A stretch of 64,000 nucleotides of DNA from NCBI GenBank assembly GCA_965208835.1, contig OZ242358.1, positions 2,240,001 through 2,304,000 on the forward strand, written 5' to 3'. Source of the stretch: Candidatus Latescibacterota bacterium (GTDB lineage Bacteria > Latescibacterota > UBA2968 > GCA-2709665). The translations under genes and the position numbers were made by a program. Positions 1 through 64,000 of the stretch are shown here, piece by piece; within the stretch, counting starts at the first letter, position 1, and each line of letters starts with the position of its first letter. The notes under the pieces are model-generated. The model was not told the DNA's origin. It saw nothing but the letters and a program-made list of their open reading frames with translations, and searched no databases.

Positions 1-270
1 TACATCGAGGGGAGCCTGCAGACCCGCAGCTGGGAAACGCAGGACGGACAGAAGCGGTATACCACCGAGGTCGTCGCCAGGGATATGCAGATGCTCGACT
101 CCAGGGAGGATTTCGATTCCGGAGGGGGGGCATCGCAGGGTTCCGGTCAACCGAATGAAGGAACGCGGGACGCGCGATCAGGTTCCCCTGAGAACGGAGC
201 CGGAAAGGATACGGGGTCGGGCGGGTCGGGCCCGCCGCCCTTCGGCGCCGACGACGATCTCCCGTTCTGA
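1..270 (+). CDS. ssb: single-stranded DNA-binding protein, 5'-truncated by window edge
   Basis: Frame 1 reads [32 protein letters not shown], then a Gly-rich linker and the acidic tip DDDLPF. Confidence 0.95.
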
Positions 271-452
271 TTGGGGACGATTTCGACATCGGGAATCGTT
301 CAGACTGATCCACGGTCACCGGGCTGCGAATTCGTCTTGCAGCCCGGTGTACTGTACGTAAATTGAAGACGTGTCGGCGGCCGGGCAGGCAATCGAATCC
401 TCCCAGGCGCCTTTGTCCTTCGAGACAGAACCGAAATGCAGCTGGTGGCGGC

Positions 453-1091
453 ATGCTGAGGTCAATAGCGTTTTTTTCAGGCGCGGCGCTCATGGCATTG
501 GAAATCGTGGGAAGCCGGGTGCTTGCGCCGTATTTCGGAAGTTCCGTTTTCGTCTGGGGCAGCCTGATCGCGGTGGTCCTGGCCGCTCTGAGTCTGGGCG
601 CGTACGCGGGTGGCAGGCTGGCAGACCGTATGCCCACGGGACGGCCTCTTGCCGCGTTGCTGGGCATGGCCGGTCTGATGGCGTTCGTGATGCCGTGGGC
701 GGCGGCTTCGGTCAATCGGGCGGTCTTCCTGATGAATCTGGGTCCCCGGGGCGGCCCTTTGCTGGCCTCGGTCGTAATATTCGCGATTCCGGGTGTGGCG
801 CTGGGAGCCGTCGCGCCCTTTGTCGTCCGGATGCTCGTGGACAGGGTGGACCGGGTCGGTGGCGTTGCGGGAACGGTATCCGCATTGTCCGCCGCCGGAA
901 GCATTGTGGGGACGCTTGGAACGGCGTTCTATCTGATACCCGCGATGGGTGTAATGCATATTCTACACCTCATCGGTGCGGTGCTGCTGGCATTGGCGGC
1001 GATGGCTCTGTGGGGAACGAGAAAGGGCGCGGAACCGTCGGGGAACACGTCGCGAATCGACGCGAGGCGGACGAGGCCGGGAGACGGATGA
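453..1091 (+). CDS. membrane domain of fused MFS/spermidine synthase family, encoded as a separate gene
   Basis: FFSGAALMALEIVGSRVLAPYFGSSVFVWGSLI and SAAGSIVGT motifs, about 6-7 TM segments. Confidence 0.8.
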   Translation: MLRSIAFFSGAALMALEIVGSRVLAPYFGSSVFVWGSLIAVVLAALSLGAYAGGRLADRMPTGRPLAALLGMAGLMAFVMPWAAASVNRAVFLMNLGPRGGPLLASVVIFAIPGVALGAVAPFVVRMLVDRVDRVGGVAGTVSALSAAGSIVGTLGTAFYLIPAMGVMHILHLIGAVLLALAAMALWGTRKGAEPSGNTSRIDARRTRPGDG

Positions 1092-2116
1092 GGATCGTCA
1101 CAACATCGCAGAAACCTGCGGCTGCTCGATTGCGTGCAGGGTTCGCTGCCGGCGACACCCGGTCCTGTCTGATTTCGAAGGGGCTTGCCGGCACGCTGTT
1201 CTCCTTCAACCCGTCGTTCCTGTTTCTTCTGGTTTCTGTTCTCACGGCATGCAACATCCGGCCTGAGATACCGAAGCAGGAAAGACTGGTCTACATCCAC
1301 GACTCCCTGTACAATCACATCGTGGTTTCCGAAGACGGCGAAGCACGGTATCTCCGGTTTGGTTACGGCGCAAAACAGAGCGCAATGACGCTGGGAAATC
1401 CCACGGTACTGCGCGTGCCGTACACCGCTTACCTTGCGTTGGGGATGGTATTCACAAATCCGGAGCGTGCGCTGATGATCGGACTTGCGGGGGGATCGGT
1501 CGCCCGATTCGTACGGTCCGCCCGCCCGGACGTCACGCTCGACGTGGTCGAACTCGACCCCGAGGTTGTTCGCGTGGCAAAGCGGTACTTCGGCGTCGAG
1601 GCGGACGGCGGCCTGAGGATTCAGGTGGAAGACGGCCGGATGTTCGTCAAACGAACGACCGACCGGTACGACTGGGTTATCCTGGATGCGTTCCACGCGG
1701 ATTCCATGCCGCACCATCTGGCAACCGCGGAATTCTTCAATGAAGTAAGGGGAATACTCACGCCCCGCGGCGTTGTAACCATGAACGTGGCGCCCCTCGG
1801 GCCCGGCGTATTGTACCTTTCGATCATCCGGACATTGACGCGGGTGTTTCCTCAGGTGTACCTGTTTCAGGTGCCGAACCGGAGCAATATCGTGGCGGTG
1901 GCCACGCTGGATGAATCCCGGCTCGATGGCAACCAGATCGCAACAGCGATTCGTGAACTGAAAATGAGAACCGGGGACGCGCTGGAATTGCTGATCCCGG
2001 CGCCCCCTTACGGACTGCAAAAGCCCCTGGTCGAGGGTGTTCCGGAGCTGACCGACGACTATGCGCCAGTGGACTGGCTGCGATTCCGGCGGGCGCCCGC
2101 GGCAGGGATCAGATAG
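1088..2116 (+). CDS. spermidine synthase-like SAM-dependent transferase domain, possible lipoprotein
   Basis: ALMIGLAGGS, VELDPEVV, EDGRMF, ILDAF and LTDDYAPV motifs; hydrophobic stretch ending VLTAC; ATGA overlap with upstream gene. Confidence 0.8.
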   Translation: MRIVTTSQKPAAARLRAGFAAGDTRSCLISKGLAGTLFSFNPSFLFLLVSVLTACNIRPEIPKQERLVYIHDSLYNHIVVSEDGEARYLRFGYGAKQSAMTLGNPTVLRVPYTAYLALGMVFTNPERALMIGLAGGSVARFVRSARPDVTLDVVELDPEVVRVAKRYFGVEADGGLRIQVEDGRMFVKRTTDRYDWVILDAFHADSMPHHLATAEFFNEVRGILTPRGVVTMNVAPLGPGVLYLSIIRTLTRVFPQVYLFQVPNRSNIVAVATLDESRLDGNQIATAIRELKMRTGDALELLIPAPPYGLQKPLVEGVPELTDDYAPVDWLRFRRAPAAGIR

Positions 2117-2160
2117 ACGTGGAATCGTGCGTTAACGCGGCACGACGTTCGAAGCCCTAA

Positions 2161-2283
2161 CAGTCCGTTGATAAAGTCGCTCTGCAAGCGAGGCCGAGCC
2201 ACTGTGTCCGAAGACAGGGCGCGCAACGCAGTATTCGACTGCAAGGGCCGGCCGCAGCGCGGATGGGCTTTTTCAACGGGCTT
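2161..2283. mobile_element. MITE family A copy
   Basis: Ends CAGTCCGTTGATAAAGTC and GGCTTTTTCAACGGGCT; internal sequence shared with 3961, 30221 and 38937; left flank CTAA. Confidence 0.8.
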
Positions 2284-2304
2284 CCAATCGGAAGGAGAAA
2301 ATCG

Positions 2305-3960
2305 ATGGCCGAGGTTTGGAGTCCCGAACCGGAGTTGCTGGAGTCGCTGGTTTCGGCTGTACCGGGAATCCTTGCGTCTCAGAAGGAGAACGGGCAGTTC
2401 GGTACGGAGCCGTGGGTCTGCGGTGACCAGAACGTGATTTTTGCTCTCGCCGCGGCGTGGCACCTCGAGGAGAGCAGATACCATGGCGACGATGAGGTCC
2501 TTGCTGCGATTGTTCGTGGCGGGGACGCGCTGATCGACGCCCAGGATGAGCAGGGCAAGTGGACGTTCTTGAAAAAGGACTATTCGGAGTGGGGGCAGAT
2601 TTTCATGCCGTGGACCTACAGCCGGTGGATTCGCGCGTACCAACTGGTTCAGGAAGCAATGCGCGGCGACGCGCGTGCCAGATGGGACGAGGCCCTGCTG
2701 ATGGGGTTCGACGGTATTTCCAGGACTTGCCTGGCGCACGTTCACAATATACCCGCGCACCACGCGATGGCGCTTTTCTGCGCGGGTACGGTCTTCGGAC
2801 GGGAGGACTGGCGAACCCAGTCGCGAGCGTTTATGGCGAAAGTGGCGGACGCGCAGTCGCCGCAGGGATGGTGGCCGGAGCATAACGGACCGGTCGTAGC
2901 CTACAATTTCGTCTATTCGGATTCGCTGGGGATTTACTTCGGGATGTCGGGCGACGCGGCGGTGTTGCCAGCGCTCGAACGTGCGGCTTCGTACCATGCC
3001 AGCCTGACGTATCCCGATGGCAGCCCCGTTGAGACCGTCGATGGCCGCAACCCCTACCACGGCGGCGTGCGCGAGGGCAGTCCCGGGTTCAGCCATACGG
3101 CCGCGGGCAGAGGGTACCTGGCGCAGCAGCACAGACTCCTGCTGGCCGAGGGTACAGGGTTCAATGCGGATTACGCGGCGAGCCTGCTGCTCTACGGCGG
3201 CAATGGAGAGACAATCGAGACGGCTGCCGGGAAGGAACGGCATGTCTTCCGGATGGGGGACGAGGCGACAGCGGTGAGGAACGGCCCGTGGTTCATCTGT
3301 CTGTCGGCCTTCGTTGTGGATTTCCCCCAGAATCGCTGGGGCCAGGACAGGCAGAACTTCGTAAGTGTGTTCCACGACGGGGCGGGGCTGATCGTGGGCG
3401 GTGGCAACACAAAGCTGCAGCCGCTGTGGAGTTGCTTTACCGTCGGGGACAAGGCGCTTCTCTCGCATACGCCAGGGGACGAAGACCCGGACTTCGAAGT
3501 ACCCGAGGGATTGATCCACGTGCCGGACGAGCTTTCGTACGACTCGGGCGACGACGGCGGCCGGCTGCAGATGCGCTACGGCGAGGAGACCTGCAGCGTG
3601 GACGCGAAGATTGAGTCTGAAACCGAATTGACGCTCGTGTACTCAGCGACGGGGAATTCACGTCTGCCGGTGGACGGACACGTGACGCTGATGCCGCACC
3701 TGGACCGGGAGGTGCGTTTTGCATCCGGCAAGACCGCGGTGCTGGGCGAAGCGGAGGCGGAGTGGTCCGGCGAGGCGTGGATCGAACACGACGGCTGGCG
3801 CCTGCACCTGCCGCCCGGATGCCGCGTGGTCTGGCCTGCGTTGCCGCATAACCCCTACCGGAAGGCGGGTGACTCGACCATCGAAGAAGCCCGACTGGTC
3901 GTGGTTTTGCCGTTCCGGGCCGACGTGAGACGGCATGAGTTGAAATTGGTGGTCGTTTAG
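2305..3960 (+). CDS. hypothetical protein, probable alpha/alpha-toroid carbohydrate-active enzyme
   Basis: 551-aa ORF with SD GAAGGAG; Trp/His-rich helical N-half (NIPAHH, GWWPEHNGP) and beta-rich C-half. Confidence 0.6.
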   Translation: MAEVWSPEPELLESLVSAVPGILASQKENGQFGTEPWVCGDQNVIFALAAAWHLEESRYHGDDEVLAAIVRGGDALIDAQDEQGKWTFLKKDYSEWGQIFMPWTYSRWIRAYQLVQEAMRGDARARWDEALLMGFDGISRTCLAHVHNIPAHHAMALFCAGTVFGREDWRTQSRAFMAKVADAQSPQGWWPEHNGPVVAYNFVYSDSLGIYFGMSGDAAVLPALERAASYHASLTYPDGSPVETVDGRNPYHGGVREGSPGFSHTAAGRGYLAQQHRLLLAEGTGFNADYAASLLLYGGNGETIETAAGKERHVFRMGDEATAVRNGPWFICLSAFVVDFPQNRWGQDRQNFVSVFHDGAGLIVGGGNTKLQPLWSCFTVGDKALLSHTPGDEDPDFEVPEGLIHVPDELSYDSGDDGGRLQMRYGEETCSVDAKIESETELTLVYSATGNSRLPVDGHVTLMPHLDREVRFASGKTAVLGEAEAEWSGEAWIEHDGWRLHLPPGCRVVWPALPHNPYRKAGDSTIEEARLVVVLPFRADVRRHELKLVVV

Positions 3961-4059
3961 CGGTCCGTTGATAAAGTCGCTCTGCTGGCGAGGCCGATCA
4001 ACGCAGTATTTCGACCGCAAGGGCCGGCCGCAGCCCGGACAGACTTATTCAACGGGCTG
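3961..4059. mobile_element. MITE family A copy, internally deleted
   Basis: Ends CGGTCCGTTGATAAAGTC and GACTTATTCAACGGGCTG; flanks TTAG/TCAG, the left one containing the upstream stop codon. Confidence 0.8.
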
Positions 4060-4098
4060 TCAGGTACGACTCATACCCGTATCGAGTGGTACTCGCGG

Positions 4099-4971
4099 AT
4101 GATCTGCACAGCTGACGGCGGGTGGTTCGAGATAATTGTGGACCTGCCCTGCCACGCGTCGGAAACGGTGTCCGAGCTGCTGTTCGGCCTTGGGAGCTGC
4201 GGTCTGCAGGTGCAGATTGGTTCCGCTCCCGGAAAGACGGGCCTCTCGGCGTACTTTCCCGCTGAAAGAGACAGCGGCCGCGTGGTATCCGGCCTTTGGA
4301 GCGGGCTTCTTGCGCTGAAAGGGGATCTGAGAAACGTACGCGTGGAAATGGCTGAGGTCGCGTCGGAGGACTGGGCCTCGTCCTGGAAGTCCCGTTTCAA
4401 GCCCGTTTACCCGGTTCCCTCCATCGTGGTTTGTCCACCCTGGGAGCGGGTCGACGATCCTGAGGGCGGCTTCAGTCTGGTTATCGAGCCGAAGACGGCT
4501 TTCGGAACCGGTCAGCACGAGACGACCCGGTTGGCCCTGAAGATGATGCATGACGTCGTAGAACCGGGCGACGTCGTGCTGGATGTGGGCACCGGCTCCG
4601 GTATCCTGAGCCTCGCCGCGGCCAGGCTCGGGGCGGCGCGGGTGACGGGTATCGATACCGATGTGCTGGCCGTTGAGAATGCCCGCGCGAATTTGCGCCT
4701 GAACAGGAATTCGGGCAACGTGGCGTTTTCCACGGGCACGCTGGAGGGCATAGCAGGTGAATTCGACGTCGTGGTCGCCAATATCGACGCACCTGCACTC
4801 GTCCGGATGCTGCTTTCGCTCCGCTCGCGTCTGGCGGCGCGGGGAAACCTGATCCTCGGGGGCGTGCAGGTTCAGGAGCAGTCGGAACTTCTGAAGGCGG
4901 TACGCGCTGCCGGACTCCAGGTAATGGAGGTCGTCGACCAGAACGGGTGGTCGGGAATCCGGGCCGCCTGA
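4099..4971 (+). CDS. prmA: ribosomal protein L11 methyltransferase
   Basis: EDWASSWK, IEPKTAFGTGQHETT, VLDVGTGSGILS and VVANI motifs. Confidence 0.92.
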   Translation: MICTADGGWFEIIVDLPCHASETVSELLFGLGSCGLQVQIGSAPGKTGLSAYFPAERDSGRVVSGLWSGLLALKGDLRNVRVEMAEVASEDWASSWKSRFKPVYPVPSIVVCPPWERVDDPEGGFSLVIEPKTAFGTGQHETTRLALKMMHDVVEPGDVVLDVGTGSGILSLAAARLGAARVTGIDTDVLAVENARANLRLNRNSGNVAFSTGTLEGIAGEFDVVVANIDAPALVRMLLSLRSRLAARGNLILGGVQVQEQSELLKAVRAAGLQVMEVVDQNGWSGIRAA

Positions 4972-5034
4972 CAAATCGAGTCTGACGACCGCAAATCGAA
5001 TTTCGCGCATCGCCGGAACGCCGGCCGGGTTCCC

Positions 5035-6159
5035 TTATCTCTGGTCGTTGGTCAGTTTGAGCAGTTTTTCAGTCGACTTCAGTCCGTGACCGGTCAGTGG
5101 CGCAACGATGCACTCGTCTCTTTCCGTGGGGATCTTCCTGAAAGCCGCAACGGCGGTCGCGGAGGTGGGTTCGGCATACAGCCCCTGTCTGCATATATCC
5201 AGCAGGGCGCTTTCGATTTCAGCGTCCGTGACAGCGACAATCCGGCCGCCGGTCTCGTGAACGATGTCCAGGATCTGCGAAGCGCGCGTGGGTTCCGCGA
5301 TGGCGATTCCCTCGGCAATCGTACCGCTCGAGTCAACGGGGGCAAGATTTGCCGATTGATCCCGCCACATCCGGTAGAGCGGAGCGCAGCCAGCGGCCTG
5401 AACGGCGATTATCCGCGGAAGCCGGGCGATCAGCCCGTTTTCCAGAAGCTCCCGGAATCCGAGGAACGCGCCGATCAGCATTGTGCCGTGCCCCGTGGGT
5501 ACGATCAACGTATCCGGTGCGCTGAAGTCGAGTTGCTCCCAGATCTCAAACGCATACGTTTTGGTGCCCTGGAAGAAAAACGGATTCCAGACGTGGCTTG
5601 CGTAGAAGTGGCTCTCGGCCGCTTCCATGGCCGCGCGGGCCGTGTCCTCCCTGGAGCCGGGAACGCGGATCAGTTTCGCGCCGTAGAGTCGGATTTGCGC
5701 CAGCTTTCCGGGAGAAGTGGACTCGGGTACGTAAATTTCGCATTCGATGCCGGCTTTTGCCGCATATGCTGCGACCGCTGCGCCCGCGTTGCCGGAAGAG
5801 TCCTCCACGACCTTTTCGACGCCCAGCTCGAGGGCGCGGCTGATCAGAACGGAAGCGCCGCGATCCTTGAAGGAACCCGTGGGAAAGAGGTTTTCCTGCT
5901 TGACGCTGAGCGGCTTACCGTCGAACTGCATCCGGACGATCGGCGTAAACCCCTCGTTGAACGAGACGATGTGGGCATCCGCCCCAATCGGCAACGCTTC
6001 CCGATATCGCCACATTCCAGGCGGCCGGCGCCCTATCGCGTCGACGTCGATGGCGCCCTGGAATCCGACATCCAGGGCCGCGCCGCAACCGCATCTCCAG
6101 AGGCGGGTGTCAGAGCGGTGTATGGTGTCGCACGCCTGACAGGCGACCTGAAGCGTCAT
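5035..6159 (-). CDS. thrC: threonine synthase (PLP fold II)
   Basis: CxxC...CxC N-terminus, EGFTP, PTGSFKDRG, DSSGNAG, PTGHG, EPTSA, LTGHGLK. Confidence 0.85.
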   Translation of the reverse strand: MTLQVACQACDTIHRSDTRLWRCGCGAALDVGFQGAIDVDAIGRRPPGMWRYREALPIGADAHIVSFNEGFTPIVRMQFDGKPLSVKQENLFPTGSFKDRGASVLISRALELGVEKVVEDSSGNAGAAVAAYAAKAGIECEIYVPESTSPGKLAQIRLYGAKLIRVPGSREDTARAAMEAAESHFYASHVWNPFFFQGTKTYAFEIWEQLDFSAPDTLIVPTGHGTMLIGAFLGFRELLENGLIARLPRIIAVQAAGCAPLYRMWRDQSANLAPVDSSGTIAEGIAIAEPTRASQILDIVHETGGRIVAVTDAEIESALLDICRQGLYAEPTSATAVAAFRKIPTERDECIVAPLTGHGLKSTEKLLKLTNDQR

Positions 6160-6944
6160 GACAGGGTTCTTCCTTTCAGCATGGCAGACGTGACGGCGAT
6201 GGCCGCGCGGCGAGGGAGTAGCCGTCCCGTGAGATTCAGCATTCTGTTGGCGAAACCATGGATCACCGAGGGTCTCTTTCCGAGTTTCCTCAGCGCCAGT
6301 GCCACGACGGCATCGGGTGCGGCCTCTCTTAAGCCACTGGCGTCCTTCATTTGCGCCACGCTTGTGAATTCGGTCCTGGTGAATCCCGGAGACAACGCCA
6401 GGGAGTCGATGCCTCTTTTTCTGTATTCCTCCCAGAGGGATTCTCCCATCAGCAGATTGAAGGCTTTGGTTGCGCCGTAGACCCCGAGGTACGGGGTCGC
6501 CTGGTACGCGGCGGTGGACGCCAGAAAGATAAGCCCGCCGCGACCACGCTCGAGCATGAGCGGCAGGTAGTGGTTGGTGAGCAGAACCGGCACGACACAG
6601 TTCAATAAGGTCATGTTTACCATGCGGTCCGGGTCCAGATCCGCGTACGCCCCGGAGAGGCCGAATCCGGCATTGTTTACGAGCAACCCGATTTCCAGGT
6701 CGCTCGTCCGATCCCCGACATGGCAGCTGGCATCAGGACCCGTCAGGTCCGCTGGAACGATGTGAGTCTTTACGCCATGGTTCCGCCGGACATCGTCGGC
6801 AAGCGCCTCCATCTCTTGCTCGCGGCGGGCTACAAGGACCACGTTCAGGCGTCTGGCCGCCAGTTGCCTTACAAATTCCGCTCCCAGGCCGGATGACGCG
6901 CCAGTAACCAGGGCCCACGGGCCATATTTCTCGTGCCATTGCAT
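6156..6944 (-). CDS. SDR family oxidoreductase
   Basis: TGASSGLG, NNAGFG and YGATK motifs. Confidence 0.92.
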   Translation of the reverse strand: MQWHEKYGPWALVTGASSGLGAEFVRQLAARRLNVVLVARREQEMEALADDVRRNHGVKTHIVPADLTGPDASCHVGDRTSDLEIGLLVNNAGFGLSGAYADLDPDRMVNMTLLNCVVPVLLTNHYLPLMLERGRGGLIFLASTAAYQATPYLGVYGATKAFNLLMGESLWEEYRKRGIDSLALSPGFTRTEFTSVAQMKDASGLREAAPDAVVALALRKLGKRPSVIHGFANRMLNLTGRLLPRRAAIAVTSAMLKGRTLS

Positions 6945-6973
6945 GCAGGAGGCGCCTCAATGAACCGCGGAAC

Positions 6974-6998
6974 CCGCTGGGAGTTTTGGAACAGCTTC
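6974..6998. mobile_element. remnant right end of MITE family B
   Basis: CCGCTGGGAGTTTTGGAACAGCTTC followed by TAA matches the family B end CCGCTGGGGATTTTAAGACAGCTTC. Confidence 0.5.
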
Positions 6999-7029
6999 TA
7001 AGGGTCCGCAGACAGCAGTTTGGATAATC

Positions 7030-7881
7030 CTAGTCTTCCAGCACGGATTCGGCCAGTGCGTCAGTATCGTCAACCATCTTTTTCCAGGCGCAATCGGAAT
7101 AGTCGGGGCCGAAGTCAAAGGGCGGGGTTTCGATGCACATTGTGCGTTTGTAGCCGATTTGCGCCGCATGCCGAAAGAACATGCGCCAGTCTACCCGCCC
7201 ATGGCCGGGGGCGAGGTGAGAATCGCGGTCGCCCGCGTTGTCGGCGAGATGAAATGCGACCATCCGCGGACCCATGACTTCAAAAAACCTGTGCGCGTCC
7301 TCTCGTGCGGCCACCAGGGCGTGACCCGTATCGAGGCAGAAGCCCAGGTTGGGATGGGCGAAGTCACGGACGATCCGCTCGAAATGCCCGGGTCGGGATG
7401 TAAACCGGCCGCCGCCGGACGGAAGCATATTTTCCAGAGCGATTGTGAAGTCAAGGCCTTCCGCTTCCCGCAAGAGTGCGTCGAGGCTCTTTCCGATCTG
7501 GATGAAATAGGTTTCGAGTCCCTCCACATTGGCGTCGGTCCGGTTGGTGGTCGGATGCTGGATGCCGACCGTTGCCCCGATCAGCGATGCTCTGCCCATC
7601 CACAGGCGCATCTTGTCCACGGCCTGCCGGCGTGTGGTTTCATAGAAGGAAGCGATGTCGTCGTCTGGGGAAAAGGGCAGGTGAAACGTCTCGATGCACA
7701 GCCCCGCCGATCGATAGCTGCCGCCAATTGCCTGAAGTTCGGCTTCGGTCTTCCCCTCGAACAGCGGGGTTGCGCCTTCGATGCCTGCCAGACCGGCGAA
7801 GCGACAGGTATCGATGATTTCATCGTGGGTCTTTTCGGCGAGCCCGTAGCCCGTCGTGGTCCACGTCCAGCCTTTCTGCAT
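7030..7881 (-). CDS. sugar phosphate isomerase/epimerase (AP endonuclease 2 TIM barrel)
   Basis: ALENM, CLDTGH, FHLADN, DSHLAPGHG, IE motifs; SD GGAAGGAGG. Confidence 0.88.
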   Translation of the reverse strand: MQKGWTWTTTGYGLAEKTHDEIIDTCRFAGLAGIEGATPLFEGKTEAELQAIGGSYRSAGLCIETFHLPFSPDDDIASFYETTRRQAVDKMRLWMGRASLIGATVGIQHPTTNRTDANVEGLETYFIQIGKSLDALLREAEGLDFTIALENMLPSGGGRFTSRPGHFERIVRDFAHPNLGFCLDTGHALVAAREDAHRFFEVMGPRMVAFHLADNAGDRDSHLAPGHGRVDWRMFFRHAAQIGYKRTMCIETPPFDFGPDYSDCAWKKMVDDTDALAESVLED

Positions 7882-7984
7882 GGTGACCTCCTTCCTCAAT
7901 GCGTGAATCCGGTCAGGTTGGACACATTCCGAGGGGTGTGTGACACCGGGATTCTTCCGGCCGCCTCAACTGGGTCGCGCGCGT

Positions 7985-8761
7985 TCAATCCGCTTTCTGA
8001 AGAGACCGTTTGCGCTCCCAGCGATCGTACCAGTCCAGCAGCCGGGGGGTTGGCGCGAAATCGTGGATCGTTACCCGTCTGCGTCCGGGCAGGTAGTTGC
8101 CGAGATGCCAGCCATTGGGGTGGTAGAGCGCAAAATCCCCCGCGTCCATATACAGTCGCTCCGACCGCGGCATCGCCTGCGTATACTCCAGGCACGCGCG
8201 CTCCCTCGTTTCGCAAGATTCGTCTTCAGGTGGCAGCGGAGCCCCGGCGGCATCGATTTCATCCGGCAGGTCATCTCTCAGGTGACTGCCGGGCACATAC
8301 CATGTACAGTTGTCCTCGTATAGAGGGCAGTTGATCTGATTGAACCAGTGCGGGTCGCGGTTTACCCGGCGAAACTCATCCAGGTCGGGTACATTGGATG
8401 TTTCCCGAATGTCCCGGTGCCACGCCGTACACCACGGTTTGTCCCGCGGCTCCAGCAGCAGTCCCATACGTTTGAGTCCGCTATTGGCAATTTTGTGTTC
8501 CGGCGTCAGCACCTTGCCGATAGCGTCTACCAGCCGGGGAAGTTCCGCATAGTCCCGGAAGGGTCCCATATCGATGTCGTAGTCGACGATGGGCTGGAGG
8601 CGCTGTGCCTGAGGGCCACGCTTATCGCGGGCATAGTGATGCGCCATCGCCGTGGCGCGGCGAAGGTCTCGAATGAGCCCCGGCGGAAGGATCTGCCGGA
8701 AAATCACGCAACCCCGCGTCCGGTATTCGTGGATCATAGAATCACAGAATCTGAATCCCAA
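7985..8761 (-). CDS. phytanoyl-CoA dioxygenase family (Fe/2OG) protein
   Basis: YRTRGCVIFRQIL, WHRD, YVPGSH, AGDFALYHPNGWH; TTG start inferred from GGAGG. Confidence 0.8.
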   Translation of the reverse strand: MGFRFCDSMIHEYRTRGCVIFRQILPPGLIRDLRRATAMAHHYARDKRGPQAQRLQPIVDYDIDMGPFRDYAELPRLVDAIGKVLTPEHKIANSGLKRMGLLLEPRDKPWCTAWHRDIRETSNVPDLDEFRRVNRDPHWFNQINCPLYEDNCTWYVPGSHLRDDLPDEIDAAGAPLPPEDESCETRERACLEYTQAMPRSERLYMDAGDFALYHPNGWHLGNYLPGRRRVTIHDFAPTPRLLDWYDRWERKRSLQKAD

Positions 8762-8801
8762 TTGCGCCTCCACCGGTTCGCGTGGTCGATTTCCTTCCTC
8801 A

Positions 8802-9011
8802 GAAGCTGTCCTAAAATTCCCAGCGGTCTTCGCGCGGCTGCAAAAGCGCCGGTCGGCGTTGGTCAAACCCACCCGTCGTGCGAGATCGAGGCTGCGCCTG
8901 CTCGCCTCTCATAGACGGATTTTCCCGTCGGCGCTGCGCGCCCCTCGTGCCTCTTAACCGCCACTTTTTCGCTCGCGCTCGGGAACTCACCGGTAATTTT
9001 AAGACAGCTTC
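8802..9011. mobile_element. MITE family B copy
   Basis: TIRs GAAGCTGTCCTAAAATT and AATTTTAAGACAGCTTC; 3-bp duplication TCA on both sides. Confidence 0.88.
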
Positions 9012-9569
9012 TCAGACCTTCTTCACGATATCGCCCACCCGAACGGTGCCGGGTTGAACCACTCGCGCGTTGAGACCGCGAAGTCGAAGCCGCCTCCCCA
9101 GTTTCGAGTTGACGAATTTCATGGCATCCACGCCAAAACGGGATACGAATTTCCCGCAACCCGTATGGGGATGCTCGGATACCCGGATCACGGCGGTGCC
9201 AAGGGACAATCGGGTACCGGGCGGCAGGTTTTCTTGGCTCAGATCCAGGTCCAGGTACAACTGGTCACCCGCGAGTTGCCAGCGGCTGTCTTCCTGAGCG
9301 ACGAGCGCGGCGCACCGGGCGTTCATGACGGTGAGCTGTGTGTAGGGATCGGCCGATCCGTCCGGGGTTCGTGAACTGCCGCGGGACTTCCAGTTGTCGC
9401 CCACGAGGCCTTCCGACGGGTGAAGTTCGCCCTCGGCGAGCACTTCGCGCTGCTCGACTTCCGGCCGACGCACGATCATCTTCAGGACACCTTCGTCCTC
9501 CGGTGAGTTCCCGACGTCGTGCAGACCCTGTTCGAGTTCCTTCATTGTCAGATGTCTTATGCCATCCAT
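9012..9569 (-). CDS. MOSC domain protein
   Basis: GLVGDNW, QLTVMN, AGDQLYLD, PHTGCGKF, LRGLNARVV. Confidence 0.88.
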   Translation of the reverse strand: MDGIRHLTMKELEQGLHDVGNSPEDEGVLKMIVRRPEVEQREVLAEGELHPSEGLVGDNWKSRGSSRTPDGSADPYTQLTVMNARCAALVAQEDSRWQLAGDQLYLDLDLSQENLPPGTRLSLGTAVIRVSEHPHTGCGKFVSRFGVDAMKFVNSKLGRRLRLRGLNARVVQPGTVRVGDIVKKV

Positions 9570-9668
9570 ATTCACCCTCCGTTTTGACGGTTGTCTTGTG
9601 TTGGGAATTGCATCCTGTTGCGGGAATGGCACGGATACCGCAGGCGCCACGGGCCCCGGATGCAAAAA

Positions 9669-10352
9669 TCATGTTGGGGCCGAAGGCCAGTCAAAACCGT
9701 AGCCGACTCCTCTAACCGTGGAAATCGCGCCGTTAAAGCCGGCCAGTTTTGTTCTAAGCCTCGCAACGTGTACGTCGACGGTACGCATGCCGCCGTGATA
9801 GTCGTACCCCCAGATGCGGTCGAGCAGATCCGAACGGGTAAAGACGCGACCCCTGTGGACGACCAGATACTTCAGCAGTTCGTACTCTTTCAGCGTGAGG
9901 TCGACGAGGACGTCGTTGACGCGGACCTCGTAGCGCACCAGATTGATGGCAAGTTCGTCCAGTCGGATAACGTCCCTTCGTTCCGCGCGCCCGAGGATCA
10001 GTCGCAGGCGAGATTCCAGCTGCCCGAGGGAGTACGGCTGCGTGATGAAGTCCGTGATTCCGGCTGAGAAGTCGATATCCGCGACGCGGGCCTCGTCGGT
10101 AATCAACAGTACCGGCGTGTTACGGGAAGCGGGAGGCCGCAGCAGGCGCTGAACACGGTTGGGCAGGTGGCCGGGGAACGTGTCGTCCACGACGAGGAGA
10201 TCGGTCGGATTGCCCGGCAGGCTGCCGGTATCGGGCAATGCGACGCGATCCTGGTTCCAGGCCAGGCGTGAAACGGAATGACCGATCGACTCCAGGTCTG
10301 ACTTCAGGCGTATGCCTTCTGTTTCGCTGGCAAGAAGCAGGATGCGGGACAT
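9669..10352 (-). CDS. orphan OmpR-family response regulator with atypical receiver, GlnR-like
   Basis: Winged helix LTLKEYELLKYL...IWGYDYHGGMRTVDVHVARLRTKL; degenerate receiver; no adjacent kinase. Confidence 0.88.
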   Translation of the reverse strand: MSRILLLASETEGIRLKSDLESIGHSVSRLAWNQDRVALPDTGSLPGNPTDLLVVDDTFPGHLPNRVQRLLRPPASRNTPVLLITDEARVADIDFSAGITDFITQPYSLGQLESRLRLILGRAERRDVIRLDELAINLVRYEVRVNDVLVDLTLKEYELLKYLVVHRGRVFTRSDLLDRIWGYDYHGGMRTVDVHVARLRTKLAGFNGAISTVRGVGYGFDWPSAPT

Positions 10353-10640
10353 AGAATGGGCGCGGCGTCTTGCCGCGGATATGCGGCGGAAATCGCTCCC
10401 GACGGCGATTTGTCAGGTCTGACTCGTCCGGCCGGAACAGTGGCTTGCAACCGGAAGGCGGAAATTACAGCGTGCCGTTCAATTCTGTCAAGGGATATCT
10501 AAGTGCGGCAAAACCCCGGTATCACCGGCCTTTCGGGACCAAATGCCGGTCGGTCGGGCATTGTTGCGGTTTGCCGGATGCCATATACAAACCGAAAGAA
10601 GGCCGAAATGCACAGCAGGCTCGGCCCTCTCACGGGTACA

Positions 10641-10669
10641 AATATAGCAAAATCCAGATACGAAGTCAA
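10641..10669 (-). promoter_or_regulatory. sigma70-type promoter (leftward)
   Basis: Minus strand TTGACT-17 nt-TATATT. Confidence 0.65.
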
Positions 10670-10702
10670 TAAATTTAAATCCTTTAAAAACATAATATTA
10701 TA

Positions 10703-10731
10703 TTGACTTTATCGTTACCGTTTCGTATTTT
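10703..10731 (+). promoter_or_regulatory. sigma70-type promoter with AT-rich UP-like region
   Basis: TTGACT-17 nt-TATTTT, preceded by AT-rich 10670-10702. Confidence 0.65.
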
Positions 10732-10818
10732 TTCTCTTTGAATGGCTCGTTCTTCACACTGACCCTCCTGTTCCAGCGGCTGATGGAGTGGCCTTTCCGT
10801 GTTCACGGGGAGGATTCA

Positions 10819-11844
10819 ATGGATCAGAAACCGGACAGTCACAGGCGGGAGAACTGTGCGGTCTGTGGTGCGAAGATTCCCACGGAACGCAGGACTGAAA
10901 TGCCCACTGCGACGACGTGCCTGCAGTGTCAACAGCGGCGGGAATCGCGGGAAGGGCCGGACGATGATCGTGACGAAGCTCGAAGCGGCGCAACTGGCGC
11001 GCCTGAACCCGCCGCGCGGGATTCGGTGGAGGTACGGGGAAATCTGGTGTTGGCGGGGGAATGGTCAGGAAATCTGGTCGACCTGCTCGCACGCGAAAGG
11101 GAGGTGAGGCGGCTTCTGGAGACGGGTGACTCCAGGAGGGCTCGAACGCTGGTACAGGCGCTTCCCGTGGAGGAGCAGGCGGCACTGGTGGCGATGAGCG
11201 ATGAGCCGGAGGAGATGCTCTCAATAACCGGTGCAGACAGTCTCGGGGTTCCCGGCTACAGCCCGGAGGTTGTGGACCTGCTGCCGGCCGAGACGCTGGG
11301 AAGTCTGATTTCAATCAATCCCGATGAACGAAAGTTCAATACAGCACTGATCCGGGCGATGTCCCCCGATGTCCTGCGTAGCACGATGGCCGAGACGCTG
11401 GACCGGGTAGACAATCCCGGATTGCGCACGCAGGTGTCCTGGGAGTGGCTGCAGGCCCTTGCGACGCTGGGTGAACCCGATCGCCGCGCTGAGCTGTTGC
11501 GCGCCGTGGACCCTGCACATCTGGAAGACGCGCTGCTGGACCGGTTGGAACATCTGAAGTTGAATGAGGTCGTCGGATTTCCCGGCTTTCAGGTCTACCG
11601 GTTTCGGCTCTTTTCCACGGAGGGTCCCGGCGGGACCCGTCCCAGCGCGTTTGTAGACGACCCGGAGACCGGAATCGTACTCGACGCCCTCTATGAAGCC
11701 GCGCCGGCCGTGCTGTCAAACGCGATTCGCGGAGCGTGGGAGCGGTCCGCCGGCGAAGATGAAGAAGAGAACACGGGGCCAACGACGGAGCCCAAAGAGG
11801 CAGACATTGTGGAGCAGTCGAATGAACCTTCCGACAGGCGTTGA
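10819..11844 (+). CDS. DksA/TraR-type C4 zinc finger fused to an uncharacterised helical domain
   Basis: CAVCGAKIPTERRTEMPTATTCLQCQ near the N-terminus; SD GGGGAGG. Confidence 0.75.
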   Translation: MDQKPDSHRRENCAVCGAKIPTERRTEMPTATTCLQCQQRRESREGPDDDRDEARSGATGAPEPAARDSVEVRGNLVLAGEWSGNLVDLLAREREVRRLLETGDSRRARTLVQALPVEEQAALVAMSDEPEEMLSITGADSLGVPGYSPEVVDLLPAETLGSLISINPDERKFNTALIRAMSPDVLRSTMAETLDRVDNPGLRTQVSWEWLQALATLGEPDRRAELLRAVDPAHLEDALLDRLEHLKLNEVVGFPGFQVYRFRLFSTEGPGGTRPSAFVDDPETGIVLDALYEAAPAVLSNAIRGAWERSAGEDEEENTGPTTEPKEADIVEQSNEPSDRR

Positions 11845-12724
11845 TCTCGATAGACTCAGGGTGGAATCGGAGGGATTCCTGGGACAGGCCATCGCCCTTG
11901 GGATCAGGTACGGGAAACTGTCCGAACATACCCCTGACGTCCTGATGGCCTATTTGCGTACCGCGGGGATGAGATTCGGCCGGCGGTACCGGACCGGGAT
12001 CGCCGTATCGCGGGATGTACTGGAGCAGGGGGTGGGCAAGACGCTGGTCAGTCTTGAACTGGGCCTGACAATTGTCTCGGAGCAGGATCTCAACCGGGGT
12101 GTGGACCTGCTTGCCGAAGGCGATTACGAAAAAATCCGAAAAAGGGGCTGGGAGGAAGCATACGCGCGTCTGGAAGAGATGGGCCGCGTATGCCGCTCGA
12201 TCCCAGGAAGGCCGGAGTCGTGTCTGTTGAGGGACTATGCCTCGCAGTTCGATCGCTGGTCCCGCGTGGTCCCGGAGACCTGGATGGTTTCGGGAGCGGA
12301 GGACGAAGACGCGGACCACGTGGACCCGTTGCGGGATTACGCCAGGTTTCGGGAACTGGATGCCCGCCTGAACTTCATCCGGCTCATTCCATCGTCCACC
12401 TTGCATCCCTTTGCCGAGGCCGTGAACGAGTGCCGTTTCAGCGATTTCGTTCGACATCTGATACTGGCGCTGGCCCTGGACCTCGAGACGCTGGTCCCCT
12501 CCTCACGTGAGGTTTCAGTCTTCGAAACCGACTGTCTCGGCCAGGAAGGCGTGGCGGCCTGGGCGCACGACAAGGTGACGACAAAAGCGAATGAGATGAC
12601 GCGCAAGGCGGTCGATGATTCGCACCGGCGGATGCTGTTAATGCAGGATGTGGAAGACGAGATGGCCTGCCTGGCGGGACTCCCGGCGGATTCGCTTGCG
12701 GACGCATTCGTGACTGAATCCTGA
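11822..12724 (+). CDS. hypothetical helical protein (possibly DUF6179-like)
   Basis: 300-aa ORF overlapping the upstream gene by 23 nt; family assignment tentative. Confidence 0.6.
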   Translation: MNLPTGVDLDRLRVESEGFLGQAIALGIRYGKLSEHTPDVLMAYLRTAGMRFGRRYRTGIAVSRDVLEQGVGKTLVSLELGLTIVSEQDLNRGVDLLAEGDYEKIRKRGWEEAYARLEEMGRVCRSIPGRPESCLLRDYASQFDRWSRVVPETWMVSGAEDEDADHVDPLRDYARFRELDARLNFIRLIPSSTLHPFAEAVNECRFSDFVRHLILALALDLETLVPSSREVSVFETDCLGQEGVAAWAHDKVTTKANEMTRKAVDDSHRRMLLMQDVEDEMACLAGLPADSLADAFVTES

Positions 12725-12765
12725 TCCGGTTCGGATGGGAAAGTACATTGAAATCTGCAAACGAC

Positions 12766-14265
12766 TCAGGATACCGATTTTCCGAAATGCCTGGCAAAGT
12801 CCAGGAAATCGGAGAAACCGATCTCTCCGTCCTGATTGAGATCAAACCTCGAATCGAAGTCGACCGCGCCATCGTAACGGCCGAAATGCAGCGCGAATAG
12901 AAGGAAATCGGCGAAATCCACCTGACCGCTGGCGTCGAAATCGACTCTGACGATCGCCACCTGTTCCCATGTGCGCATTCTGCCCATGAACGCGAGAATC
13001 GCATTGGAGTCGACCAATTCGTCGCATTCCAGTATCAGCACGTCCCTCCCGTCCTGCGATACGACAATCGATCCGGCATTGGTCGGATATTTGGATGTAA
13101 GCAGCTCGCGATAGGCATCCGCAAAGTCGTCCGCGTCGTCTTCCGTATCCCAACTCGTGTAGAGCAGCAGCAACAGGTCCCGACCGCCCCGCGACTGAAA
13201 GACCGCGTACCGGTCGCCGTTCCATCCTTCCGCCGCCGATTCACCACGAACGTCCATATCAAAGACGGCGAAGATGATCCGCCACGTCATTTCTCCGATC
13301 GTATCCACGTCCAGTAACTTCCAGTCGTCGAATAGACCCGCTTTCTCAAATGGCGGCCAGGTAAACCGGTCCGGTTCTTCCCGCTCAATCCATTTCCGCG
13401 GATGCAGGATCTGCTCGGTTGAAACGGGTGGCTCAAAGTAAAGCCGATTGACGGCGCTCCATCCGTCCCTCTGAATCTCGTGGATAAAATTCATGCCGTA
13501 GGCATAGATGCCGGCCTGCTGTAACAACATAAAGTCAGGGAGTCTGTCGATTGTCTGAAGGGCTTGCGGCGAACTGCCCTGCAATCGTGCAAGATCCTTC
13601 ATCCCATTCCGGACCGCCTCCGCGTCAAGCAGCAACTGATCGCGGATCAGGCTGCGCAGTAGCCCGCGACCCGGCATCCGTCCAAACCGGTTATACAGAT
13701 ACCAGATGGTCTCGACGTACGTCGCGTCGCCTTCCCCGACCGACTGACGCGCGAGCTGTTCGTCGGTATTCAACGAATCGGCTCGCGCCGGCAGGTACCT
13801 GTTGAGGTCGAAGTGCTGGTCCTGCAGACCGTGGCAGAGTTCGTGGGCGAGAACCGCGTCCAGCAGTCCCGCGGGAAGGTTCTCTTTGAGGACGTAGAAT
13901 CTGTCTGTTTCCGGATCGTAATATGCCAACGCGCCAGCTTGCAGGAAGGTGATTACCAGAGAGCGATCAAGGACGGACTCTCCGCTGTACAGTCCCAGCC
14001 TTCGAATCACCGGATCGTAATGCGCCCACTCCGCGGCGGTATATTGCTGATCCATCTGGCGTTCCACGTACGCCCGGAATTCCGATGGACTCTGCACCGC
14101 GACGTCGATGGACCACTTGAACGACAGTTCGCGGACCTGTGCGATCTCGTCCTCGATCTGCAGGGCTCTGCGCCTGAGCTGAGCCAGGTCCTGGCCCCCA
14201 GCGGGGCCTTCCGTGAGGGTGACTGCGAATGAAACGAATGCCGCCAGAAATCGAAGAATTCTCAT
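12766..14265 (-). CDS. secreted zincin-like metallopeptidase with C-terminal dockerin/EF-hand module
   Basis: Signal peptide; YYDP, AHELCHGLQDQHF, EGDA, PPVSTEQILHP; DFDASGQVDFADF and DLNQDGEIGFSDF. Confidence 0.8.
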   Translation of the reverse strand: MRILRFLAAFVSFAVTLTEGPAGGQDLAQLRRRALQIEDEIAQVRELSFKWSIDVAVQSPSEFRAYVERQMDQQYTAAEWAHYDPVIRRLGLYSGESVLDRSLVITFLQAGALAYYDPETDRFYVLKENLPAGLLDAVLAHELCHGLQDQHFDLNRYLPARADSLNTDEQLARQSVGEGDATYVETIWYLYNRFGRMPGRGLLRSLIRDQLLLDAEAVRNGMKDLARLQGSSPQALQTIDRLPDFMLLQQAGIYAYGMNFIHEIQRDGWSAVNRLYFEPPVSTEQILHPRKWIEREEPDRFTWPPFEKAGLFDDWKLLDVDTIGEMTWRIIFAVFDMDVRGESAAEGWNGDRYAVFQSRGGRDLLLLLYTSWDTEDDADDFADAYRELLTSKYPTNAGSIVVSQDGRDVLILECDELVDSNAILAFMGRMRTWEQVAIVRVDFDASGQVDFADFLLFALHFGRYDGAVDFDSRFDLNQDGEIGFSDFLDFARHFGKSVS

Positions 14266-14278
14266 ACGGACAGGACTT

Positions 14279-14689
14279 TCAGGTCCCGGACTCTTTCTCG
14301 GCGGCGCGGTGGCGGGATTCCCGTCCCTGCTCGGGGGTGGGATCTTTGACGAGGCCGTAGGACTCGCGCCCTTCGTGCCCTTCCGGCAGGTATTCGGTGA
14401 CCGGAAGACCTTCGGGTGTGACAAAAAGCAGACAATGGCAATATTTGTAGATCTTCATCTCGTCGCACGCGCAGATCCATTCCCTGCTGCGTTCGAGTTC
14501 CGCTTTCTTGTCGGGATAGAAGTTGCAGGGACATAATGGGCGACCGAGTTCGTCGACGTGGGCCGCCAGGCCGTTGACAACGGCTTCCGTGATGCCCCGG
14601 TCCGGATGACCGGTCGTACCGGTTTTCTCGCAATATTTCTCGAAGTAGACCCACATACGCTTCAGGCTTTTTTCCGACGGCTGGTCCAT
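14279..14689 (-). CDS. ferredoxin:thioredoxin reductase catalytic subunit-like
   Basis: CPC, CAC and CHC motifs followed by LLF. Confidence 0.88.
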   Translation of the reverse strand: MDQPSEKSLKRMWVYFEKYCEKTGTTGHPDRGITEAVVNGLAAHVDELGRPLCPCNFYPDKKAELERSREWICACDEMKIYKYCHCLLFVTPEGLPVTEYLPEGHEGRESYGLVKDPTPEQGRESRHRAAEKESGT

Positions 14690-14740
14690 TGGCGGTCTCC
14701 GGGGTATAGGGGGTTGTGTGTATGATGGAAAAAGGAAAGC

Positions 14741-15556
14741 CTAACGGAGACCGTTAAGGTAGTCCATGGACTTCCTGAGTTCAGCTTTCGGGTCGTTTCC
14801 CGGCGGGATGGCGCATTCAAAGCCGCTGAAGTACTCGTAACCGATATCGTCCAGAGCCTGGAGTGCAGGTCTGAAGTCGGTATGTCCGTAGCCCGGTAGG
14901 ACCCGGTTGCTGTCGGCCAGATGCACGTTCGTGATCCGTTCTCCGCAGTTGCGGATCGCATCTGCCATATCGGACTCTTCAATGCTCATGTGAAAGAAGT
15001 CCGCCATAAGAGTGACTCCCGGACTGTCGACCGCATTGCAGATATCAAGCCCGTCCGCGAGCGTACACGGCCACCACTGTTCGTACCGGTTGAGCGGTTC
15101 GATGATGACGCTGCATCCGCAGGCTTCGGCGTGCGGACCGATATCGAGCTTCAGGATTTCGGTGAGCAGCCTCGATTCCAGGTGCGCGGTGGTCGCAAGA
15201 GGAGACAGGTCCGGAATACGGTGGCCCTGTTGCAGTTTAATGGCGATCAACGGAGGGAATATGACCCCGACGCCGCCCAGGTCGCCGCAAAGTGAGAGCG
15301 CGTCCTTGAGGTCTTGCGATGCCCTCCTGCGTTCCTCGCGTCTGGCATCCAGGAGACCCATTGAACCCCGTATTGAAAATATATTGGGGGTGACGCCGGT
15401 TTCAGCGGACGCCTTGCGGATCTCGCCGGCGTGTGCCACTGAACTGCTGGCGGTGATTTCGATGCCTTCGATGCCGATTTCCGCAAGGTTGCGGAATTTT
15501 TCCAGGATGGTGTTTCCGGGTGCCATATTTTCGCGTATGGAGTATTTAAGCGGCAT
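14741..15556 (-). CDS. sugar phosphate isomerase/epimerase
   Basis: EPLNRYE, ADFFHMSIEE, HLADSNR, PGYGHTDF. Confidence 0.9.
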   Translation of the reverse strand: MPLKYSIRENMAPGNTILEKFRNLAEIGIEGIEITASSSVAHAGEIRKASAETGVTPNIFSIRGSMGLLDARREERRRASQDLKDALSLCGDLGGVGVIFPPLIAIKLQQGHRIPDLSPLATTAHLESRLLTEILKLDIGPHAEACGCSVIIEPLNRYEQWWPCTLADGLDICNAVDSPGVTLMADFFHMSIEESDMADAIRNCGERITNVHLADSNRVLPGYGHTDFRPALQALDDIGYEYFSGFECAIPPGNDPKAELRKSMDYLNGLR

Positions 15557-15651
15557 ATCGGGATTCCTGTCTGCGGGTGGAGGGCCTGCCGATCGACGGT
15601 CGTCCGCGGGTAACAGATCATTGTTGTTGACCGCATGGACGCGCACCGCGC

Positions 15652-15680
15652 AATATAGGTTCCGTCATGTGGCGTGTCAA
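15652..15680 (-). promoter_or_regulatory. sigma70-type promoter
   Basis: Minus strand TTGACA-17 nt-TATATT. Confidence 0.7.
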
Positions 15681-15750
15681 GTTGAGCACCGGCCTTTAGT
15701 GCGGGTCGGAACGACACGGCCGCGACGCGGGACTGGAGGGCGACGACGCA

Positions 15751-18309
15751 TTATTCCGAGATCGCGAGTGTCAATCTGGCGCTTTGAATCCTTTCGAGCC
15801 GGAACGGCCGCTCGCCCTTGCGGAGCCTGCAGAAGCCATAAAGCACGCCATTATCCACAAGAATCGGCTCAATTGAGCGGCATGATTTCCTGGCGCTGCG
15901 TTCGGCGATGTAGTTGATCTCGAGGCAGAGACGATGGTCAATGGCGTATTCAATGAGCCGGCTGATGTCACCCTCGCCGGCGGCCGGGTTGGCGCCCTTG
16001 TACTGCGAGAGCGCCTGGATGCCGTCGCGCGACGGTCTGCCTCTGATCAGCGATTCAAAAGACTGGCAACAGTCGTTCAAGGCGCCTTGAATCTCGCTAT
16101 CCGGGATGCTCCGGAGGCTCCTGCGGATCCGTTTCAGCAATCGTTTCAGGTCCTCCGGCAGGGGAACCGAACGAGCGGCGAAAGACTGAACGGCGTTTTC
16201 CAGGAATCCTGCCAGCTGCAGCAGCTCCGAACGCTTCAGCGTTATAGTGTGCTGTTCATCGTCTGCCGTTCCACTGGCGACGTTCGGCATATAGCCTCGC
16301 CGGTTCAGGGCATCCACAAGTTCCTCGATGCGCGTCGACGGATTGAGTGCGGCCGTCGTCGGGGAAAGTCGAACGCCAAGATGGGATGCGACCTTCTTTT
16401 GTACAAGGAGCTCGTCCAGCAGTTCAGGTCGTTCGCTGACCAGATAGCCGGCCGCCGGTGCGATTTCAATTTCGCCGTGCTTGTTTTCGCACTCCTGGAT
16501 CAGGGCCTCCACCATCTCAGGCAATCCGGTGGCACTGTGAGTCCGCAGAAATGACCGGAGCGAAGCGCCATCCCATCCCCTGCTCATCGCCTGGTGGACA
16601 GTCTGGGGTGAAACCCTGAATCTTGCAAGTACGTCGACCTCCTTGAGTTCCGCGATGGAAAAAAGCTGCATGTACAGAGCAGAGGACAGATCCGGCGGCG
16701 AGAGGATTTCCAGGTTTGGTTGCACGATGAACCGTCCGTTGCTCCGGGACTCCGTTTCCCCGTTGGAATTTGAACTCACGGGCTCCCGTCCGTCAAGGAG
16801 GGCCGCGCCGGGTTCGGTGAGTTTGAAGACGCCGCGGTGGTCCGGCGTGAGGGGTTCGCCGAAAGCATCGGGATTCCCCAGGACGACCAGCCCCATCCAC
16901 GTCAGCGCGGAAACGAGGATGCGTCGGAGCAGTTCGTCGCCGCCCCCGCCGACCGGGTCCCGTGAAGCCGGTGGGCGACCGTCGAGGCGGGCGAAGGATT
17001 CGGACTTGCGGGACAGCAGCGCATAAAAACGCGGATAGGATATCCAGCTGTCCTCGGGACAGCCGGCAAGACAGTCCAACAGGTCGCGGCGAAGTGCTCT
17101 GAGCGTTTCGGTCCTGTTGCGTATCCGCGTGCCGGAGCGTTCCGTGGTCCACTCATTCCAGCGGTCGGTCTCACGCCAGACTGTAAACAGCGCGTTCCGG
17201 ACGCCGAACGCACTTGAGAGCCGGTCGGCCGCGTCACCGACGAGACGCCACGCACCGGCATCGCGCTGGATGAATCCTGCCGTTTCTGCAAACAGGAGCA
17301 GGAATTCGGAATAACCCGGATCTATATGGCCCCTGTAGTATTTGCTCACGTCCCGGAGGCGCGCCCTGGAAACGCCTCCGTGTTTCAGTACACGCGGCCG
17401 TCGCTGCTCGACAAAGCCCAGAAGTGTGCACAGATTGGGTACCAGGAAGGACGTCTGCTCCCGGGTCAGCGAGGGGCCCGGCCCGGCGCTCACCACGGTT
17501 TCCTCGAACGTATCCTCGATCCGGTCGCCCAGTGCCCGAATTGCGGGTTTCAGGTCGGAGGCCAGATGCAGGTGTGTATCGGCCAGAAGTCGATCCGTCG
17601 AATGGAAAAACAGGGGTGTCTTCCAGACCATCTCTTCGAGCGCGCGAAGCCCGTCCTCACCCATGGCACTCACGACTTCGTGCTGTGTGATGGCATCGTT
17701 AGCCAGAGCAAGATCGAGAATGGCTTGTTTCGCTTCCGGCAGGTCGGCAATGTAGGCCTTCAGATGCTCAGGGTCCAGCAACCGGACGCGGATAGCGCGC
17801 GCAACAAATGCGCGTTGGGAATCATCGTTCTGACAGCCCACTTCGCTCGCGAATGCGCGAAGCAGCCCAATGGACCGAGACTGCATCAGGCGGCGGAGCC
17901 GTCCCTGATCCCGGTCCGGAAGGGGAATGGCCTTAAGGATCGGTTCCGGAATACCCACGAGACACTCGCCCGTCCCGAGAGTTTCGGCATCTTCGAAGAC
18001 CAGACCAAGTTCGGAGACCTTGTCCTGCATGGTCTGGAAGCGATGGGTGAATCCCGCGCCCAACTCGGGTATGGCGTCTTCCTTGAGGAGCTCGCCGCCC
18101 TCTGCGGCGAGATTGACGACATACTCCCGATGTTGAGGCTGAAGCGCGTTCAGTCGTTTAAGGACCAACGACGGGTTGGACAGGTGGCGGCACAACATGT
18201 CGATCTGTGCCGTCTTGTTTGCGCCGGTGTGGATCGGCAGGTCGGTTGCAGCGGCGATCCGGTGGAGCCGGTCGGTGGGCTGAAGGCTGAGTACGGCTCG
18301 CAACTTCAT
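15751..18309 (-). CDS. helicase-associated (XPB-binding, Helicase_C_3-like) domain protein with C-terminal WYL domain
   Basis: IVQPNLEIL...FRVSPQTVHQAMSRG...FLRTHSATGLP; WYL segment IEP...LYGFCRLRKGERPFRLERI. Confidence 0.85.
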   Translation of the reverse strand: MKLRAVLSLQPTDRLHRIAAATDLPIHTGANKTAQIDMLCRHLSNPSLVLKRLNALQPQHREYVVNLAAEGGELLKEDAIPELGAGFTHRFQTMQDKVSELGLVFEDAETLGTGECLVGIPEPILKAIPLPDRDQGRLRRLMQSRSIGLLRAFASEVGCQNDDSQRAFVARAIRVRLLDPEHLKAYIADLPEAKQAILDLALANDAITQHEVVSAMGEDGLRALEEMVWKTPLFFHSTDRLLADTHLHLASDLKPAIRALGDRIEDTFEETVVSAGPGPSLTREQTSFLVPNLCTLLGFVEQRRPRVLKHGGVSRARLRDVSKYYRGHIDPGYSEFLLLFAETAGFIQRDAGAWRLVGDAADRLSSAFGVRNALFTVWRETDRWNEWTTERSGTRIRNRTETLRALRRDLLDCLAGCPEDSWISYPRFYALLSRKSESFARLDGRPPASRDPVGGGGDELLRRILVSALTWMGLVVLGNPDAFGEPLTPDHRGVFKLTEPGAALLDGREPVSSNSNGETESRSNGRFIVQPNLEILSPPDLSSALYMQLFSIAELKEVDVLARFRVSPQTVHQAMSRGWDGASLRSFLRTHSATGLPEMVEALIQECENKHGEIEIAPAAGYLVSERPELLDELLVQKKVASHLGVRLSPTTAALNPSTRIEELVDALNRRGYMPNVASGTADDEQHTITLKRSELLQLAGFLENAVQSFAARSVPLPEDLKRLLKRIRRSLRSIPDSEIQGALNDCCQSFESLIRGRPSRDGIQALSQYKGANPAAGEGDISRLIEYAIDHRLCLEINYIAERSARKSCRSIEPILVDNGVLYGFCRLRKGERPFRLERIQSARLTLAISE

Positions 18310-18354
18310 AGACCATCCCTGAGTTCTGCGTTTTGGTGTACGGAATCGATCGCA

Positions 18355-18384
18355 AAAACGAAAAAACCGACTCCCCAGGTCGGT
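18355..18384 (-). terminator. intrinsic terminator/attenuator in the leader of the WYL gene
   Basis: Minus strand ACCGAC-CTGGGGA-GTCGGT followed by TTTTTCGTTTTT. Confidence 0.6.
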
Positions 18385-18399
18385 AATGTCGTCCAAAGC

Positions 18400-18428
18400 A
18401 GTATAGAATAAACAACAGGCTGTGTCAA
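18400..18428 (-). promoter_or_regulatory. near-consensus sigma70 promoter of the WYL gene
   Basis: Minus strand TTGACA-17 nt-TATACT. Confidence 0.75.
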
Positions 18429-18557
18429 GCCGCAATACCCGCTTCCTGTCCGTTGAGAAAGAACGGGATTTCGTACGTTCAATCCGTATATTGCCGCCGT
18501 GTCTTCCGCCATCCCGAACGGAGTCCTGCGAGTGTCCAATTTTACTACAGAGGTCCG

Positions 18558-19157
18558 ATGAACCCGCACTGCGCACAGCGTGCTGTTGCGAGGACAATAT
18601 CGGCGTTGTTCAGCCCCCCGCTTGCGGCGGGCGGTATGTCGCTCCTGCTGATTTCCCGGGTCACGGCGCCGCCGGTTCATCGCGCTGGGTGGCTGGGTAT
18701 CGCTTTGCTGTTTGTGACCTGTCTGCCGATGCTGTATGTGGGTGTTCTTGTGGCGCGCAAGAAGGTGGATGGGTTCTATATCTCGGAACGGTCCAGCCGG
18801 CAGATGCCGCTCCTGGTGAGCTCCTCGAGCTGTTTAGCTGGATTTGTCCTTCTGCGGGCCACCGGCGCGCCGCCGCCTTTGTGCGCGTTCCTGCTCAGCT
18901 ATGTCGTATTGGGGCTGGTGGCCGCCGCGACGAACGCGCGATGGAAGATCAGCCTGCACGGCGCGGGTGTGTGCGGCCCGCTCGCAATGCTCCATCATCT
19001 GCTCGGGCTTTCAACCGTATACTGGCTGCCCGTTCCACTCGCGGTTTCGTGGGCGCGCATGGCGCTTGGTGCGCACTCTTTCCCTCAGATCGCGGCGGGC
19101 TGCGGGATCGGATTTGTCGTCGTTCGGGTCGTAACAGCCCTGTATTCGTCCCACTGA
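18558..19157 (+). CDS. PAP2-like integral membrane protein
   Basis: Several TMs, WKISLH and SWARMALGAHS motifs. Confidence 0.75.
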   Translation: MNPHCAQRAVARTISALFSPPLAAGGMSLLLISRVTAPPVHRAGWLGIALLFVTCLPMLYVGVLVARKKVDGFYISERSSRQMPLLVSSSSCLAGFVLLRATGAPPPLCAFLLSYVVLGLVAAATNARWKISLHGAGVCGPLAMLHHLLGLSTVYWLPVPLAVSWARMALGAHSFPQIAAGCGIGFVVVRVVTALYSSH

Positions 19158-19228
19158 ACTCGCTCAGTCGTGTTCAGACCCGGAAACAGACCGCCGAGAT
19201 CATCGTGCATTTGACAAACTCAGCGTAA

Positions 19229-19389
19229 GAAGCTGTCTTAAAACCCCCAGCGGTCTTCGCGCGGCTGCAAAAGCGTCGGTCTGCGTTGGTCAAATCCGCC
19301 CGTATACCCAAATATGGGCGAATTTGCCCGCCTTGACCGACACATTTTCGCTCGCGCTCGGGACTCACCAGGAATTTTAAAACAGCTTC
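19229..19389. mobile_element. MITE family B copy
   Basis: TIRs GAAGCTGTCTTAAAA and TTTTAAAACAGCTTC; TAA duplicated on both sides. Confidence 0.88.
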
Positions 19390-19414
19390 TAATGTCTGCC
19401 CCGTCTCAGGTCGA

Positions 19415-20644
19415 CTATTCCAGATAGACTTCCGTATCCTGCCAGAATGTGATCCAGGCGAACCAGAACGCGCTGTGCCCCGGAATTTGCTGCAGTACGC
19501 TGTCTTTCAGGGGACCCGCAATCGCCCGGCCCTTCAAGTCCCAGGTGGAGCGCGTCTCCCGGTCCCGCATCATAAAGGGATATGTCTGAGAGGTCGACGG
19601 AACTCTGTCGAAGACCAGGGTCCGCTGCCCGTATTTACGACTGAAGGCGGCAGCCATCTGTTCGGCGCCGAACCAGATCACCACGATGTCTCTTTCCGAA
19701 AGCACGTCATTGATCACCGCCGCGTCGCCCAGGGCGGACGCGGGGTATGCCTTTGCCTTTTCTATAAACCGAACTCCGAAAGTCAGTTCCTTCGGCGAAA
19801 AAAGTCCGGCGAGGGGGTTGTCCTCAAGACTTGGAAACACCTGGAACCGCGGCGCAGACTCAGGGTCCCGGTATGATCCATAAGGGTATGTATTATAATA
19901 ACTTGTATCGTACGCGCCCGGTGTGTTGATGCTGATAACGAACGTGTCAGGATGGATTTTCTTCCAGTATCGCCATGTGGTTTCGACGAAGGGCGGGGTA
20001 TTCAGAACCCATCCGGCCCTGACGCCCGAGATGCCCGTATGAGTCATCTGGGGATAGCGAATCTGGTCGTCATTCAAGTCGTACATGATCAGGTTGTTGT
20101 TGAAGAGTTCTCCGGATGCGCCGAACTTCAGCCGGTTGATCGCGCCGCCGCTCCACGCCGCGAATACGATGCCGCTGCCGGTGAGCGGCGAGAATGTGAC
20201 CGCGATTGGCTGCCCGCCGATACGATCGTTGACGATCTGGTGGTACCAGGCCATCTTGTGGGGGTAGGCCTTGGAGACGCCGTTGAGCCGTACGCCGATG
20301 ACAAGGTCTTCGTCCGACAAATATCGGGCTTCCGCGGAAGCAGCCGGAACAAACCTCGGGTCGATCAGGGCGCGCGTGGCGTCCTTTTGATCGGCGCGCT
20401 CGATCTTGTCGTGTGGAAATGTCAGCGGGTTGAGAAAATTTCGCCCGGTGAACCCACCCGATCCGACGCGGCTGGAGTCTGCACCGCTCCGCGCGTCGTC
20501 CTGGAGGACGGTCCTGAAGGTTTGGCCGCCTGAGCTTTCGGACTCATCGGTTGAATCGACAGGCGCCTCATTGCCGCACCCGCCGATGCACACGAGGAGC
20601 AGGGGGAGTCGAAGACCGAATGGAATTCGCGCTGTCAATGGCAT
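19415..20644 (-). CDS. DUF3179 family lipoprotein (Cys-less SPLT variant)
   Basis: Lipobox-like IGGC; KAYPHK, HQIVND, FSPLTGS, NNNLIMYD, FWFAW. Confidence 0.85.
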   Translation of the reverse strand: MPLTARIPFGLRLPLLLVCIGGCGNEAPVDSTDESESSGGQTFRTVLQDDARSGADSSRVGSGGFTGRNFLNPLTFPHDKIERADQKDATRALIDPRFVPAASAEARYLSDEDLVIGVRLNGVSKAYPHKMAWYHQIVNDRIGGQPIAVTFSPLTGSGIVFAAWSGGAINRLKFGASGELFNNNLIMYDLNDDQIRYPQMTHTGISGVRAGWVLNTPPFVETTWRYWKKIHPDTFVISINTPGAYDTSYYNTYPYGSYRDPESAPRFQVFPSLEDNPLAGLFSPKELTFGVRFIEKAKAYPASALGDAAVINDVLSERDIVVIWFGAEQMAAAFSRKYGQRTLVFDRVPSTSQTYPFMMRDRETRSTWDLKGRAIAGPLKDSVLQQIPGHSAFWFAWITFWQDTEVYLE

Positions 20645-20802
20645 CACGTCGGTTTGTCTCGTGGGAGGATATCGGAAGTTTTCAATCTCCCGCGCGGGCT
20701 GGCCGGCGATACTGCGGGATGCGGGATTCCCGTTTTCGGGGTGCAAATTACCCGGCCCCGCAGAGGCGGGACCGGGCCAGGTTTATTTCGTTCTGCCAGG
20801 GC

Positions 20803-21429
20803 CTACCTGAAGAACATCGACACCCCGACCGTCGCAACGTGGCGGTTCAGGCGCCGGCCGTCGTTAAACAGCGCAATGTAAGTGTACCGGGTGGTCAGGG
20901 CCGTCCGGTTGGATATTGACCTCCTGAACCCCGCGCCTCCGCCCATTTCACTCACGCCTGCCCATCCCCAGTAGTCTTTGGCAGCGAACACCTCGAGGAA
21001 CGGGGACGTTCGCCTGTCCAAACGCAGCGGAATGTTGAGCCTGTAGAAGCCCGACAGTGAGGATCCGAATCCGTCTTCGGCTGACACGGGATATCCGGCC
21101 GTGGTCTGCACGGGCGGGACCGGCGTCGCGACGATTTCGGCTTGATCTCCAAAGCGATCGTACGCCCGGTTACCCACCACGAAGGCCCCGCCGATCTGGT
21201 GCAGCCGGCTCAATGCATAGCCTACCGACACACCGCCCCTATAGAACACTTCACCACCGTCGTTAATACCAGCCGACAGAATCGGAATAACCTCGAGGCG
21301 CCCCGCCCGAACGGGACTCAACGTCAGCCCTGTTTCATCTTCGGGCTCCTCCCCGGGGAACATTTCAGCGCGAGCCGGCGTTCCCCACATCAGCAGGCCG
21401 GCAGTCAGAAAAACGATAGCGGCATTCAT
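20803..21429 (-). CDS. exported protein, probable outer-membrane beta-barrel
   Basis: Signal peptide (ARA), alternating beta-strand pattern, C-terminal VGVSMFF. Confidence 0.6.
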   Translation of the reverse strand: MNAAIVFLTAGLLMWGTPARAEMFPGEEPEDETGLTLSPVRAGRLEVIPILSAGINDGGEVFYRGGVSVGYALSRLHQIGGAFVVGNRAYDRFGDQAEIVATPVPPVQTTAGYPVSAEDGFGSSLSGFYRLNIPLRLDRRTSPFLEVFAAKDYWGWAGVSEMGGGAGFRRSISNRTALTTRYTYIALFNDGRRLNRHVATVGVSMFFR

Positions 21430-21528
21430 GGCACAGTCCTTTCGTCAAGAGGTGTACGTTTCCTGACCAGCGGACATCCTTCCGGTGACGGCTACCGGGG
21501 TTGCACACGCCGTTGCCGTCGTACAGCT

Positions 21529-21813
21529 TCAGATACATCCCGGAACGGAAGCGCCCCTGACCAGCATGGCGTCGTTGTCTTCAACCGGTCCTGTATAGCG
21601 GCATCTCGCGCTGACGTAGTGCGTGGCATAGCCCCGTCGGCGCAGGTTGGACCTGTTCGGCAAGCTGGAGTGCAGAATCAGCCCGTGGTGAAAACTGCAA
21701 CTGCCTGCCTTCAGTTCGATGGGCCGTTCTTCCGGCAGCCTGCCGTCCAGATCTTCAACAACCAGCACGCCTTCTTCCCGGAATCGAGCCACCTGCGCTT
21801 CGGACAGCTTCAT
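21529..21813 (-). pseudogene. internally deleted phytanoyl-CoA dioxygenase family gene
   Basis: N-terminus MKLSEAQVARFREEGVLVVEDL joins directly to the C-terminal ELKAGSCSFHHGLILHSS...PNRS; 94 aa, no HxD. Confidence 0.7.
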
Positions 21814-21824
21814 CTCACACCTCG

Positions 21825-22796
21825 CTACCGAACCGTTCGTCTCACACCGAAGTCGAACTCTCTCGGAAACGCATTCCCGTGGTAGGAAAGGCCGACGACC
21901 GCCATCCAGCCGGCTGGATAGTTCCGGCCGTGGACCGAAATGTCCATTGCGGTTTCCAATGTAAACCCGCGGAACGGACCCAGGCTGATCACGGGTGAAA
22001 TATAGGAAATTTTCTTGATGTCCGACTGGATTCTCGCGCCGAAGACGGTAGCGGCTTTGCCCCTGATACCGTGGATCTTTATGCCGACCAACACCGAACG
22101 TCGCAACTGCATTCCGGCTTCCGCGAGAAAGATCCACTCATCGCCGGGGTCCCGGTCGATCTCAGCATTTCTGAGGCGAAGCCGATAGCCGAAATCGCCA
22201 TTGACGTAGAAGGGCGCGGGCCAGAAGGAGCGGCCCATTTGAACGATGGCGTCGAAGTCCCACTGTCCTTCCCCGACCGGAATCAGGCCGTCTTCATTGA
22301 CAAATTCGCCGGATGGCGCCTTGAAACCGAACTTTAACGTGCCGACGGCAGGCAGGTTCAACAGATTGACCTTGAGGAATCCGCGGAAGTCCCCGAATCC
22401 GGTCGCCCTTCGGGGTTCTCCAAAGCCGGTGAGGAGTGGCGTATCCTGGTACTCCTGCCGGAAGAAGGGAAGCTGCAGGCCGACGTCGATTCTGTCCGTC
22501 GCACCGTAGAACAGATCGAAAAACAGGGCGCGGGAACGGTACTTGCCGTTAAACCGGTACCTGGCGCGGTTCCCGACGTTGTAGACCCTTGCGGGGTCCG
22601 CCCCTCTTCCCGATCCGGACGCGCCGACGTATTCTTCGTCGGTCGTCTGGCCCAGGAAGGCAACCTTGCACCAGACGTGATTCCTGGGAAGCGTCCATGC
22701 GCCTGCGAAGACGTTCCCGGGTATCTGGCAGGCAAGGGCCGGGAGCAGTGCGACCGCGGCGAACCTGAGGATCCCTTTCTTCACGTTACGCACCAC
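21825..22796 (-). CDS. outer-membrane beta-barrel (MetA-pathway/phenol degradation-like transporter)
   Basis: Signal peptide then AGAWTLP, GFGD, KAPSG, GEGQWDF, RNAEIDRDPGDE. Confidence 0.7.
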   Translation of the reverse strand: MVRNVKKGILRFAAVALLPALACQIPGNVFAGAWTLPRNHVWCKVAFLGQTTDEEYVGASGSGRGADPARVYNVGNRARYRFNGKYRSRALFFDLFYGATDRIDVGLQLPFFRQEYQDTPLLTGFGEPRRATGFGDFRGFLKVNLLNLPAVGTLKFGFKAPSGEFVNEDGLIPVGEGQWDFDAIVQMGRSFWPAPFYVNGDFGYRLRLRNAEIDRDPGDEWIFLAEAGMQLRRSVLVGIKIHGIRGKAATVFGARIQSDIKKISYISPVISLGPFRGFTLETAMDISVHGRNYPAGWMAVVGLSYHGNAFPREFDFGVRRTVR

Positions 22797-22901
22797 GGGT
22801 CGGGATCTGCGCTCGAGAACTGCACCATCGATATCAACGTTGCCGAAATCTTCAATGGCCCATCCAATCGGATATCGGGAGAGGTATTCCTCTCACCACG
22901 G

Positions 22902-24077
22902 TCAGGGCTCGTAGACCGCGGTGTCCTGCCAGAATGTCGCCCAGGCGAACCAGAATGCGTTGTGCGCGGGAATCTGATAGAGCTGGTTACCCTTGAGTTC
23001 GCCCGCCAGTGCCTGGCCCAGGAGGTTCCAGGTGGTCCCGGTCTCGAGGTCTCTCACCATAAAGTCAAACCGTCGATCTGTGGAAGGCACGCTCTCGAAG
23101 GTCAGCGTCAGATTGCCCAGATCTCGACTGTAAGGCAGTGCCATCCCCGCTGCGGCCTCGTAAACGACGAGGACACTTTGATCTTCGATCCTGTCGTTGA
23201 TTACGGCGCGTTCGTCTCCCATTTTCGAGAAGGGATAGGCCTTGGCAACGTCCCCGAATCGAACGCCCAGCACGATCTCCTTCGGTGGGTAATCGAAAAG
23301 GATGGGATTGTCGTCCGGATCGGGAAACAGGGGAAACATGGGCGCCGACGCCGGTTCCCGGTAGCCCGAGTAGGGGTACGTCGAATAGCGCTCCGGGCGG
23401 TACATGCCCGTCGAACCCGAACTGACGACCAGCGTGCCAGGATAGAGTCTCTTCCAGTTGCCCCAGGTGGTTTCGACCACCGGCATCAACGTGAGTTCCT
23501 GTTCGGTGCCGAAGCCCTTAATGCCGATATGGGTCATCTGTGGGTAGAGTGTGTCTTCGAAGCGACGGTCGTACATCACGAGATTGTTGTTGAACAGCAG
23601 ACCGGAAACGCCGAGTTCCAGCCGTCCGTTGCCCTCGCCCTGGCCGTCGAAGACCATTCCCGTGCCGGTGAGCGGGCATAGCGTAACAACGAGACGGCGG
23701 TCGCTCACGACGTCGTTAACGATTTCATGGTGCCAGCCGATATTGTGCGGGTAGGCCTTGGCGATGCCATTGAGGAATACCCCCAGTACGAGATCCTCGT
23801 CCAGCAGATAGGCGGCGTCCGCCGAACCCGCGAGGACAAAACCGGGGTCTGTCAGCGCGGGGATGCCGTCTTTGGCCACGCCGCCGCTGATCAGACGGTT
23901 CATGGGAAAGCTCGAGACGTCCAGAAAATTTCTTGACGGCAGAGTCGCCGTCCTGACTTCCCCGCCGTTGCTGCCGGCTTCAGCGGGAGACACAGGAGAT
24001 GGAGGCGCCTTGCCCCCGCAGGCGGTAAGTACGCCGGCAATAACGAACGGAAATGCCAGATGACGGAGAGGTTTCAT
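22902..24077 (-). CDS. DUF3179 family lipoprotein
   Basis: Lipobox LTAC; SGGVAKDGIPAL, HEIVND, LCPLTGT, GVSGLLFNNNLVMYDR, FWFAW. Confidence 0.9.
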   Translation of the reverse strand: MKPLRHLAFPFVIAGVLTACGGKAPPSPVSPAEAGSNGGEVRTATLPSRNFLDVSSFPMNRLISGGVAKDGIPALTDPGFVLAGSADAAYLLDEDLVLGVFLNGIAKAYPHNIGWHHEIVNDVVSDRRLVVTLCPLTGTGMVFDGQGEGNGRLELGVSGLLFNNNLVMYDRRFEDTLYPQMTHIGIKGFGTEQELTLMPVVETTWGNWKRLYPGTLVVSSGSTGMYRPERYSTYPYSGYREPASAPMFPLFPDPDDNPILFDYPPKEIVLGVRFGDVAKAYPFSKMGDERAVINDRIEDQSVLVVYEAAAGMALPYSRDLGNLTLTFESVPSTDRRFDFMVRDLETGTTWNLLGQALAGELKGNQLYQIPAHNAFWFAWATFWQDTAVYEP

Positions 24078-24404
24078 ACGTGAAGGGTCCGGTAATGGGA
24101 TCCCGTATGTGTGTTCTTCCCGGTCGTGCGCGTTCCACGGGCGTGGTCGTGTGTCTGTGCAATGAAATTTAACCAGTTTGAACCGGAAAAAAAAGTACAA
24201 TAAGGGCGAATTCCCTGTATTTTCATGGCCGGGACGGGGATTGTGCGCCGGCTTTGGTCGATCCGGCCCGCAGAACAGGCAGGCCGATGTCAATCCTGGC
24301 GGAAATGGGATTCACACCATAGTTCTTGCTTTTGCAACGAACCGTGTCTAAATTATCTATACATTTGGTCACTGTTTTTCGGCTGTTAGCGTGTCACGAG
24401 GTCG

Positions 24405-26417
24405 ATGATGAAGCGTTTTCAGGTCCAGGCGCCGTTTGAGCCCGCGGGCGATCAGCCGGAGGCCATCGCCGAATTGAGCGACGGCATTCAACGGGGCCAC
24501 CGGTTTCAGACCCTTTTAGGCGCCACCGGAACGGGCAAGACGTTTACGATTTCGAAGGTCATCGAGGCCGTACAGATGCCAACCCTCGTTATTTCGCATA
24601 ACAAGACGCTTGCGGCTCAGCTGTATGGTGAATTCAAGACGTTTTTCCCGGACAACGCGGTGGAGTATTTCATTTCCTATTACGACTATTATCAGCCCGA
24701 GGCATATAAGCCCGTGACGGATACCTTCATTGAAAAGGAAGCCGATATCAACGATGAGATCAACCGGCTCCGCCTGCGAGCGACGAGCGCGTTGATGGAG
24801 CGTCAGGATGTTATTATCGTTGCCAGCGTATCCTGCATTTACGGGATTGGCAATCCGGAAGAGTACGAAGGCATGCACGTCATGATCGACCGGGGGGACA
24901 GGGTGGACCGGGACGAACTGCTTCGCCGGCTGGTGGACATACACTACACGCGTAACGACGTTGATTTCGGCCCGGGGACGTTTCGGGTGCGCGGCGACGT
25001 GGTGGAGATCTATCGACCCGACAGGGACGATCCGGTACGCGTCGAATTCTTCGGGGACGAAGTGGACGCGATCAGTCTGGTGCAGCCTGTAACGGGAGAA
25101 GTGCTGGATAAGCGCGAACGGGCGGCGATTTATCCGGCGCGGCATTTCGTGACCAGCGGCCAGCGGATCGAGCAGGCCATCTGGCAGATCGAAATCGACA
25201 TGGCGGCGCAGCTGGAGGCGTTCAAGGGCCAGGGAAAATTGCTGGAGGCCCAGCGGCTGGAGACCCGTACGCGGTACGATATCGAAATGATGCGCGAGAT
25301 CGGCTACTGCGCCGGAATCGAAAACTACTCAAGATACATCGACGGTAGGGAGCCCGGTCAGCCGCCCCACGTGCTGCTGGATTATTTCCCGGAGGATTTT
25401 CTGATCGTCATCGACGAGTCGCACGTGACGCTGCCTCAGATCCGGGGGATGTGGAACGCCGACCGATCGCGCAAGTCGACGCTGGTGGAACACGGATTCA
25501 GGCTGCCCGCCGCTCTGGACAACCGTCCGCTGTATTTCGAGGAATTCGAAGGCAAGATAAAATCGGCGGTTTTCATGTCCGCCACGCCCGCGGACTATGA
25601 ACTCGAAGCGACGGAAGGAATCGTGGTCGAACAGATCATCCGGCCTACGGGCGTTCTGGATCCGGAGATGCTGGTGCGCCCTGTACGCGGACAGGTGGAC
25701 GATCTAATCGACGAGGTCCGGGAGCGGGTGGCCCGCAGCGAACGCGTGCTGGTGACCGCGCTGACCAAGAGAATGTCCGAGGACCTGGCGGAATATATGC
25801 GGGATCTGGGTATACGCGCCCGCTACATGCACTCGGAAATTGACTCACTCGAACGCGTCGATATCATCAGGGGACTGCGGCTGGGCGAATTCGACGTTCT
25901 GGTGGGTGTGAATCTGTTGCGTGAGGGGTTGGACCTTCCTGAAGTGTCCCTGGTGGCGATCCTGGATGCGGATAAGGAAGGATTTCTGCGCTCGACGCGT
26001 TCGCTGATCCAGACGGCGGGGCGTGCCGCCAGAAATCTGGCCGGCCAGGTCATCTTGTACGCGGACGATATGACGGACTCGATGCGCCGGGCAATCGATG
26101 AAACCGACCGCAGGCGCAGGGTGCAGCAGGCATACAACGATCGACTGGGTGTTGTGCCGCAGACGGTCTACAAGAGCCGGGATGAGATCCTTCAGACGAC
26201 CGCTGTCGCCGATGCCAGGCAGGAGGAGGCGCCGATTGCGGCAGAGGAGACGTCGGGGTACGAGGCGGGTACCGACCCGTCGGACGTGATTGCGGAACTC
26301 GAGGACAAGATGGCCAGGGCCGCGGCGGAACTGGCGTTCGAACAGGCGGCGGAATACCGGGACCGGATCAACCAGCTGAAATCGGGCATGAAGGGGGTCT
26401 CGGATGACGCCGCGTAG
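24405..26417 (+). CDS. uvrB: excinuclease ABC subunit B
   Basis: [37 protein letters not shown]-terminal UVR domain. Confidence 0.98.
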
Positions 26418-26435
26418 GCGGGAAGATCGACTGGG

Positions 26436-27299
26436 ATGGCGAACCTGATGGCGTGGGATGGCCTCGATCGCGCGGTCGATGCGGCGATAGCGGAGGACGT
26501 GGGCGACGGCGATATTTCAACCGCCTGGACCGTGCGCCCGAACGTGCGGGCACGAGCCCTGCTAATTGCCAGGGCGCCAGGCGTGATCGCCGGTCTCGCG
26601 GTGGCCGAACGGGTATTTCAACGGGTCGATTCCCGAATACGGGTGACACCTCGGACCGTGGATGGCGCGCGCGTCGAAGGCGAAGATGCGGTGGCGGAGG
26701 TCGCCGGCCCGGCGCGTGGCATCCTGACGGCGGAGCGGACGGCGTTGAACTTCCTGCAGCGCATGTCCGGAATCGCAACGATCACGTCGGCCTACGTGGC
26801 CGCCGTTGAAGGGACGGGCGCCAGAATTCTGGATACCCGGAAGACTGCGCCCGGCCTCCGTATGCTGGACAAGCTCGCGGTCGTCGCCGGGGGAGGAACC
26901 AACCATCGAATCGGACTCCACGACATGGTGCTGCTGAAGGATAACCACATCGAGGCGGCGGACGGAATCGGACCGGCGGTGGCGGCGGTGAAATCGGCGA
27001 TGGCCCGGGACCGCAGACGGGTGACGATCGAAGTGGAGGTGAAGACGCTTCGCGAACTGGACGACGCGCTTGTCGCGGGAGTGGATCGAGTGATGCTGGA
27101 CAATATGGATCTGCAGACCACACGCCTAGCGGTGGAGCGGGCGAGGTCTCTCGGGCCGGAAGGCCTCCTGCTGGAAGCATCCGGCAATGTCACACTCGAA
27201 ACGGTTCGAGCCGTGGCAGAAACGGGCGTGGATCTCATCTCCGTTGGAGCGTTGACGCATTCGCCGCCCGCCATGGATCTGAGCCTGATGTTCCAATGA
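26436..27299 (+). CDS. nadC: quinolinate phosphoribosyltransferase
   Basis: ERTALNFLQRMSGIAT, DTRKTAPGLR, KDNH, MLDN, ISVGALTHS. Confidence 0.97.
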   Translation: MANLMAWDGLDRAVDAAIAEDVGDGDISTAWTVRPNVRARALLIARAPGVIAGLAVAERVFQRVDSRIRVTPRTVDGARVEGEDAVAEVAGPARGILTAERTALNFLQRMSGIATITSAYVAAVEGTGARILDTRKTAPGLRMLDKLAVVAGGGTNHRIGLHDMVLLKDNHIEAADGIGPAVAAVKSAMARDRRRVTIEVEVKTLRELDDALVAGVDRVMLDNMDLQTTRLAVERARSLGPEGLLLEASGNVTLETVRAVAETGVDLISVGALTHSPPAMDLSLMFQ

Positions 27300-28330
27300 G
27301 CGGAAAACGGCCGTGCAATCCGTCGGGCGCATCAGTCCGTACCGATGGCTTGGAAACCCCGATTGCGTATCGGGTTCTCGAGGCGCTGGGTGGAAGACGG
27401 GCAGCGTACGTTCGCGTTCCGGATATCGCCGATGCGCTCTCCTGCAAGCACGATGACGTCTGCGGCGCAATAGGCGCGATACGCCGCCTCGGCTATCCCG
27501 TCTCGGTTCGTTCCGGTGCGCGTATTCGACTGGACACCCAGACCGATGTGATCGTCCGGAGCGACCTTCTGGGACGACTCGGGACCCGTGCGCTGGGCCG
27601 TTCTCCCGTCTGCTTTCTGGAGCTCGATTCGACGAATGCCCTGGCGATCCGGGCCGCTCTGGCCGGTGCGTCGCACGGCACGGTGGTCCTTGCGGAACAT
27701 CAGAAGGCGGGGCGGGGTCGCCTGGGCAGAACGTGGTTTTCGCCGCCAGGCGCGGGGCTCTGGTTCTCACTGATACTCCGTTACGAATTGACGGCTGCAC
27801 GCGCCTGGATGCTTACGCTCGGTGCGGCCGTCGCTCTCGCCGACGCCGTGGAGGCTTTGACAGGCGTACATCCAGACGTCAAGTGGCCGAACGACCTGTA
27901 CCTGAACGATCGCAAGCTGGCGGGCATCCTTACCGAGGTGCGCGGCGGCGGCGACAGACTGGACTTCGCCGTTCTCGGCATCGGCATAAACGTCAACCAG
28001 GAGGAGGCCGACTTTCCCGCGGGCCTGCGGGATACCGCGACTTCCCTCCGGTGCGGTACGGCTCGAACATACGATCGGACGGCGCTTCTGGCGGAAGCGT
28101 TGCGGTCGCTGGAACACGTTTACGCGGGCCTGGATGCCGAGAGCATAAGGGGACGGTGGGCGGGTAAAGCCCGGATGCTGGGCAAACCGGTTTGCATCCA
28201 TACGGATGCGGGCCCGGTTCGGGGTGTGGCGGAGGACGTCGGATCCGACGGCGCGCTCCTGGTTCGGGGCGCGGACGGCGGGCTCCGGAGGGTCCTGGCC
28301 GGCGACGTGGGCGGCGATGCGAAGGTCTAG
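27296..28330 (+). CDS. birA: biotin--protein ligase with N-terminal HTH
   Basis: DSTN, QKAGRGRLGRTW, KWPND, KLAGIL, GIGIN. Confidence 0.95.
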   Translation: MSGKRPCNPSGASVRTDGLETPIAYRVLEALGGRRAAYVRVPDIADALSCKHDDVCGAIGAIRRLGYPVSVRSGARIRLDTQTDVIVRSDLLGRLGTRALGRSPVCFLELDSTNALAIRAALAGASHGTVVLAEHQKAGRGRLGRTWFSPPGAGLWFSLILRYELTAARAWMLTLGAAVALADAVEALTGVHPDVKWPNDLYLNDRKLAGILTEVRGGGDRLDFAVLGIGINVNQEEADFPAGLRDTATSLRCGTARTYDRTALLAEALRSLEHVYAGLDAESIRGRWAGKARMLGKPVCIHTDAGPVRGVAEDVGSDGALLVRGADGGLRRVLAGDVGGDAKV

Positions 28331-28393
28331 AGGTCCTTCACGACGGGGCCTTAATCAACCGTTCAAGTTTTTCGGACAGCACGCCAAACCTGA

Positions 28394-29161
28394 ATGTTTC
28401 TCACACTTGACATCGGGAATTCCAGTATCGGCTGCGCCGTGTTTGAAGGCGAGGACATGCGGACTCGCTGGCGCATGGACACGGACGCGCGGATTGACAG
28501 CGCCGGGTACTCAACGCGCCTTGGCGACGTGCTGGAAGGTGCGGGCATAGGGGTTCGTGCGCTGGATGGGGCCATTGCGTCTTCGGTGGTCAGGCATATG
28601 GCGGATGTATTGGGCAGTGCCGTCCGGTCGCTGGCGGGGTGTGATCTCATCGAGGCCGATCCCCGGACCGATCCCGGGATCGACGTCGCCGTGGAGAAGC
28701 CCGAGGCGGTTGGCGTCGACCGGCTTCTGGCTGCCGGATCCGCGTTCAGGCAGGTCGGCGGTTCCGTCATCGTGGTTGACGTCGGCACAGCCCTTACCGT
28801 CGACCTGGTTTCCGCCTCAGGTTGTTTTATGGGCGGCACGATCTCGCCGGGGCTGAAGGCCATGACGAGAGTACTTGCGTCGGATACCAGTCTGCTGCCG
28901 GAAGTGAGACTCGAAGCGCCCGCGTCGGCGGTGGGGCGCGACACGCCGGAGTGTATACGTGCGGGGGTCGTGTTCGGCGCGGCCGGAGCGGTGGATCGCG
29001 TGGTCGAAGAGCTGACCGACGCAACGGACGGAGCGCCGAGTGTCGTACTCACAGGCGGAGACGCACCGGTCCTTTCGCCCTATCTCAAATCGCCGCACCA
29101 TTCCGAACCCGACCTGGTGCTGCGCGGACTGGCATACGCGTTCCTTAAGCGCCGTCAATGA
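28394..29161 (+). CDS. coaX: type III pantothenate kinase
   Basis: LDIGNS, GVDR, VDVGTALT, GGTISPG, LTGGDA. Confidence 0.95.
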   Translation: MFLTLDIGNSSIGCAVFEGEDMRTRWRMDTDARIDSAGYSTRLGDVLEGAGIGVRALDGAIASSVVRHMADVLGSAVRSLAGCDLIEADPRTDPGIDVAVEKPEAVGVDRLLAAGSAFRQVGGSVIVVDVGTALTVDLVSASGCFMGGTISPGLKAMTRVLASDTSLLPEVRLEAPASAVGRDTPECIRAGVVFGAAGAVDRVVEELTDATDGAPSVVLTGGDAPVLSPYLKSPHHSEPDLVLRGLAYAFLKRRQ

Positions 29162-29184
29162 ACGCGGGGTGGCGGTTGGAAAGA

Positions 29185-29225
29185 AGAAAATCCCGCTGGC
29201 CGAAAAGCCTTGGGCGGGATTTCTA
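29185..29225. terminator. probable bidirectional terminator between convergent genes
   Basis: Inverted repeat AGAAAATCCCGC / GCGGGATTTTCT. Confidence 0.6.
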
Positions 29226-29264
29226 CGTACAGGCGCGCTGTTGCGGGCCGTTTTCTGCGTCCGG

Positions 29265-30104
29265 TTACGTATTCTCGTTACCGCTCGTTTCCCGGGCGGC
29301 CGACTCGACCATGGATTTCAGCGTTCTCAGGTTACGTTCCGCGGTTGACAACGCGTCTTCCATGGGAGGCGTCTCGAATACGAGCGGGCCCGAGTATCCC
29401 ACCTCGTTCAACGCCTTGAGACATCCGTCCAGATCGATCTCACCCTCCCCGACGTAACAGGGCGTCCGGTCTGTTCGCGGGTCTTTTATGTGGACCTGTA
29501 CAATCCGGTCCGTCAGACAGTGGATATCGGCAACCGGGTTACTGCCCAGCGTCTGCGCATTGCCAACGTCGAAGTAGGCGCCAACGTACGGATTGTCCAC
29601 CGCATCGATCAGTTCCATCATCTGTTCACCGGTCACGACGTGACTGCGTCCCACGTTCTCCAGGCCGATGTGGATGCCCTGACCGGCCGCCTGTGAAGCA
29701 ACGGCACGGGTTTCGTATGCCCAGCGATGGGCGGCCTCGCGTGGGGGCAGTCCCAGCGGATTCGTGACCGGAATGAGTATGGTTCTGATGCCCAGGACGT
29801 TACAGGCGTGAATGGCCTGGAACACGATCTGTTTGGCCATGAAGCGGTTCGCCACGTCCGGGTCGGCAAAGGTAAAATGCCAAAACGTGTGCAGACACAC
29901 GGAGAAGACGGGAACGCCCGCCGATTCGGCACGCTGCCCCAGGGCTTCGATATTGTCGTCGCTCCAGAGGTCGGAAGCGCGATACGTGCTTGCCCGGACG
30001 CCCAGTTCAACGCCATCGTAACCGAGCGCCTTCGCTCTGGGGAACACATTCACCCAGTCCGACTGGATTACGTCTTCCAGAATTCCGAATTTGAAACGGT
30101 CCAT
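29265..30104 (-). CDS. sugar phosphate isomerase/epimerase
   Basis: GYDGVEL, GLENV, YFDVGN, VHIKD, GEGEID. Confidence 0.88.
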   Translation of the reverse strand: MDRFKFGILEDVIQSDWVNVFPRAKALGYDGVELGVRASTYRASDLWSDDNIEALGQRAESAGVPVFSVCLHTFWHFTFADPDVANRFMAKQIVFQAIHACNVLGIRTILIPVTNPLGLPPREAAHRWAYETRAVASQAAGQGIHIGLENVGRSHVVTGEQMMELIDAVDNPYVGAYFDVGNAQTLGSNPVADIHCLTDRIVQVHIKDPRTDRTPCYVGEGEIDLDGCLKALNEVGYSGPLVFETPPMEDALSTAERNLRTLKSMVESAARETSGNENT

Positions 30105-30220
30105 TTACTTCCTTCCGGAAATCGACAGTAACGGTTGATCAGGATTCTCGTCTTTCCGCATCCCTCGCGAAAATGACGTCAGATCGGATCCGGAAACCGG
30201 ATTCCACTGCGTCCGGCTAA

Positions 30221-30379
30221 CAGTCCGTTGAGAAAGTCGCTCTGCAGGCGAGGCCGAGCCATTGTGGCCGAAGACAAGGCGCGCGACCGAGTCCCATCCT
30301 GCGATTCGGCGAGGGAGCGCAACGCAGTATTCGACCGCAATGGCCGGCCGTAGCCCGGATGGGCTTTTTCGACGGGCTG
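30221..30379. mobile_element. MITE family A, apparently full-length copy
   Basis: TIRs CAGTCCGTTGAGAAAG and CTTTTTCGACGGGCTG; exact 4-bp duplication CTAA. Confidence 0.88.
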
Positions 30380-30381
30380 CT

Positions 30382-30410
30382 AAAGTAAAAAAGGTCAGGG
30401 GTCCTGTCAA
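30382..30410 (-). promoter_or_regulatory. sigma70-type promoter (leftward)
   Basis: Minus strand TTGACA-17 nt-TACTTT. Confidence 0.6.
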
Positions 30411-30500
30411 CCGGATCGTTTATTCACGCAGGCGAATTATTCCCTGTTTCTTTTTCGGCCGGCCGGTGGATCGAATGGCATCGAGACGCCGTCATTCGGA

Positions 30501-30529
30501 TTGACATCGGGTTGTGGTCGGGGTATTAT
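30501..30529 (+). promoter_or_regulatory. sigma70-type promoter
   Basis: TTGACA-17 nt-TATTAT. Confidence 0.75.
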
Positions 30530-30555
30530 GGTCCGATTGTCGAGGAGGCTGTACG

Positions 30556-31332
30556 ATGAAGACAGCACTGTGCACGATTGCCTTTAAGGACCGGCCGTTC
30601 GAGGACGTCCTGGACCTTGCGGTCCAGGCCGGTTTCGACGGTGTCGAGCCGTGGGGAAAACCCCACCATATGCCCGCATCGTATAACGCGGAGGAAAACC
30701 GGCGGATCGCCCGGTCCATTCGGGAACGAGGGCTGGAGGTATCGCAGTACGGATCGTACATCAATCCTGTCTCGGCGGGATTTGAAAGGGAGATGGCGGA
30801 AGGGCTGGATACCGCATCGGATCTGGGTGCGAACAGGATCCGGGTCTGGGCAGGGTCCTGCGGTTCGGATGAGGCGACGGACGTGGACTGGCGGAACGCG
30901 GTCTCGGGATTCCGCCGGTTTGCCGACCGCGCCGGTGAACGGGGCATGAGCCTGGTACTGGAGATGCACCTGGGATATCTGTCAGACACCGCCGACGGTA
31001 GCCTGCGCCTGGTGGAGGGCGTGGCCCGGCCTAATTTCCTGCTGAATTTCCAGCCGATGTACACGGACAACGCCCGCCGCGTCATTGCGGTGGCGCGGCA
31101 GGTGGCGCCGCACGTGGCAACCGTACATGCGCAGAATTATGTTTCTGCGGGGCGAAACGCACGTAGCCTGATATCAGAGGGTTACGTGGACTACCGTGCG
31201 GTCGTCAGGGAACTCTCCGCAGCGGGTTTCGACGGATTTTTAGAAGTCGAATTTGTCCGGGATGACGATCCCGGGGCCGCACTGATGGCGGATGCCGGGT
31301 TCCTGCGCGGGTTGTGTGAGACAGCTTATTGA
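30556..31332 (+). CDS. sugar phosphate isomerase/epimerase
   Basis: AGFDGVEPWG, RIRVWAG, LEMH, GFDGFLEVEF; SD GAGGAGG. Confidence 0.88.
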   Translation: MKTALCTIAFKDRPFEDVLDLAVQAGFDGVEPWGKPHHMPASYNAEENRRIARSIRERGLEVSQYGSYINPVSAGFEREMAEGLDTASDLGANRIRVWAGSCGSDEATDVDWRNAVSGFRRFADRAGERGMSLVLEMHLGYLSDTADGSLRLVEGVARPNFLLNFQPMYTDNARRVIAVARQVAPHVATVHAQNYVSAGRNARSLISEGYVDYRAVVRELSAAGFDGFLEVEFVRDDDPGAALMADAGFLRGLCETAY

Positions 31333-31362
31333 CCATCAACCTATGGAACGGGAGGTCGGACA

Positions 31363-32118
31363 ATGGAACTGCTGCTGGTGTTTCTTGTATTCATGGCGGT
31401 CCTTGTAACGGTGAATTCGGCGCATGCCGAAGGTCGGCCGAGTTATACGATCTATCGCGCCGGAACTCCGGTAACGGTTGACGGACGGCTGGACGAACCG
31501 GCGTGGGTGGCCGCACCCGACGTGGGCGCGTTCGTCTTCCCGTGGTACAGCGACGGAAAGCGGGAGCAGACGGTGGCTAAAATGCTCTGGGACGATACCA
31601 GTCTGTACGTTTCGTATATCTGTGAAGACGCCCATATATGGGCGGACCACACCGAGCGCAACAGCGAAGTGTACGATGACGATTGCGTGGAGGTGTTTAC
31701 CGCCCCGGATCCGGACCGGCCGCACGTCTATTTCAATATAGAGATGAATGTTCTGAGCATCTTCCTGGACCGGTTCAATCCCAGGGGCGCCGGTGTGGTC
31801 GACGACACGGGGTGGCGGGCGCAAGGCATTCAGGTTTCAACGTTTGTCTGCGGCACGCTGAACGACGACGAGGATAGTGATTCGTACTGGGTCCTCGAAG
31901 CTGCCATACCGTTTGAGAACTTCGCCGACGTCGCGAAGAACACGCCGCCGGCGCCAGGCGACGTCTGGCACCTGAACCTGAACCGGCTGGGCGGCAGGAC
32001 CAACGCACAGTTCAGCCAGTGGTCCGCCAGCCGGACGCCGGAGCCGCAGTTCCATGCGCCGGACGATTTCGGGCGGGTCAGGTTCTCGGACGTTGCGAGT
32101 CCATTCTGGAAGCGATAG
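31363..32118 (+). CDS. secreted CBM9-like (DOMON) protein
   Basis: Signal peptide; VDGRLDEPAW, MLWDD, DDCVEVF, EAAIPF, FHAPDDFG. Confidence 0.85.
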   Translation: MELLLVFLVFMAVLVTVNSAHAEGRPSYTIYRAGTPVTVDGRLDEPAWVAAPDVGAFVFPWYSDGKREQTVAKMLWDDTSLYVSYICEDAHIWADHTERNSEVYDDDCVEVFTAPDPDRPHVYFNIEMNVLSIFLDRFNPRGAGVVDDTGWRAQGIQVSTFVCGTLNDDEDSDSYWVLEAAIPFENFADVAKNTPPAPGDVWHLNLNRLGGRTNAQFSQWSASRTPEPQFHAPDDFGRVRFSDVASPFWKR

Positions 32119-32191
32119 CGCTTCACCGGTCGGGGGTGGGTCGAACAACAGGGCGGCGGGCGCTGGGCGCCGCATTGGAAGGAAGCACCTG

Positions 32192-32944
32192 ATGCTGACA
32201 GCGCGTACAATCGTACTGTCCTGGCTGGTTCTGGGGAGCGCCGGCGCCGGTGTTGCGGACGAGATCCGGGACATTCAGGTACTCGTGGACCGCATGGACC
32301 GGTTGTACCGCAGCGAAACCAGCTTCGCGGAATTGGAAATGGAAATCCAGACGCCCCACTGGCGGCGGACGCTTCGGATGAAGATGTGGACCGAAGGGAT
32401 GCAAAAAACCTTCGTCACGATTCTGGCGCCGAAGAAAGAAGCGGGCACCGCGACGTTGCGCGTGGGCACACAAATGTGGAATTATTTTCCCAAAGTCGAT
32501 AAAGTGATCAAGATCCCGCCTTCGATGATGATGGGATCCTGGATGGGTTCGGATTTTACGAATGACGACCTGGTAAAGGAGAGTTCGCTGGCGGTGGACT
32601 ATAGGCCCGCCTTCGGGACGGCCGGAAGCGACTCGGTGTACGAAATCGTGCTGATTCCAAGGGATGAAACACCCTCGGTTTGGGGCAAGATCGTACTCAC
32701 GATACGGAAGTCCGATCTGATACCACTGTCGTACGTGTATTTCGACGAGCGCGGCGATCCGATGCGGGAGATGACGTTTTCAGATCCCACGGATTTCAGA
32801 GGACGTACTCTGCCTGCGGTTCTGGAAATGAAGCCCTTGAAGAAACAAGGGCACCGAACGGTAATACGATACCTTGATGCGCACTTCGACAGGGGCCTGC
32901 CGAAGGACACGTTTACCCATCGGAATCTGCGGCGCCGACGATGA
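32192..32944 (+). CDS. LolA-like outer membrane lipoprotein-sorting protein
   Basis: Signal peptide; EAGTATL, IKIPPSMMMGSWMGSDFTNDDL. Confidence 0.88.
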   Translation: MLTARTIVLSWLVLGSAGAGVADEIRDIQVLVDRMDRLYRSETSFAELEMEIQTPHWRRTLRMKMWTEGMQKTFVTILAPKKEAGTATLRVGTQMWNYFPKVDKVIKIPPSMMMGSWMGSDFTNDDLVKESSLAVDYRPAFGTAGSDSVYEIVLIPRDETPSVWGKIVLTIRKSDLIPLSYVYFDERGDPMREMTFSDPTDFRGRTLPAVLEMKPLKKQGHRTVIRYLDAHFDRGLPKDTFTHRNLRRRR

Positions 32945-33013
32945 ACGGGAAGCAGCGCGCCGCTGGGAGCGTTAATACGGATTCCTGGTGGGTTGAGAGC
33001 TGGAAGGTCGTCC

Positions 33014-34228
33014 ATGGTGCTCAGAATCGCGTTTCGGAATTGCTTTCGCCAGCGGCGGCGGTCGGTCCTGACCCTGGCGGCGATGGCGGGGGGTTTTGCG
33101 CTGTGTTCACTATCCATCGGGATTTCCGATGGCACCTATCTGGGGCTGATCGAGGCGTTTACCAGGGACCGGACGGGCCACGTACAGATTCACGGGAAAG
33201 GGTATCTTGACAAACCCACGCTTTACAATACCATCGACAATCCCGGTCGGTTGGGGGAGACCGTCGAGTCGTTGGACGTTGTGGAGGCATGGACGCCCCG
33301 GGTGTATTCTCCGGTGCTGGCCGCGGTGGACAACAAGACCGCGGGCGCGCGGATTGTGGGTGTTTTGCCCGGCCGGGAAGCACGGACGACCCGTCTAAAA
33401 TTAAAGGTAAGCGCGGGTCGGTTTCTGGCCATGCGTTCCGAGCCGGAGGTCATGCTGGGTTTTGGACTGGCGGAGTCGTTAGGCGCGACCACGGACGATG
33501 AGGTCATATTGATCGGGCAGGCAGCGGACGGATCCATTGCCAACGACGTTTACCGCGTTGTGGGAATTGTGGGCGACGGCAAGGATCCGTACCAGCGAGT
33601 GGCCTGTTATATGCACCTGAAGGAAGCGCAGAGTTTCCTGGAGCTGGGTCATCGTGTTCACGAAATGGCGGTTGTACTCGAGGACCCTTCGGCGTCGGTG
33701 CGTACTGCCAGTCAACTGAAGAGTCTCCTGGCCGGCGGCCAGGTCGCGGTCTCGCCGTGGCAGGTGGTAGAGAGGGCGTTTTATCGGGCAATGCAGGCCG
33801 ACGTCCAGGGGATGTGGATCTCGCTGGGCATCATCAACCTGATCGTGGCCATCGGTGTGCTGAATACAGTACTGATGGCTATTATGGAGCGCACACGGGA
33901 ATTTGGCGTGCTTCGGGCGCTGGGTACGCGACCAGCTACCGTGTTTCTCCTGATCCTGGGCGAGACCGCCTGTCTATCGGTTTTCGGCGTGCTGATCGGA
34001 GGGGGGCTGGGTATGATCTGCAACACGATCCTGGCAAAACACGGCATCGTCTATCCGACGCCCGTGGAATACGGCGGCTACGTTTTCGATCGGCTGATCA
34101 GTATGGTTTCGTTCCGGTCGGTCTGGATACCGGCGGTGCTGACCTTCGGCACCGCCGTTCTGGTGAGTCTGATCCCGGCGACGCGTGCGGCCAGAGTCGC
34201 GCCCGCACGGGCGATGCGGACTCATTGA
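33014..34228 (+). CDS. LolC/E (FtsX/MacB) family ABC permease
   Basis: AFRNCFRQRRRS, GHVQIH, ERTREFGVLRALG. Confidence 0.9.
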   Translation: MVLRIAFRNCFRQRRRSVLTLAAMAGGFALCSLSIGISDGTYLGLIEAFTRDRTGHVQIHGKGYLDKPTLYNTIDNPGRLGETVESLDVVEAWTPRVYSPVLAAVDNKTAGARIVGVLPGREARTTRLKLKVSAGRFLAMRSEPEVMLGFGLAESLGATTDDEVILIGQAADGSIANDVYRVVGIVGDGKDPYQRVACYMHLKEAQSFLELGHRVHEMAVVLEDPSASVRTASQLKSLLAGGQVAVSPWQVVERAFYRAMQADVQGMWISLGIINLIVAIGVLNTVLMAIMERTREFGVLRALGTRPATVFLLILGETACLSVFGVLIGGGLGMICNTILAKHGIVYPTPVEYGGYVFDRLISMVSFRSVWIPAVLTFGTAVLVSLIPATRAARVAPARAMRTH

Positions 34229-34323
34229 GCGGTGTTTGAAGCCGTCCCTTTTCGACCCGCCGCAGCACCTCGAACACCCGCGTGGTCGGGATGGGTACGG
34301 GCAATCCGATTGGTCCGCCTATC

Positions 34324-35550
34324 ATGTTGTTTTTGATCAAAATAGCCTGGATGAACTCCTTTCGAAACGCACGACGGACGTTGCTGGCCGGGCTCGCGAT
34401 CGGAATCGGACTGGCGGCGTTGATCTTTACGGACGGTCTGATGATCGGGATGTCCGACACGATCGTTCGGATTGCGACGGACACGTTCATGGGGCACGGG
34501 CAGGTACACGCGGAGGGCTTCAGGAGTACCCGCGATGTGGCGCGGGTCGTGAGGGGGCTGCCACGGGTGCTGGAGCGTCTGAGGAACGATCCGGAAGTGG
34601 AACGCATGACACTTCGCGTGCAGACGCCCGGTATGCTGGCCTCGCCGGCCACGTCCGGCACCGTGCTGCTCTACGGCGTCGACCCCAGTCTCGAAAGGCC
34701 GTTCTCCAGGGTGGACGAGGCCATCGTTGAAGGGTCGTTCCTCGAGCGTGCGGACCGGCGAAAGATCCTGGTGGGTTCGAAACTTGCCGAAGCGCTGGAG
34801 ATTGGTCTGGGAGACAGGGTGGTGGTGACAGCGGCGCAGGCGGAATCCGGAGAATTGGCCCAGGATATGTTCCGGGTCGGGGGGATTTTCCGCTTTGGCG
34901 TCCGTGAACTGGATGGCGGTGTGGGTTTCGCGCATATCGAGACCGTACAGCGCCTGCTCGGACTTCCGGATGAGGTACACGAGATTGCCCTTCATCTCAA
35001 GTCATTCTCGGGTACCGAGGCAATGGACGCCGGTTTCTGGTCGCGGTTTTCACGGAATGGAAACGAAGCCCGGAGCTGGAGGGAACTGATGCCCCAACTC
35101 AGCGCGATTCTGGACATGTCCGGGTTTTCGTCGTTGATTGTAGGCGTGATCCTGTTTGCGGTCGTGTCACTTGGCATTGTCAACACCCTGTTCATGTCGC
35201 TGCACGAAAGAATATTCGAGTACGGCGTCCTGCGCGCAGTGGGCACGAGTCCGGTGCGCATGGCGATGATGATCCTGTTCGAAGCCGGCGCACTCTCATT
35301 GCTCAGCATCCTGATCGGATGCGGTATCGGTTTCGCTGCGACGTTCCTCTATTCCGTTCTGGGAATCGATTACTCAGGCATTGAGTTTGCGGGCGTGACC
35401 CTGCGGGAGTTGATCTTTCCGGTCCTGCGGCTGGAGCAGTTCGTCCTGTTTCCGGTGTGTGTATTTCTGTTTACGCTCGTCGCCGGGATCTATCCTGCCG
35501 TTTTCGCTGCCCGGCTGAAACCCGCGCAGGCGATGAAGATGTACGAATGA
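34324..35550 (+). CDS. LolC/E (FtsX/MacB) family ABC permease
   Basis: AWMNSFRNARRT, GHGQVH, ERIFEYGVLRAVG, YPAVFAARLKP. Confidence 0.9.
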   Translation: MLFLIKIAWMNSFRNARRTLLAGLAIGIGLAALIFTDGLMIGMSDTIVRIATDTFMGHGQVHAEGFRSTRDVARVVRGLPRVLERLRNDPEVERMTLRVQTPGMLASPATSGTVLLYGVDPSLERPFSRVDEAIVEGSFLERADRRKILVGSKLAEALEIGLGDRVVVTAAQAESGELAQDMFRVGGIFRFGVRELDGGVGFAHIETVQRLLGLPDEVHEIALHLKSFSGTEAMDAGFWSRFSRNGNEARSWRELMPQLSAILDMSGFSSLIVGVILFAVVSLGIVNTLFMSLHERIFEYGVLRAVGTSPVRMAMMILFEAGALSLLSILIGCGIGFAATFLYSVLGIDYSGIEFAGVTLRELIFPVLRLEQFVLFPVCVFLFTLVAGIYPAVFAARLKPAQAMKMYE

Positions 35551-35578
35551 GCGAGAACCGGGGGAATGGGAGGGCCGT

Positions 35579-36283
35579 ATGCGTGGAGGTTCCGTGTTGA
35601 TCGAAGCGGAGGGATTGAGCAAGAGCTACCGCGTGGGGGAGGTTGACGTATCCGCGTTGAAGGCCGTGGACCTCAAGGTTGGGCGTGGCGAGTTCACCGC
35701 GATTGCGGGACCGTCGGGATCGGGAAAATCCACGCTGCTGAATATCCTGAGCGGACTGGATACGCCCTCCGCCGGCCGGGTGAGCCTGGCCGGTACGCCG
35801 ATCAGCGAGATGGGTGGACGCGTACTCTCCGATTTCCGCCGGGACCATATCGGGTTCATCTTCCAGGCGTACAATTTGATCCCGGTGCTCACTGTGCTCG
35901 AGAACATCGAATACGTCATGCTGCTGCAGGGCGTTTCGCGCCGCGTCCGCCGGGAACGTGTGCGGGAGATGTTGTCTACCGTGGGCCTGGAGGGGTTGGA
36001 GGACAGGCGTCCTCCTCAGCTCTCGGGCGGGCAGCAGCAACGCGTGGCGGTCGCCCGGGCGATGGTCTCGGGACCTGACCTGATTCTGGCGGACGAACCC
36101 ACGGCCAATCTGGATTCGGGCACCGGCGCCGCGCTGCTGGATCTGATGAGGGAATTGAACGAGCGCCGCGGGATGACCTTTCTCTTTTCTTCGCATGATC
36201 GAATGATCATGGATCGGGCCAAACGGCTGGTGGTGCTGAAGGATGGAAGCCTTGTACAGGATGTCACCCGGAGTGGGCCTTAG
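35579..36283 (+). CDS. LolD-like ABC ATP-binding protein
   Basis: GPSGSGKS, FIFQAYNL, LSGGQQQRVA, LADEPTANLD. Confidence 0.95.
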   Translation: MRGGSVLIEAEGLSKSYRVGEVDVSALKAVDLKVGRGEFTAIAGPSGSGKSTLLNILSGLDTPSAGRVSLAGTPISEMGGRVLSDFRRDHIGFIFQAYNLIPVLTVLENIEYVMLLQGVSRRVRRERVREMLSTVGLEGLEDRRPPQLSGGQQQRVAVARAMVSGPDLILADEPTANLDSGTGAALLDLMRELNERRGMTFLFSSHDRMIMDRAKRLVVLKDGSLVQDVTRSGP

Positions 36284-37709
36284 TGTCCTGTCCCAAAAAT
36301 ATCTAACCATTCGACCACCGATTCATCCCGTCTTGCTACGTTGCCTTCGCTCGCCGACCTTACGCAGGTCGCCTGCGCTCCGACGCTGGTTCCTGAGCCT
36401 GTCGAAGGATGCCAGCCGTGCGACTCGACGGCCGAATTCAGGCAACCTATTTCTGGGACAGAACACTGGAAATTCGCGCCCGGCAGCGCATGGGTTGTTC
36501 CTGTGTTTTCTGGTTTTTCTGGCTCTGATGCCAGCGAGGGGGGCGACGGACGAAGGCCGAATCAGGCTGAGCGGATATGCGAAGTCGTTTGTCATGTTGG
36601 AACAGCGGGTGTCCGTCCCCGATATCCGGAAACCGGAGCCCCGGCGGATATGGTTGAACCGCGTTCGCGTGAAGCTGTTCTGGCGACCGGCCCCGGTGTT
36701 GTCGGGCGAATTCGCGTACGATTTGTCTGCACGAGCCGCCCGGGCGCCGTCCGCGGGCGCGCCGTGGCTACCGGCGTCCGCGTTGTTCGACTACCGGGTG
36801 AAGGACCTCGGGGCCAGACTGTATCCCCGCGCTGACGGCACGGACCGCAGCTTAACCGTAACTCAGAATCTGGATCGGGCGCTGTTGACGGTTTCGCTGC
36901 CGAGCGCGGACGTCTACGTCGGCCGGCAGGTTGTCGCGTTCGGCTCGGCGCGAGCGGTGAATCCGACCGATGTCATCACGCCCTTTTCTCCAGAAGTACT
37001 GGACAGGGAAGAACGCGTGGGTGTGGATGCCGTCAGGCTGCGTGTGCCGGTTGGCATGATGGGGGAACTCGACGCCGGGGTGATTCCAGGATGGGATGTT
37101 TCGAAACAAAGTGGCGCCGGGTTTGTTCGCGGGGGGTTCATGGCGCACGGCGCGGACGTCCATGTGATGGCGTTGGGGTTCCGGGAGCATTTGCTTCTGG
37201 GCCTGGACGTGGCCGGATCGCTGGGGGACGCGGGAGCCTGGCTGGAGGCGGCGTGGACCAGAAAGCCGGACGGCCGTTCGTTTCTGCGGATTTCGACGGG
37301 ACTCGATCATCGAATCTCGAACGGAGTCTACGGAACCCTCGAGTATCACCTGAACGGGGCCGGTGTTTCCCGCACCCGCGACTATTGCACGCTGCTTGAG
37401 GACAGGACCTATGCCGCGGGTGGGGTCTTCCTGCTGGGGAGGCATTACGTCGCGCCAGGTCTGGCGTGGCAACTTACGCCGCTCTGGTCGGTTCGCATGC
37501 CCGTTCTGTGGAACCTCTCGGACCGGTCTGCGTTCCTGTCGCCCGCGATTGATTACGGATGCTTTCAGAATGGGACCGTCTCGGGTGGCGTACTCCTGGG
37601 GCTTGGCAGGGGTTCCGGGGCGCCTCCATCTCGTGCTTCGAATGGCGTGCAGTCGGAGTTCGGACCGTTTCCGACGCTTGGTTTCGTGTCCATGAGCTAC
37701 TATTTCTGA
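36261..37709 (+). CDS. outer-membrane beta-barrel protein of the Lol-like operon, with an in-frame MITE near its start
   Basis: LDRA, GRQVVAFG, NPTD, GVDAVR, C-terminal YYF; start codon uncertain. Confidence 0.7.
   Translation: MSPGVGLSVLSQKYLTIRPPIHPVLLRCLRSPTLRRSPALRRWFLSLSKDASRATRRPNSGNLFLGQNTGNSRPAAHGLFLCFLVFLALMPARGATDEGRIRLSGYAKSFVMLEQRVSVPDIRKPEPRRIWLNRVRVKLFWRPAPVLSGEFAYDLSARAARAPSAGAPWLPASALFDYRVKDLGARLYPRADGTDRSLTVTQNLDRALLTVSLPSADVYVGRQVVAFGSARAVNPTDVITPFSPEVLDREERVGVDAVRLRVPVGMMGELDAGVIPGWDVSKQSGAGFVRGGFMAHGADVHVMALGFREHLLLGLDVAGSLGDAGAWLEAAWTRKPDGRSFLRISTGLDHRISNGVYGTLEYHLNGAGVSRTRDYCTLLEDRTYAAGGVFLLGRHYVAPGLAWQLTPLWSVRMPVLWNLSDRSAFLSPAIDYGCFQNGTVSGGVLLGLGRGSGAPPSRASNGVQSEFGPFPTLGFVSMSYYF
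36282..36467. mobile_element. MITE family C copy
   Basis: TIRs AGTGTCCTGTCCCAAAAAT and ATTTCTGGGACAGAACACT; similar to the reverse complement of 60831-60987. Confidence 0.85.
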
Positions 37710-37802
37710 TGGCCGCGGCGTACAGCGAAATGGCATTTCGCGCTACGGAATTAAGAGCCGTCGTGCCAAATGATCACGTCGAACCTTGAAGTGGAGAGAT
37801 TC

Positions 37803-38846
37803 ATGACCGATCGAAACGAAGCCGCACGCTTGCATAGGGACGCCCTGGTGATCGATTCGCATAACGACGCGATCGTCAACCACATTCGCCGGGGGAATCT
37901 GGGTTTTTCCGGGAATCCCCCGCCGGATGGAGACCGCCGGAACGCCACCGTGGCCGGATTGAGAGGGCGCTTGGATCGGTCGGACATCGAATCACCGGTA
38001 CAGATCGACTTTCCGAAAATGCGAAAGGGAGGCGTGGATGCCGCTTTCTTCGCCGTAGACGTCACACTTGCGGTGAAGAACCATCTGACCTATGCGCTGG
38101 ACGCAATGGGGTTTTTCGACTCGGAAATGGAAGCGCACGGTGCCGACGTGGTATTGGCGAAATCCGCGGCCGATATTTCGCGCGCGAAACGGGAAGGCAA
38201 ACTGGCGGTCGTGCTGGCAATCGAAAACAGCGACGGGGTAGAGGGCAGCATCAACGTGCTACGCATGCTGCACAGGGTGGGCGTGCGCTCGATCGGACTG
38301 ACGCACGACGTCAGCAGCCTGGCCGCGGACGGAAATGCCGAGGCGCGCAGCCGGGGCGGACTGACGCGTTTCGGCGTGCGGCTTGTGGAAGCAATGAACA
38401 ACCTGGGAATGCTGGTGGATGTTTCTCACATCAGCGATGCGGGATTCTGGGATGTGATGGAGGTTTCGCAAAAGCCGGTGATCGCTTCCCACAGCAATTG
38501 CAAGTCGGTGTGCGACCATCCAAGAAACCTGAGCAACGAACAGATCAGGGCGCTGGCGAAGAATGGTGGATCGATGGGCATTACGTTCGTACCCCGGTTT
38601 GTCGACAAGACGGCGCCATCGTTCGCTCGCCTTCTTGACCACGTAGACCACGCCGTCCAGCTGGTCGGTGCCGACCACGTGGGCATCGGATCGGATTTCG
38701 ACGGCGGGGGCACGTTGATGGAGGACGCGACCTCGTTTGCCCTGATTACCGTGGGACTCCTGGACAGGGGTTATTCGGAGGCCGACGTCCGCAAGATTCT
38801 CGGCGGCAACCACCTCAGGGTCTTTTCAGAAGCAGTAGCGAACTGA
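37803..38846 (+). CDS. membrane dipeptidase (peptidase M19)
   Basis: IDSHND, GGLTRFG, VDVSH, ASHSN, HPRNLS, IGSDFDG. Confidence 0.93.
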   Translation: MTDRNEAARLHRDALVIDSHNDAIVNHIRRGNLGFSGNPPPDGDRRNATVAGLRGRLDRSDIESPVQIDFPKMRKGGVDAAFFAVDVTLAVKNHLTYALDAMGFFDSEMEAHGADVVLAKSAADISRAKREGKLAVVLAIENSDGVEGSINVLRMLHRVGVRSIGLTHDVSSLAADGNAEARSRGGLTRFGVRLVEAMNNLGMLVDVSHISDAGFWDVMEVSQKPVIASHSNCKSVCDHPRNLSNEQIRALAKNGGSMGITFVPRFVDKTAPSFARLLDHVDHAVQLVGADHVGIGSDFDGGGTLMEDATSFALITVGLLDRGYSEADVRKILGGNHLRVFSEAVAN

Positions 38847-38936
38847 AACCGGCCCGCGACCGCAATCGGCCCGATCGCGACGCTGTCTCAGGCGGTCTCG
38901 GGTAACTCCCAGCGGGTTCCGCCGATCCGGGGTTAT

Positions 38937-39260
38937 CAGCCCGTTGAAAAAGTCCATCCGGGCTACGGCCGGCCCTTGCGGTCGAAATACTGCGTTGCGC
39001 TCCCTCGCCGAATCGAGGGATGGGACTCGGTCGCGCGCCTTGTCTTCGACCACAATGGCAAGTGTTCCGACCCGGAGATAGATTGCCGAGATTCGACCGC
39101 CGAGTCGCCCGGCTGGCAAGGCGCCTGAGCAAGGAGACCTGTCCGTGGTCGCCGAGCGAAGGCAACGCCACCAGACGGGATGAATCGGCGGATGAATGGT
39201 GACATATTTCCGGGGCGGGACACCATGCCTCGCCTGCAGAGCGACTTTATCAACGGACTG
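38937..39260. mobile_element. MITE family A copy (reverse orientation) interrupted by a family C element
   Basis: Matches the reverse complement of 30221-30379 on both sides of an insert. Confidence 0.85.
39061..39224. mobile_element. MITE family C copy nested in family A
   Basis: AGTGTTCCGACCCGGAGATA ... TATTTCCGGGGCGGGACACC; collinear with 60831-60987. Confidence 0.85.
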
Positions 39261-39263
39261 CTG

Positions 39264-40133
39264 CTATTCGATGGACGGCACCTCGATTTTCTCGCCCTGC
39301 ACGATTGATTTTTCAAGCGCTTCCAGCACGGCGACCGGTTTCAGCATGGATTCGCGGGTTTCGTCGGTGTTGCCTGTCTTGAACATGTCGCAGAAGGCGC
39401 TTGTGCCGCCCAGATATGGATTCTCGTCGTAGCCGATCACCCGGTCGACCCGCCCCTTTTCGCAGATGACGGACACGTGGAAGGCGCTGTGCCCTTCGGT
39501 GAAGAGATTGAGCGTGGAGACGGAGCCGCTCGACGAATACAGCGTGCCGGTATGGTTATGCTCGCCCAGGTTGACCTGCGCGTGGGTGACGTCGTTGTCG
39601 AGCAGCCGCACGGCCATGTCCACCTGGTGGATGCCATAGAAGAAAACGCCGCCCCACTCGGATTCGACGTCGCAGGGGCCGGTTGTGACCACGGAGACAA
39701 CCCGGCCCATATCGGCGATGTCTTCCTTGAGCCGGCTGAAGGACTCCTGTCGGGGTAACACGGAGAATGAGCAGACGGGGACCCCGAGTTCCGACGCGCG
39801 GTCCAGGAAGCGCCTGCCCTCGGAGACCCGATAGCAGAACGGCTTGTCCACGAATACCGGAATTCCGGCTTCCATCAGCGGCCAGACCGCTGGCAGGTGA
39901 TATTTCGCGTCGCGATGGTCCACGCACGCGGCGTCGACCTGACCGATCATATCCTCGGGTTTTTCGACGATAGTCGGAATCTGTCCCCGGTCCTGTGCGT
40001 CTTTGGCGTACCGGGCGGCTTCGCCCCAGACGTGGGTGACGCGGCAGCCCGGTACTTTTTTGTCTATGTTCAACGTTTTCGAAATGGCGACGGTGTGACT
40101 GTTTTCCGCGCCGACAATACCGATGTTGATCAT
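39264..40133 (-). CDS. Gfo/Idh/MocA family oxidoreductase
   Basis: IGIVGAENSH, VFVDKPF, FYGIH. Confidence 0.85.
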   Translation of the reverse strand: MINIGIVGAENSHTVAISKTLNIDKKVPGCRVTHVWGEAARYAKDAQDRGQIPTIVEKPEDMIGQVDAACVDHRDAKYHLPAVWPLMEAGIPVFVDKPFCYRVSEGRRFLDRASELGVPVCSFSVLPRQESFSRLKEDIADMGRVVSVVTTGPCDVESEWGGVFFYGIHQVDMAVRLLDNDVTHAQVNLGEHNHTGTLYSSSGSVSTLNLFTEGHSAFHVSVICEKGRVDRVIGYDENPYLGGTSAFCDMFKTGNTDETRESMLKPVAVLEALEKSIVQGEKIEVPSIE

Positions 40134-40166
40134 TTTGTTCCTCCTTGGTTAGGTTCAAGCCTGCGG

Positions 40167-41366
40167 TCAAGGCCTCGCGGGTGACCCGTCGGGGAGGCGG
40201 GCCTGCGTCCAGCCGATGATTTCATCCTGACAGGGATACCTGGAGGCGAGTTCTTCGTCGACGTCGATTCCGAAGCCGGGGTTATCGTTGGGATACATGA
40301 AACCGCCCTTGACTTCGGGCGTGCCGGGGAAGATTTCGCAGACGCGTTCGTCGAATCGGCACCACTCCTGAATTCCGAAGTTGGGCGCCCAGAGATCCAG
40401 GTGCAGATTGGCGGCATGGCCGACCGGAGAAACGTCGCCGGGTCCGTGCCAGGCGGTACGAATGCCGTACATGCCGGCGAATGCCGCCACGTTGCGGGCC
40501 GGCGTGAGGCCGCCCATCTGGCTGATGTGCATGCGGATAAAGTCGATCAGCCGGTCCTGGATGAGCGGCGTCCACTCGCGCGGGTGGTTGAAGAGCTCCC
40601 CCATGGCGATGGGCGTGGCGCATTGCTGCCGGATGTTATGGAACCACTCCAGGTCTTCCGGTGCGAGCGGGTCCTCCAGGAAGAACAGCCTGAAGGGTTC
40701 CGCGTCTTTCGCGAACTGAACCGCGTCCACAGGTACGAGCCGTTCGTGAATGTCGTGGAGGAGTTCGATGTGCGGGGCCGAATTTGCACGGACGTGGCCG
40801 ATCATGTCGAGGACCCCCCGCGCGTATTCCCGCGGGTCGTAGCGGGCCCCTTCCTGAGCCCCTTCCGGGCCGCGCAGGCGGGACGTTCTGCCTCCGTACC
40901 CTCCCATCTGAACGCGGATGTGCTGATAGCCCTGTTCATGGAATTTCAGAACGTTGTCCAGGACTTCGTTTTTCTCCAGGCCGTCGGCGTGCGCGTAACA
41001 GGCCGCGGCTTCGCGGCATTTGCCCCCCAGAAGCTGGTAGACGGGCATCCCCGCGCGCTTGCCCTTGATGTCCCACAGCGCGATATCCACGCCGGAGATC
41101 GCGTTGTTGAGCACGGGACCGTTGCGCCAGTACCCGTTGACCATGGATATCTGCCAGATGTCTTCGATGCGGTCGACGTCGCGTCCGATGAGAAACGGTT
41201 TCAGGTGTTTTTCAATGGCGGCATGGACGGCGTGAAATCGCTGGGTAAACGTGGCGCAGCCGAGACCGTAGAGTCCGGGTTGGGACGTGAGGATCTTGAC
41301 CACGATGAGGCGCGATCCCGCGGGCTGGGTGAGGATGGTTCTGACGTCGCGTATGGTGACGGGCAA
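40167..41366 (-). CDS. enolase-superfamily acid-sugar dehydratase (RspA/ManD-like)
   Basis: YWRNGPV, ALWDIKGK, LLHDIHER, MGELF, WHGPGDVSPVG. Confidence 0.9.
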   Translation of the reverse strand: MPVTIRDVRTILTQPAGSRLIVVKILTSQPGLYGLGCATFTQRFHAVHAAIEKHLKPFLIGRDVDRIEDIWQISMVNGYWRNGPVLNNAISGVDIALWDIKGKRAGMPVYQLLGGKCREAAACYAHADGLEKNEVLDNVLKFHEQGYQHIRVQMGGYGGRTSRLRGPEGAQEGARYDPREYARGVLDMIGHVRANSAPHIELLHDIHERLVPVDAVQFAKDAEPFRLFFLEDPLAPEDLEWFHNIRQQCATPIAMGELFNHPREWTPLIQDRLIDFIRMHISQMGGLTPARNVAAFAGMYGIRTAWHGPGDVSPVGHAANLHLDLWAPNFGIQEWCRFDERVCEIFPGTPEVKGGFMYPNDNPGFGIDVDEELASRYPCQDEIIGWTQARLPDGSPARP

Positions 41367-41533
41367 GGGTGGACTCCGGGTTATTGGAGATGGACATAGA
41401 CGTTAACCGCGCCCACGGGCTTCTTTAATAAGGTCTGCGCGGTGAATTGTCCACGGATTTTTTCGGGGGTGGCCGGGTGATGAAACCGAACTGGTGCCAC
41501 GCATGGACGCGTCGGAAGGAATACCGATTCTAA

Positions 41534-41767
41534 GAAGCCGGTTTAAAATTACCGGTGAGTTCCCGAGCGCGAGCGAAAAAGCGGCGGTTAAGAGGCACGA
41601 GGGGCGCGTAGTGCCGAGGCACGAGGGGCGCGCAGCGCCGACGGGAAAATCCGGCTATGAGAGGCGAGCAAGCGCAGCCTCGATCTCGTACGACGGGCGG
41701 ATTTGACCAACGCCGACCGGCGCTTTTGCAGCCGTGCGAAGACCGCGGGGAATTTTAAGACAGCTTC
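41534..41767. mobile_element. MITE family B copy with an internal 24-nt tandem duplication
   Basis: TIRs GAAGCCGGTTTAAAATT and AATTTTAAGACAGCTTC; TAA duplication; GAGGCACGAGGGGCGCG present twice. Confidence 0.88.
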
Positions 41768-43071
41768 TAAAGCCGTCCTTCTTTCTGAAGGATGTCTCCC
41801 GCGATGGCGTAGGTGGTTCCGTGCATGCCGATGACGACGAGACCCAGGCCCTCGGCCAGGTATCCGCCGGGGTACATGTTCGGAATGACGGTGCATTCAT
41901 AGTTGTGTGGATGTGTGGGCAACTGATGGACCTGGAAGCGGTAGTTATCGTATTTTTCCACCGTGCGAAGCGGTGGAAATCCTTCGAAAAGGGAGTAATC
42001 CACGATGCCGCCGATTTCGAGGATGACGTGGTCGACTTCGAGCGTTTCACGGCTGCCATTGTGGCCAAGGTCGACGAGCCCTGCGGATGCTCCCTGTTCG
42101 AATCCGGTAACACGGGTCTCATAGCGGGTGTTCAGGCGGGGGGACCGGCTTTCCATGATTTCGGCGATCCGCGCGTAGTATGGCAGGCCGTAGCGGCTGT
42201 CCGATATGAGGCGCCAGTGACGATCGAAGGGCTGGCGCATCACGTAGTGGACCTGTCTGCCCGCATCGTGCAGTTCCGTTGCCGCCCAGTCGGCGGACCG
42301 GCCTCCACCCACGACGAGAATGCGTTCGCCGGGATAGCTCCCGGGTTGATCGTAGCCTGATGTGACGAACGGTAGATGTTCGCCCGGTACATCGAGTTTC
42401 CGTGGAATGCAGCGCTGGCCCACCGCGTAGACCAGGTACTTGCACGTGTAGCGACGTGTGGTTTCCGCGCCTGAGACGCGGGATGTGAGCATAAATCCCG
42501 CGTCGTGGGGCTGGATGCGGGTCACACGTTCGTTTATGCGAATTTGGTCTTCGACTTCGAAACGGCCCGGTACGGCGTGGTAATAATCCAGGAGGTGATG
42601 TTTCGCGATCAACGCGTTGACGTCCAGATTGATCTGTCGTTCGCGGATGTGACGATCAAGCGGATAAAAGGCAAATTCCATCCATTGCCCCGGCGAGAGC
42701 GTGAGCATGTTTTCCGGTACATTGTTCCACACGCCGCCGACCTCTTCCTGTGTGATCAGCAATACGTCGACGGGTTCGTGCCTGCGGAATTCGAGGGCGA
42801 TTTCATTCTGCCCGCGGAATTTCTGTCCGGGATGGTGGAGAATGCGAAACAGGTCCACGGGACGGATGCCGGCGTTCACCACGGCTCTGAAATCGAGGCC
42901 GAGCAGCGTGCCGTTTTCCCCGCGAAGATAGCGGTCGACCTGCTCGTATCGACTGCGGAACAGGTCGCCACCGCGATAATGCGGGTGCCATCCGCCGAGT
43001 ACGGCGGCCAGCGGCAGACCGGCCGGACCCCCGCCCACGATGATGACGGTATGGTGTTCGGGTGTGACCAT
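41767..43071 (-). CDS. FAD/NAD(P)-dependent oxidoreductase, OSGIN/OKL38-like
   Basis: IVGGGPAG, GGVWNNVPENMLTLSPGQWME, VVGGGRSAD. Confidence 0.8.
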   Translation of the reverse strand: MVTPEHHTVIIVGGGPAGLPLAAVLGGWHPHYRGGDLFRSRYEQVDRYLRGENGTLLGLDFRAVVNAGIRPVDLFRILHHPGQKFRGQNEIALEFRRHEPVDVLLITQEEVGGVWNNVPENMLTLSPGQWMEFAFYPLDRHIRERQINLDVNALIAKHHLLDYYHAVPGRFEVEDQIRINERVTRIQPHDAGFMLTSRVSGAETTRRYTCKYLVYAVGQRCIPRKLDVPGEHLPFVTSGYDQPGSYPGERILVVGGGRSADWAATELHDAGRQVHYVMRQPFDRHWRLISDSRYGLPYYARIAEIMESRSPRLNTRYETRVTGFEQGASAGLVDLGHNGSRETLEVDHVILEIGGIVDYSLFEGFPPLRTVEKYDNYRFQVHQLPTHPHNYECTVIPNMYPGGYLAEGLGLVVIGMHGTTYAIAGDILQKEGRL

Positions 43072-43342
43072 GGAATCTTCGCCAAAACGGTCGGACGGCC
43101 AGGGGCCGCGGGACGTCGGCAGCCGCCCTTACGCGCACGGTCTGCGGGCCGTACAGGTGGTCCGGAACCCCGCCGACGGGGGGCGAACCGGGGCGTGGAT
43201 GGTTCGGCCGAATACCAGCGGGACAGACCTTGACTTCAACCCTTGAATGCCGTATGATGGTGCTCCTGCAGAAGCGGCTACAAAGTAGATCGGTGGCCCC
43301 GGGGAGTCAAGCCGAATATAGTCGATCAGAGGGGGGAAGTCT

Positions 43343-44710
43343 ATGGCGGACGCAGAACAGCTGGATGTTGGGGAGATTCGGGCGCAGGACCGGGCGCACG
43401 TGTGGCATCCGATGGTACAGCACCGGACTCTGGAACACCGGGATCTCATGGTGGTCCACCGGGGGAAGGGAACCACCGTCGTGGACGCGGAGGGTCGGGA
43501 GTTCCTGGATGCTTACGCGGGGCTCTGGAACGTCAACGTCGGATACGGCCGCCGTGAGATCGCAGACGCCGTATACGAACAGATGCTGCAGCTTTCCTAC
43601 TATCCCCATCTCCAGGTGAATCTTCCCGCCGCCAGGCTGGCATCCAGGCTGGCCGACCTCCTGCCCGGTGATCTGAACCATCTGTTCTTCTCCAACAGCG
43701 GCTCGGAGGCGAACGAGACCGCGCTGAAGATCGCGCGGCAGTATGGTCGGCAGAAGTACCCGGGCGAGAACCGGTTCAAGGTGATTGCGAGATACCAGGG
43801 CTATCACGGGTTCACGTTTGGTGCGATGTCCGCGACTGGCCAGGTTGCCAGGAGAGCGCGGTTCGAACCCCTGATGCCGGGGTTTCTGCACGTGAACCCG
43901 CCTTATTCTTTTCGCTTCGGGACGAAACTGACCTATCCCGACGGCGGCGTTGCGTGTGCGAACGAGGTCGAAGAGGTCATTGTCCGGGAGGACCCGGCAA
44001 CGGTTGCGGCGGTCATTGCCGAGCCGATCATCGGCGGCGGCGGCGTGATCATCCCGCCGGACGGGTACCTGCCGCGCCTTCGTGAAATCTGCGACCGATA
44101 TGGCGTGCTGCTGATCTTCGACGAGGTCATCACGGGTTTCGGCCGGACGGGCAAGCTGTTTGCCGCCGAGCACTGGGGTGTGGTTCCGGATATGATGACC
44201 ATGGCGAAGGGTGTGTCCAGCGGCTATCTGCCTCTCGGAGCGTGCGCTGTGACACCTGAGGTGTTTGAAACCTTCATGGGCGATCCCGATGAGCGTCGGG
44301 AATTCTCCTCGGTGTCCACGTATGGCGGGCATCCGGTCTGCTGTACGGCGGCTCTGGCGAATCTGGATATTCTGACCGCCGAACGACTGTGGGAGAATTC
44401 CGCGGAAGTGGGGGCTTACCTTCTGGATGGGTTGAAAGGGCTGAAGTCTCCGTTCATCGGCGAAGTGCGGGGCAAGGGGCTGATGATCGCCGTCGAGCTT
44501 GCGGCCCAAAGCGGCGATATGCTGGATGCCGCGCGGGTTGCCGCGGTGCAGGCCGGCATCCTTGAACGGGGCGTGATCGTGGGTCGCATGAGCCACGTGA
44601 TGGACGGACCCGAAAGTATTTTCTTCCTGGCGCCGCCCCTGATCCTGACGCAAAGCGAAGCCGACCGGATCGTGTCGGCGTTCGATTCCGGGCTTAAACG
44701 GATTTCCTGA
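43343..44710 (+). CDS. class III PLP aminotransferase
   Basis: DAYAGLWNVNVGYG, SGSEANE, YHG, FDEVITGFGRTG, MAKG. Confidence 0.95.
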   Translation: MADAEQLDVGEIRAQDRAHVWHPMVQHRTLEHRDLMVVHRGKGTTVVDAEGREFLDAYAGLWNVNVGYGRREIADAVYEQMLQLSYYPHLQVNLPAARLASRLADLLPGDLNHLFFSNSGSEANETALKIARQYGRQKYPGENRFKVIARYQGYHGFTFGAMSATGQVARRARFEPLMPGFLHVNPPYSFRFGTKLTYPDGGVACANEVEEVIVREDPATVAAVIAEPIIGGGGVIIPPDGYLPRLREICDRYGVLLIFDEVITGFGRTGKLFAAEHWGVVPDMMTMAKGVSSGYLPLGACAVTPEVFETFMGDPDERREFSSVSTYGGHPVCCTAALANLDILTAERLWENSAEVGAYLLDGLKGLKSPFIGEVRGKGLMIAVELAAQSGDMLDAARVAAVQAGILERGVIVGRMSHVMDGPESIFFLAPPLILTQSEADRIVSAFDSGLKRIS

Positions 44711-44778
44711 CGCGGCCGGAATCCGAATCTTCGTTAGTTCGGCGACGCTCATCCTCCAGTCACGCTTGTAGATCGCGT

Positions 44779-46344
44779 ATGCAGGCCTGTTTCCGACACT
44801 ACGTCGCCCTTCGGAAGGAGATGGACGCCTGGCTGGCGCAGAGCCGGCGCATGGACCCTCCCGGGAGGCACGGCGGCGGCGAGGACGAAGCCAACTACGC
44901 CCTGGCCTGGTTCCCGCACTTTCTTGCGACGGGCAATACGGCGGTCGTGGAGCACTTCGAGTGTCTCCTGGATCAGCTCGCGGGCTGGGTCCGCCGCGAA
45001 TGTCTGCACGGGTACGAGCCGGAGGCCGAGGCGCATCACGGTACCGAGCCGTTCCTGCTCTTTCTGCCTCGCTACCTGGGCTTGTTTCCGGAGGATCGGG
45101 TGGCGGCGCGACTGCTTGCGGATGCGGCCGAACACATCGGGAACTGGGAGAAGGAGATCCCGGCGTGGTTCGACTGGGACCGCAACCGGTTCTTCGGATA
45201 CCACATAGGTACGCGCACCGTGGGGCGGGACCCGGAGCACGCGGTGGAACTCGCGGAGCACTTTCGGTTCATTCACATCGCGCTGTCGGCCTACCGCGTG
45301 CTGAAACAGGACCGGTATCTGGACTGGGCGCTTCGGTACGGCCGGCGTCGCGCGGAGATGATCGTGGCGGCGCCGGAAGGGGACCTGCCCGTGATGTGGG
45401 GGCCGGCCGGCCGGCCTCTGGGCGAATGCGAATATACGGAGTCGCAGCGCCGGATGAGCGGCGCCAGCCACCATTTGCCGGGCGATCCGGCACGGGGCGT
45501 GGAGGCGCTGCTCGCCTCCGGAGCGGTCCACGCGCTGGGCGATCTGTACCGCATGTCGGGCGAGATCGTTTTTCGGGACGCGGGATTTCGGATTGTCGAG
45601 CCGCTCGTCGGCATGCTTCACGACCCCTACTGCGATCCCGGCGCCGCTGCCGTCTCCTTCTTCCGTGGGGCCTTCGGCGACAACAACCTGGATGACCGGA
45701 TCCGGGAAACGGTCGGGCGGCTTCCCGACGAGGAATCCGGCGAACTCATGCTGATGGTGACCGAGAAACCGAGGATGATCCTTCCGGGCGTGGGAAAGCG
45801 GGCGGATATGCTGCACTGGGGTGTGCAGGCGGAAGGCATAAATCGAGTCGCGCCGACGCGTGAGCCCTGTACGGCCACGTTGACGCTGGCCTACCAGATA
45901 ACCGGCGACGCGTCGTTCGCGTCGCGGGCATTGAAGCAGGCGGCCCGGAGGCTGAAGGTGGCGCGGCGTGTGTTGAGGGGAGGAAGGGAGCACGCGGACA
46001 TGGGCGGGGCGGTCTGCTCCGTCGCCGCCGGCCACGGGCGAAACTGGGGTTCCGGCGCCGTGACCGGATGTTACGGATCCTTGTTGCTCGGCGCCCGGGA
46101 ACACCTGGGCGCGGTGGTGCCCACGGTGGAATTCCGGCGGTCGGACGGCGGTCCCGGTCTGCCGGAGCAGGTGGTTTCACTGGTAATCCCACCCGGCCCG
46201 TTCGCCGGAAACGTCCGGCTCTACAACGGCGGCGGCTCGGATGCGGCCGTCTCCTGGAGGCAGCCGGGGGCCGCCTGGCAGGACGTCTCGCTCCCGCCCG
46301 GCGGCGAGGTCGAGACGGCGTTGCCAGAGGAGGATTGGCGATGA
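44779..46344 (+). CDS. hypothetical protein, possible alpha/alpha-barrel enzyme
   Basis: 521-aa ORF in an operon context, overlapping the next gene by ATGA; HGGGEDE and EAHHGTE segments. Confidence 0.65.
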   Translation: MQACFRHYVALRKEMDAWLAQSRRMDPPGRHGGGEDEANYALAWFPHFLATGNTAVVEHFECLLDQLAGWVRRECLHGYEPEAEAHHGTEPFLLFLPRYLGLFPEDRVAARLLADAAEHIGNWEKEIPAWFDWDRNRFFGYHIGTRTVGRDPEHAVELAEHFRFIHIALSAYRVLKQDRYLDWALRYGRRRAEMIVAAPEGDLPVMWGPAGRPLGECEYTESQRRMSGASHHLPGDPARGVEALLASGAVHALGDLYRMSGEIVFRDAGFRIVEPLVGMLHDPYCDPGAAAVSFFRGAFGDNNLDDRIRETVGRLPDEESGELMLMVTEKPRMILPGVGKRADMLHWGVQAEGINRVAPTREPCTATLTLAYQITGDASFASRALKQAARRLKVARRVLRGGREHADMGGAVCSVAAGHGRNWGSGAVTGCYGSLLLGAREHLGAVVPTVEFRRSDGGPGLPEQVVSLVIPPGPFAGNVRLYNGGGSDAAVSWRQPGAAWQDVSLPPGGEVETALPEEDWR

Positions 46345-47321
46345 AATATCGTACGCTGGGACAGACAGGTCTGACGGTTTCGGAAATAGGGCTTGGCGCC
46401 TTTCCCATATCCGGAATGCAGCGGCAGGAGGACGGTACCCGGTTCGGATGGACAGGTACCGAGGATGCCGAGTCGATTTCGCTGATTCATCGGTGCGAAG
46501 AACTCGGCATTAATCTGATCGACTCAGCTGAGAGTTACGGGGACGGACACAGCGAGGTCCTCACGGGCAAGGCGCTGCGCGGACGGAGAGATAAGTGGAT
46601 TGTGGCCACGAAGGTCCAGCCGAACGCTGGTATCGATTCTGGATCAAAGGATGTGTCTGCGGTGCGGCGTCGAATCACAGAAGCGTGTGAGCTCAGCCTG
46701 AAGCGTCTGGCGACCGACTACATCGATGTCTATCAGCTGCACGCCGTTCCCTACGAATGGGCGATGCCGGCGGTAATGGACGCGCTTGCCGGGCTCCGAC
46801 AGTCGGGAAAGGTCCGGTGGTACGGCATTTCGACCAATGACAGGCAGGCGGTGGAGAAGCTCGGTTCGTTCGGACCTGTCCACATGTTGCAGGTGGGCTA
46901 CAATTTGCTGGAGCGGTCGGCGGAAGGGTTTTTGCACTGGGCGAAGGCCGAGAATATCGGCACGTTGATTCGCGTGCCTCTTGCAAAAGGGCAACTGACG
47001 GGCAAGTATTTCGGCGCGCAGGCACAGACGATCCCGGAAAACGACGTGCGATACGAACGATTCAACAAACCCGAGACGGTCGATGGCCTGAAGCGCCTGC
47101 CGCAGTTGCTTTTCCTGCAGAACCGCACACGAACCATGGCGCAGGCGGCGCTGCGTTTCGTGCTGGATCATCCGGGCGTATCCTGCGTGATTGCCGGCGC
47201 CAAGAACCGCCGGCAGGTCGAGGATAACGCCGACACCGCAGGAATGCCTCCTCTTACCGATGCCGAACTCGAACGGGCGATTCCGATCGCGGATACAATC
47301 GGAACGCCCGGCTGGATCTGA
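46341..47321 (+). CDS. aldo/keto reductase
   Basis: MKYRTLGQTGLTVSEIGLG, DSAESYG, SLKRLATDYIDVYQLH. Confidence 0.95.
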   Translation: MKYRTLGQTGLTVSEIGLGAFPISGMQRQEDGTRFGWTGTEDAESISLIHRCEELGINLIDSAESYGDGHSEVLTGKALRGRRDKWIVATKVQPNAGIDSGSKDVSAVRRRITEACELSLKRLATDYIDVYQLHAVPYEWAMPAVMDALAGLRQSGKVRWYGISTNDRQAVEKLGSFGPVHMLQVGYNLLERSAEGFLHWAKAENIGTLIRVPLAKGQLTGKYFGAQAQTIPENDVRYERFNKPETVDGLKRLPQLLFLQNRTRTMAQAALRFVLDHPGVSCVIAGAKNRRQVEDNADTAGMPPLTDAELERAIPIADTIGTPGWI

Positions 47322-47520
47322 TGTCGGAATTCCCGGTCGCACCGGCGTTACGACGCACGCCGTACGGCACGTTTTCCTTTTGCGTCTTTTGTACTTTTTG
47401 TGACAATGAAGCCGGTCAGCTATTGGAACGAACTCAAAACCACGCTCATGAAGTCATCGTCGTGGTGTCGCCTCGCTGTGTTTTCAAATTGAGATCAGGC
47501 GACGACTCCGGAGATCGTAT

Positions 47521-48783
47521 TTGTCATCCCCAGTACGTATAGGCGTGATCGGTTGCGGGCGGATCCTGAACGCACATTTGCGCGGGTTCCGTGTCCTGCA
47601 GGATTCCGGGTTCGGGGATTGCTTCCGGGTTACGGCGCTCTGTGCGAGAAGAGGTGAGGACGCCCTCCGATTTCGAATCCGCGGCGAAGGACCGGGGCCC
47701 AGACCGGCGCCGGTGGAAGCCCCTGGTGACCCGTTGAACGCGCCGCACGCGTACATCAGCGATTTGCATCCCGGTCAGGAAACGGCGGTTTACACGGACT
47801 ATCGCGAGATGCTGGAACGCGGGCCGGTCGACGCGGTGTGCATCCTGACGGGGCACGATACGCATCACACCATCGCCATTGATGCCATGCGTGCCGGCAG
47901 GCACGTGACGGTCGAGAAGCCGATGGCGATCTCGGTAAGGGCCGCACAGCGGATGTGTGAAGTGGCTTCCGAGACGAACACGGTGTTGAGCGTCGAGGAA
48001 AACGTGAATTTTACTCCCGCGGTGCGTGCGAACCGGTGGGCCGTCAGGGAGGGATTGATCGGCGACGTGCAGATGGTCTACCGCGGATCGATCGGGTTCC
48101 GGTCTCACCGTCCTGATCTCGTCGCCGCGCGCACGCCGTGGAGGCAGTTGAAGCTGGGCGCCGGGGGCGGGGTGTCGATCGATCTGGGCGTGCATCTCTT
48201 CAACGGGGTTCGGACGATCTGCGGACCGGTGCATTCGGTGCAGGCCCTGTGGCGGACGCTCGAGCCGGTCAGGGTGCTGATGTCGGACGACGACGTGAGG
48301 GTTGCGGATGAGGTCGAAAACCAGGTGGACGACGTGTTCTTTTCGAATTTCAGGCTGGCGAACGGTGCGATCGGGCACATGGCGGTGGCGCGCAGCGCCA
48401 GGGGAACGCAAATCGGGGTGCCGGGTGGTACGAATGTATTCGGCAGCAAGGGGGCGTTGTCAGACGGGAAGATCTATGCGGGGAATGGGACCGGGGAAGA
48501 CGTTTTGCAGCGGTTCCAACGAGAGGCCGCGGATCGAGAGCGGGACGAAGCGATGCCGGGCGGGATCACCGATGCATTCGCGCTGGAGAACCTGGACTGG
48601 CTGCGGGCGATCCGCGACGGTTCGCCGGCGCGAATGTCCGGCGAGGAGGGGACGGTCGACCTGGCCCTGAGCTACGCGATCCTGGAGTCCGGGCTCCTGG
48701 GGCGCGAGGTGACGCTGGAAGAAATGCTTCGCGGCGAGGCCGACGCATACCAGGTGCCGATCAACGCGCATTACGGGCTGTAG
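47521..48783 (+). CDS. Gfo/Idh/MocA family oxidoreductase
   Basis: IGVIGCG, HVTVEKPMA, IDLGVH. Confidence 0.9.
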   Translation: MSSPVRIGVIGCGRILNAHLRGFRVLQDSGFGDCFRVTALCARRGEDALRFRIRGEGPGPRPAPVEAPGDPLNAPHAYISDLHPGQETAVYTDYREMLERGPVDAVCILTGHDTHHTIAIDAMRAGRHVTVEKPMAISVRAAQRMCEVASETNTVLSVEENVNFTPAVRANRWAVREGLIGDVQMVYRGSIGFRSHRPDLVAARTPWRQLKLGAGGGVSIDLGVHLFNGVRTICGPVHSVQALWRTLEPVRVLMSDDDVRVADEVENQVDDVFFSNFRLANGAIGHMAVARSARGTQIGVPGGTNVFGSKGALSDGKIYAGNGTGEDVLQRFQREAADRERDEAMPGGITDAFALENLDWLRAIRDGSPARMSGEEGTVDLALSYAILESGLLGREVTLEEMLRGEADAYQVPINAHYGL

Positions 48784-48861
48784 TACGACCCCCTGCGGGT
48801 GGAATTCGACGATTGCAACGGCCCACCTGCCCCGGGCGGGCCGGTTTCCTTTTCCGGGGTC

Positions 48862-49440
48862 TCATCGTCTTGCGATTTCGAGGTTGCGGAACCAGATCTG
48901 ACTGGCGTGGTCCTGCAGCCCGATGTATCCGGTCCGGTTCATTTCGCAGTATGCGCGGTTGAATTTGTTGGGCGTGCCGTCGGGATTCCGGCCCGGGGTG
49001 GTCCAGCGGCTCAGGTCCATTTCGGTGACTTGGTCGCCGTTCAAATCAACCCGGATGTTGTCGTCCTCGGCGCAGAGGACCATGTGATTCCATTCGCCCG
49101 CGGGTTTGCAGGCGTTGTGCGTGGGGGCCTGGACGTCATAGACCGCGCCGCAGCATTTCGCGGTTGCGGGGTTCCTGCCGTATGTGTCCAGGATCTGGAT
49201 TTCGATTCCGGTCTGCACGGGGTCGTCCAGATCGGTCCATCTGAAGAAAACGCCGCTGTTGGCGCCAGGCGGATGCTTGAACTCGAGCGACAGTTCGAAA
49301 TTCCTGAACCGGTCCTTCGTATAATACAGGTATTCGCCCTTTTCCGCAGTGCAGAAGATACAGCCACGATCTACCGTCCAGCCATCGGGATTGCCCGTGG
49401 CTGCCCAGCCGTCGAGGGTTTCGCCGTCGAACAGGTGCAT
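48862..49440 (-). CDS. DUF1080 (3-keto-glycoside lyase/hydrolase-like) protein
   Basis: LFDGETLDGW, NSGVFF, EIQILD, GEWN, GYIGLQDH, FRNLEI. Confidence 0.9.
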   Translation of the reverse strand: MHLFDGETLDGWAATGNPDGWTVDRGCIFCTAEKGEYLYYTKDRFRNFELSLEFKHPPGANSGVFFRWTDLDDPVQTGIEIQILDTYGRNPATAKCCGAVYDVQAPTHNACKPAGEWNHMVLCAEDDNIRVDLNGDQVTEMDLSRWTTPGRNPDGTPNKFNRAYCEMNRTGYIGLQDHASQIWFRNLEIARR

Positions 49441-49601
49441 GTATCGTCCTTTCGATGATCTGGTAATGGAAATCTGCTGCCGTCGGGTTTTTTCCGTCCG
49501 CCGGTATCGGCCCAGGAAACACGGGAACCATTGCGTGGCAATATCTGTCAAACCGGACGAAAAACAAAGCGAAAGTCACACTCGGTTGAGGAGGAATTGA
49601 C

Positions 49602-50903
49602 ATGGTGGGTCGAATGACGCATGGGCTCTTTTTATTGTTTCTCTTACCGGCCGGCATTCACGCCGACAACTGGCCGCAGTGGCGCGGTCCTCAGCAGAAC
49701 GGAGTGAGTTCGGCCCGGAATCTTCCCGCGTCGTGGAGCCTGGAAAAAAATATCGTCTGGAAGGCGGAGCTGCCGTCGTGGAGCGGCAGCACGCCCATTG
49801 TCTGGAACGATCGCATCTTTCTGATGTCTCCATCGCCTGCGCGCACGCCGGAGGAACGGGAACCTGGCGGTCCTGAGATATTCATTCTATGCCTGTCCAG
49901 AAAGGACGGCGGTGAACGCTGGCGGCGCAAATTGGACGAAGGCAACGATCTGTGGCGCAAGCACAACAATACGTCGCCTTCGCCCGTCACGGACGGCGCG
50001 CACGTGTGGGCCGTTACGGGGAATGGCGTTGTCGCGTGTCTTAACATGGACGGAAAGGTGGTGTGGACCCGCGACATTCAGAGGGACTACGGCGAATTCG
50101 GCCTGAATTTCGGGTATGCGTCCTCGCCGATTCTGTACGATGGCAAGCTCATCCTTCAGGTGCTTCACGGATCGTACACCGATGAACCCTCGTACATCGT
50201 CGCGCTGGATGCCGGGAGCGGTAAGGAAATCTGGCGCGAAATGCGCGCGACCGACGCCTCCAGGGAGTCTCCGGATTCGTACACGACCCCCGTGCTTCTG
50301 AATCTTTCCGGCGGCACTCAGATTGTCGTAACCGGCGGGGATTGCGTGACCGGGCACGATCCGGCCACGGGACGTGAAATCTGGCGGGCTGATGGCCTGA
50401 ATCCGGAGCGGCGGGGGAACTACCGCATCGTAGCGTCTCCCGTTGTCGTCGATGATATGATCTACGCGCCGACCCGGCGGCGTCCCTTGCTCGCCTTGGC
50501 TGGCGGCGGGACCGGCGATGTCTCCGGAAATGTGAAATGGAAGTGGGAAGGCGCGGCCGCTCCGGATGTGCCCACGCCGGTCTGTGACGGGAGGTATTTT
50601 TACATGGTTGACGATCGCGGCCTGGCCACGTGTCTCGATGCGAAGACCGGCGCCGTCGTCTGGGGGCCCGAGAGAACCGCGCAGGGTACGGTGAGCGCGT
50701 CGCCGCATCTCGCTGACGGCAAATTGTTCCTGCTGAACGAATATGCCGTGACGACCGTCCTGGCCGCCGGCCCGAAGTTCAAAGTCCTCGCTACAAATGA
50801 ACTTGACGATACGTACACGCTGTCATCTCCCGTTTCCTCCGGATCTCAGCTCTTTATGAGGACGGCAACGCATTTGTACTGCATCGGCAATTTAGCCGAA
50901 TGA
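49602..50903 (+). CDS. secreted PQQ-like beta-propeller protein
   Basis: Signal peptide then NWPQWRGP; repeated SSP/TP and TGxxxW blades. Confidence 0.9.
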   Translation: MVGRMTHGLFLLFLLPAGIHADNWPQWRGPQQNGVSSARNLPASWSLEKNIVWKAELPSWSGSTPIVWNDRIFLMSPSPARTPEEREPGGPEIFILCLSRKDGGERWRRKLDEGNDLWRKHNNTSPSPVTDGAHVWAVTGNGVVACLNMDGKVVWTRDIQRDYGEFGLNFGYASSPILYDGKLILQVLHGSYTDEPSYIVALDAGSGKEIWREMRATDASRESPDSYTTPVLLNLSGGTQIVVTGGDCVTGHDPATGREIWRADGLNPERRGNYRIVASPVVVDDMIYAPTRRRPLLALAGGGTGDVSGNVKWKWEGAAAPDVPTPVCDGRYFYMVDDRGLATCLDAKTGAVVWGPERTAQGTVSASPHLADGKLFLLNEYAVTTVLAAGPKFKVLATNELDDTYTLSSPVSSGSQLFMRTATHLYCIGNLAE

Positions 50904-50935
50904 GAATTGATCTTCTTTGGGAATTCTGATAGGCG

Positions 50936-50963
50936 TTGACACTGTGGTGCAGAATCATATATT
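50936..50963 (+). promoter_or_regulatory. sigma70-type promoter
   Basis: TTGACA-16 nt-TATATT. Confidence 0.6.
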
Positions 50964-51008
50964 GGTGCCGTTTCTGATAGGGAACCGGATTCGGACAAGG
51001 GAGGTTCT

Positions 51009-52178
51009 ATGGCCACGCGACTGAATATCGGTCTTCTGGGATATTCGTTCATGGGCAAGGCGCACACGAACGCGTTCCGCAAGGTACCGATGTTCTTTCC
51101 CGATACGGGCGTCGAACCGGTCATGAAGGTGATCTGCGGTTCAAACAGGGAAAACGTGGCGGCGGCCGCGCGTACGTTCGGATGGGAGGAGCACGATACG
51201 GACTGGGAGAACGTGGTCGCCCGCGACGATATCGACGTAATCGATATCTGCACCCCAGGGAATCTGCATATGCCGATGGCGATCGCCGCCCTCGAAGCCG
51301 GCAAGCATGTCATCTGCGAGAAGCCGCTCGCAAATAACCTGGACGAAGCCAGGGCCATGCTGCGGGCCGCGGAGAACGCCAACGCGAAGACCATGGTCGC
51401 TTACAACTACCGGCGCGTTCCGGCTGTCGCACTGGCCAGACAGCTGATAGAAGAGGGCCGGCTCGGACAGATCTATCACTGGCGGGCGGTGTATCTGCAG
51501 GACTGGATCATCGACCCGGATTTCCCGATGGTCTGGCGTTTCGAGAAGGACAAGGCGGGTTCCGGGCCGCATGGGGATTTGAATGCGCACATTATCGACC
51601 TGGCGCTGCATCTCGTAGGAGACATCCAGTCCGTCGTGGCCGCCGATACGACGTTTATCAAAGAACGTCCGCTGGCGGATTCGATCGACGCGTCTCTGGG
51701 GGCCACAGGCGGGAAATCGGACCGGATGGGAACGGTCACGGTGGACGACGCGACGCTGTTCCTGGCGCGATTCGGAAACGGCGCCCTGGGTTCGTTCGAA
51801 GCGACCCGGTTTGCGGCGGGCAGGCGCAACCACAACCGGTTCGAAATCAACGGAAGCAAGGGAAGTATCGCGTTCAATCTGGAAAAAATGAACGAACTGC
51901 AGTTCTATTCCCGCGAGGACGAAGGGCATATCCAGGGTTTCCGCGAGATTATTGTGAATGAAGGGGTACATCCGTACATATCGGCCTGGTGGCCGCCGGG
52001 CCATATCGTCGGGTGGGAGCATACGTTCGTGCACGAGGTAAAGGACTTTTTCGAGGCGATCGTCAACGACCGGGAGGCTTCACCGAATTTCAGGGAAGGC
52101 GCGCGGGTCCAGGCTGTACTGGAGGCGGCCAGCGAATCGGCGAAATCAGACCGGTGGCGGGATGTCCCGGAAGTATAA
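51009..52178 (+). CDS. Gfo/Idh/MocA oxidoreductase, levoglucosan dehydrogenase-like subgroup
   Basis: FMGKAH...PMFF, CEKPLA, NYRRVPAVALA, YLQDW, WRF, GSGPHGDLNAH. Confidence 0.9.
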   Translation: MATRLNIGLLGYSFMGKAHTNAFRKVPMFFPDTGVEPVMKVICGSNRENVAAAARTFGWEEHDTDWENVVARDDIDVIDICTPGNLHMPMAIAALEAGKHVICEKPLANNLDEARAMLRAAENANAKTMVAYNYRRVPAVALARQLIEEGRLGQIYHWRAVYLQDWIIDPDFPMVWRFEKDKAGSGPHGDLNAHIIDLALHLVGDIQSVVAADTTFIKERPLADSIDASLGATGGKSDRMGTVTVDDATLFLARFGNGALGSFEATRFAAGRRNHNRFEINGSKGSIAFNLEKMNELQFYSREDEGHIQGFREIIVNEGVHPYISAWWPPGHIVGWEHTFVHEVKDFFEAIVNDREASPNFREGARVQAVLEAASESAKSDRWRDVPEV

Positions 52179-52247
52179 AGCCCTGCATTCGCCTGCGTGC
52201 ATCGCATTAGACGCGGGAGCCGGGGGCAGCTGGAAGGAGCAACGGTT

Positions 52248-53246
52248 ATGGCGAGACCATGTACTTTGTTTACGGGTCAGTGGGCAGACCTCCCCCTCGA
52301 GGCGATGGCGGAGAAAGCCGCAGAGTTCGGATACGACGGTTTGGAGCTGGCATGCTGGGGAGACCATCTGGACGTCCGTGAAGCGGCCTCCAGCGACGGC
52401 TATTGCCGGAGCCGTCACGAGATCCTGGAAAAGCACGGGCTGAAGTTCTGGGCCATCAGCAATCACCTCGCGGGGCAGGCGATTTGCGACATTATCGACG
52501 AGCGCCACCAGTCGATACTGCCGCCGCACGTGTGGGGCGATGGCAATCCGGAAGGCGTGAAACGCCGCGCGGCCGAAGACATGATAACGTCGGCGGAGGC
52601 GGCAAGGGCGCTGGGCGTCAGCGTGGTGAACGGGTTTACGGGATCGTCCATCTGGCATCTGCTGTATTCGTTTCCGCCGGTGTCGCCGGATGCGATTGAC
52701 GCGGGTTTCAGGGACTTCGCGGATCGATGGAATCCCATTCTCGATGCGTTTGCGAAGAACGACGTCCGGTTCGCCCTGGAGGTGCATCCCACGGAAATCG
52801 CGTTCGATACCGCCTCGGCCGCACGGGCGGTAGCGGCGCTGGGTGGCAGGAGCGAGTTCGGATTCAATTACGATCCGAGCCACCTCGTTTATCAGAACGT
52901 CGACTACGTGGCGTTCATCCGGGAGTTCAAGGATCGCATCTACCACGTGCATATGAAAGACGCGTACCTGTCGCCGCTGCCCACGCGAGCGGGGATTTTC
53001 GGCGGTCACACCGAGTTTGGCGACCCCGATCGCTCCTGGGACTTCCGATCCCTGGGCCGTGGCAGCGTGGACTTCGAAGAGATCATTCGCGCGTTGAACG
53101 ACATTGGCTACGGCGGGCCCCTGTCGGTGGAGTGGGAAGATTCCGGTATGGACCGGGAACACGGGGCCGCCGAAGCGTGTGCCTTCGTAAACAGCGTAGA
53201 TTTCGAACCGTCGGCCGTGGCGTTCGACGCGGCGTTCGCGGAATAG
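52248..53246 (+). CDS. sugar phosphate isomerase/epimerase family protein (possible keto-sugar hydratase)
   Basis: [39 protein letters not shown]. Confidence 0.9.
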
Positions 53247-53370
53247 CAGACGGATGTTCGACTCACGCATACCGTCCCGGAGATAGATTGCCGAATGGCG
53301 ACTCGCTTTCGGGACGCGGGACTCGCGGTCAGCAGGGCGTGTCATCAGGCCTGCCGGCCGCTTTTTCTTA

Positions 53371-53532
53371 GAAGCTGTGTTGGAATTCCCGGTGCGTTCC
53401 CGAGCGCGAGCGAAAGCGTGTCGGTCCAGGCGGGCGAATTCGCCCGTATCTGTGGATAGGTGCGGATTCAACCAACACAGACCGACGCGTTTGCAGCCGC
53501 GCGAAGACCGCTGGGGATTTTCATACTGTTTC
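53371..53532. mobile_element. MITE family B copy (degenerate TIRs)
   Basis: GAAGCTGTG...CCCGAGCGCGAGCGAAA...TTTGCAGCCGCGCGAAGACCGCTGGGGATTTT...CTGTTTC, ending just before the dppA SD. Confidence 0.8.
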
Positions 53533-53547
53533 GGAGGGAGATCGTCA

Positions 53548-55110
53548 ATGTGGATGCGTTTTCTGCTTCTGTTCCTGGTGCCGGTACTCGTCGCCTGCGA
53601 GGCCGAACGCCCCAGGACCCTGGTGTTCGGCAGGGGCGGCGATACCGTGGGGCTGGATCCCGCGCTGGAGACCGATGGCGAATCATTCAAGGTCTGCGAC
53701 AATATATACGACAACCTTGTAACCTTCCAGGCGGAAAATACCGAGTTGGCGCCGGGTCTGGCGGAGTCCTGGACGGCATCGGACGACCTCAGAACGTGGA
53801 CGTTTAAACTCAGGCGGAACGTCGTGTTCCACGACGGCACTCCGTTCACCGCGGATGCGGTCGTGTTCTCGCTTGCCCGGCAGTTTAAGCCCGACCATCC
53901 CTTTCACCGCGTGGAGGGCGCGTTTCAGTATTGGAACAGTATGTCGATGAGCGAGATTGTCAGCGATGTGAAGAAAGTGGACGATCATACGGTTTCCATT
54001 GAGCTGACGCGTCCCAATGCGCCGTTTCTGTCGAATCTCGCGATGAATTTCTGCGGGATCGTGAGTCCCTCCGCCGTACGGAAACACGGCGCCGACTTTC
54101 CCCGGCACCCCGTTGGCACGGGTCCGTTTCGATTTGTGCAGTGGATAAAGGACGACCGCGTGGTGCTGGAGAGAAATCCCAGTTATTGGGGCGATGCGCC
54201 TCAGATCGACAGGCTGATCTTCAGAAGCATTCCGGAGAACTCCGTGCGTCTGATCGCGCTCATCCAGGGTTCGATAGACGGTATGGATCATCTGGTACCT
54301 GACTTTATCCCCAATATCAAAAAGCATCCGAGCCTTCGGCTTCTGACCCAGCCGGGAATGAATGTCGGGTACATGGCCATGAACATGGATCGCGCGCCGT
54401 TCCACCTTCTCAAGGTGCGAAGGGCGGTCAACCACGCCGTCAACAAACAGGCGCTGGTGGACAATCTGTATCAGGGTCTTGCGTTGCCGGCGGTCAACCC
54501 GATTCCACCGTCGATGTGGAGCTATCACGAAGGGATCGAAGGATACGGCTACGATCCGGATCGGGCCCGGGAGCTATTGGCCGAGGCCGGTTATGCGGAA
54601 GGATTCAAGACCACGCTGTGGGCCATGCCGGTGCCGCGTCCGTATATGCCTCAGCCCAGGAAGATCGCTCAGGCTATTCAGGCCGACCTGCAGGCCGTCG
54701 GAATCCAGGCCGAGATCGTGAGCTATGAATGGGGAACCTATCTGGACAAGGTTTCGAGAGGGCAGCACGATATGGCGCTCCTGGGCTGGACGGGCGACAA
54801 CGGCGACCCGGACAATTTCCTATACGTACTGCTCGATAAAAGCGCGACGCAGCAGCCCGCGAATAACATCGCGTTCTACCGCAGCGACGACCTGCACGAG
54901 GTGCTCGTGCGGGCGCAGCGGGAAGTGGACGCAGGCATTCGGACCGGGCTCTACCGGAAGGCGCAGGAGATCGTGTTCCAGGATGCGCCCTGGGTGCCGC
55001 TCGTGCACGCGGCGCAAACCGCCGCATTCAAGAAGACCGTGAGCGGCTTCACGCTTCATCCCACCGGAAGCAAGTGGTTCCAGAACGTGCGGATCGCCGA
55101 AACGGAGTGA
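53548..55110 (+). CDS. dppA: dipeptide ABC transporter substrate-binding lipoprotein
   Basis: Lipobox LVAC; LDPA, FHDGTPFTADAV, PVGTGPF, AMPVPRPY, GWTGDNGDPDNF. Confidence 0.9.
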   Translation: MWMRFLLLFLVPVLVACEAERPRTLVFGRGGDTVGLDPALETDGESFKVCDNIYDNLVTFQAENTELAPGLAESWTASDDLRTWTFKLRRNVVFHDGTPFTADAVVFSLARQFKPDHPFHRVEGAFQYWNSMSMSEIVSDVKKVDDHTVSIELTRPNAPFLSNLAMNFCGIVSPSAVRKHGADFPRHPVGTGPFRFVQWIKDDRVVLERNPSYWGDAPQIDRLIFRSIPENSVRLIALIQGSIDGMDHLVPDFIPNIKKHPSLRLLTQPGMNVGYMAMNMDRAPFHLLKVRRAVNHAVNKQALVDNLYQGLALPAVNPIPPSMWSYHEGIEGYGYDPDRARELLAEAGYAEGFKTTLWAMPVPRPYMPQPRKIAQAIQADLQAVGIQAEIVSYEWGTYLDKVSRGQHDMALLGWTGDNGDPDNFLYVLLDKSATQQPANNIAFYRSDDLHEVLVRAQREVDAGIRTGLYRKAQEIVFQDAPWVPLVHAAQTAAFKKTVSGFTLHPTGSKWFQNVRIAETE

Positions 55111-55168
55111 ACGCGCCGGTACGTCCGCATGGCGACTCCGTTCCGGAACCTGCGAGGCAATACGCGTG

Positions 55169-56182
55169 ATGGGCGTCTACATCCTGAAACGTCTGTTTCT
55201 TCTCTTCCCCATGCTGCTGGGAATCGTCGTCCTGGTTTTCCTGATGATTCATTTCGTGCCGGGCGATCCGGCGCAGGTGATGCTGGGCGAGCGGGCCAGC
55301 GCGGAGCAGGTGGCTGAGTTGCGCAGGCAACTGGGGCTGGATCAGGAGTTGCACGTTCAGCTCGGACTGTACCTGTGGGGACTTGTGCAGGGCGATCTGG
55401 GCCGTTCCTTCAAGTCCCACGCGAAGGTGTCGTCCGAGTTGCTGGCCAGGTTTCCCGCGACGCTTGAACTCACGTTGATCAGCATGTTGCTGGCCTGCGG
55501 GGTCGGGATCATTGCGGGCGTGGTATCGGCATCCCGCAAGGGAACGGTCATGGATTATCTTGGCATGACGGTTTCCCTCGCGGGACTGTCGATGCCGATC
55601 TTCTGGCTGGGCCTGATGGTCATTCTGGTGATGTCGGTCTTTCTTGGGCTATTCCCCGTGTCGGGGCGGCTCAGCACCCATCTCTTCATTCCCAGGGTGA
55701 CCGGACTCTATCTGATTGACAGTCTGCTGGCCGGGGACTTGAGGGCCTTTGTCGACGCCGTCTGGCATCTCGCGCTGCCCGGTCTTACGCTGGCCACGGT
55801 GCCGATGGCGGTGATCGCGCGGATGACGCGCTCCAGCCTCCTCGATGTACTCAAGGAAGATTACGTACGAACGGCGTGGGCGAAGGGACTTTCGGAACGG
55901 ATCGTCATCTTCCGGCACGCCCTGAAGAATGCGTTTATTCCAGTTTTGACAGTAATAAGCCTGCAGTTCGGGTTTCTGCTCGGAGGCGCCGTCATTACGG
56001 AGACGATCTTCGCCTGGCCCGGGGTGGGGCGGTGGCTGCTGCTGGCGGTCTATTCGAGGGACTTCAGGGCCGTTCAGGGCGGGGTGCTGCTGGTTGCGCT
56101 GATGTTTGCGCTGATCAATCTCATCGCGGACGTGATGTACGCGTGGCTGGATCCGCGCATCAGACACCGGGAAAATGCATGA
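55169..56182 (+). CDS. dppB: dipeptide ABC transporter permease
   Basis: PGDPA, RFPATLEL, SMPIFWLG, DYVRTAWAKG, LDPRI. Confidence 0.92.
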   Translation: MGVYILKRLFLLFPMLLGIVVLVFLMIHFVPGDPAQVMLGERASAEQVAELRRQLGLDQELHVQLGLYLWGLVQGDLGRSFKSHAKVSSELLARFPATLELTLISMLLACGVGIIAGVVSASRKGTVMDYLGMTVSLAGLSMPIFWLGLMVILVMSVFLGLFPVSGRLSTHLFIPRVTGLYLIDSLLAGDLRAFVDAVWHLALPGLTLATVPMAVIARMTRSSLLDVLKEDYVRTAWAKGLSERIVIFRHALKNAFIPVLTVISLQFGFLLGGAVITETIFAWPGVGRWLLLAVYSRDFRAVQGGVLLVALMFALINLIADVMYAWLDPRIRHRENA

Positions 56183-57081
56183 ACCGGTCATTCCATCCGG
56201 ACGGAGGAACGGGTGTTGGAGCCGCCGGATCACAGGTCCTGGCGGGCGCCGGCTGGGGCGGTCTGTTCTGGAAGCGGCTCCTGAAGAACCGGCTGGCGGC
56301 TGCGGGCGGCGTCCTGCTGCTGGGATTCCTGCTGCTCGCCATCGCGGCGCCCCTGGCAGCGCCGCAGGATCCCTTTGCTCAGAATCTGTACGAACGCCTC
56401 CAGCCGCCTTCGCTGGCGAATCCGTTCGGTACGGATGACTTCGGAAGAGATGTCCTGAGTCGCGTCATTCACGGCGCGCGGATTTCGCTGCGGGTGGGGG
56501 TTACCGCCGTGCTGATCGCGCTGGTCCTGGGCGTTCCGATCGGACTCGTCTCGGGGTACTGGGGCGGCGCGATGGATCAGGTGTTGATGCGGGCGATGGA
56601 CCTGATGCTCGCATTTCCCAGCATCCTCCTGGCCATCGCCATTGTTGCGATCCTGGGACCGGGATTGGAGAATGCGATGCTGGCGGTGGGAGTCGTCGCG
56701 GTGCCCCAGTACGCCCGACTGGTGCGGGCATCGGCGCTGTCCGTGCGTGGACAGGACTACGTTCACGCAATGCGTGCGCTTGGCGCGGGAGATTTCCATA
56801 TCCTGTTCTTTTCAGTTCTCCCGAACTGCCTGACGCCCCTGATCGTGCAGTCCACGCTGGGTCTGGCGACCGCCATTCTCGATGCTGCGGGCCTGAGCTT
56901 CCTTGGACTGGGCGCGCAGCCGCCCTTGCCGGAGTGGGGCGCCATGCTCACCGGCGGGCGGGAACTTGTTCTGCGGGCGCCGTGGGTATTGACGTTTCCG
57001 GGCGTGGCGATCTTCCTGACTGTATTGGCATTCAATCTGCTTGGAGATGGATTGCGCGACGCCCTGGATCCCAGGACCTGA
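56179..57081 (+). CDS. dppC: dipeptide ABC transporter permease
   Basis: GTDDFGRD, LSFLGLGAQPPLPEWG, NLLGDGLRDALDP. Confidence 0.92.
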   Translation: MNRSFHPDGGTGVGAAGSQVLAGAGWGGLFWKRLLKNRLAAAGGVLLLGFLLLAIAAPLAAPQDPFAQNLYERLQPPSLANPFGTDDFGRDVLSRVIHGARISLRVGVTAVLIALVLGVPIGLVSGYWGGAMDQVLMRAMDLMLAFPSILLAIAIVAILGPGLENAMLAVGVVAVPQYARLVRASALSVRGQDYVHAMRALGAGDFHILFFSVLPNCLTPLIVQSTLGLATAILDAAGLSFLGLGAQPPLPEWGAMLTGGRELVLRAPWVLTFPGVAIFLTVLAFNLLGDGLRDALDPRT

Positions 57082-57099
57082 CGTGGCTGGAGAAAGCCT

Positions 57100-57128
57100 T
57101 TGACTTCCGCATTCCTGTAGCGTATATT
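57100..57128 (+). promoter_or_regulatory. sigma70-type promoter of the candidate ncRNA
   Basis: TTGACT-17 nt-TATATT. Confidence 0.75.
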
Positions 57129-57155
57129 CGGCTTACACGGAAAGGAGGTGGTCAA

Positions 57156-57191
57156 ATGAGCGAAACGACCAGTGGAGGTGGCTGTAGTTAG
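57156..57191 (+). CDS. small ORF MSETTSGGGCS
   Basis: ATG 7 nt after GGAGG, within GAAAGGAGGTGGTC. Confidence 0.45.
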   Translation: MSETTSGGGCS

Positions 57192-57333
57192 GTGCGCTGC
57201 CGGGTGCGGGAGAACATCTCGTCTGGTAACGCGCCTGGCGAATCTAAGCAGCCATCGAAAGACAGGCGATCCGTCGTCCCGACGGGCCCCGGCGATTGCA
57301 GGGGCGCCGTGAGATGGAAGCCGTCTCAAAAGT

Positions 57334-57390
57334 TGCGCCGTGAGGAGATGTGGCCGGAGTACCGGCTCCCGAATCGCGGCGCATTTTTTT
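57334..57390 (+). terminator. intrinsic terminator-like compound hairpin
   Basis: TGCGCCGTGA pairs with TCGCGGCGCA, followed by TTTTTTT. Confidence 0.7.
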
Positions 57391-57409
57391 GTAAGGTAAG
57401 GGTTTGTGC

Positions 57410-57438
57410 TTGACAAAATCACGCTGGCTTTATATTTT
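57410..57438 (+). promoter_or_regulatory. rplM operon promoter
   Basis: TTGACA-17 nt-TATTTT. Confidence 0.65.
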
Positions 57439-57519
57439 TTGAGGCTTGACATTGCGTGGAATTGTCATGGAGAGGGGGTGAGTTCGAATTCGGCGTCAAT
57501 GTGGACGCCGTTCGGATTT

Positions 57520-57954
57520 ATGAATACGCCAAGCGCTAAAAAATCTGACGTCGAACGCAAGTGGTTTCTCGCTGATGCCGAGGGTAAGGTGCTGGGTCGT
57601 TTTGCGAGCGAGGTTGCCCGGATCCTGATGGGCAAACACAAACCGTATTATACGTCCCACGTGGATACCGGCGATCATGTCATCGTGGTCAACTCCGACA
57701 AGCTTATGGTCAAAGGCGCCAACAAACCCGATCAGAAGGTCTATACACGCTTCAGCGGATATCCTGGCGGCCTGAAGACCAAAACCCTGAAGCGAGCGCT
57801 CGAAACACAGCCTGAGTTTGTGCTGGAACATGCGATACGGGGAATGTTGCCACGCACGAAACTTGGGCGCAGAATGATGAAGAAGGTCCGAATTTACGCT
57901 GGATCCGATCATCCGCATGGGAGTCAGGTGCCTGAAGCGATCGACCTTGCCTGA
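57520..57954 (+). CDS. rplM: 50S ribosomal protein L13
   Basis: KWFLADA, VLGR, GKHKP, DTGDHVIVVN, SGYPGGLK, GMLP. Confidence 0.98.
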   Translation: MNTPSAKKSDVERKWFLADAEGKVLGRFASEVARILMGKHKPYYTSHVDTGDHVIVVNSDKLMVKGANKPDQKVYTRFSGYPGGLKTKTLKRALETQPEFVLEHAIRGMLPRTKLGRRMMKKVRIYAGSDHPHGSQVPEAIDLA

Positions 57955-57998
57955 ATTCCGCCGTATCAAAGCGTCGTTGAACGAGAGGAGGTAGGGTC

Positions 57999-58391
57999 TT
58001 GGCAGAGATCCTTGCTTCTGCCAGAGGCCGGCGCAAGTCGGCAACGGCAAACGTAAAGCTTTTTCCCGGATCCGGAGAAGTAACCATCAACGGCAGGCCG
58101 ATTCTGGATTATCTGAAGCGCGAGACGCTGGTGATGATCGTCGAGCAGCCGCTGGCGGTTACGGAAACGACCGGACAATTCAACATCGTCGCCAGCACCA
58201 AGGGCGGCGGTCTCAGCGGTCAGGCAGGGGCCGTTCGACTGGGTATCGCCCGCGGCCTGCTCGCCCTGAACGAAGACCTCAAGACGCCGCTGCGCGAGGC
58301 CGGGCTTTTAACCCGCGATGCGCGAGAGGTGGAGCGAAAGAAGCCGGGTCGCCCCGGGGCGCGCAAACGGTTCCAGTTTTCCAAACGTTAA
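57999..58391 (+). CDS. rpsI: 30S ribosomal protein S9
   Basis: GRRKSA, GGGLSGQAGA, LTRDAREVERKK, FQFSKR. Confidence 0.98.
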   Translation: MAEILASARGRRKSATANVKLFPGSGEVTINGRPILDYLKRETLVMIVEQPLAVTETTGQFNIVASTKGGGLSGQAGAVRLGIARGLLALNEDLKTPLREAGLLTRDAREVERKKPGRPGARKRFQFSKR

Positions 58392-58443
58392 CCGGTTGTT
58401 GTTTTGTTTTTGGCGTGTTGCGCACGTGGCGACGCGCCTATTT

Positions 58444-58520
58444 CACATGTGTCCCGACCTCAGGCCGGGTGTCGGTATCCGACTGGTCTGTGGAATGACG
58501 GTCACAGAGGATCAACCAGA
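58444..58520 (+). promoter_or_regulatory. probable rpsB (S2) autoregulatory leader
   Basis: CACA...GCCGGGTGT...GAGGATCAACC resembles the GGGGU and GAGGCAUAACC elements of known rpsB leaders. Confidence 0.5.
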
Positions 58521-58527
58521 GGTATAT

Positions 58528-58611
58528 GAAGCTGTATTGAAATTACTGGTGAGTTGCCGACCGGCGCCTTTGCAGCCGCGCGAAGACCGCTGGGGATTTT
58601 AAGACAGCTTC
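58528..58611. mobile_element. short MITE family B copy in the rpsB 5' UTR
   Basis: GAAGCTGTATTGAAATT ... GGATTTTAAGACAGCTTC. Confidence 0.85.
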
Positions 58612-58624
58612 TCAGGAGGATTGT

Positions 58625-59389
58625 ATGGCTGTTGTTGAAATGAAGGCCTTGCTGGAGGCCGGAGTCCACTTCGGGCACCAGACCCGCCGTTGGAACCCGA
58701 AGATGAGCAAGTTCATCTTTATCGAACGCAACGGCATCTACATCATCGATCTTCAGAAGACGCTGCGGCAGATTGAGGAAGCCTACCGCGTAATCAGCGA
58801 GGCCGTGGAACAGGGCGAATCGGTACTATTTGTGGGAACCAAAAAGCAGGCGAAAGACGTCATTCTTCAAGAAGCGAAGCGCTGCGAGATGTTTCACGTA
58901 ACCGAACGTTGGCTTGGGGGCATGCTCACGAATTACCAGACGATTCGCCAGAGCATTCGGCGCCTCGAAACCCTCGACAAGATGGGCGCGGACGGGACCT
59001 ACGAGAAGTTGACGAAAAAAGAGGTATTGCGGCTGGAGCGCGAGCGTGAGAAACTGGAGAGGTCCCTGAGCGGTATCCGGGATATGGGCCGTCTGCCCGG
59101 GCTGGTATTCGTAGTAGACATAAAGAAGGAAAAGATCGCCGTTCACGAAGCGAGGCGTCTCAATATACCGGTTGTGGCCATTGTCGACACCAATTGCAAT
59201 CCGGACGACGTCGACTATCCGATTCCCGGTAACGACGACGCGATCCGGTCCATCGGACTCATTACCCGCCTGGTCGCCGATGGGGTGCTGCACGGGCAGA
59301 AGATTGGGCGGGAAGGACCCGACCGGACGGAAGAGGAACCCCAGATGCTTGGCCCGGAAATTACTGAGATAACCGAAGTCAATGAATGA
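58625..59389 (+). CDS. rpsB: 30S ribosomal protein S2
   Basis: [35 protein letters not shown]. Confidence 0.98.
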
Positions 59390-59435
59390 CGATCAGGCTT
59401 GGAACTGAGAGGCGCTACGTCCGCGGGGAGAACAG

Positions 59436-60035
59436 ATGGCAATTTCTGCGAAGATGGTTCAGGAACTACGGTCAAAGACCAACGTGGGGATGATGGATTG
59501 CAAGAAGGCCCTCGTCGAGAGTGGCGGGGACATGGAGAAAGCTATTGAGCTTCTGCGGACGCGCGGCGTCGCCAAGGCGGAAGACCGTGCGCACAAGACG
59601 GCGAAAGAGGGGTTGATTACATCTTACATTCACACCGGCAGCAAGCTCGGTGTGATGCTGGAAGTCAACAGCGAGACTGATTTCGTCGCCCGTACGGATC
59701 AGTTCCAGACGTTTGCCAGGGACCTCGCAATGCACATCGCCGCCAGCGCGCCGATCGCCGTGAGCCGGGATCAACTGGATGAAGCGGGTATAGAGCGGGA
59801 ACGCAGGATCTTCAGGCAGCAGGCGCTGGATGAGGGCAAACCCGAGCGGGTTCTCGATCGGATCGTGGACGGACGTCTAGAGAAGTATTATCAGGATGTA
59901 TGCCTGATGGAACAGCCCTTTGTTAAGGATCCGGACAAGACCGTCAGAGACCTGTTGATGGATCTGATCGCACAGTGCGGTGAGAATGTGACCGTCAGAA
60001 GGTTCGAGCGGTTTGTCTTGGGAGAGGAGAGCTGA
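59436..60035 (+). CDS. tsf: elongation factor Ts (short form)
   Basis: GMMDCKKAL, EVNSETDFVA, MHIAA, QPFVKD. Confidence 0.97.
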   Translation: MAISAKMVQELRSKTNVGMMDCKKALVESGGDMEKAIELLRTRGVAKAEDRAHKTAKEGLITSYIHTGSKLGVMLEVNSETDFVARTDQFQTFARDLAMHIAASAPIAVSRDQLDEAGIERERRIFRQQALDEGKPERVLDRIVDGRLEKYYQDVCLMEQPFVKDPDKTVRDLLMDLIAQCGENVTVRRFERFVLGEES

Positions 60036-60140
60036 GTGCGTCAAATGCCGGCGCGATAAACCAGACCGGCCAGCCACGGGGCTCAGGTTCGGAATCTCCC
60101 TATCAGACGACTTCCGTTTATTTGTTAAGGGACGAAGCAG

Positions 60141-60698
60141 ATGGTCGACGAGATTATTTCAGAGACCAGGCAGTCGATGGCGAAAGCCGTTGAAGCGTTC
60201 CAGCACGAAATGGGAACGGTTCGTACGGGGCGTGCAAACACGGCTTTGCTGGACAATATCCGTGCTGAATATTACGGTACGCAGGTGCCGTTGAACCAGG
60301 TCGCGACCATTGGCGTACCGGAGCCGAGGTTGATCGTACTTCAGCCGTGGGACAAGAGCGCGATTCCGGCAATCGAAAAGGCCATCCAGACGTCGAATCT
60401 GGGTCTGACGCCGTCCAGCGACGGGACCGTCATCCGCCTGCCGATACCCCATCTGACGGAGGAGCGCCGCACGGAACTCGTGCGTGTGGTTCGGCAGATG
60501 GCGGAAGACAGCAAGGTCTCTGTAAGGAACGCACGTCGGGACGCCAACGAGATGTTGAAAGACGGCCAGAAAGAGGGCGAGATACCTGAAGACGAATCCA
60601 GGAAGGGGCAGGATCAGGTGCAGAAGCTGACCGACGACTTCGTGGCGGAAATCGACGAGCTGCTGGTGCGGAAGGAAGAGGAGATTATGGAGGTCTGA
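60141..60698 (+). CDS. frr: ribosome recycling factor
   Basis: VRTGRA, YYG, PLNQVA, LTEERR, VRNARRD. Confidence 0.97.
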   Translation: MVDEIISETRQSMAKAVEAFQHEMGTVRTGRANTALLDNIRAEYYGTQVPLNQVATIGVPEPRLIVLQPWDKSAIPAIEKAIQTSNLGLTPSSDGTVIRLPIPHLTEERRTELVRVVRQMAEDSKVSVRNARRDANEMLKDGQKEGEIPEDESRKGQDQVQKLTDDFVAEIDELLVRKEEEIMEV

Positions 60699-60723
60699 AA
60701 CCTCGCGATCGTCCTCCGCCAGT

Positions 60724-60765
60724 CGCCGCTTTCAGGTCTTCCGAGGGTGGCGTTTTTTGTTTTTG
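60724..60765 (+). terminator. intrinsic terminator after frr
   Basis: CGCCGCTTTC / GAGGGTGGCG stem followed by TTTTTTGTTTTT. Confidence 0.75.
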
Positions 60766-60830
60766 TGCTGATCACGAAAAGTTTCGGGACCGGATCCTGG
60801 AGAATCCCTGAAAGGATAACTCGGTAACCC

Positions 60831-60987
60831 AGTGTTCTGTCCCGGAAATAAGTTGCCTAAATTCGACCGCCGAGTCGCCCGACTCGCAAGGCGCCTCCGA
60901 CCTGCGTAAGGTCGGCGAGCGAGGGGAACGTAGCGAGACGGGATGAATCGCCGGTCGAATGGTGAGGAATTTTTGGGACAGGACACC
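60831..60987. mobile_element. MITE family C copy
   Basis: AGTGTTCTGTCCCGGAAAT ... ATTTTTGGGACAGGACACC; ends 2 nt before the next start codon. Confidence 0.85.
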
Positions 60988-60989
60988 AG

Positions 60990-61862
60990 GTGCTCATTGG
61001 CTTTGTGGGTGACTTGCACGGGCGTGTGCTTCACGCGCTCGCCCTGATTGTGACGTGGCAGAAACGAAACGGCCGGCGTTTCGACCTGCTGGTCCAGGTC
61101 GGGGACATGGGAGCCTTTCCGGGCATGTCCAGCCTCGAACGGACCGCCAATCGTCACTTTGCTCTGGATCCTTCACAACGCGACTTCGTTCGTCTGATAT
61201 GCGCTGACGAAGGTCTGGCAGAGTCTTTGGGCCGGTTGCGGCGATGTTTGGCGGGACCCGTCCACTTCATCCGTGGCAATCATGACGATTTCGACTGGCT
61301 GGAACGACTGCCGCGGTATTCGGGTTCCGGGACAGCAGCCGTTGATCGTTGCGGGTTGATGCGTTACGTGCCGGACGGTAAGGTGATGACGTTCGGCGGG
61401 TTGCGTATCGCGTTTCTCGGCGGCGTCGAGGAACGGGATGATGCGGCCGGCATCAAACGCGGCGCGTATGAAACGCTTCTGGCTCTGGAACCTGGTAGTA
61501 TCGACGTGCTTGTGACTCATCAGGGTCCGTACGGCAGCAGCACCGGATTCAGAGGCGACATTCATGGATCTCGCATGATCACTGACCTGATCGAGATTAC
61601 TCGCCCGACGTTTCAAGTGGCCGGTCACGCCCACGTCCTTTCGGGCCCGACCCGGTTTGGCGAGACGACGTATCTTGGGCTGGATTGCGTGATTCCTTCC
61701 CCCCTGTATCAACCCGAAGCGCGAGGGTTTCAACCAGGGAGTCTCGGCGTACTCGATACTGACCCTGGCAAGCTGGAGCCGGTTGCCGACGATTGGCTGG
61801 CCGAATTCGAAACGCCGTTCGATTTCAATCGCTGGTACGAAAAGGTTCGTTGCGCTTCCTGA
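60990..61862 (+). CDS. metallophosphoesterase (calcineurin-like)
   Basis: GDLHG, VGD, GNHD, VTH and GHAH motifs. Confidence 0.88.
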   Translation: MLIGFVGDLHGRVLHALALIVTWQKRNGRRFDLLVQVGDMGAFPGMSSLERTANRHFALDPSQRDFVRLICADEGLAESLGRLRRCLAGPVHFIRGNHDDFDWLERLPRYSGSGTAAVDRCGLMRYVPDGKVMTFGGLRIAFLGGVEERDDAAGIKRGAYETLLALEPGSIDVLVTHQGPYGSSTGFRGDIHGSRMITDLIEITRPTFQVAGHAHVLSGPTRFGETTYLGLDCVIPSPLYQPEARGFQPGSLGVLDTDPGKLEPVADDWLAEFETPFDFNRWYEKVRCAS

Positions 61863-61871
61863 CGACTGAAT

Positions 61872-62606
61872 ATGCTATTGTTGACGGTAGTCGCGATCGT
61901 GTTTATCTCCGCGCTGGTCCATTCGACGCTCGGGTTCGGGACGGCCCTGGTGGCGATGCCGTTGCTCGTGACGGTCCTGGATGTCAGCGTCGCGACGCCT
62001 CTCGTCGGCCTGACGATGCTGACGACAATCGCCCTGCTTCTTGTCGGATCCTGGCGGGACCTGGAGGTCAGGTCGGCTCTGCATTTGCTCGCCGCATCCA
62101 TTCCTGGAATTCCTGTCGGTCTGATGATCCTGCGTTTTGTACCCCAGGATGGGTTCAAGGCCGGGCTGGGCATTCTGCTCATTGCCGTGGGTCTCTATAA
62201 CCTGCGTACGTCTGTACTGCCGAGGCTGAAACATATCGGTTGGGCGCACGGGTTCGGTTTCGTGTCAGGCATGCTCGGCGCCGCATACAACGTCAACGCC
62301 GCGCCCGTTGCCGTCTACGGGATCCTGCGGCGGTGGCCTCCGGAACACTTCAAATCGACGCTGCAGGGGTATTTTTTCCCCTCTACCCTGTTCATAGTTG
62401 CCAGCCACGGATTGGCCGGCCTGTGGACGGGCGACGTATTCGGTTACTATCTGCCGGCCGTGCCCGCTGTCATTCTCGCGGTTGTTCTGGGCCGGTTCAT
62501 CGGCGCACGCATTGCACCTGATCGATTTCAGCGCGTTCTCTACGTGGCCCTGATGGCATTCGGTATGATGCTCCTGGTTTCGCCCTTGTTAGCCGCCGTG
62601 GATTGA
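61872..62606 (+). CDS. TauE/SafE sulfite exporter family protein
   Basis: GFGTALVAMP, GIPVG, GFVSGMLG, about 8 TMs. Confidence 0.88.
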   Translation: MLLLTVVAIVFISALVHSTLGFGTALVAMPLLVTVLDVSVATPLVGLTMLTTIALLLVGSWRDLEVRSALHLLAASIPGIPVGLMILRFVPQDGFKAGLGILLIAVGLYNLRTSVLPRLKHIGWAHGFGFVSGMLGAAYNVNAAPVAVYGILRRWPPEHFKSTLQGYFFPSTLFIVASHGLAGLWTGDVFGYYLPAVPAVILAVVLGRFIGARIAPDRFQRVLYVALMAFGMMLLVSPLLAAVD

Positions 62607-62657
62607 CGCATCGCAAAACCTGAATCGCAGGAACCTGTATTTAGCATGTTTTGGGTT

Positions 62658-62846
62658 TTTCGTAGTTTCGCGAATTTCGGTTTTTGCAGTTTCGTATTCT
62701 CGTAGTTTCGCATTCTTCGCGCCTCTTGCAGTTTCGTGTGTTTTTCGCCTTTCGTAGTTTCGCAGTTTTTTCGTAGTCTCGTATTCTCGCAGTTTCGCAG
62801 TTTTTCGCCTTTCGTAGTTTCGCATTCTCGTAGTTTCGTTTTTTCG
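62658..62846. repeat. degenerate ~8-nt tandem array (TAGTTTCG / CATTCTCG / CAGTTTCG)
   Basis: About 20 units ending in TCG, T-rich on the + strand; GTTTTTCGCCTTTCGTAGTTTCGCA occurs twice, 60 nt apart. Confidence 0.9.
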
Positions 62847-62860
62847 AAAGGGAGAGTTTC

Positions 62861-63223
62861 GTGAACGCCACAGAACCCATGGTCGTCCATTACGTCGCGG
62901 ATATGGATAAAGCGTTGCCTTTCTACCGCGATGTCCTCGGACTGAAGGTGGAGTTCGAATCGACGGGATGGAGTACGCTGCGCTGCGGCGGTTGCATCGT
63001 TGCGCTCCATATCCTGTCCCCGGGAATGACCGAGGGCGCGGTCGCCCATGCCGGTCTGAATCTCCACGTGGATGATCTCGATGCCGCCGTGAAGGAAGTC
63101 GCGGCCGGCGGCGGAGAGGTAAAAAACATCCGCGAAGCCGGCGGGGGCATACCGGTGCGTATCGCCGTCATCGCCGACCCGGTTGGCAACGTCTTCGAAC
63201 TCCGGCAGTACGTCGGCGACTGA
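62861..63223 (+). CDS. VOC/glyoxalase family protein
   Basis: VADMDKALPFYRDVLG, VDDLDAA, ADPVGNVFEL. Confidence 0.9.
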   Translation: MNATEPMVVHYVADMDKALPFYRDVLGLKVEFESTGWSTLRCGGCIVALHILSPGMTEGAVAHAGLNLHVDDLDAAVKEVAAGGGEVKNIREAGGGIPVRIAVIADPVGNVFELRQYVGD

Positions 63224-63257
63224 ATCCGGGACCTCTCCCCCGAACCCCTTAAAAGCG

Positions 63258-63498
63258 GGGAGACGCAAGACGGGAGACGGGGAGAAAACCGGGTAGACGG
63301 GAGACGTAAGACGGTAGAAGAAAGGCGGGTAGAGGTGAGAGGGTAGACGGTAGATGATATCCTCGCCCGAAATTTAATTCCTCGCTGCCTCCGGCACGAA
63401 AAGAATCCTCACGAGGCAGGACATCTCTAACCTCTCCCGGCTTACGTCTCACCAGGTGGTGGGCTGTGGTGTGGTCTTCTACCCTCTACCGTCTACCC
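63258..63498. repeat. degenerate heptamer array (GGGAGAC/GGTAGAC) with an inverted partner array
   Basis: Direct units at 63258-63354; reverse-complement units at 63424-63453 and 63478-63498. Confidence 0.8.
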
Positions 63499-63574
63499 GA
63501 TTCATGCTCTTCGTGGCCAATTGAGCGGTTATCTTTTTTCGAATTGAGTTTAACGACTTGAAGGAGGTCTCTTC

Positions 63575-64000
63575 GTGAAGAATTGTATACTCGCGGTGAT
63601 ACTGTCTGCCGTTGTCCTGTTCGCGTGGGGGTTTATCTCGTGGACGATTTTGCCCTGGCATAACGCGGTTGCGAACAAATTCACAGACGAATCGGCCGTT
63701 TCATCGGTCCTCAAGGAAAACGCGCCTTCGGCCGGGATGTATTATCTTCCGTTTGAGCAGGAAGACCTCAAGCCCGGGGTGTTGTTCGCACTCGCGAACG
63801 TCCTGCCGGACGGGGTCGATATGAATATGGGCGAAATGATGGGAGTTGGCCTGCTCGGTCAGGCGGTCTCCGCCCTGCTCGTAATCCTTCTTCTGTGCAG
63901 GACGTCGAACCTGGACTACTGGGGACGGGTCCGCTTCGTCGCGCTCGCAGGCGTGGCCATCGGTTTTGTGAGCCACTTCCCCTACTGGAACTGGTTCGGT
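63575..64000 (+). CDS. membrane protein, 3'-truncated by window edge
   Basis: GTG start after AAGGAGG; MKNCILAVILSAVVLFAWGFISWTILPWH...GMYYLP...PYWNWFG, open to the window end. Confidence 0.8.
   Translation, partial: MKNCILAVILSAVVLFAWGFISWTILPWHNAVANKFTDESAVSSVLKENAPSAGMYYLPFEQEDLKPGVLFALANVLPDGVDMNMGEMMGVGLLGQAVSALLVILLLCRTSNLDYWGRVRFVALAGVAIGFVSHFPYWNWFG

Follow-up and report, generated by a model that had tools for sequence, protein, structure and literature searches.

The DNA analysed here, a window of 64,000 nucleotides from a Candidatus Latescibacterota bacterium, carries on its forward strand, at positions 57100-57390 and ahead of rplM-rpsI, a small transcription unit whose features are collected in Table 1. 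The unit has a promoter with 10 of 12 consensus matches in a consensus scan, and a TTGACn-16/18-TAnnnT promoter is present at the equivalent place in all 40 related loci. The transcript predicted from this promoter is about 256 nt long, and ACAC or a near variant stands directly 5' of the Shine-Dalgarno (SD) sequence in most aligned cores; the M. smegmatis homologue is described, in the available part of its published account, as beginning with an A. The unit closes with a branched intrinsic terminator, P5, which is backed by alignment folding and by pair counts, with changes on both sides in 5 of the 10 basal-helix pairs. A third conserved SD-like element, GGAGATG (57344-57350), lies within the internal loop of P5, and the terminator is absent from the consensus scan list because its stem is branched. 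Beyond this terminator lies a separate promoter for rplM-rpsI, which marks the boundary of the unit and is conserved in all 37 loci that have rplM downstream. A sequence-only reading of the same DNA had proposed an own promoter, an own terminator and a separate rplM promoter, and all three stand; the locus is thus supported as a stand-alone transcription unit that is more than an rplM leader.

Table 1. Features of the transcription unit and its downstream boundary (positions in the window).
Feature	Position	Strand	Details
sRNA promoter	57100..57128	+	-35 TTGACT 57100-57105, 17-nt spacer, -10 TATATT 57123-57128; consensus scan
Predicted 5' end ACAC	57135..57138	+	7 nt past the -10 hexamer; start at an A inferred
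SD#1, extended Shine-Dalgarno	57139..57153	+	complementary to the entire 16S rRNA 3' tail
Hairpin P1	57147..57173	+	57149-57153 with 57167-57171, plus G-U pair 57147/57173; start codon in loop
Mini-ORF MSETTSGGGCS	57156..57191	+	11 codons plus TAG
SD#2, second SD-like element GGAGGTGG	57174..57181	+	inside the ORF; ends 10 nt before the stop codon
Helix P2	57177..57256	+	57177-57185 with 57248-57256; encloses P3 and the conserved single-stranded junction
Hairpin P3	57193..57240	+	57193-57208 with 57230-57240; fold and alignment
Unpaired junction GAATCTAA between P3 and P2	57240..57247	+	conserved; family consensus G-A-A-T-C-C-like
Domain P4	57260..57326	+	57260-57285 with 57307-57326; specific to this Latescibacterota order
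Branched intrinsic terminator P5 and T7	57335..57390	+	stem 57335-57357 with 57362-57382; T7 57384-57390
rplM-rpsI promoter, outside the sRNA	57410..57438	+	TTGACA 57410, TATTTT 57433; consensus scan

Contigs assembled from RNA libraries (two runs of one sponge metatranscriptome study) cover positions 57150-57326 and 57145-57354 with 4-5 differences and, as assemblies from a single study in which DNA carry-over is possible, show neither the ends, the strand nor the level of a transcript. No such contig lies on 56000-57110 or bridges 57354-57432, an absence that proves nothing about silence of the upstream gene or about transcript ends.

The RNA is predicted to be highly structured, with a minimum free energy of -120.5 kcal/mol (z = -3.87) that none of 200 shuffled sequences attained. 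The whole structure comprises 58 pairs, for which 98% of alignment cells are paired compared with 33-49% when the partner strand is slid, and 19 pairs are altered on both sides versus at most 6 when slid, much of the covariation in alignment A2 being one split between two families. P1 is paired in 100% of cells across 30 sequences and in 93% across 98 sequences from many phyla. For P2 the value is 93%, versus 25-56% with a slid partner, and reaches 99.6% in alignment A2, with G-C, G-U and A-U pairs at one position and U-A, C-G, U-G, G-C and A-U at the next outer pair; within this helix SD#2 is sequestered by an anti-SD-like strand. In the enclosed junction, conservation at A57241 and C57244 is 90% or more among the 98 sequences from many phyla, and P3 appears extended in the single-sequence fold, where it takes in the stop codon. 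P4, in which 8 of 15 pairs are altered on both sides between the two families, is missing in the Actinomycetota versions, where the terminator follows directly after P2. The low z-score and the compensatory changes in P4 and in the terminator bear out the earlier view of a structured RNA, although its local hairpins survive only in part: the segments 57271-57285 and 57311-57327 turned out to be the two sides of the long-range domain P4, and the hairpin at 57353-57366 exists as the tip of the terminator, not as a separate element.

At gathering score, no Rfam family matched anywhere in the window. An E-value-mode Rfam scan of 801 bases gave Ms_IGR-5 (RF02471) at 27.6 bits (E = 2.8e-4), below its cut-off of 45, with a cmscan alignment that spans the full model (positions 1-184), and a whole-genome search with RF02471 returned the same 27.6 bits, the gathering score not being reached. 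In alignment A1 the window RNA aligns with 60 or more actinobacterial cores, with P1 and P2 93% paired. Loci retrieved by motif score 185, 126, 86 and 85 bits against RF02471 in Actinomycetota, 49.6 in Blastocatellia and 48.8 in Acidimicrobiales; the gathering score is passed by 6 of the 14 loci scanned and failed by 8, and a relative from family f2 (L097) is also under it. The two RNAs share the same order of blocks, namely 5' ACAC, extended SD, P1 with the start codon, GAGGTGGCTG and a stop at the base of P3, then a G-G-C-G-A-A-T-C junction, a CAGyCAyC strand and the terminator, and both are stand-alone and single-copy where checked, in genome G000 and in five other genomes with one copy each in a model search. 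They differ in host, which is here Candidatus Latescibacterota and not Actinomycetota, and in the additional 3' domain P4, the branched terminator and the adjoining rplM of the window RNA; moreover, a one-base insertion ahead of SD#2 and a one-base deletion behind it place the ORF in a different frame from that of Ms_IGR-5. On these comparisons we take the window RNA to be a distant, sub-threshold and divergent relative of the Ms_IGR-5 lineage, not an orphan. The original statement that the layout does not fit tmRNA, SRP, RNase P or familiar riboswitches holds insofar as neither an Rfam gathering match nor a tmRNA was found, and gives way to the resemblance to Ms_IGR-5.

Ms_IGR-5, which is IGR-5 or ncMSMEG15794c of Mycobacterium smegmatis and lies there between MSMEG_5794 and MSMEG_5795, has been termed 'validated but yet uncharacterized' (bioRxiv 10.1101/2021.12.14.472595); the nearest family is a named one and, in the available portions of the sources, not a functionally characterised one, so that the resemblance does not amount to the match with a characterised Rfam family by which the sequence-only reading would have been refuted. 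The article text searched gave no function for Ms_IGR-5/IGR-5 and no report outside Actinobacteria, and the available text of PMC4109619 contains no mention of it. According to the accessible parts of the respective reports, however, the MS_IGR-5 homologues of M. abscessus and M. smegmatis carry ribosome footprints (PMC4974804), and the Streptomyces homologue is a discrete sRNA transcription unit (PMC8780764, PMC8079986). The Rv0813c 5' UTR contains a small ORF that encodes a transmembrane domain; as far as its description is available (PMC11133741), this is a different ORF, and it was judged unrelated.

Other candidates were set aside. The weak E-value-mode matches to Scr1601 (18.7 of 100 bits) and CC2171 (13.4 of 75 bits) were judged chance. 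A tmRNA had no Rfam match, and ARAGORN found 0 tRNA or tmRNA genes in the window. Identity of Ms_IGR-5 with the raiA-motif locus was rejected, as neither raiA-type nor comFC-type neighbours and no Rfam raiA match were seen. As a side observation, RF02471 gives sub-cut-off scores in Caulobacter and Thermus control genomes.

The distribution of the RNA was drawn from 120 loci, 40 derived by BLAST and 80 by a pattern that fixed SD#1 and SD#2, so that the invariance of both elements in these 80 is by construction and the unbiased set consists of the 40 BLAST-derived and 14 model-derived loci. The RNA occurs in 40 of 41 genomes of two Latescibacterota families, between which its first 130 nt are 83-85% identical and the L13 protein about 72%; roughly half of the genomes sampled from two phyla carry it, and the core motif appears in records labelled with at least ten phyla. 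Among the 80 pattern-derived loci, 68 are labelled Actinomycetota and 2 Latescibacterota. In the neighbourhoods examined, no gene neighbour common to all phyla was found. Four long ORFs across the region (a minus-strand frame of 229 aa, one of 73 aa and two of 46 aa) have no credible Pfam match (best E = 0.088), and the relatives differ by indels of 1, 2, 4 and 5 bases, which speaks against a coding role of the region.

In 37 of the 40 related loci, rplM begins 335-554 nt past the start of the aligned RNA stretch (57130 in L001). This proximity, an RNA-library contig that starts at 57432, upstream of the predicted start of the second promoter, and the succession of mini-ORF and terminator, which is the layout of leader-peptide attenuators, would be in line with a cis-acting leader or attenuator of rplM-rpsI-rpsB-tsf-frr, in which the terminator at 57335-57390 is gated either by translation of the mini-ORF or by bound L13 or S9. 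We regard this as very unlikely, because the consensus promoter between terminator and rplM travels with rplM past insertions: where 60-160 extra bases separate the RNA from rplM (L002-L005), the promoter is still about 111 nt upstream of rplM. In addition, L039 and L040 carry the RNA with no rplM within 2.5 kb downstream (L038 stops at the end of its contig), and rplM follows in only 2 of the 80 pattern-derived loci, both labelled Latescibacterota. In mycobacteria the gene next to the RNA lies on the opposite strand, and other phyla have no co-directional operon after it. None of the Rfam ribosomal-protein leaders, including the L13 leader, matched at gathering score or at E up to 10. For a leader-peptide attenuator the picture is mixed, with ORF and terminator present and the terminator predicted to form even when 57139-57206 is held single-stranded. 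The resemblance to rplM leaders such as the Rfam L13 leader (L13 is autoregulated in E. coli) lies in the placement of the RNA just ahead of rplM-rpsI in this lineage, whereas a terminator and then a conserved promoter precede rplM here and other phyla carry the RNA elsewhere in the genome.

The conserved 5' portion of the RNA points to the ribosome. Against the 16S 3' end of the same genome (L192:1501-1516), SD#1 forms 15 contiguous pairs (13 Watson-Crick, 2 G-U), with a predicted duplex energy of -25.9 kcal/mol versus -11.6 kcal/mol for an ordinary AAAGGAGG site, which substantiates the very strong SD noticed at the transcript start. Runs of 15 nt against the 16S tail occur at only 3 sites in 10.36 million positions on both strands, and SD#1 has the most Watson-Crick pairs among them; the sole 16-nt run in the genome falls on the complementary strand of the 16S gene, and barring that strand SD#1 is the best anti-SD complement in 5.18 Mb. 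It is unchanged in all 40 Latescibacterota loci found by BLAST. An SD of such strength is expected to delay the ribosome in leaving the start site, and would fit a ribosome trap and, equally, a poorly translated ORF.

The ORF that follows is conserved in its frame. An in-frame ATG, GTG or TTG ORF that begins in the P1 loop and ends at the conserved stop is found in 107 of 112 distinct cores, compared with 12.2 expected from loop shuffles, in agreement with the 11-codon ORF first read from the sequence; the remaining 5 cores have an in-frame CTG, and wherever an NTG follows the SD, the first one is in frame (107 of 107 cores). The frame is retained even though the stretch from SD to SD#2 varies from 20 to 33 nt, and across the shared core the ORF measures 10-15 codons, with a distance from GGCTG to the stop of 4 or 5 nt in all 107 cores with an ATG, GTG or TTG in-frame ORF. 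SD#2 is invariant in alignments A1 and A2 (by construction for the 80 pattern-derived loci). Model-found variants from three further Latescibacterota families (f3, f4 and f8) likewise retain the SD, a P1 loop that contains the start codon and an ORF of 10-15 codons, and the 3' strand of their P2 is openly anti-SD-like. A GTG or ATG always stands directly after the mini-ORF stop, the length of the resulting second ORF not being conserved.

A frame kept so widely could also mean that the RNA is an mRNA made for its 11-residue peptide, be it a micropeptide, a pheromone or a precursor peptide, and the conserved C-terminal half of the Actinomycetota peptide (xTREVAxx) and the Cys-rich 15-mer encoded in family f8 would fit such a role. 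However, most phyla decode the invariant GAGGTGGCTG as E-V-A, whereas Latescibacterota and Eisenbacteria decode it as G-G-G-C and Planctomycetota as R-W-L, and the reading of one nucleotide core in three frames, with unrelated peptides as the result, argues that translation itself is conserved and not the peptide. Moreover, the TSGGGC codons are free of synonymous change in 39 of 40 relatives (the exception, L039, has ACT for ACC), a scarcity that indicates constraint on the RNA, about 200 nt of covarying structure lie 3' of the ORF, and the neighbourhoods share no modifying-enzyme or export genes. We therefore hold the precursor or micropeptide role offered by the sequence-only reading to be highly doubtful, while in Actinomycetota a peptide function is conceivable. 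What selection appears to preserve is ribosome loading and transit rather than a peptide.

A trans-acting base-pairing sRNA, with the junction at 57240-57247 or a loop as its seed and the mini-ORF as a protective device or by-product, would account for a single-copy, stand-alone gene with a terminator and for the unpaired, conserved A-A-T-C motif, and the family was reportedly first detected, judging from paper titles, through co-purification with heterologous Hfq. We nevertheless think this explanation unlikely, as a frame kept over variable loop lengths is hard to explain without translation, and as the most conserved bases are SD-like, whereas most sRNA seeds are anti-SD-like. That promoter-like, SD-like and hairpin sequences met by chance in an intergenic spacer has practically no probability left: nothing speaks for it beyond how often GC-rich DNA contains such motifs in general, and conservation, covariation and the ORF statistics already refute it.

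Taken together, we lean somewhat towards an independent sRNA gene that belongs to the Ms_IGR-5 lineage as a divergent member and acts by engaging the ribosome; the proposal of a ribosome-engaging non-coding RNA is the one that best fits the anatomy, with its exceptional SD and conserved mini-ORF, whereas the hibernation or decoy function named along with it is conjecture. The strong sigma-70-type promoter would yield an RNA of about 256 nt that starts 4-5 nt before the SD, and complementarity and conservation suggest that this SD pairs over 14-15 bp with the entire single-stranded 16S 3' tail. Since the P1 loop contains the start codon and the 5' arm of P1 is the end of the SD, a bound 30S subunit would have to open P1. 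The ribosome would then read the 11-codon frame, a putative translation suggested by the conservation of the frame, and in doing so would unzip P2 and free SD#2 from the anti-SD-like strand. With the stop codon in the A site, SD#2 would lie 7-8 nt upstream of the P-site codon, which is the usual SD-to-start spacing, so that the anti-SD could re-pair there. The most likely output would be a ribosome-directed role, either in titrating or holding 30S or 70S or, through a change of shape with the supply of free ribosomes, in exposing the junction and the 3' domains, this last step being a guess. A bolder and rather unlikely version is a cross-phylum ribosome decoy that would capture ribosomes via the 16S tail, pass them through the mini-ORF, hand the anti-SD to SD#2 at termination and hold or recycle them on the RNA.

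To our knowledge, few non-coding RNAs are common to many bacterial phyla, and those that are (tmRNA, RNase P, SRP, 6S) are core machinery or global regulators. By our sequence comparisons, what was known is the Ms_IGR-5 family, its function uncharacterised, and what appears new is the divergent variant and the occurrence beyond Actinomycetota, such that an sRNA catalogued as 'Actinobacteria sRNA' is now seen in records labelled with at least ten phyla. Its conserved features converge on the ribosome: the strongest anti-SD complement, a mini-ORF kept in frame and an SD locked by an anti-SD mimic. The homologues in M. smegmatis and Streptomyces make the ribosome hypothesis directly testable and, should the RNA not be a ribosome regulator, it would still be an unannotated conserved gene for which the Rfam model merits widening.

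Among known systems, SgrS/SgrT, RNAIII and SR1 are dual-function sRNAs that encode defined peptides. Together with rnTrpL of Sinorhizobium, described in the available part of its report as a leader-peptide attenuator RNA that also acts in trans (PMC6614838), they share with the window RNA a small, terminated transcript with a short ORF close to its 5' end and an interlocking of translation and structure, but the window RNA has no regulatory codon run, no conserved peptide and apparently no downstream operon that it controls. The likeness to 6S, Ms1 and CsrB lies in the possible mode of action only. These RNAs are abundant and stand-alone, 6S and Ms1 sequestering RNA polymerase and CsrB-type RNAs serving as protein sponges; a sponge role would likewise require the window RNA to be abundant. 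There is no relation in sequence or structure (no Rfam match), and the window RNA is apparently translated, whereas these decoys are not. In its possible action, however, an mRNA start site would be offered to the ribosome much as 6S offers an open promoter to RNA polymerase. As a ribosome-directed regulator, the RNA would fill a gap beside the RNA-polymerase-directed 6S and Ms1 and, if the decoy were true, would be the ribosome counterpart of 6S and Ms1 and of CsrB with its target CsrA, and would adjust translational capacity or how translation is shared between SD-led and leaderless mRNAs.

Our analyses show that the small RNA (sRNA) is an independent, conserved and structured RNA with maximal complementarity to the 16S rRNA tail. 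Consensus scanning recovered the sigma-70-type promoter proposed in the sequence-only reading (TTGACT at 57100, a 17-nt spacer and TATATT at 57123) together with the proposed second promoter at 57410/57433, and the RNA 3' end carries the terminator suggested there, whose hairpin is long and branched and precedes seven T. Each of the 40 loci has a TTGACn-16/18-TAnnnT promoter 5' of the RNA, and all 37 loci with rplM have a second promoter between terminator and rplM; where 60-160 extra bases occur (four loci), this second promoter stays beside rplM. Because promoters are conserved on both sides and the second one travels with rplM, the sRNA unit is separate from rplM, which upholds the earlier view of a stand-alone unit. 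That the RNA acts as a cis leader of rplM, which lies downstream in 37 of 40 Latescibacterota loci (locus L038 stops at a contig end; L039 and L040 are without rplM within 2.5 kb) and in 0 of the remaining 78 loci, we consider very unlikely. The rplM 5' UTR (57469-57519) has features of its own: starting at 57469, about 37 nt 5' of the rplM ATG at 57520, 13 successive bases complement the 16S tail, with a further in-frame ATG at 57499 and, between run and start codon, an inverted repeat (about 57492-57510) that could join the SD to the start codon or serve as an L13-responsive leader.

The unit has a peptide ABC-transporter operon upstream and a series of translation genes downstream (table); in the latter, frr lies directly 3' of tsf with no copy of pyrH in between (60035-60141); pyrH is usually found between these two genes. 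A 57-60-nt repeat occupies 58556-58612 between rpsI and rpsB, apparently with a related copy near 53480. It has at least 40 matches at 92-100% identity in the genome (40 scored of 160 candidates), and in DNA runs its summed depth is about 8000, against about 25 to either side, where many different sequences adjoin it. The repeat resembles a REP or MITE element.

Features of the sRNA unit and its neighbourhood (window coordinates)
Feature	Position	Basis or remark
SBP_bac_5 binding protein	53545-55110	Pfam; transporter operon upstream of sRNA
Permease 1 (Opp/Dpp-type)	55166-56182	Pfam; transporter operon
Permease 2 (Opp/Dpp-type)	about 56185-57081	Pfam; transporter operon
sRNA unit	57100-57390	plus strand
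SD#1	57139-57153	
P1	57147-57173	
Mini-ORF	57156-57191	
SD#2	57174-57181	
P2	57177-57185/57248-57256	
P3	57193-57240	
P4	57260-57326	
P5	57335-57390	terminator
L13 (rplM)	57520-57954	Pfam
S9 (rpsI)	57999-58391	Pfam
S2 (rpsB)	58625-59389	Pfam
EF-Ts (tsf)	59436-60035	Pfam
RRF (frr)	60141-60698	Pfam

Among the compared loci, no neighbour gene is common to all phyla. The mycobacterial RNA is flanked by an aminotransferase class IV gene and an oppositely oriented THAP4-type haem-binding gene, matching the position between MSMEG_5794 and MSMEG_5795 reported for M. smegmatis IGR-5 in a preprint (bioRxiv 10.1101/2021.12.14.472595). Two phyla have peptide-uptake genes beside the RNA: such genes occur in the window (53545-57081) and in Blastocatellia (L093, L114), whose OPT oligopeptide transporter is located about 400 nt 3' of the RNA; this may be coincidence. 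Further upstream in Blastocatellia, there are ORFs that group with the unannotated ORF immediately 5' of the RNA in locus L069. L054, from a MAG labelled Heliobacteriaceae, and L119, labelled Blastocatellia, share a very similar RNA 5' part and the same upstream ORF, which matches no Pfam family; this likeness suggests a mislabelled bin or horizontal transfer.

Second, the element is widely conserved and folds stably. BLAST found it in 40 of 41 related genomes (20 of 21 scored in family f1 besides the window's own genome, 19 of 19 in f2), the single miss being a 92%-complete assembly, and over the first 130 nt f1 and f2 share 83-85% identity versus only about 72% for the adjoining L13 protein. 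A covariance model built from 98 cores, the 5' part shared across phyla, matched 81 of the 151 genomes taken from across the window's phylum (f1 17/18, f2 30/30, f3 29/64, f4 2/2, f8 2/5) and had no match in the nine other families sampled, a miss in a sampled genome meaning 'not found' rather than 'absent'. It also matched 73 of the 151 genomes drawn from the phylum to which a Mycolicibacterium carrier belongs, a tally that takes in six genomes flagged unpublished (G159, G176, G206, G240, G246 and G278). The window's genome and each of five others checked carry one copy. The claim of a structured RNA held: the fold has z = -3.87, with 0 of 200 shuffles folding equally well, and 30 distinct full-length sequences, folded as an alignment, yield five helical elements (P1-P5) with 58 pairs. 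Paired cells amount to 98% versus 33-49% after sliding partner columns, and 19 pairs change on both sides versus at most 6 in slid controls and 13.3 in shuffles, pairs being scored on a structure derived from the same alignment and many double changes reflecting one split between two families. A third SD-like motif, GGAGATG (57344-57350), is kept in the terminator internal loop of both Latescibacterota families, within a stem that covaries.

In one sponge metatranscriptome study, two runs from RNA libraries yielded contigs that cover 57150-57326 and 57145-57354 (4-5 differences), and separate contigs on rplM; such contigs indicate presence in an RNA library and say nothing on strand, level or the ends of the transcript. 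Contigs of a second, f2-like relative in DNA runs X3 and X7 match only the conserved 5' core (57140-57197) and bear f2-type promoter sequence at their loose ends; therefore, two RNA-carrying Latescibacterota lineages co-occur in those samples. Published work reports that homologues were validated by RNA-seq in S. lividans (PMC8079986), form a discrete transcription unit for an sRNA in S. avermitilis (PMC8780764) and bear ribosome footprints in both M. abscessus and M. smegmatis (PMC4974804); a preprint describes NAD capping with a start at A for an RNA termed 'validated but yet uncharacterized' (bioRxiv 10.1101/2021.12.14.472595).

Third, what is conserved in the RNA points to the ribosome. 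All 15 bases of SD#1 pair contiguously with the 16S 3' end of the same genome (L192:1501-1516, inside a 1506-bit SSU match), with a predicted duplex energy of -25.9 kcal/mol versus -11.6 for an ordinary site. Runs of 15 bases occur at three sites on both strands of the 5.18-Mb genome, SD#1 being the richest in Watson-Crick pairs, and the sole 16-base run comes from the opposite strand of the 16S gene. SD#2, an invariant GAGGTGGCTG, lies within the ORF and makes up the 5' strand of P2; both SDs were fixed by the search pattern in 80 loci, the unbiased set being 40 BLAST-derived loci plus model-derived variants. The P2 partner strand is CAGyCAyC, preceded directly 5' by a conserved unpaired G-A-A-T-C-C-like junction. 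In 98 sequences P2 is paired at 93% versus 25-56% when slid, with several pair types at three positions. Model-derived variants (f3, f4, f8) keep the SD, the P1-loop start codon and a 10-15-codon ORF, and their P2 3' strand is a near copy of the anti-SD. An anti-SD-like strand holds the internal SD.

The proposed mini-ORF is present, with its start codon in the P1 loop. An ordinary base-pairing sRNA with an incidental ORF seems quite unlikely: 107 of 112 distinct cores carry an in-frame ATG, GTG or TTG in this loop, where loop shuffling predicts 12.2, and the SD-to-SD#2 stretch takes nine lengths (20-33 nt). In those 107 cores the start codon lies 7-14 nt past AAGGAGG, the stop codon 4 or 5 nt past GGCTG, and the first NTG past the SD is always the in-frame one; the five exceptions carry CTG at the start position (four labelled Acidimicrobiia-type, one only Actinomycetota). 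TAG ends the ORF in 105 cores; four use TAA and three TGA. An ORF so widely kept might point to a peptide gene, which we hold to be highly doubtful: GAGGTGGCTG reads E-V-A in most phyla, G-G-G-C in Latescibacterota and Eisenbacteria and R-W-L in Planctomycetota, and the peptide is not conserved across phyla. The alignments show the ORF to be under selection for frame and not for peptide. In all 30 Latescibacterota sequences a GTG or ATG directly follows the stop TAG (57189-57194; alignment A2 columns 59-65), making termination and re-initiation conceivable; the frame past the stop has 73 codons in the window, and this start codon was not present in the cores compared from other phyla.

We give slightly better than an even chance to a model in which the RNA engages ribosomes. 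A 30S subunit would bind SD#1 and open P1, and the ribosome would translate the 11 codons, having to melt P2. Once the stop codon occupied the A site, SD#2 would lie 7-8 nt upstream of the P-site codon; because this is the normal SD-to-start spacing, the anti-SD could re-pair with SD#2 at termination. Our guess is that the RNA holds or titrates ribosomes, or reports ribosome availability via a change of fold; a full decoy function is unlikely.

Finally, the RNA does have a named relative. No Rfam family reached its gathering score in the window; in a permissive scan, 57135-57274 aligned to the whole of Ms_IGR-5 (RF02471), an actinobacterial sRNA family, at 27.6 bits (E = 2.8e-4). Scanning a one-genome-per-species collection for two blocks common to the window and the RF02471 consensus yielded at least 120 stretches, 80 of which were made into loci. 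By record title, the listed matches among these 80 include at least 68 Actinomycetota in the wide sense (Mycobacterium, Micromonospora, Nocardioides, Acidimicrobiales and others), at least four Blastocatellia, at least two each from Latescibacterota and Planctomycetota/Planctomycetia, and at least one each from Heliobacteriaceae, Syntrophobacter, Eisenbacteria, Zixiibacteriota and Sumerlaeota. Of 14 scanned loci, 6 passed the RF02471 gathering score: four from actinobacteria scored 85-185 bits, one from Acidimicrobiales 48.8 and one from Blastocatellia 49.6. The remaining eight failed. Because intermediate loci with the shared motif pass in part, the window RNA is the far end of a continuous family of which Rfam captures only part. 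Set against the actinobacterial form, the RNA in the window gains one base ahead of SD#2 and loses one past it, so that the frame is restored at the stop codon. Since a named relative exists, the RNA is less exotic than first supposed, and the family is a problem within experimental reach. Ms_IGR-5 is known by name only; what is new is its presence far outside Actinomycetota, the frame-conserved mini-ORF with a non-conserved peptide, the full-tail SD and the SD#2/anti-SD-mimic helix, and the Latescibacterota-specific 3' domain and linkage to rplM.
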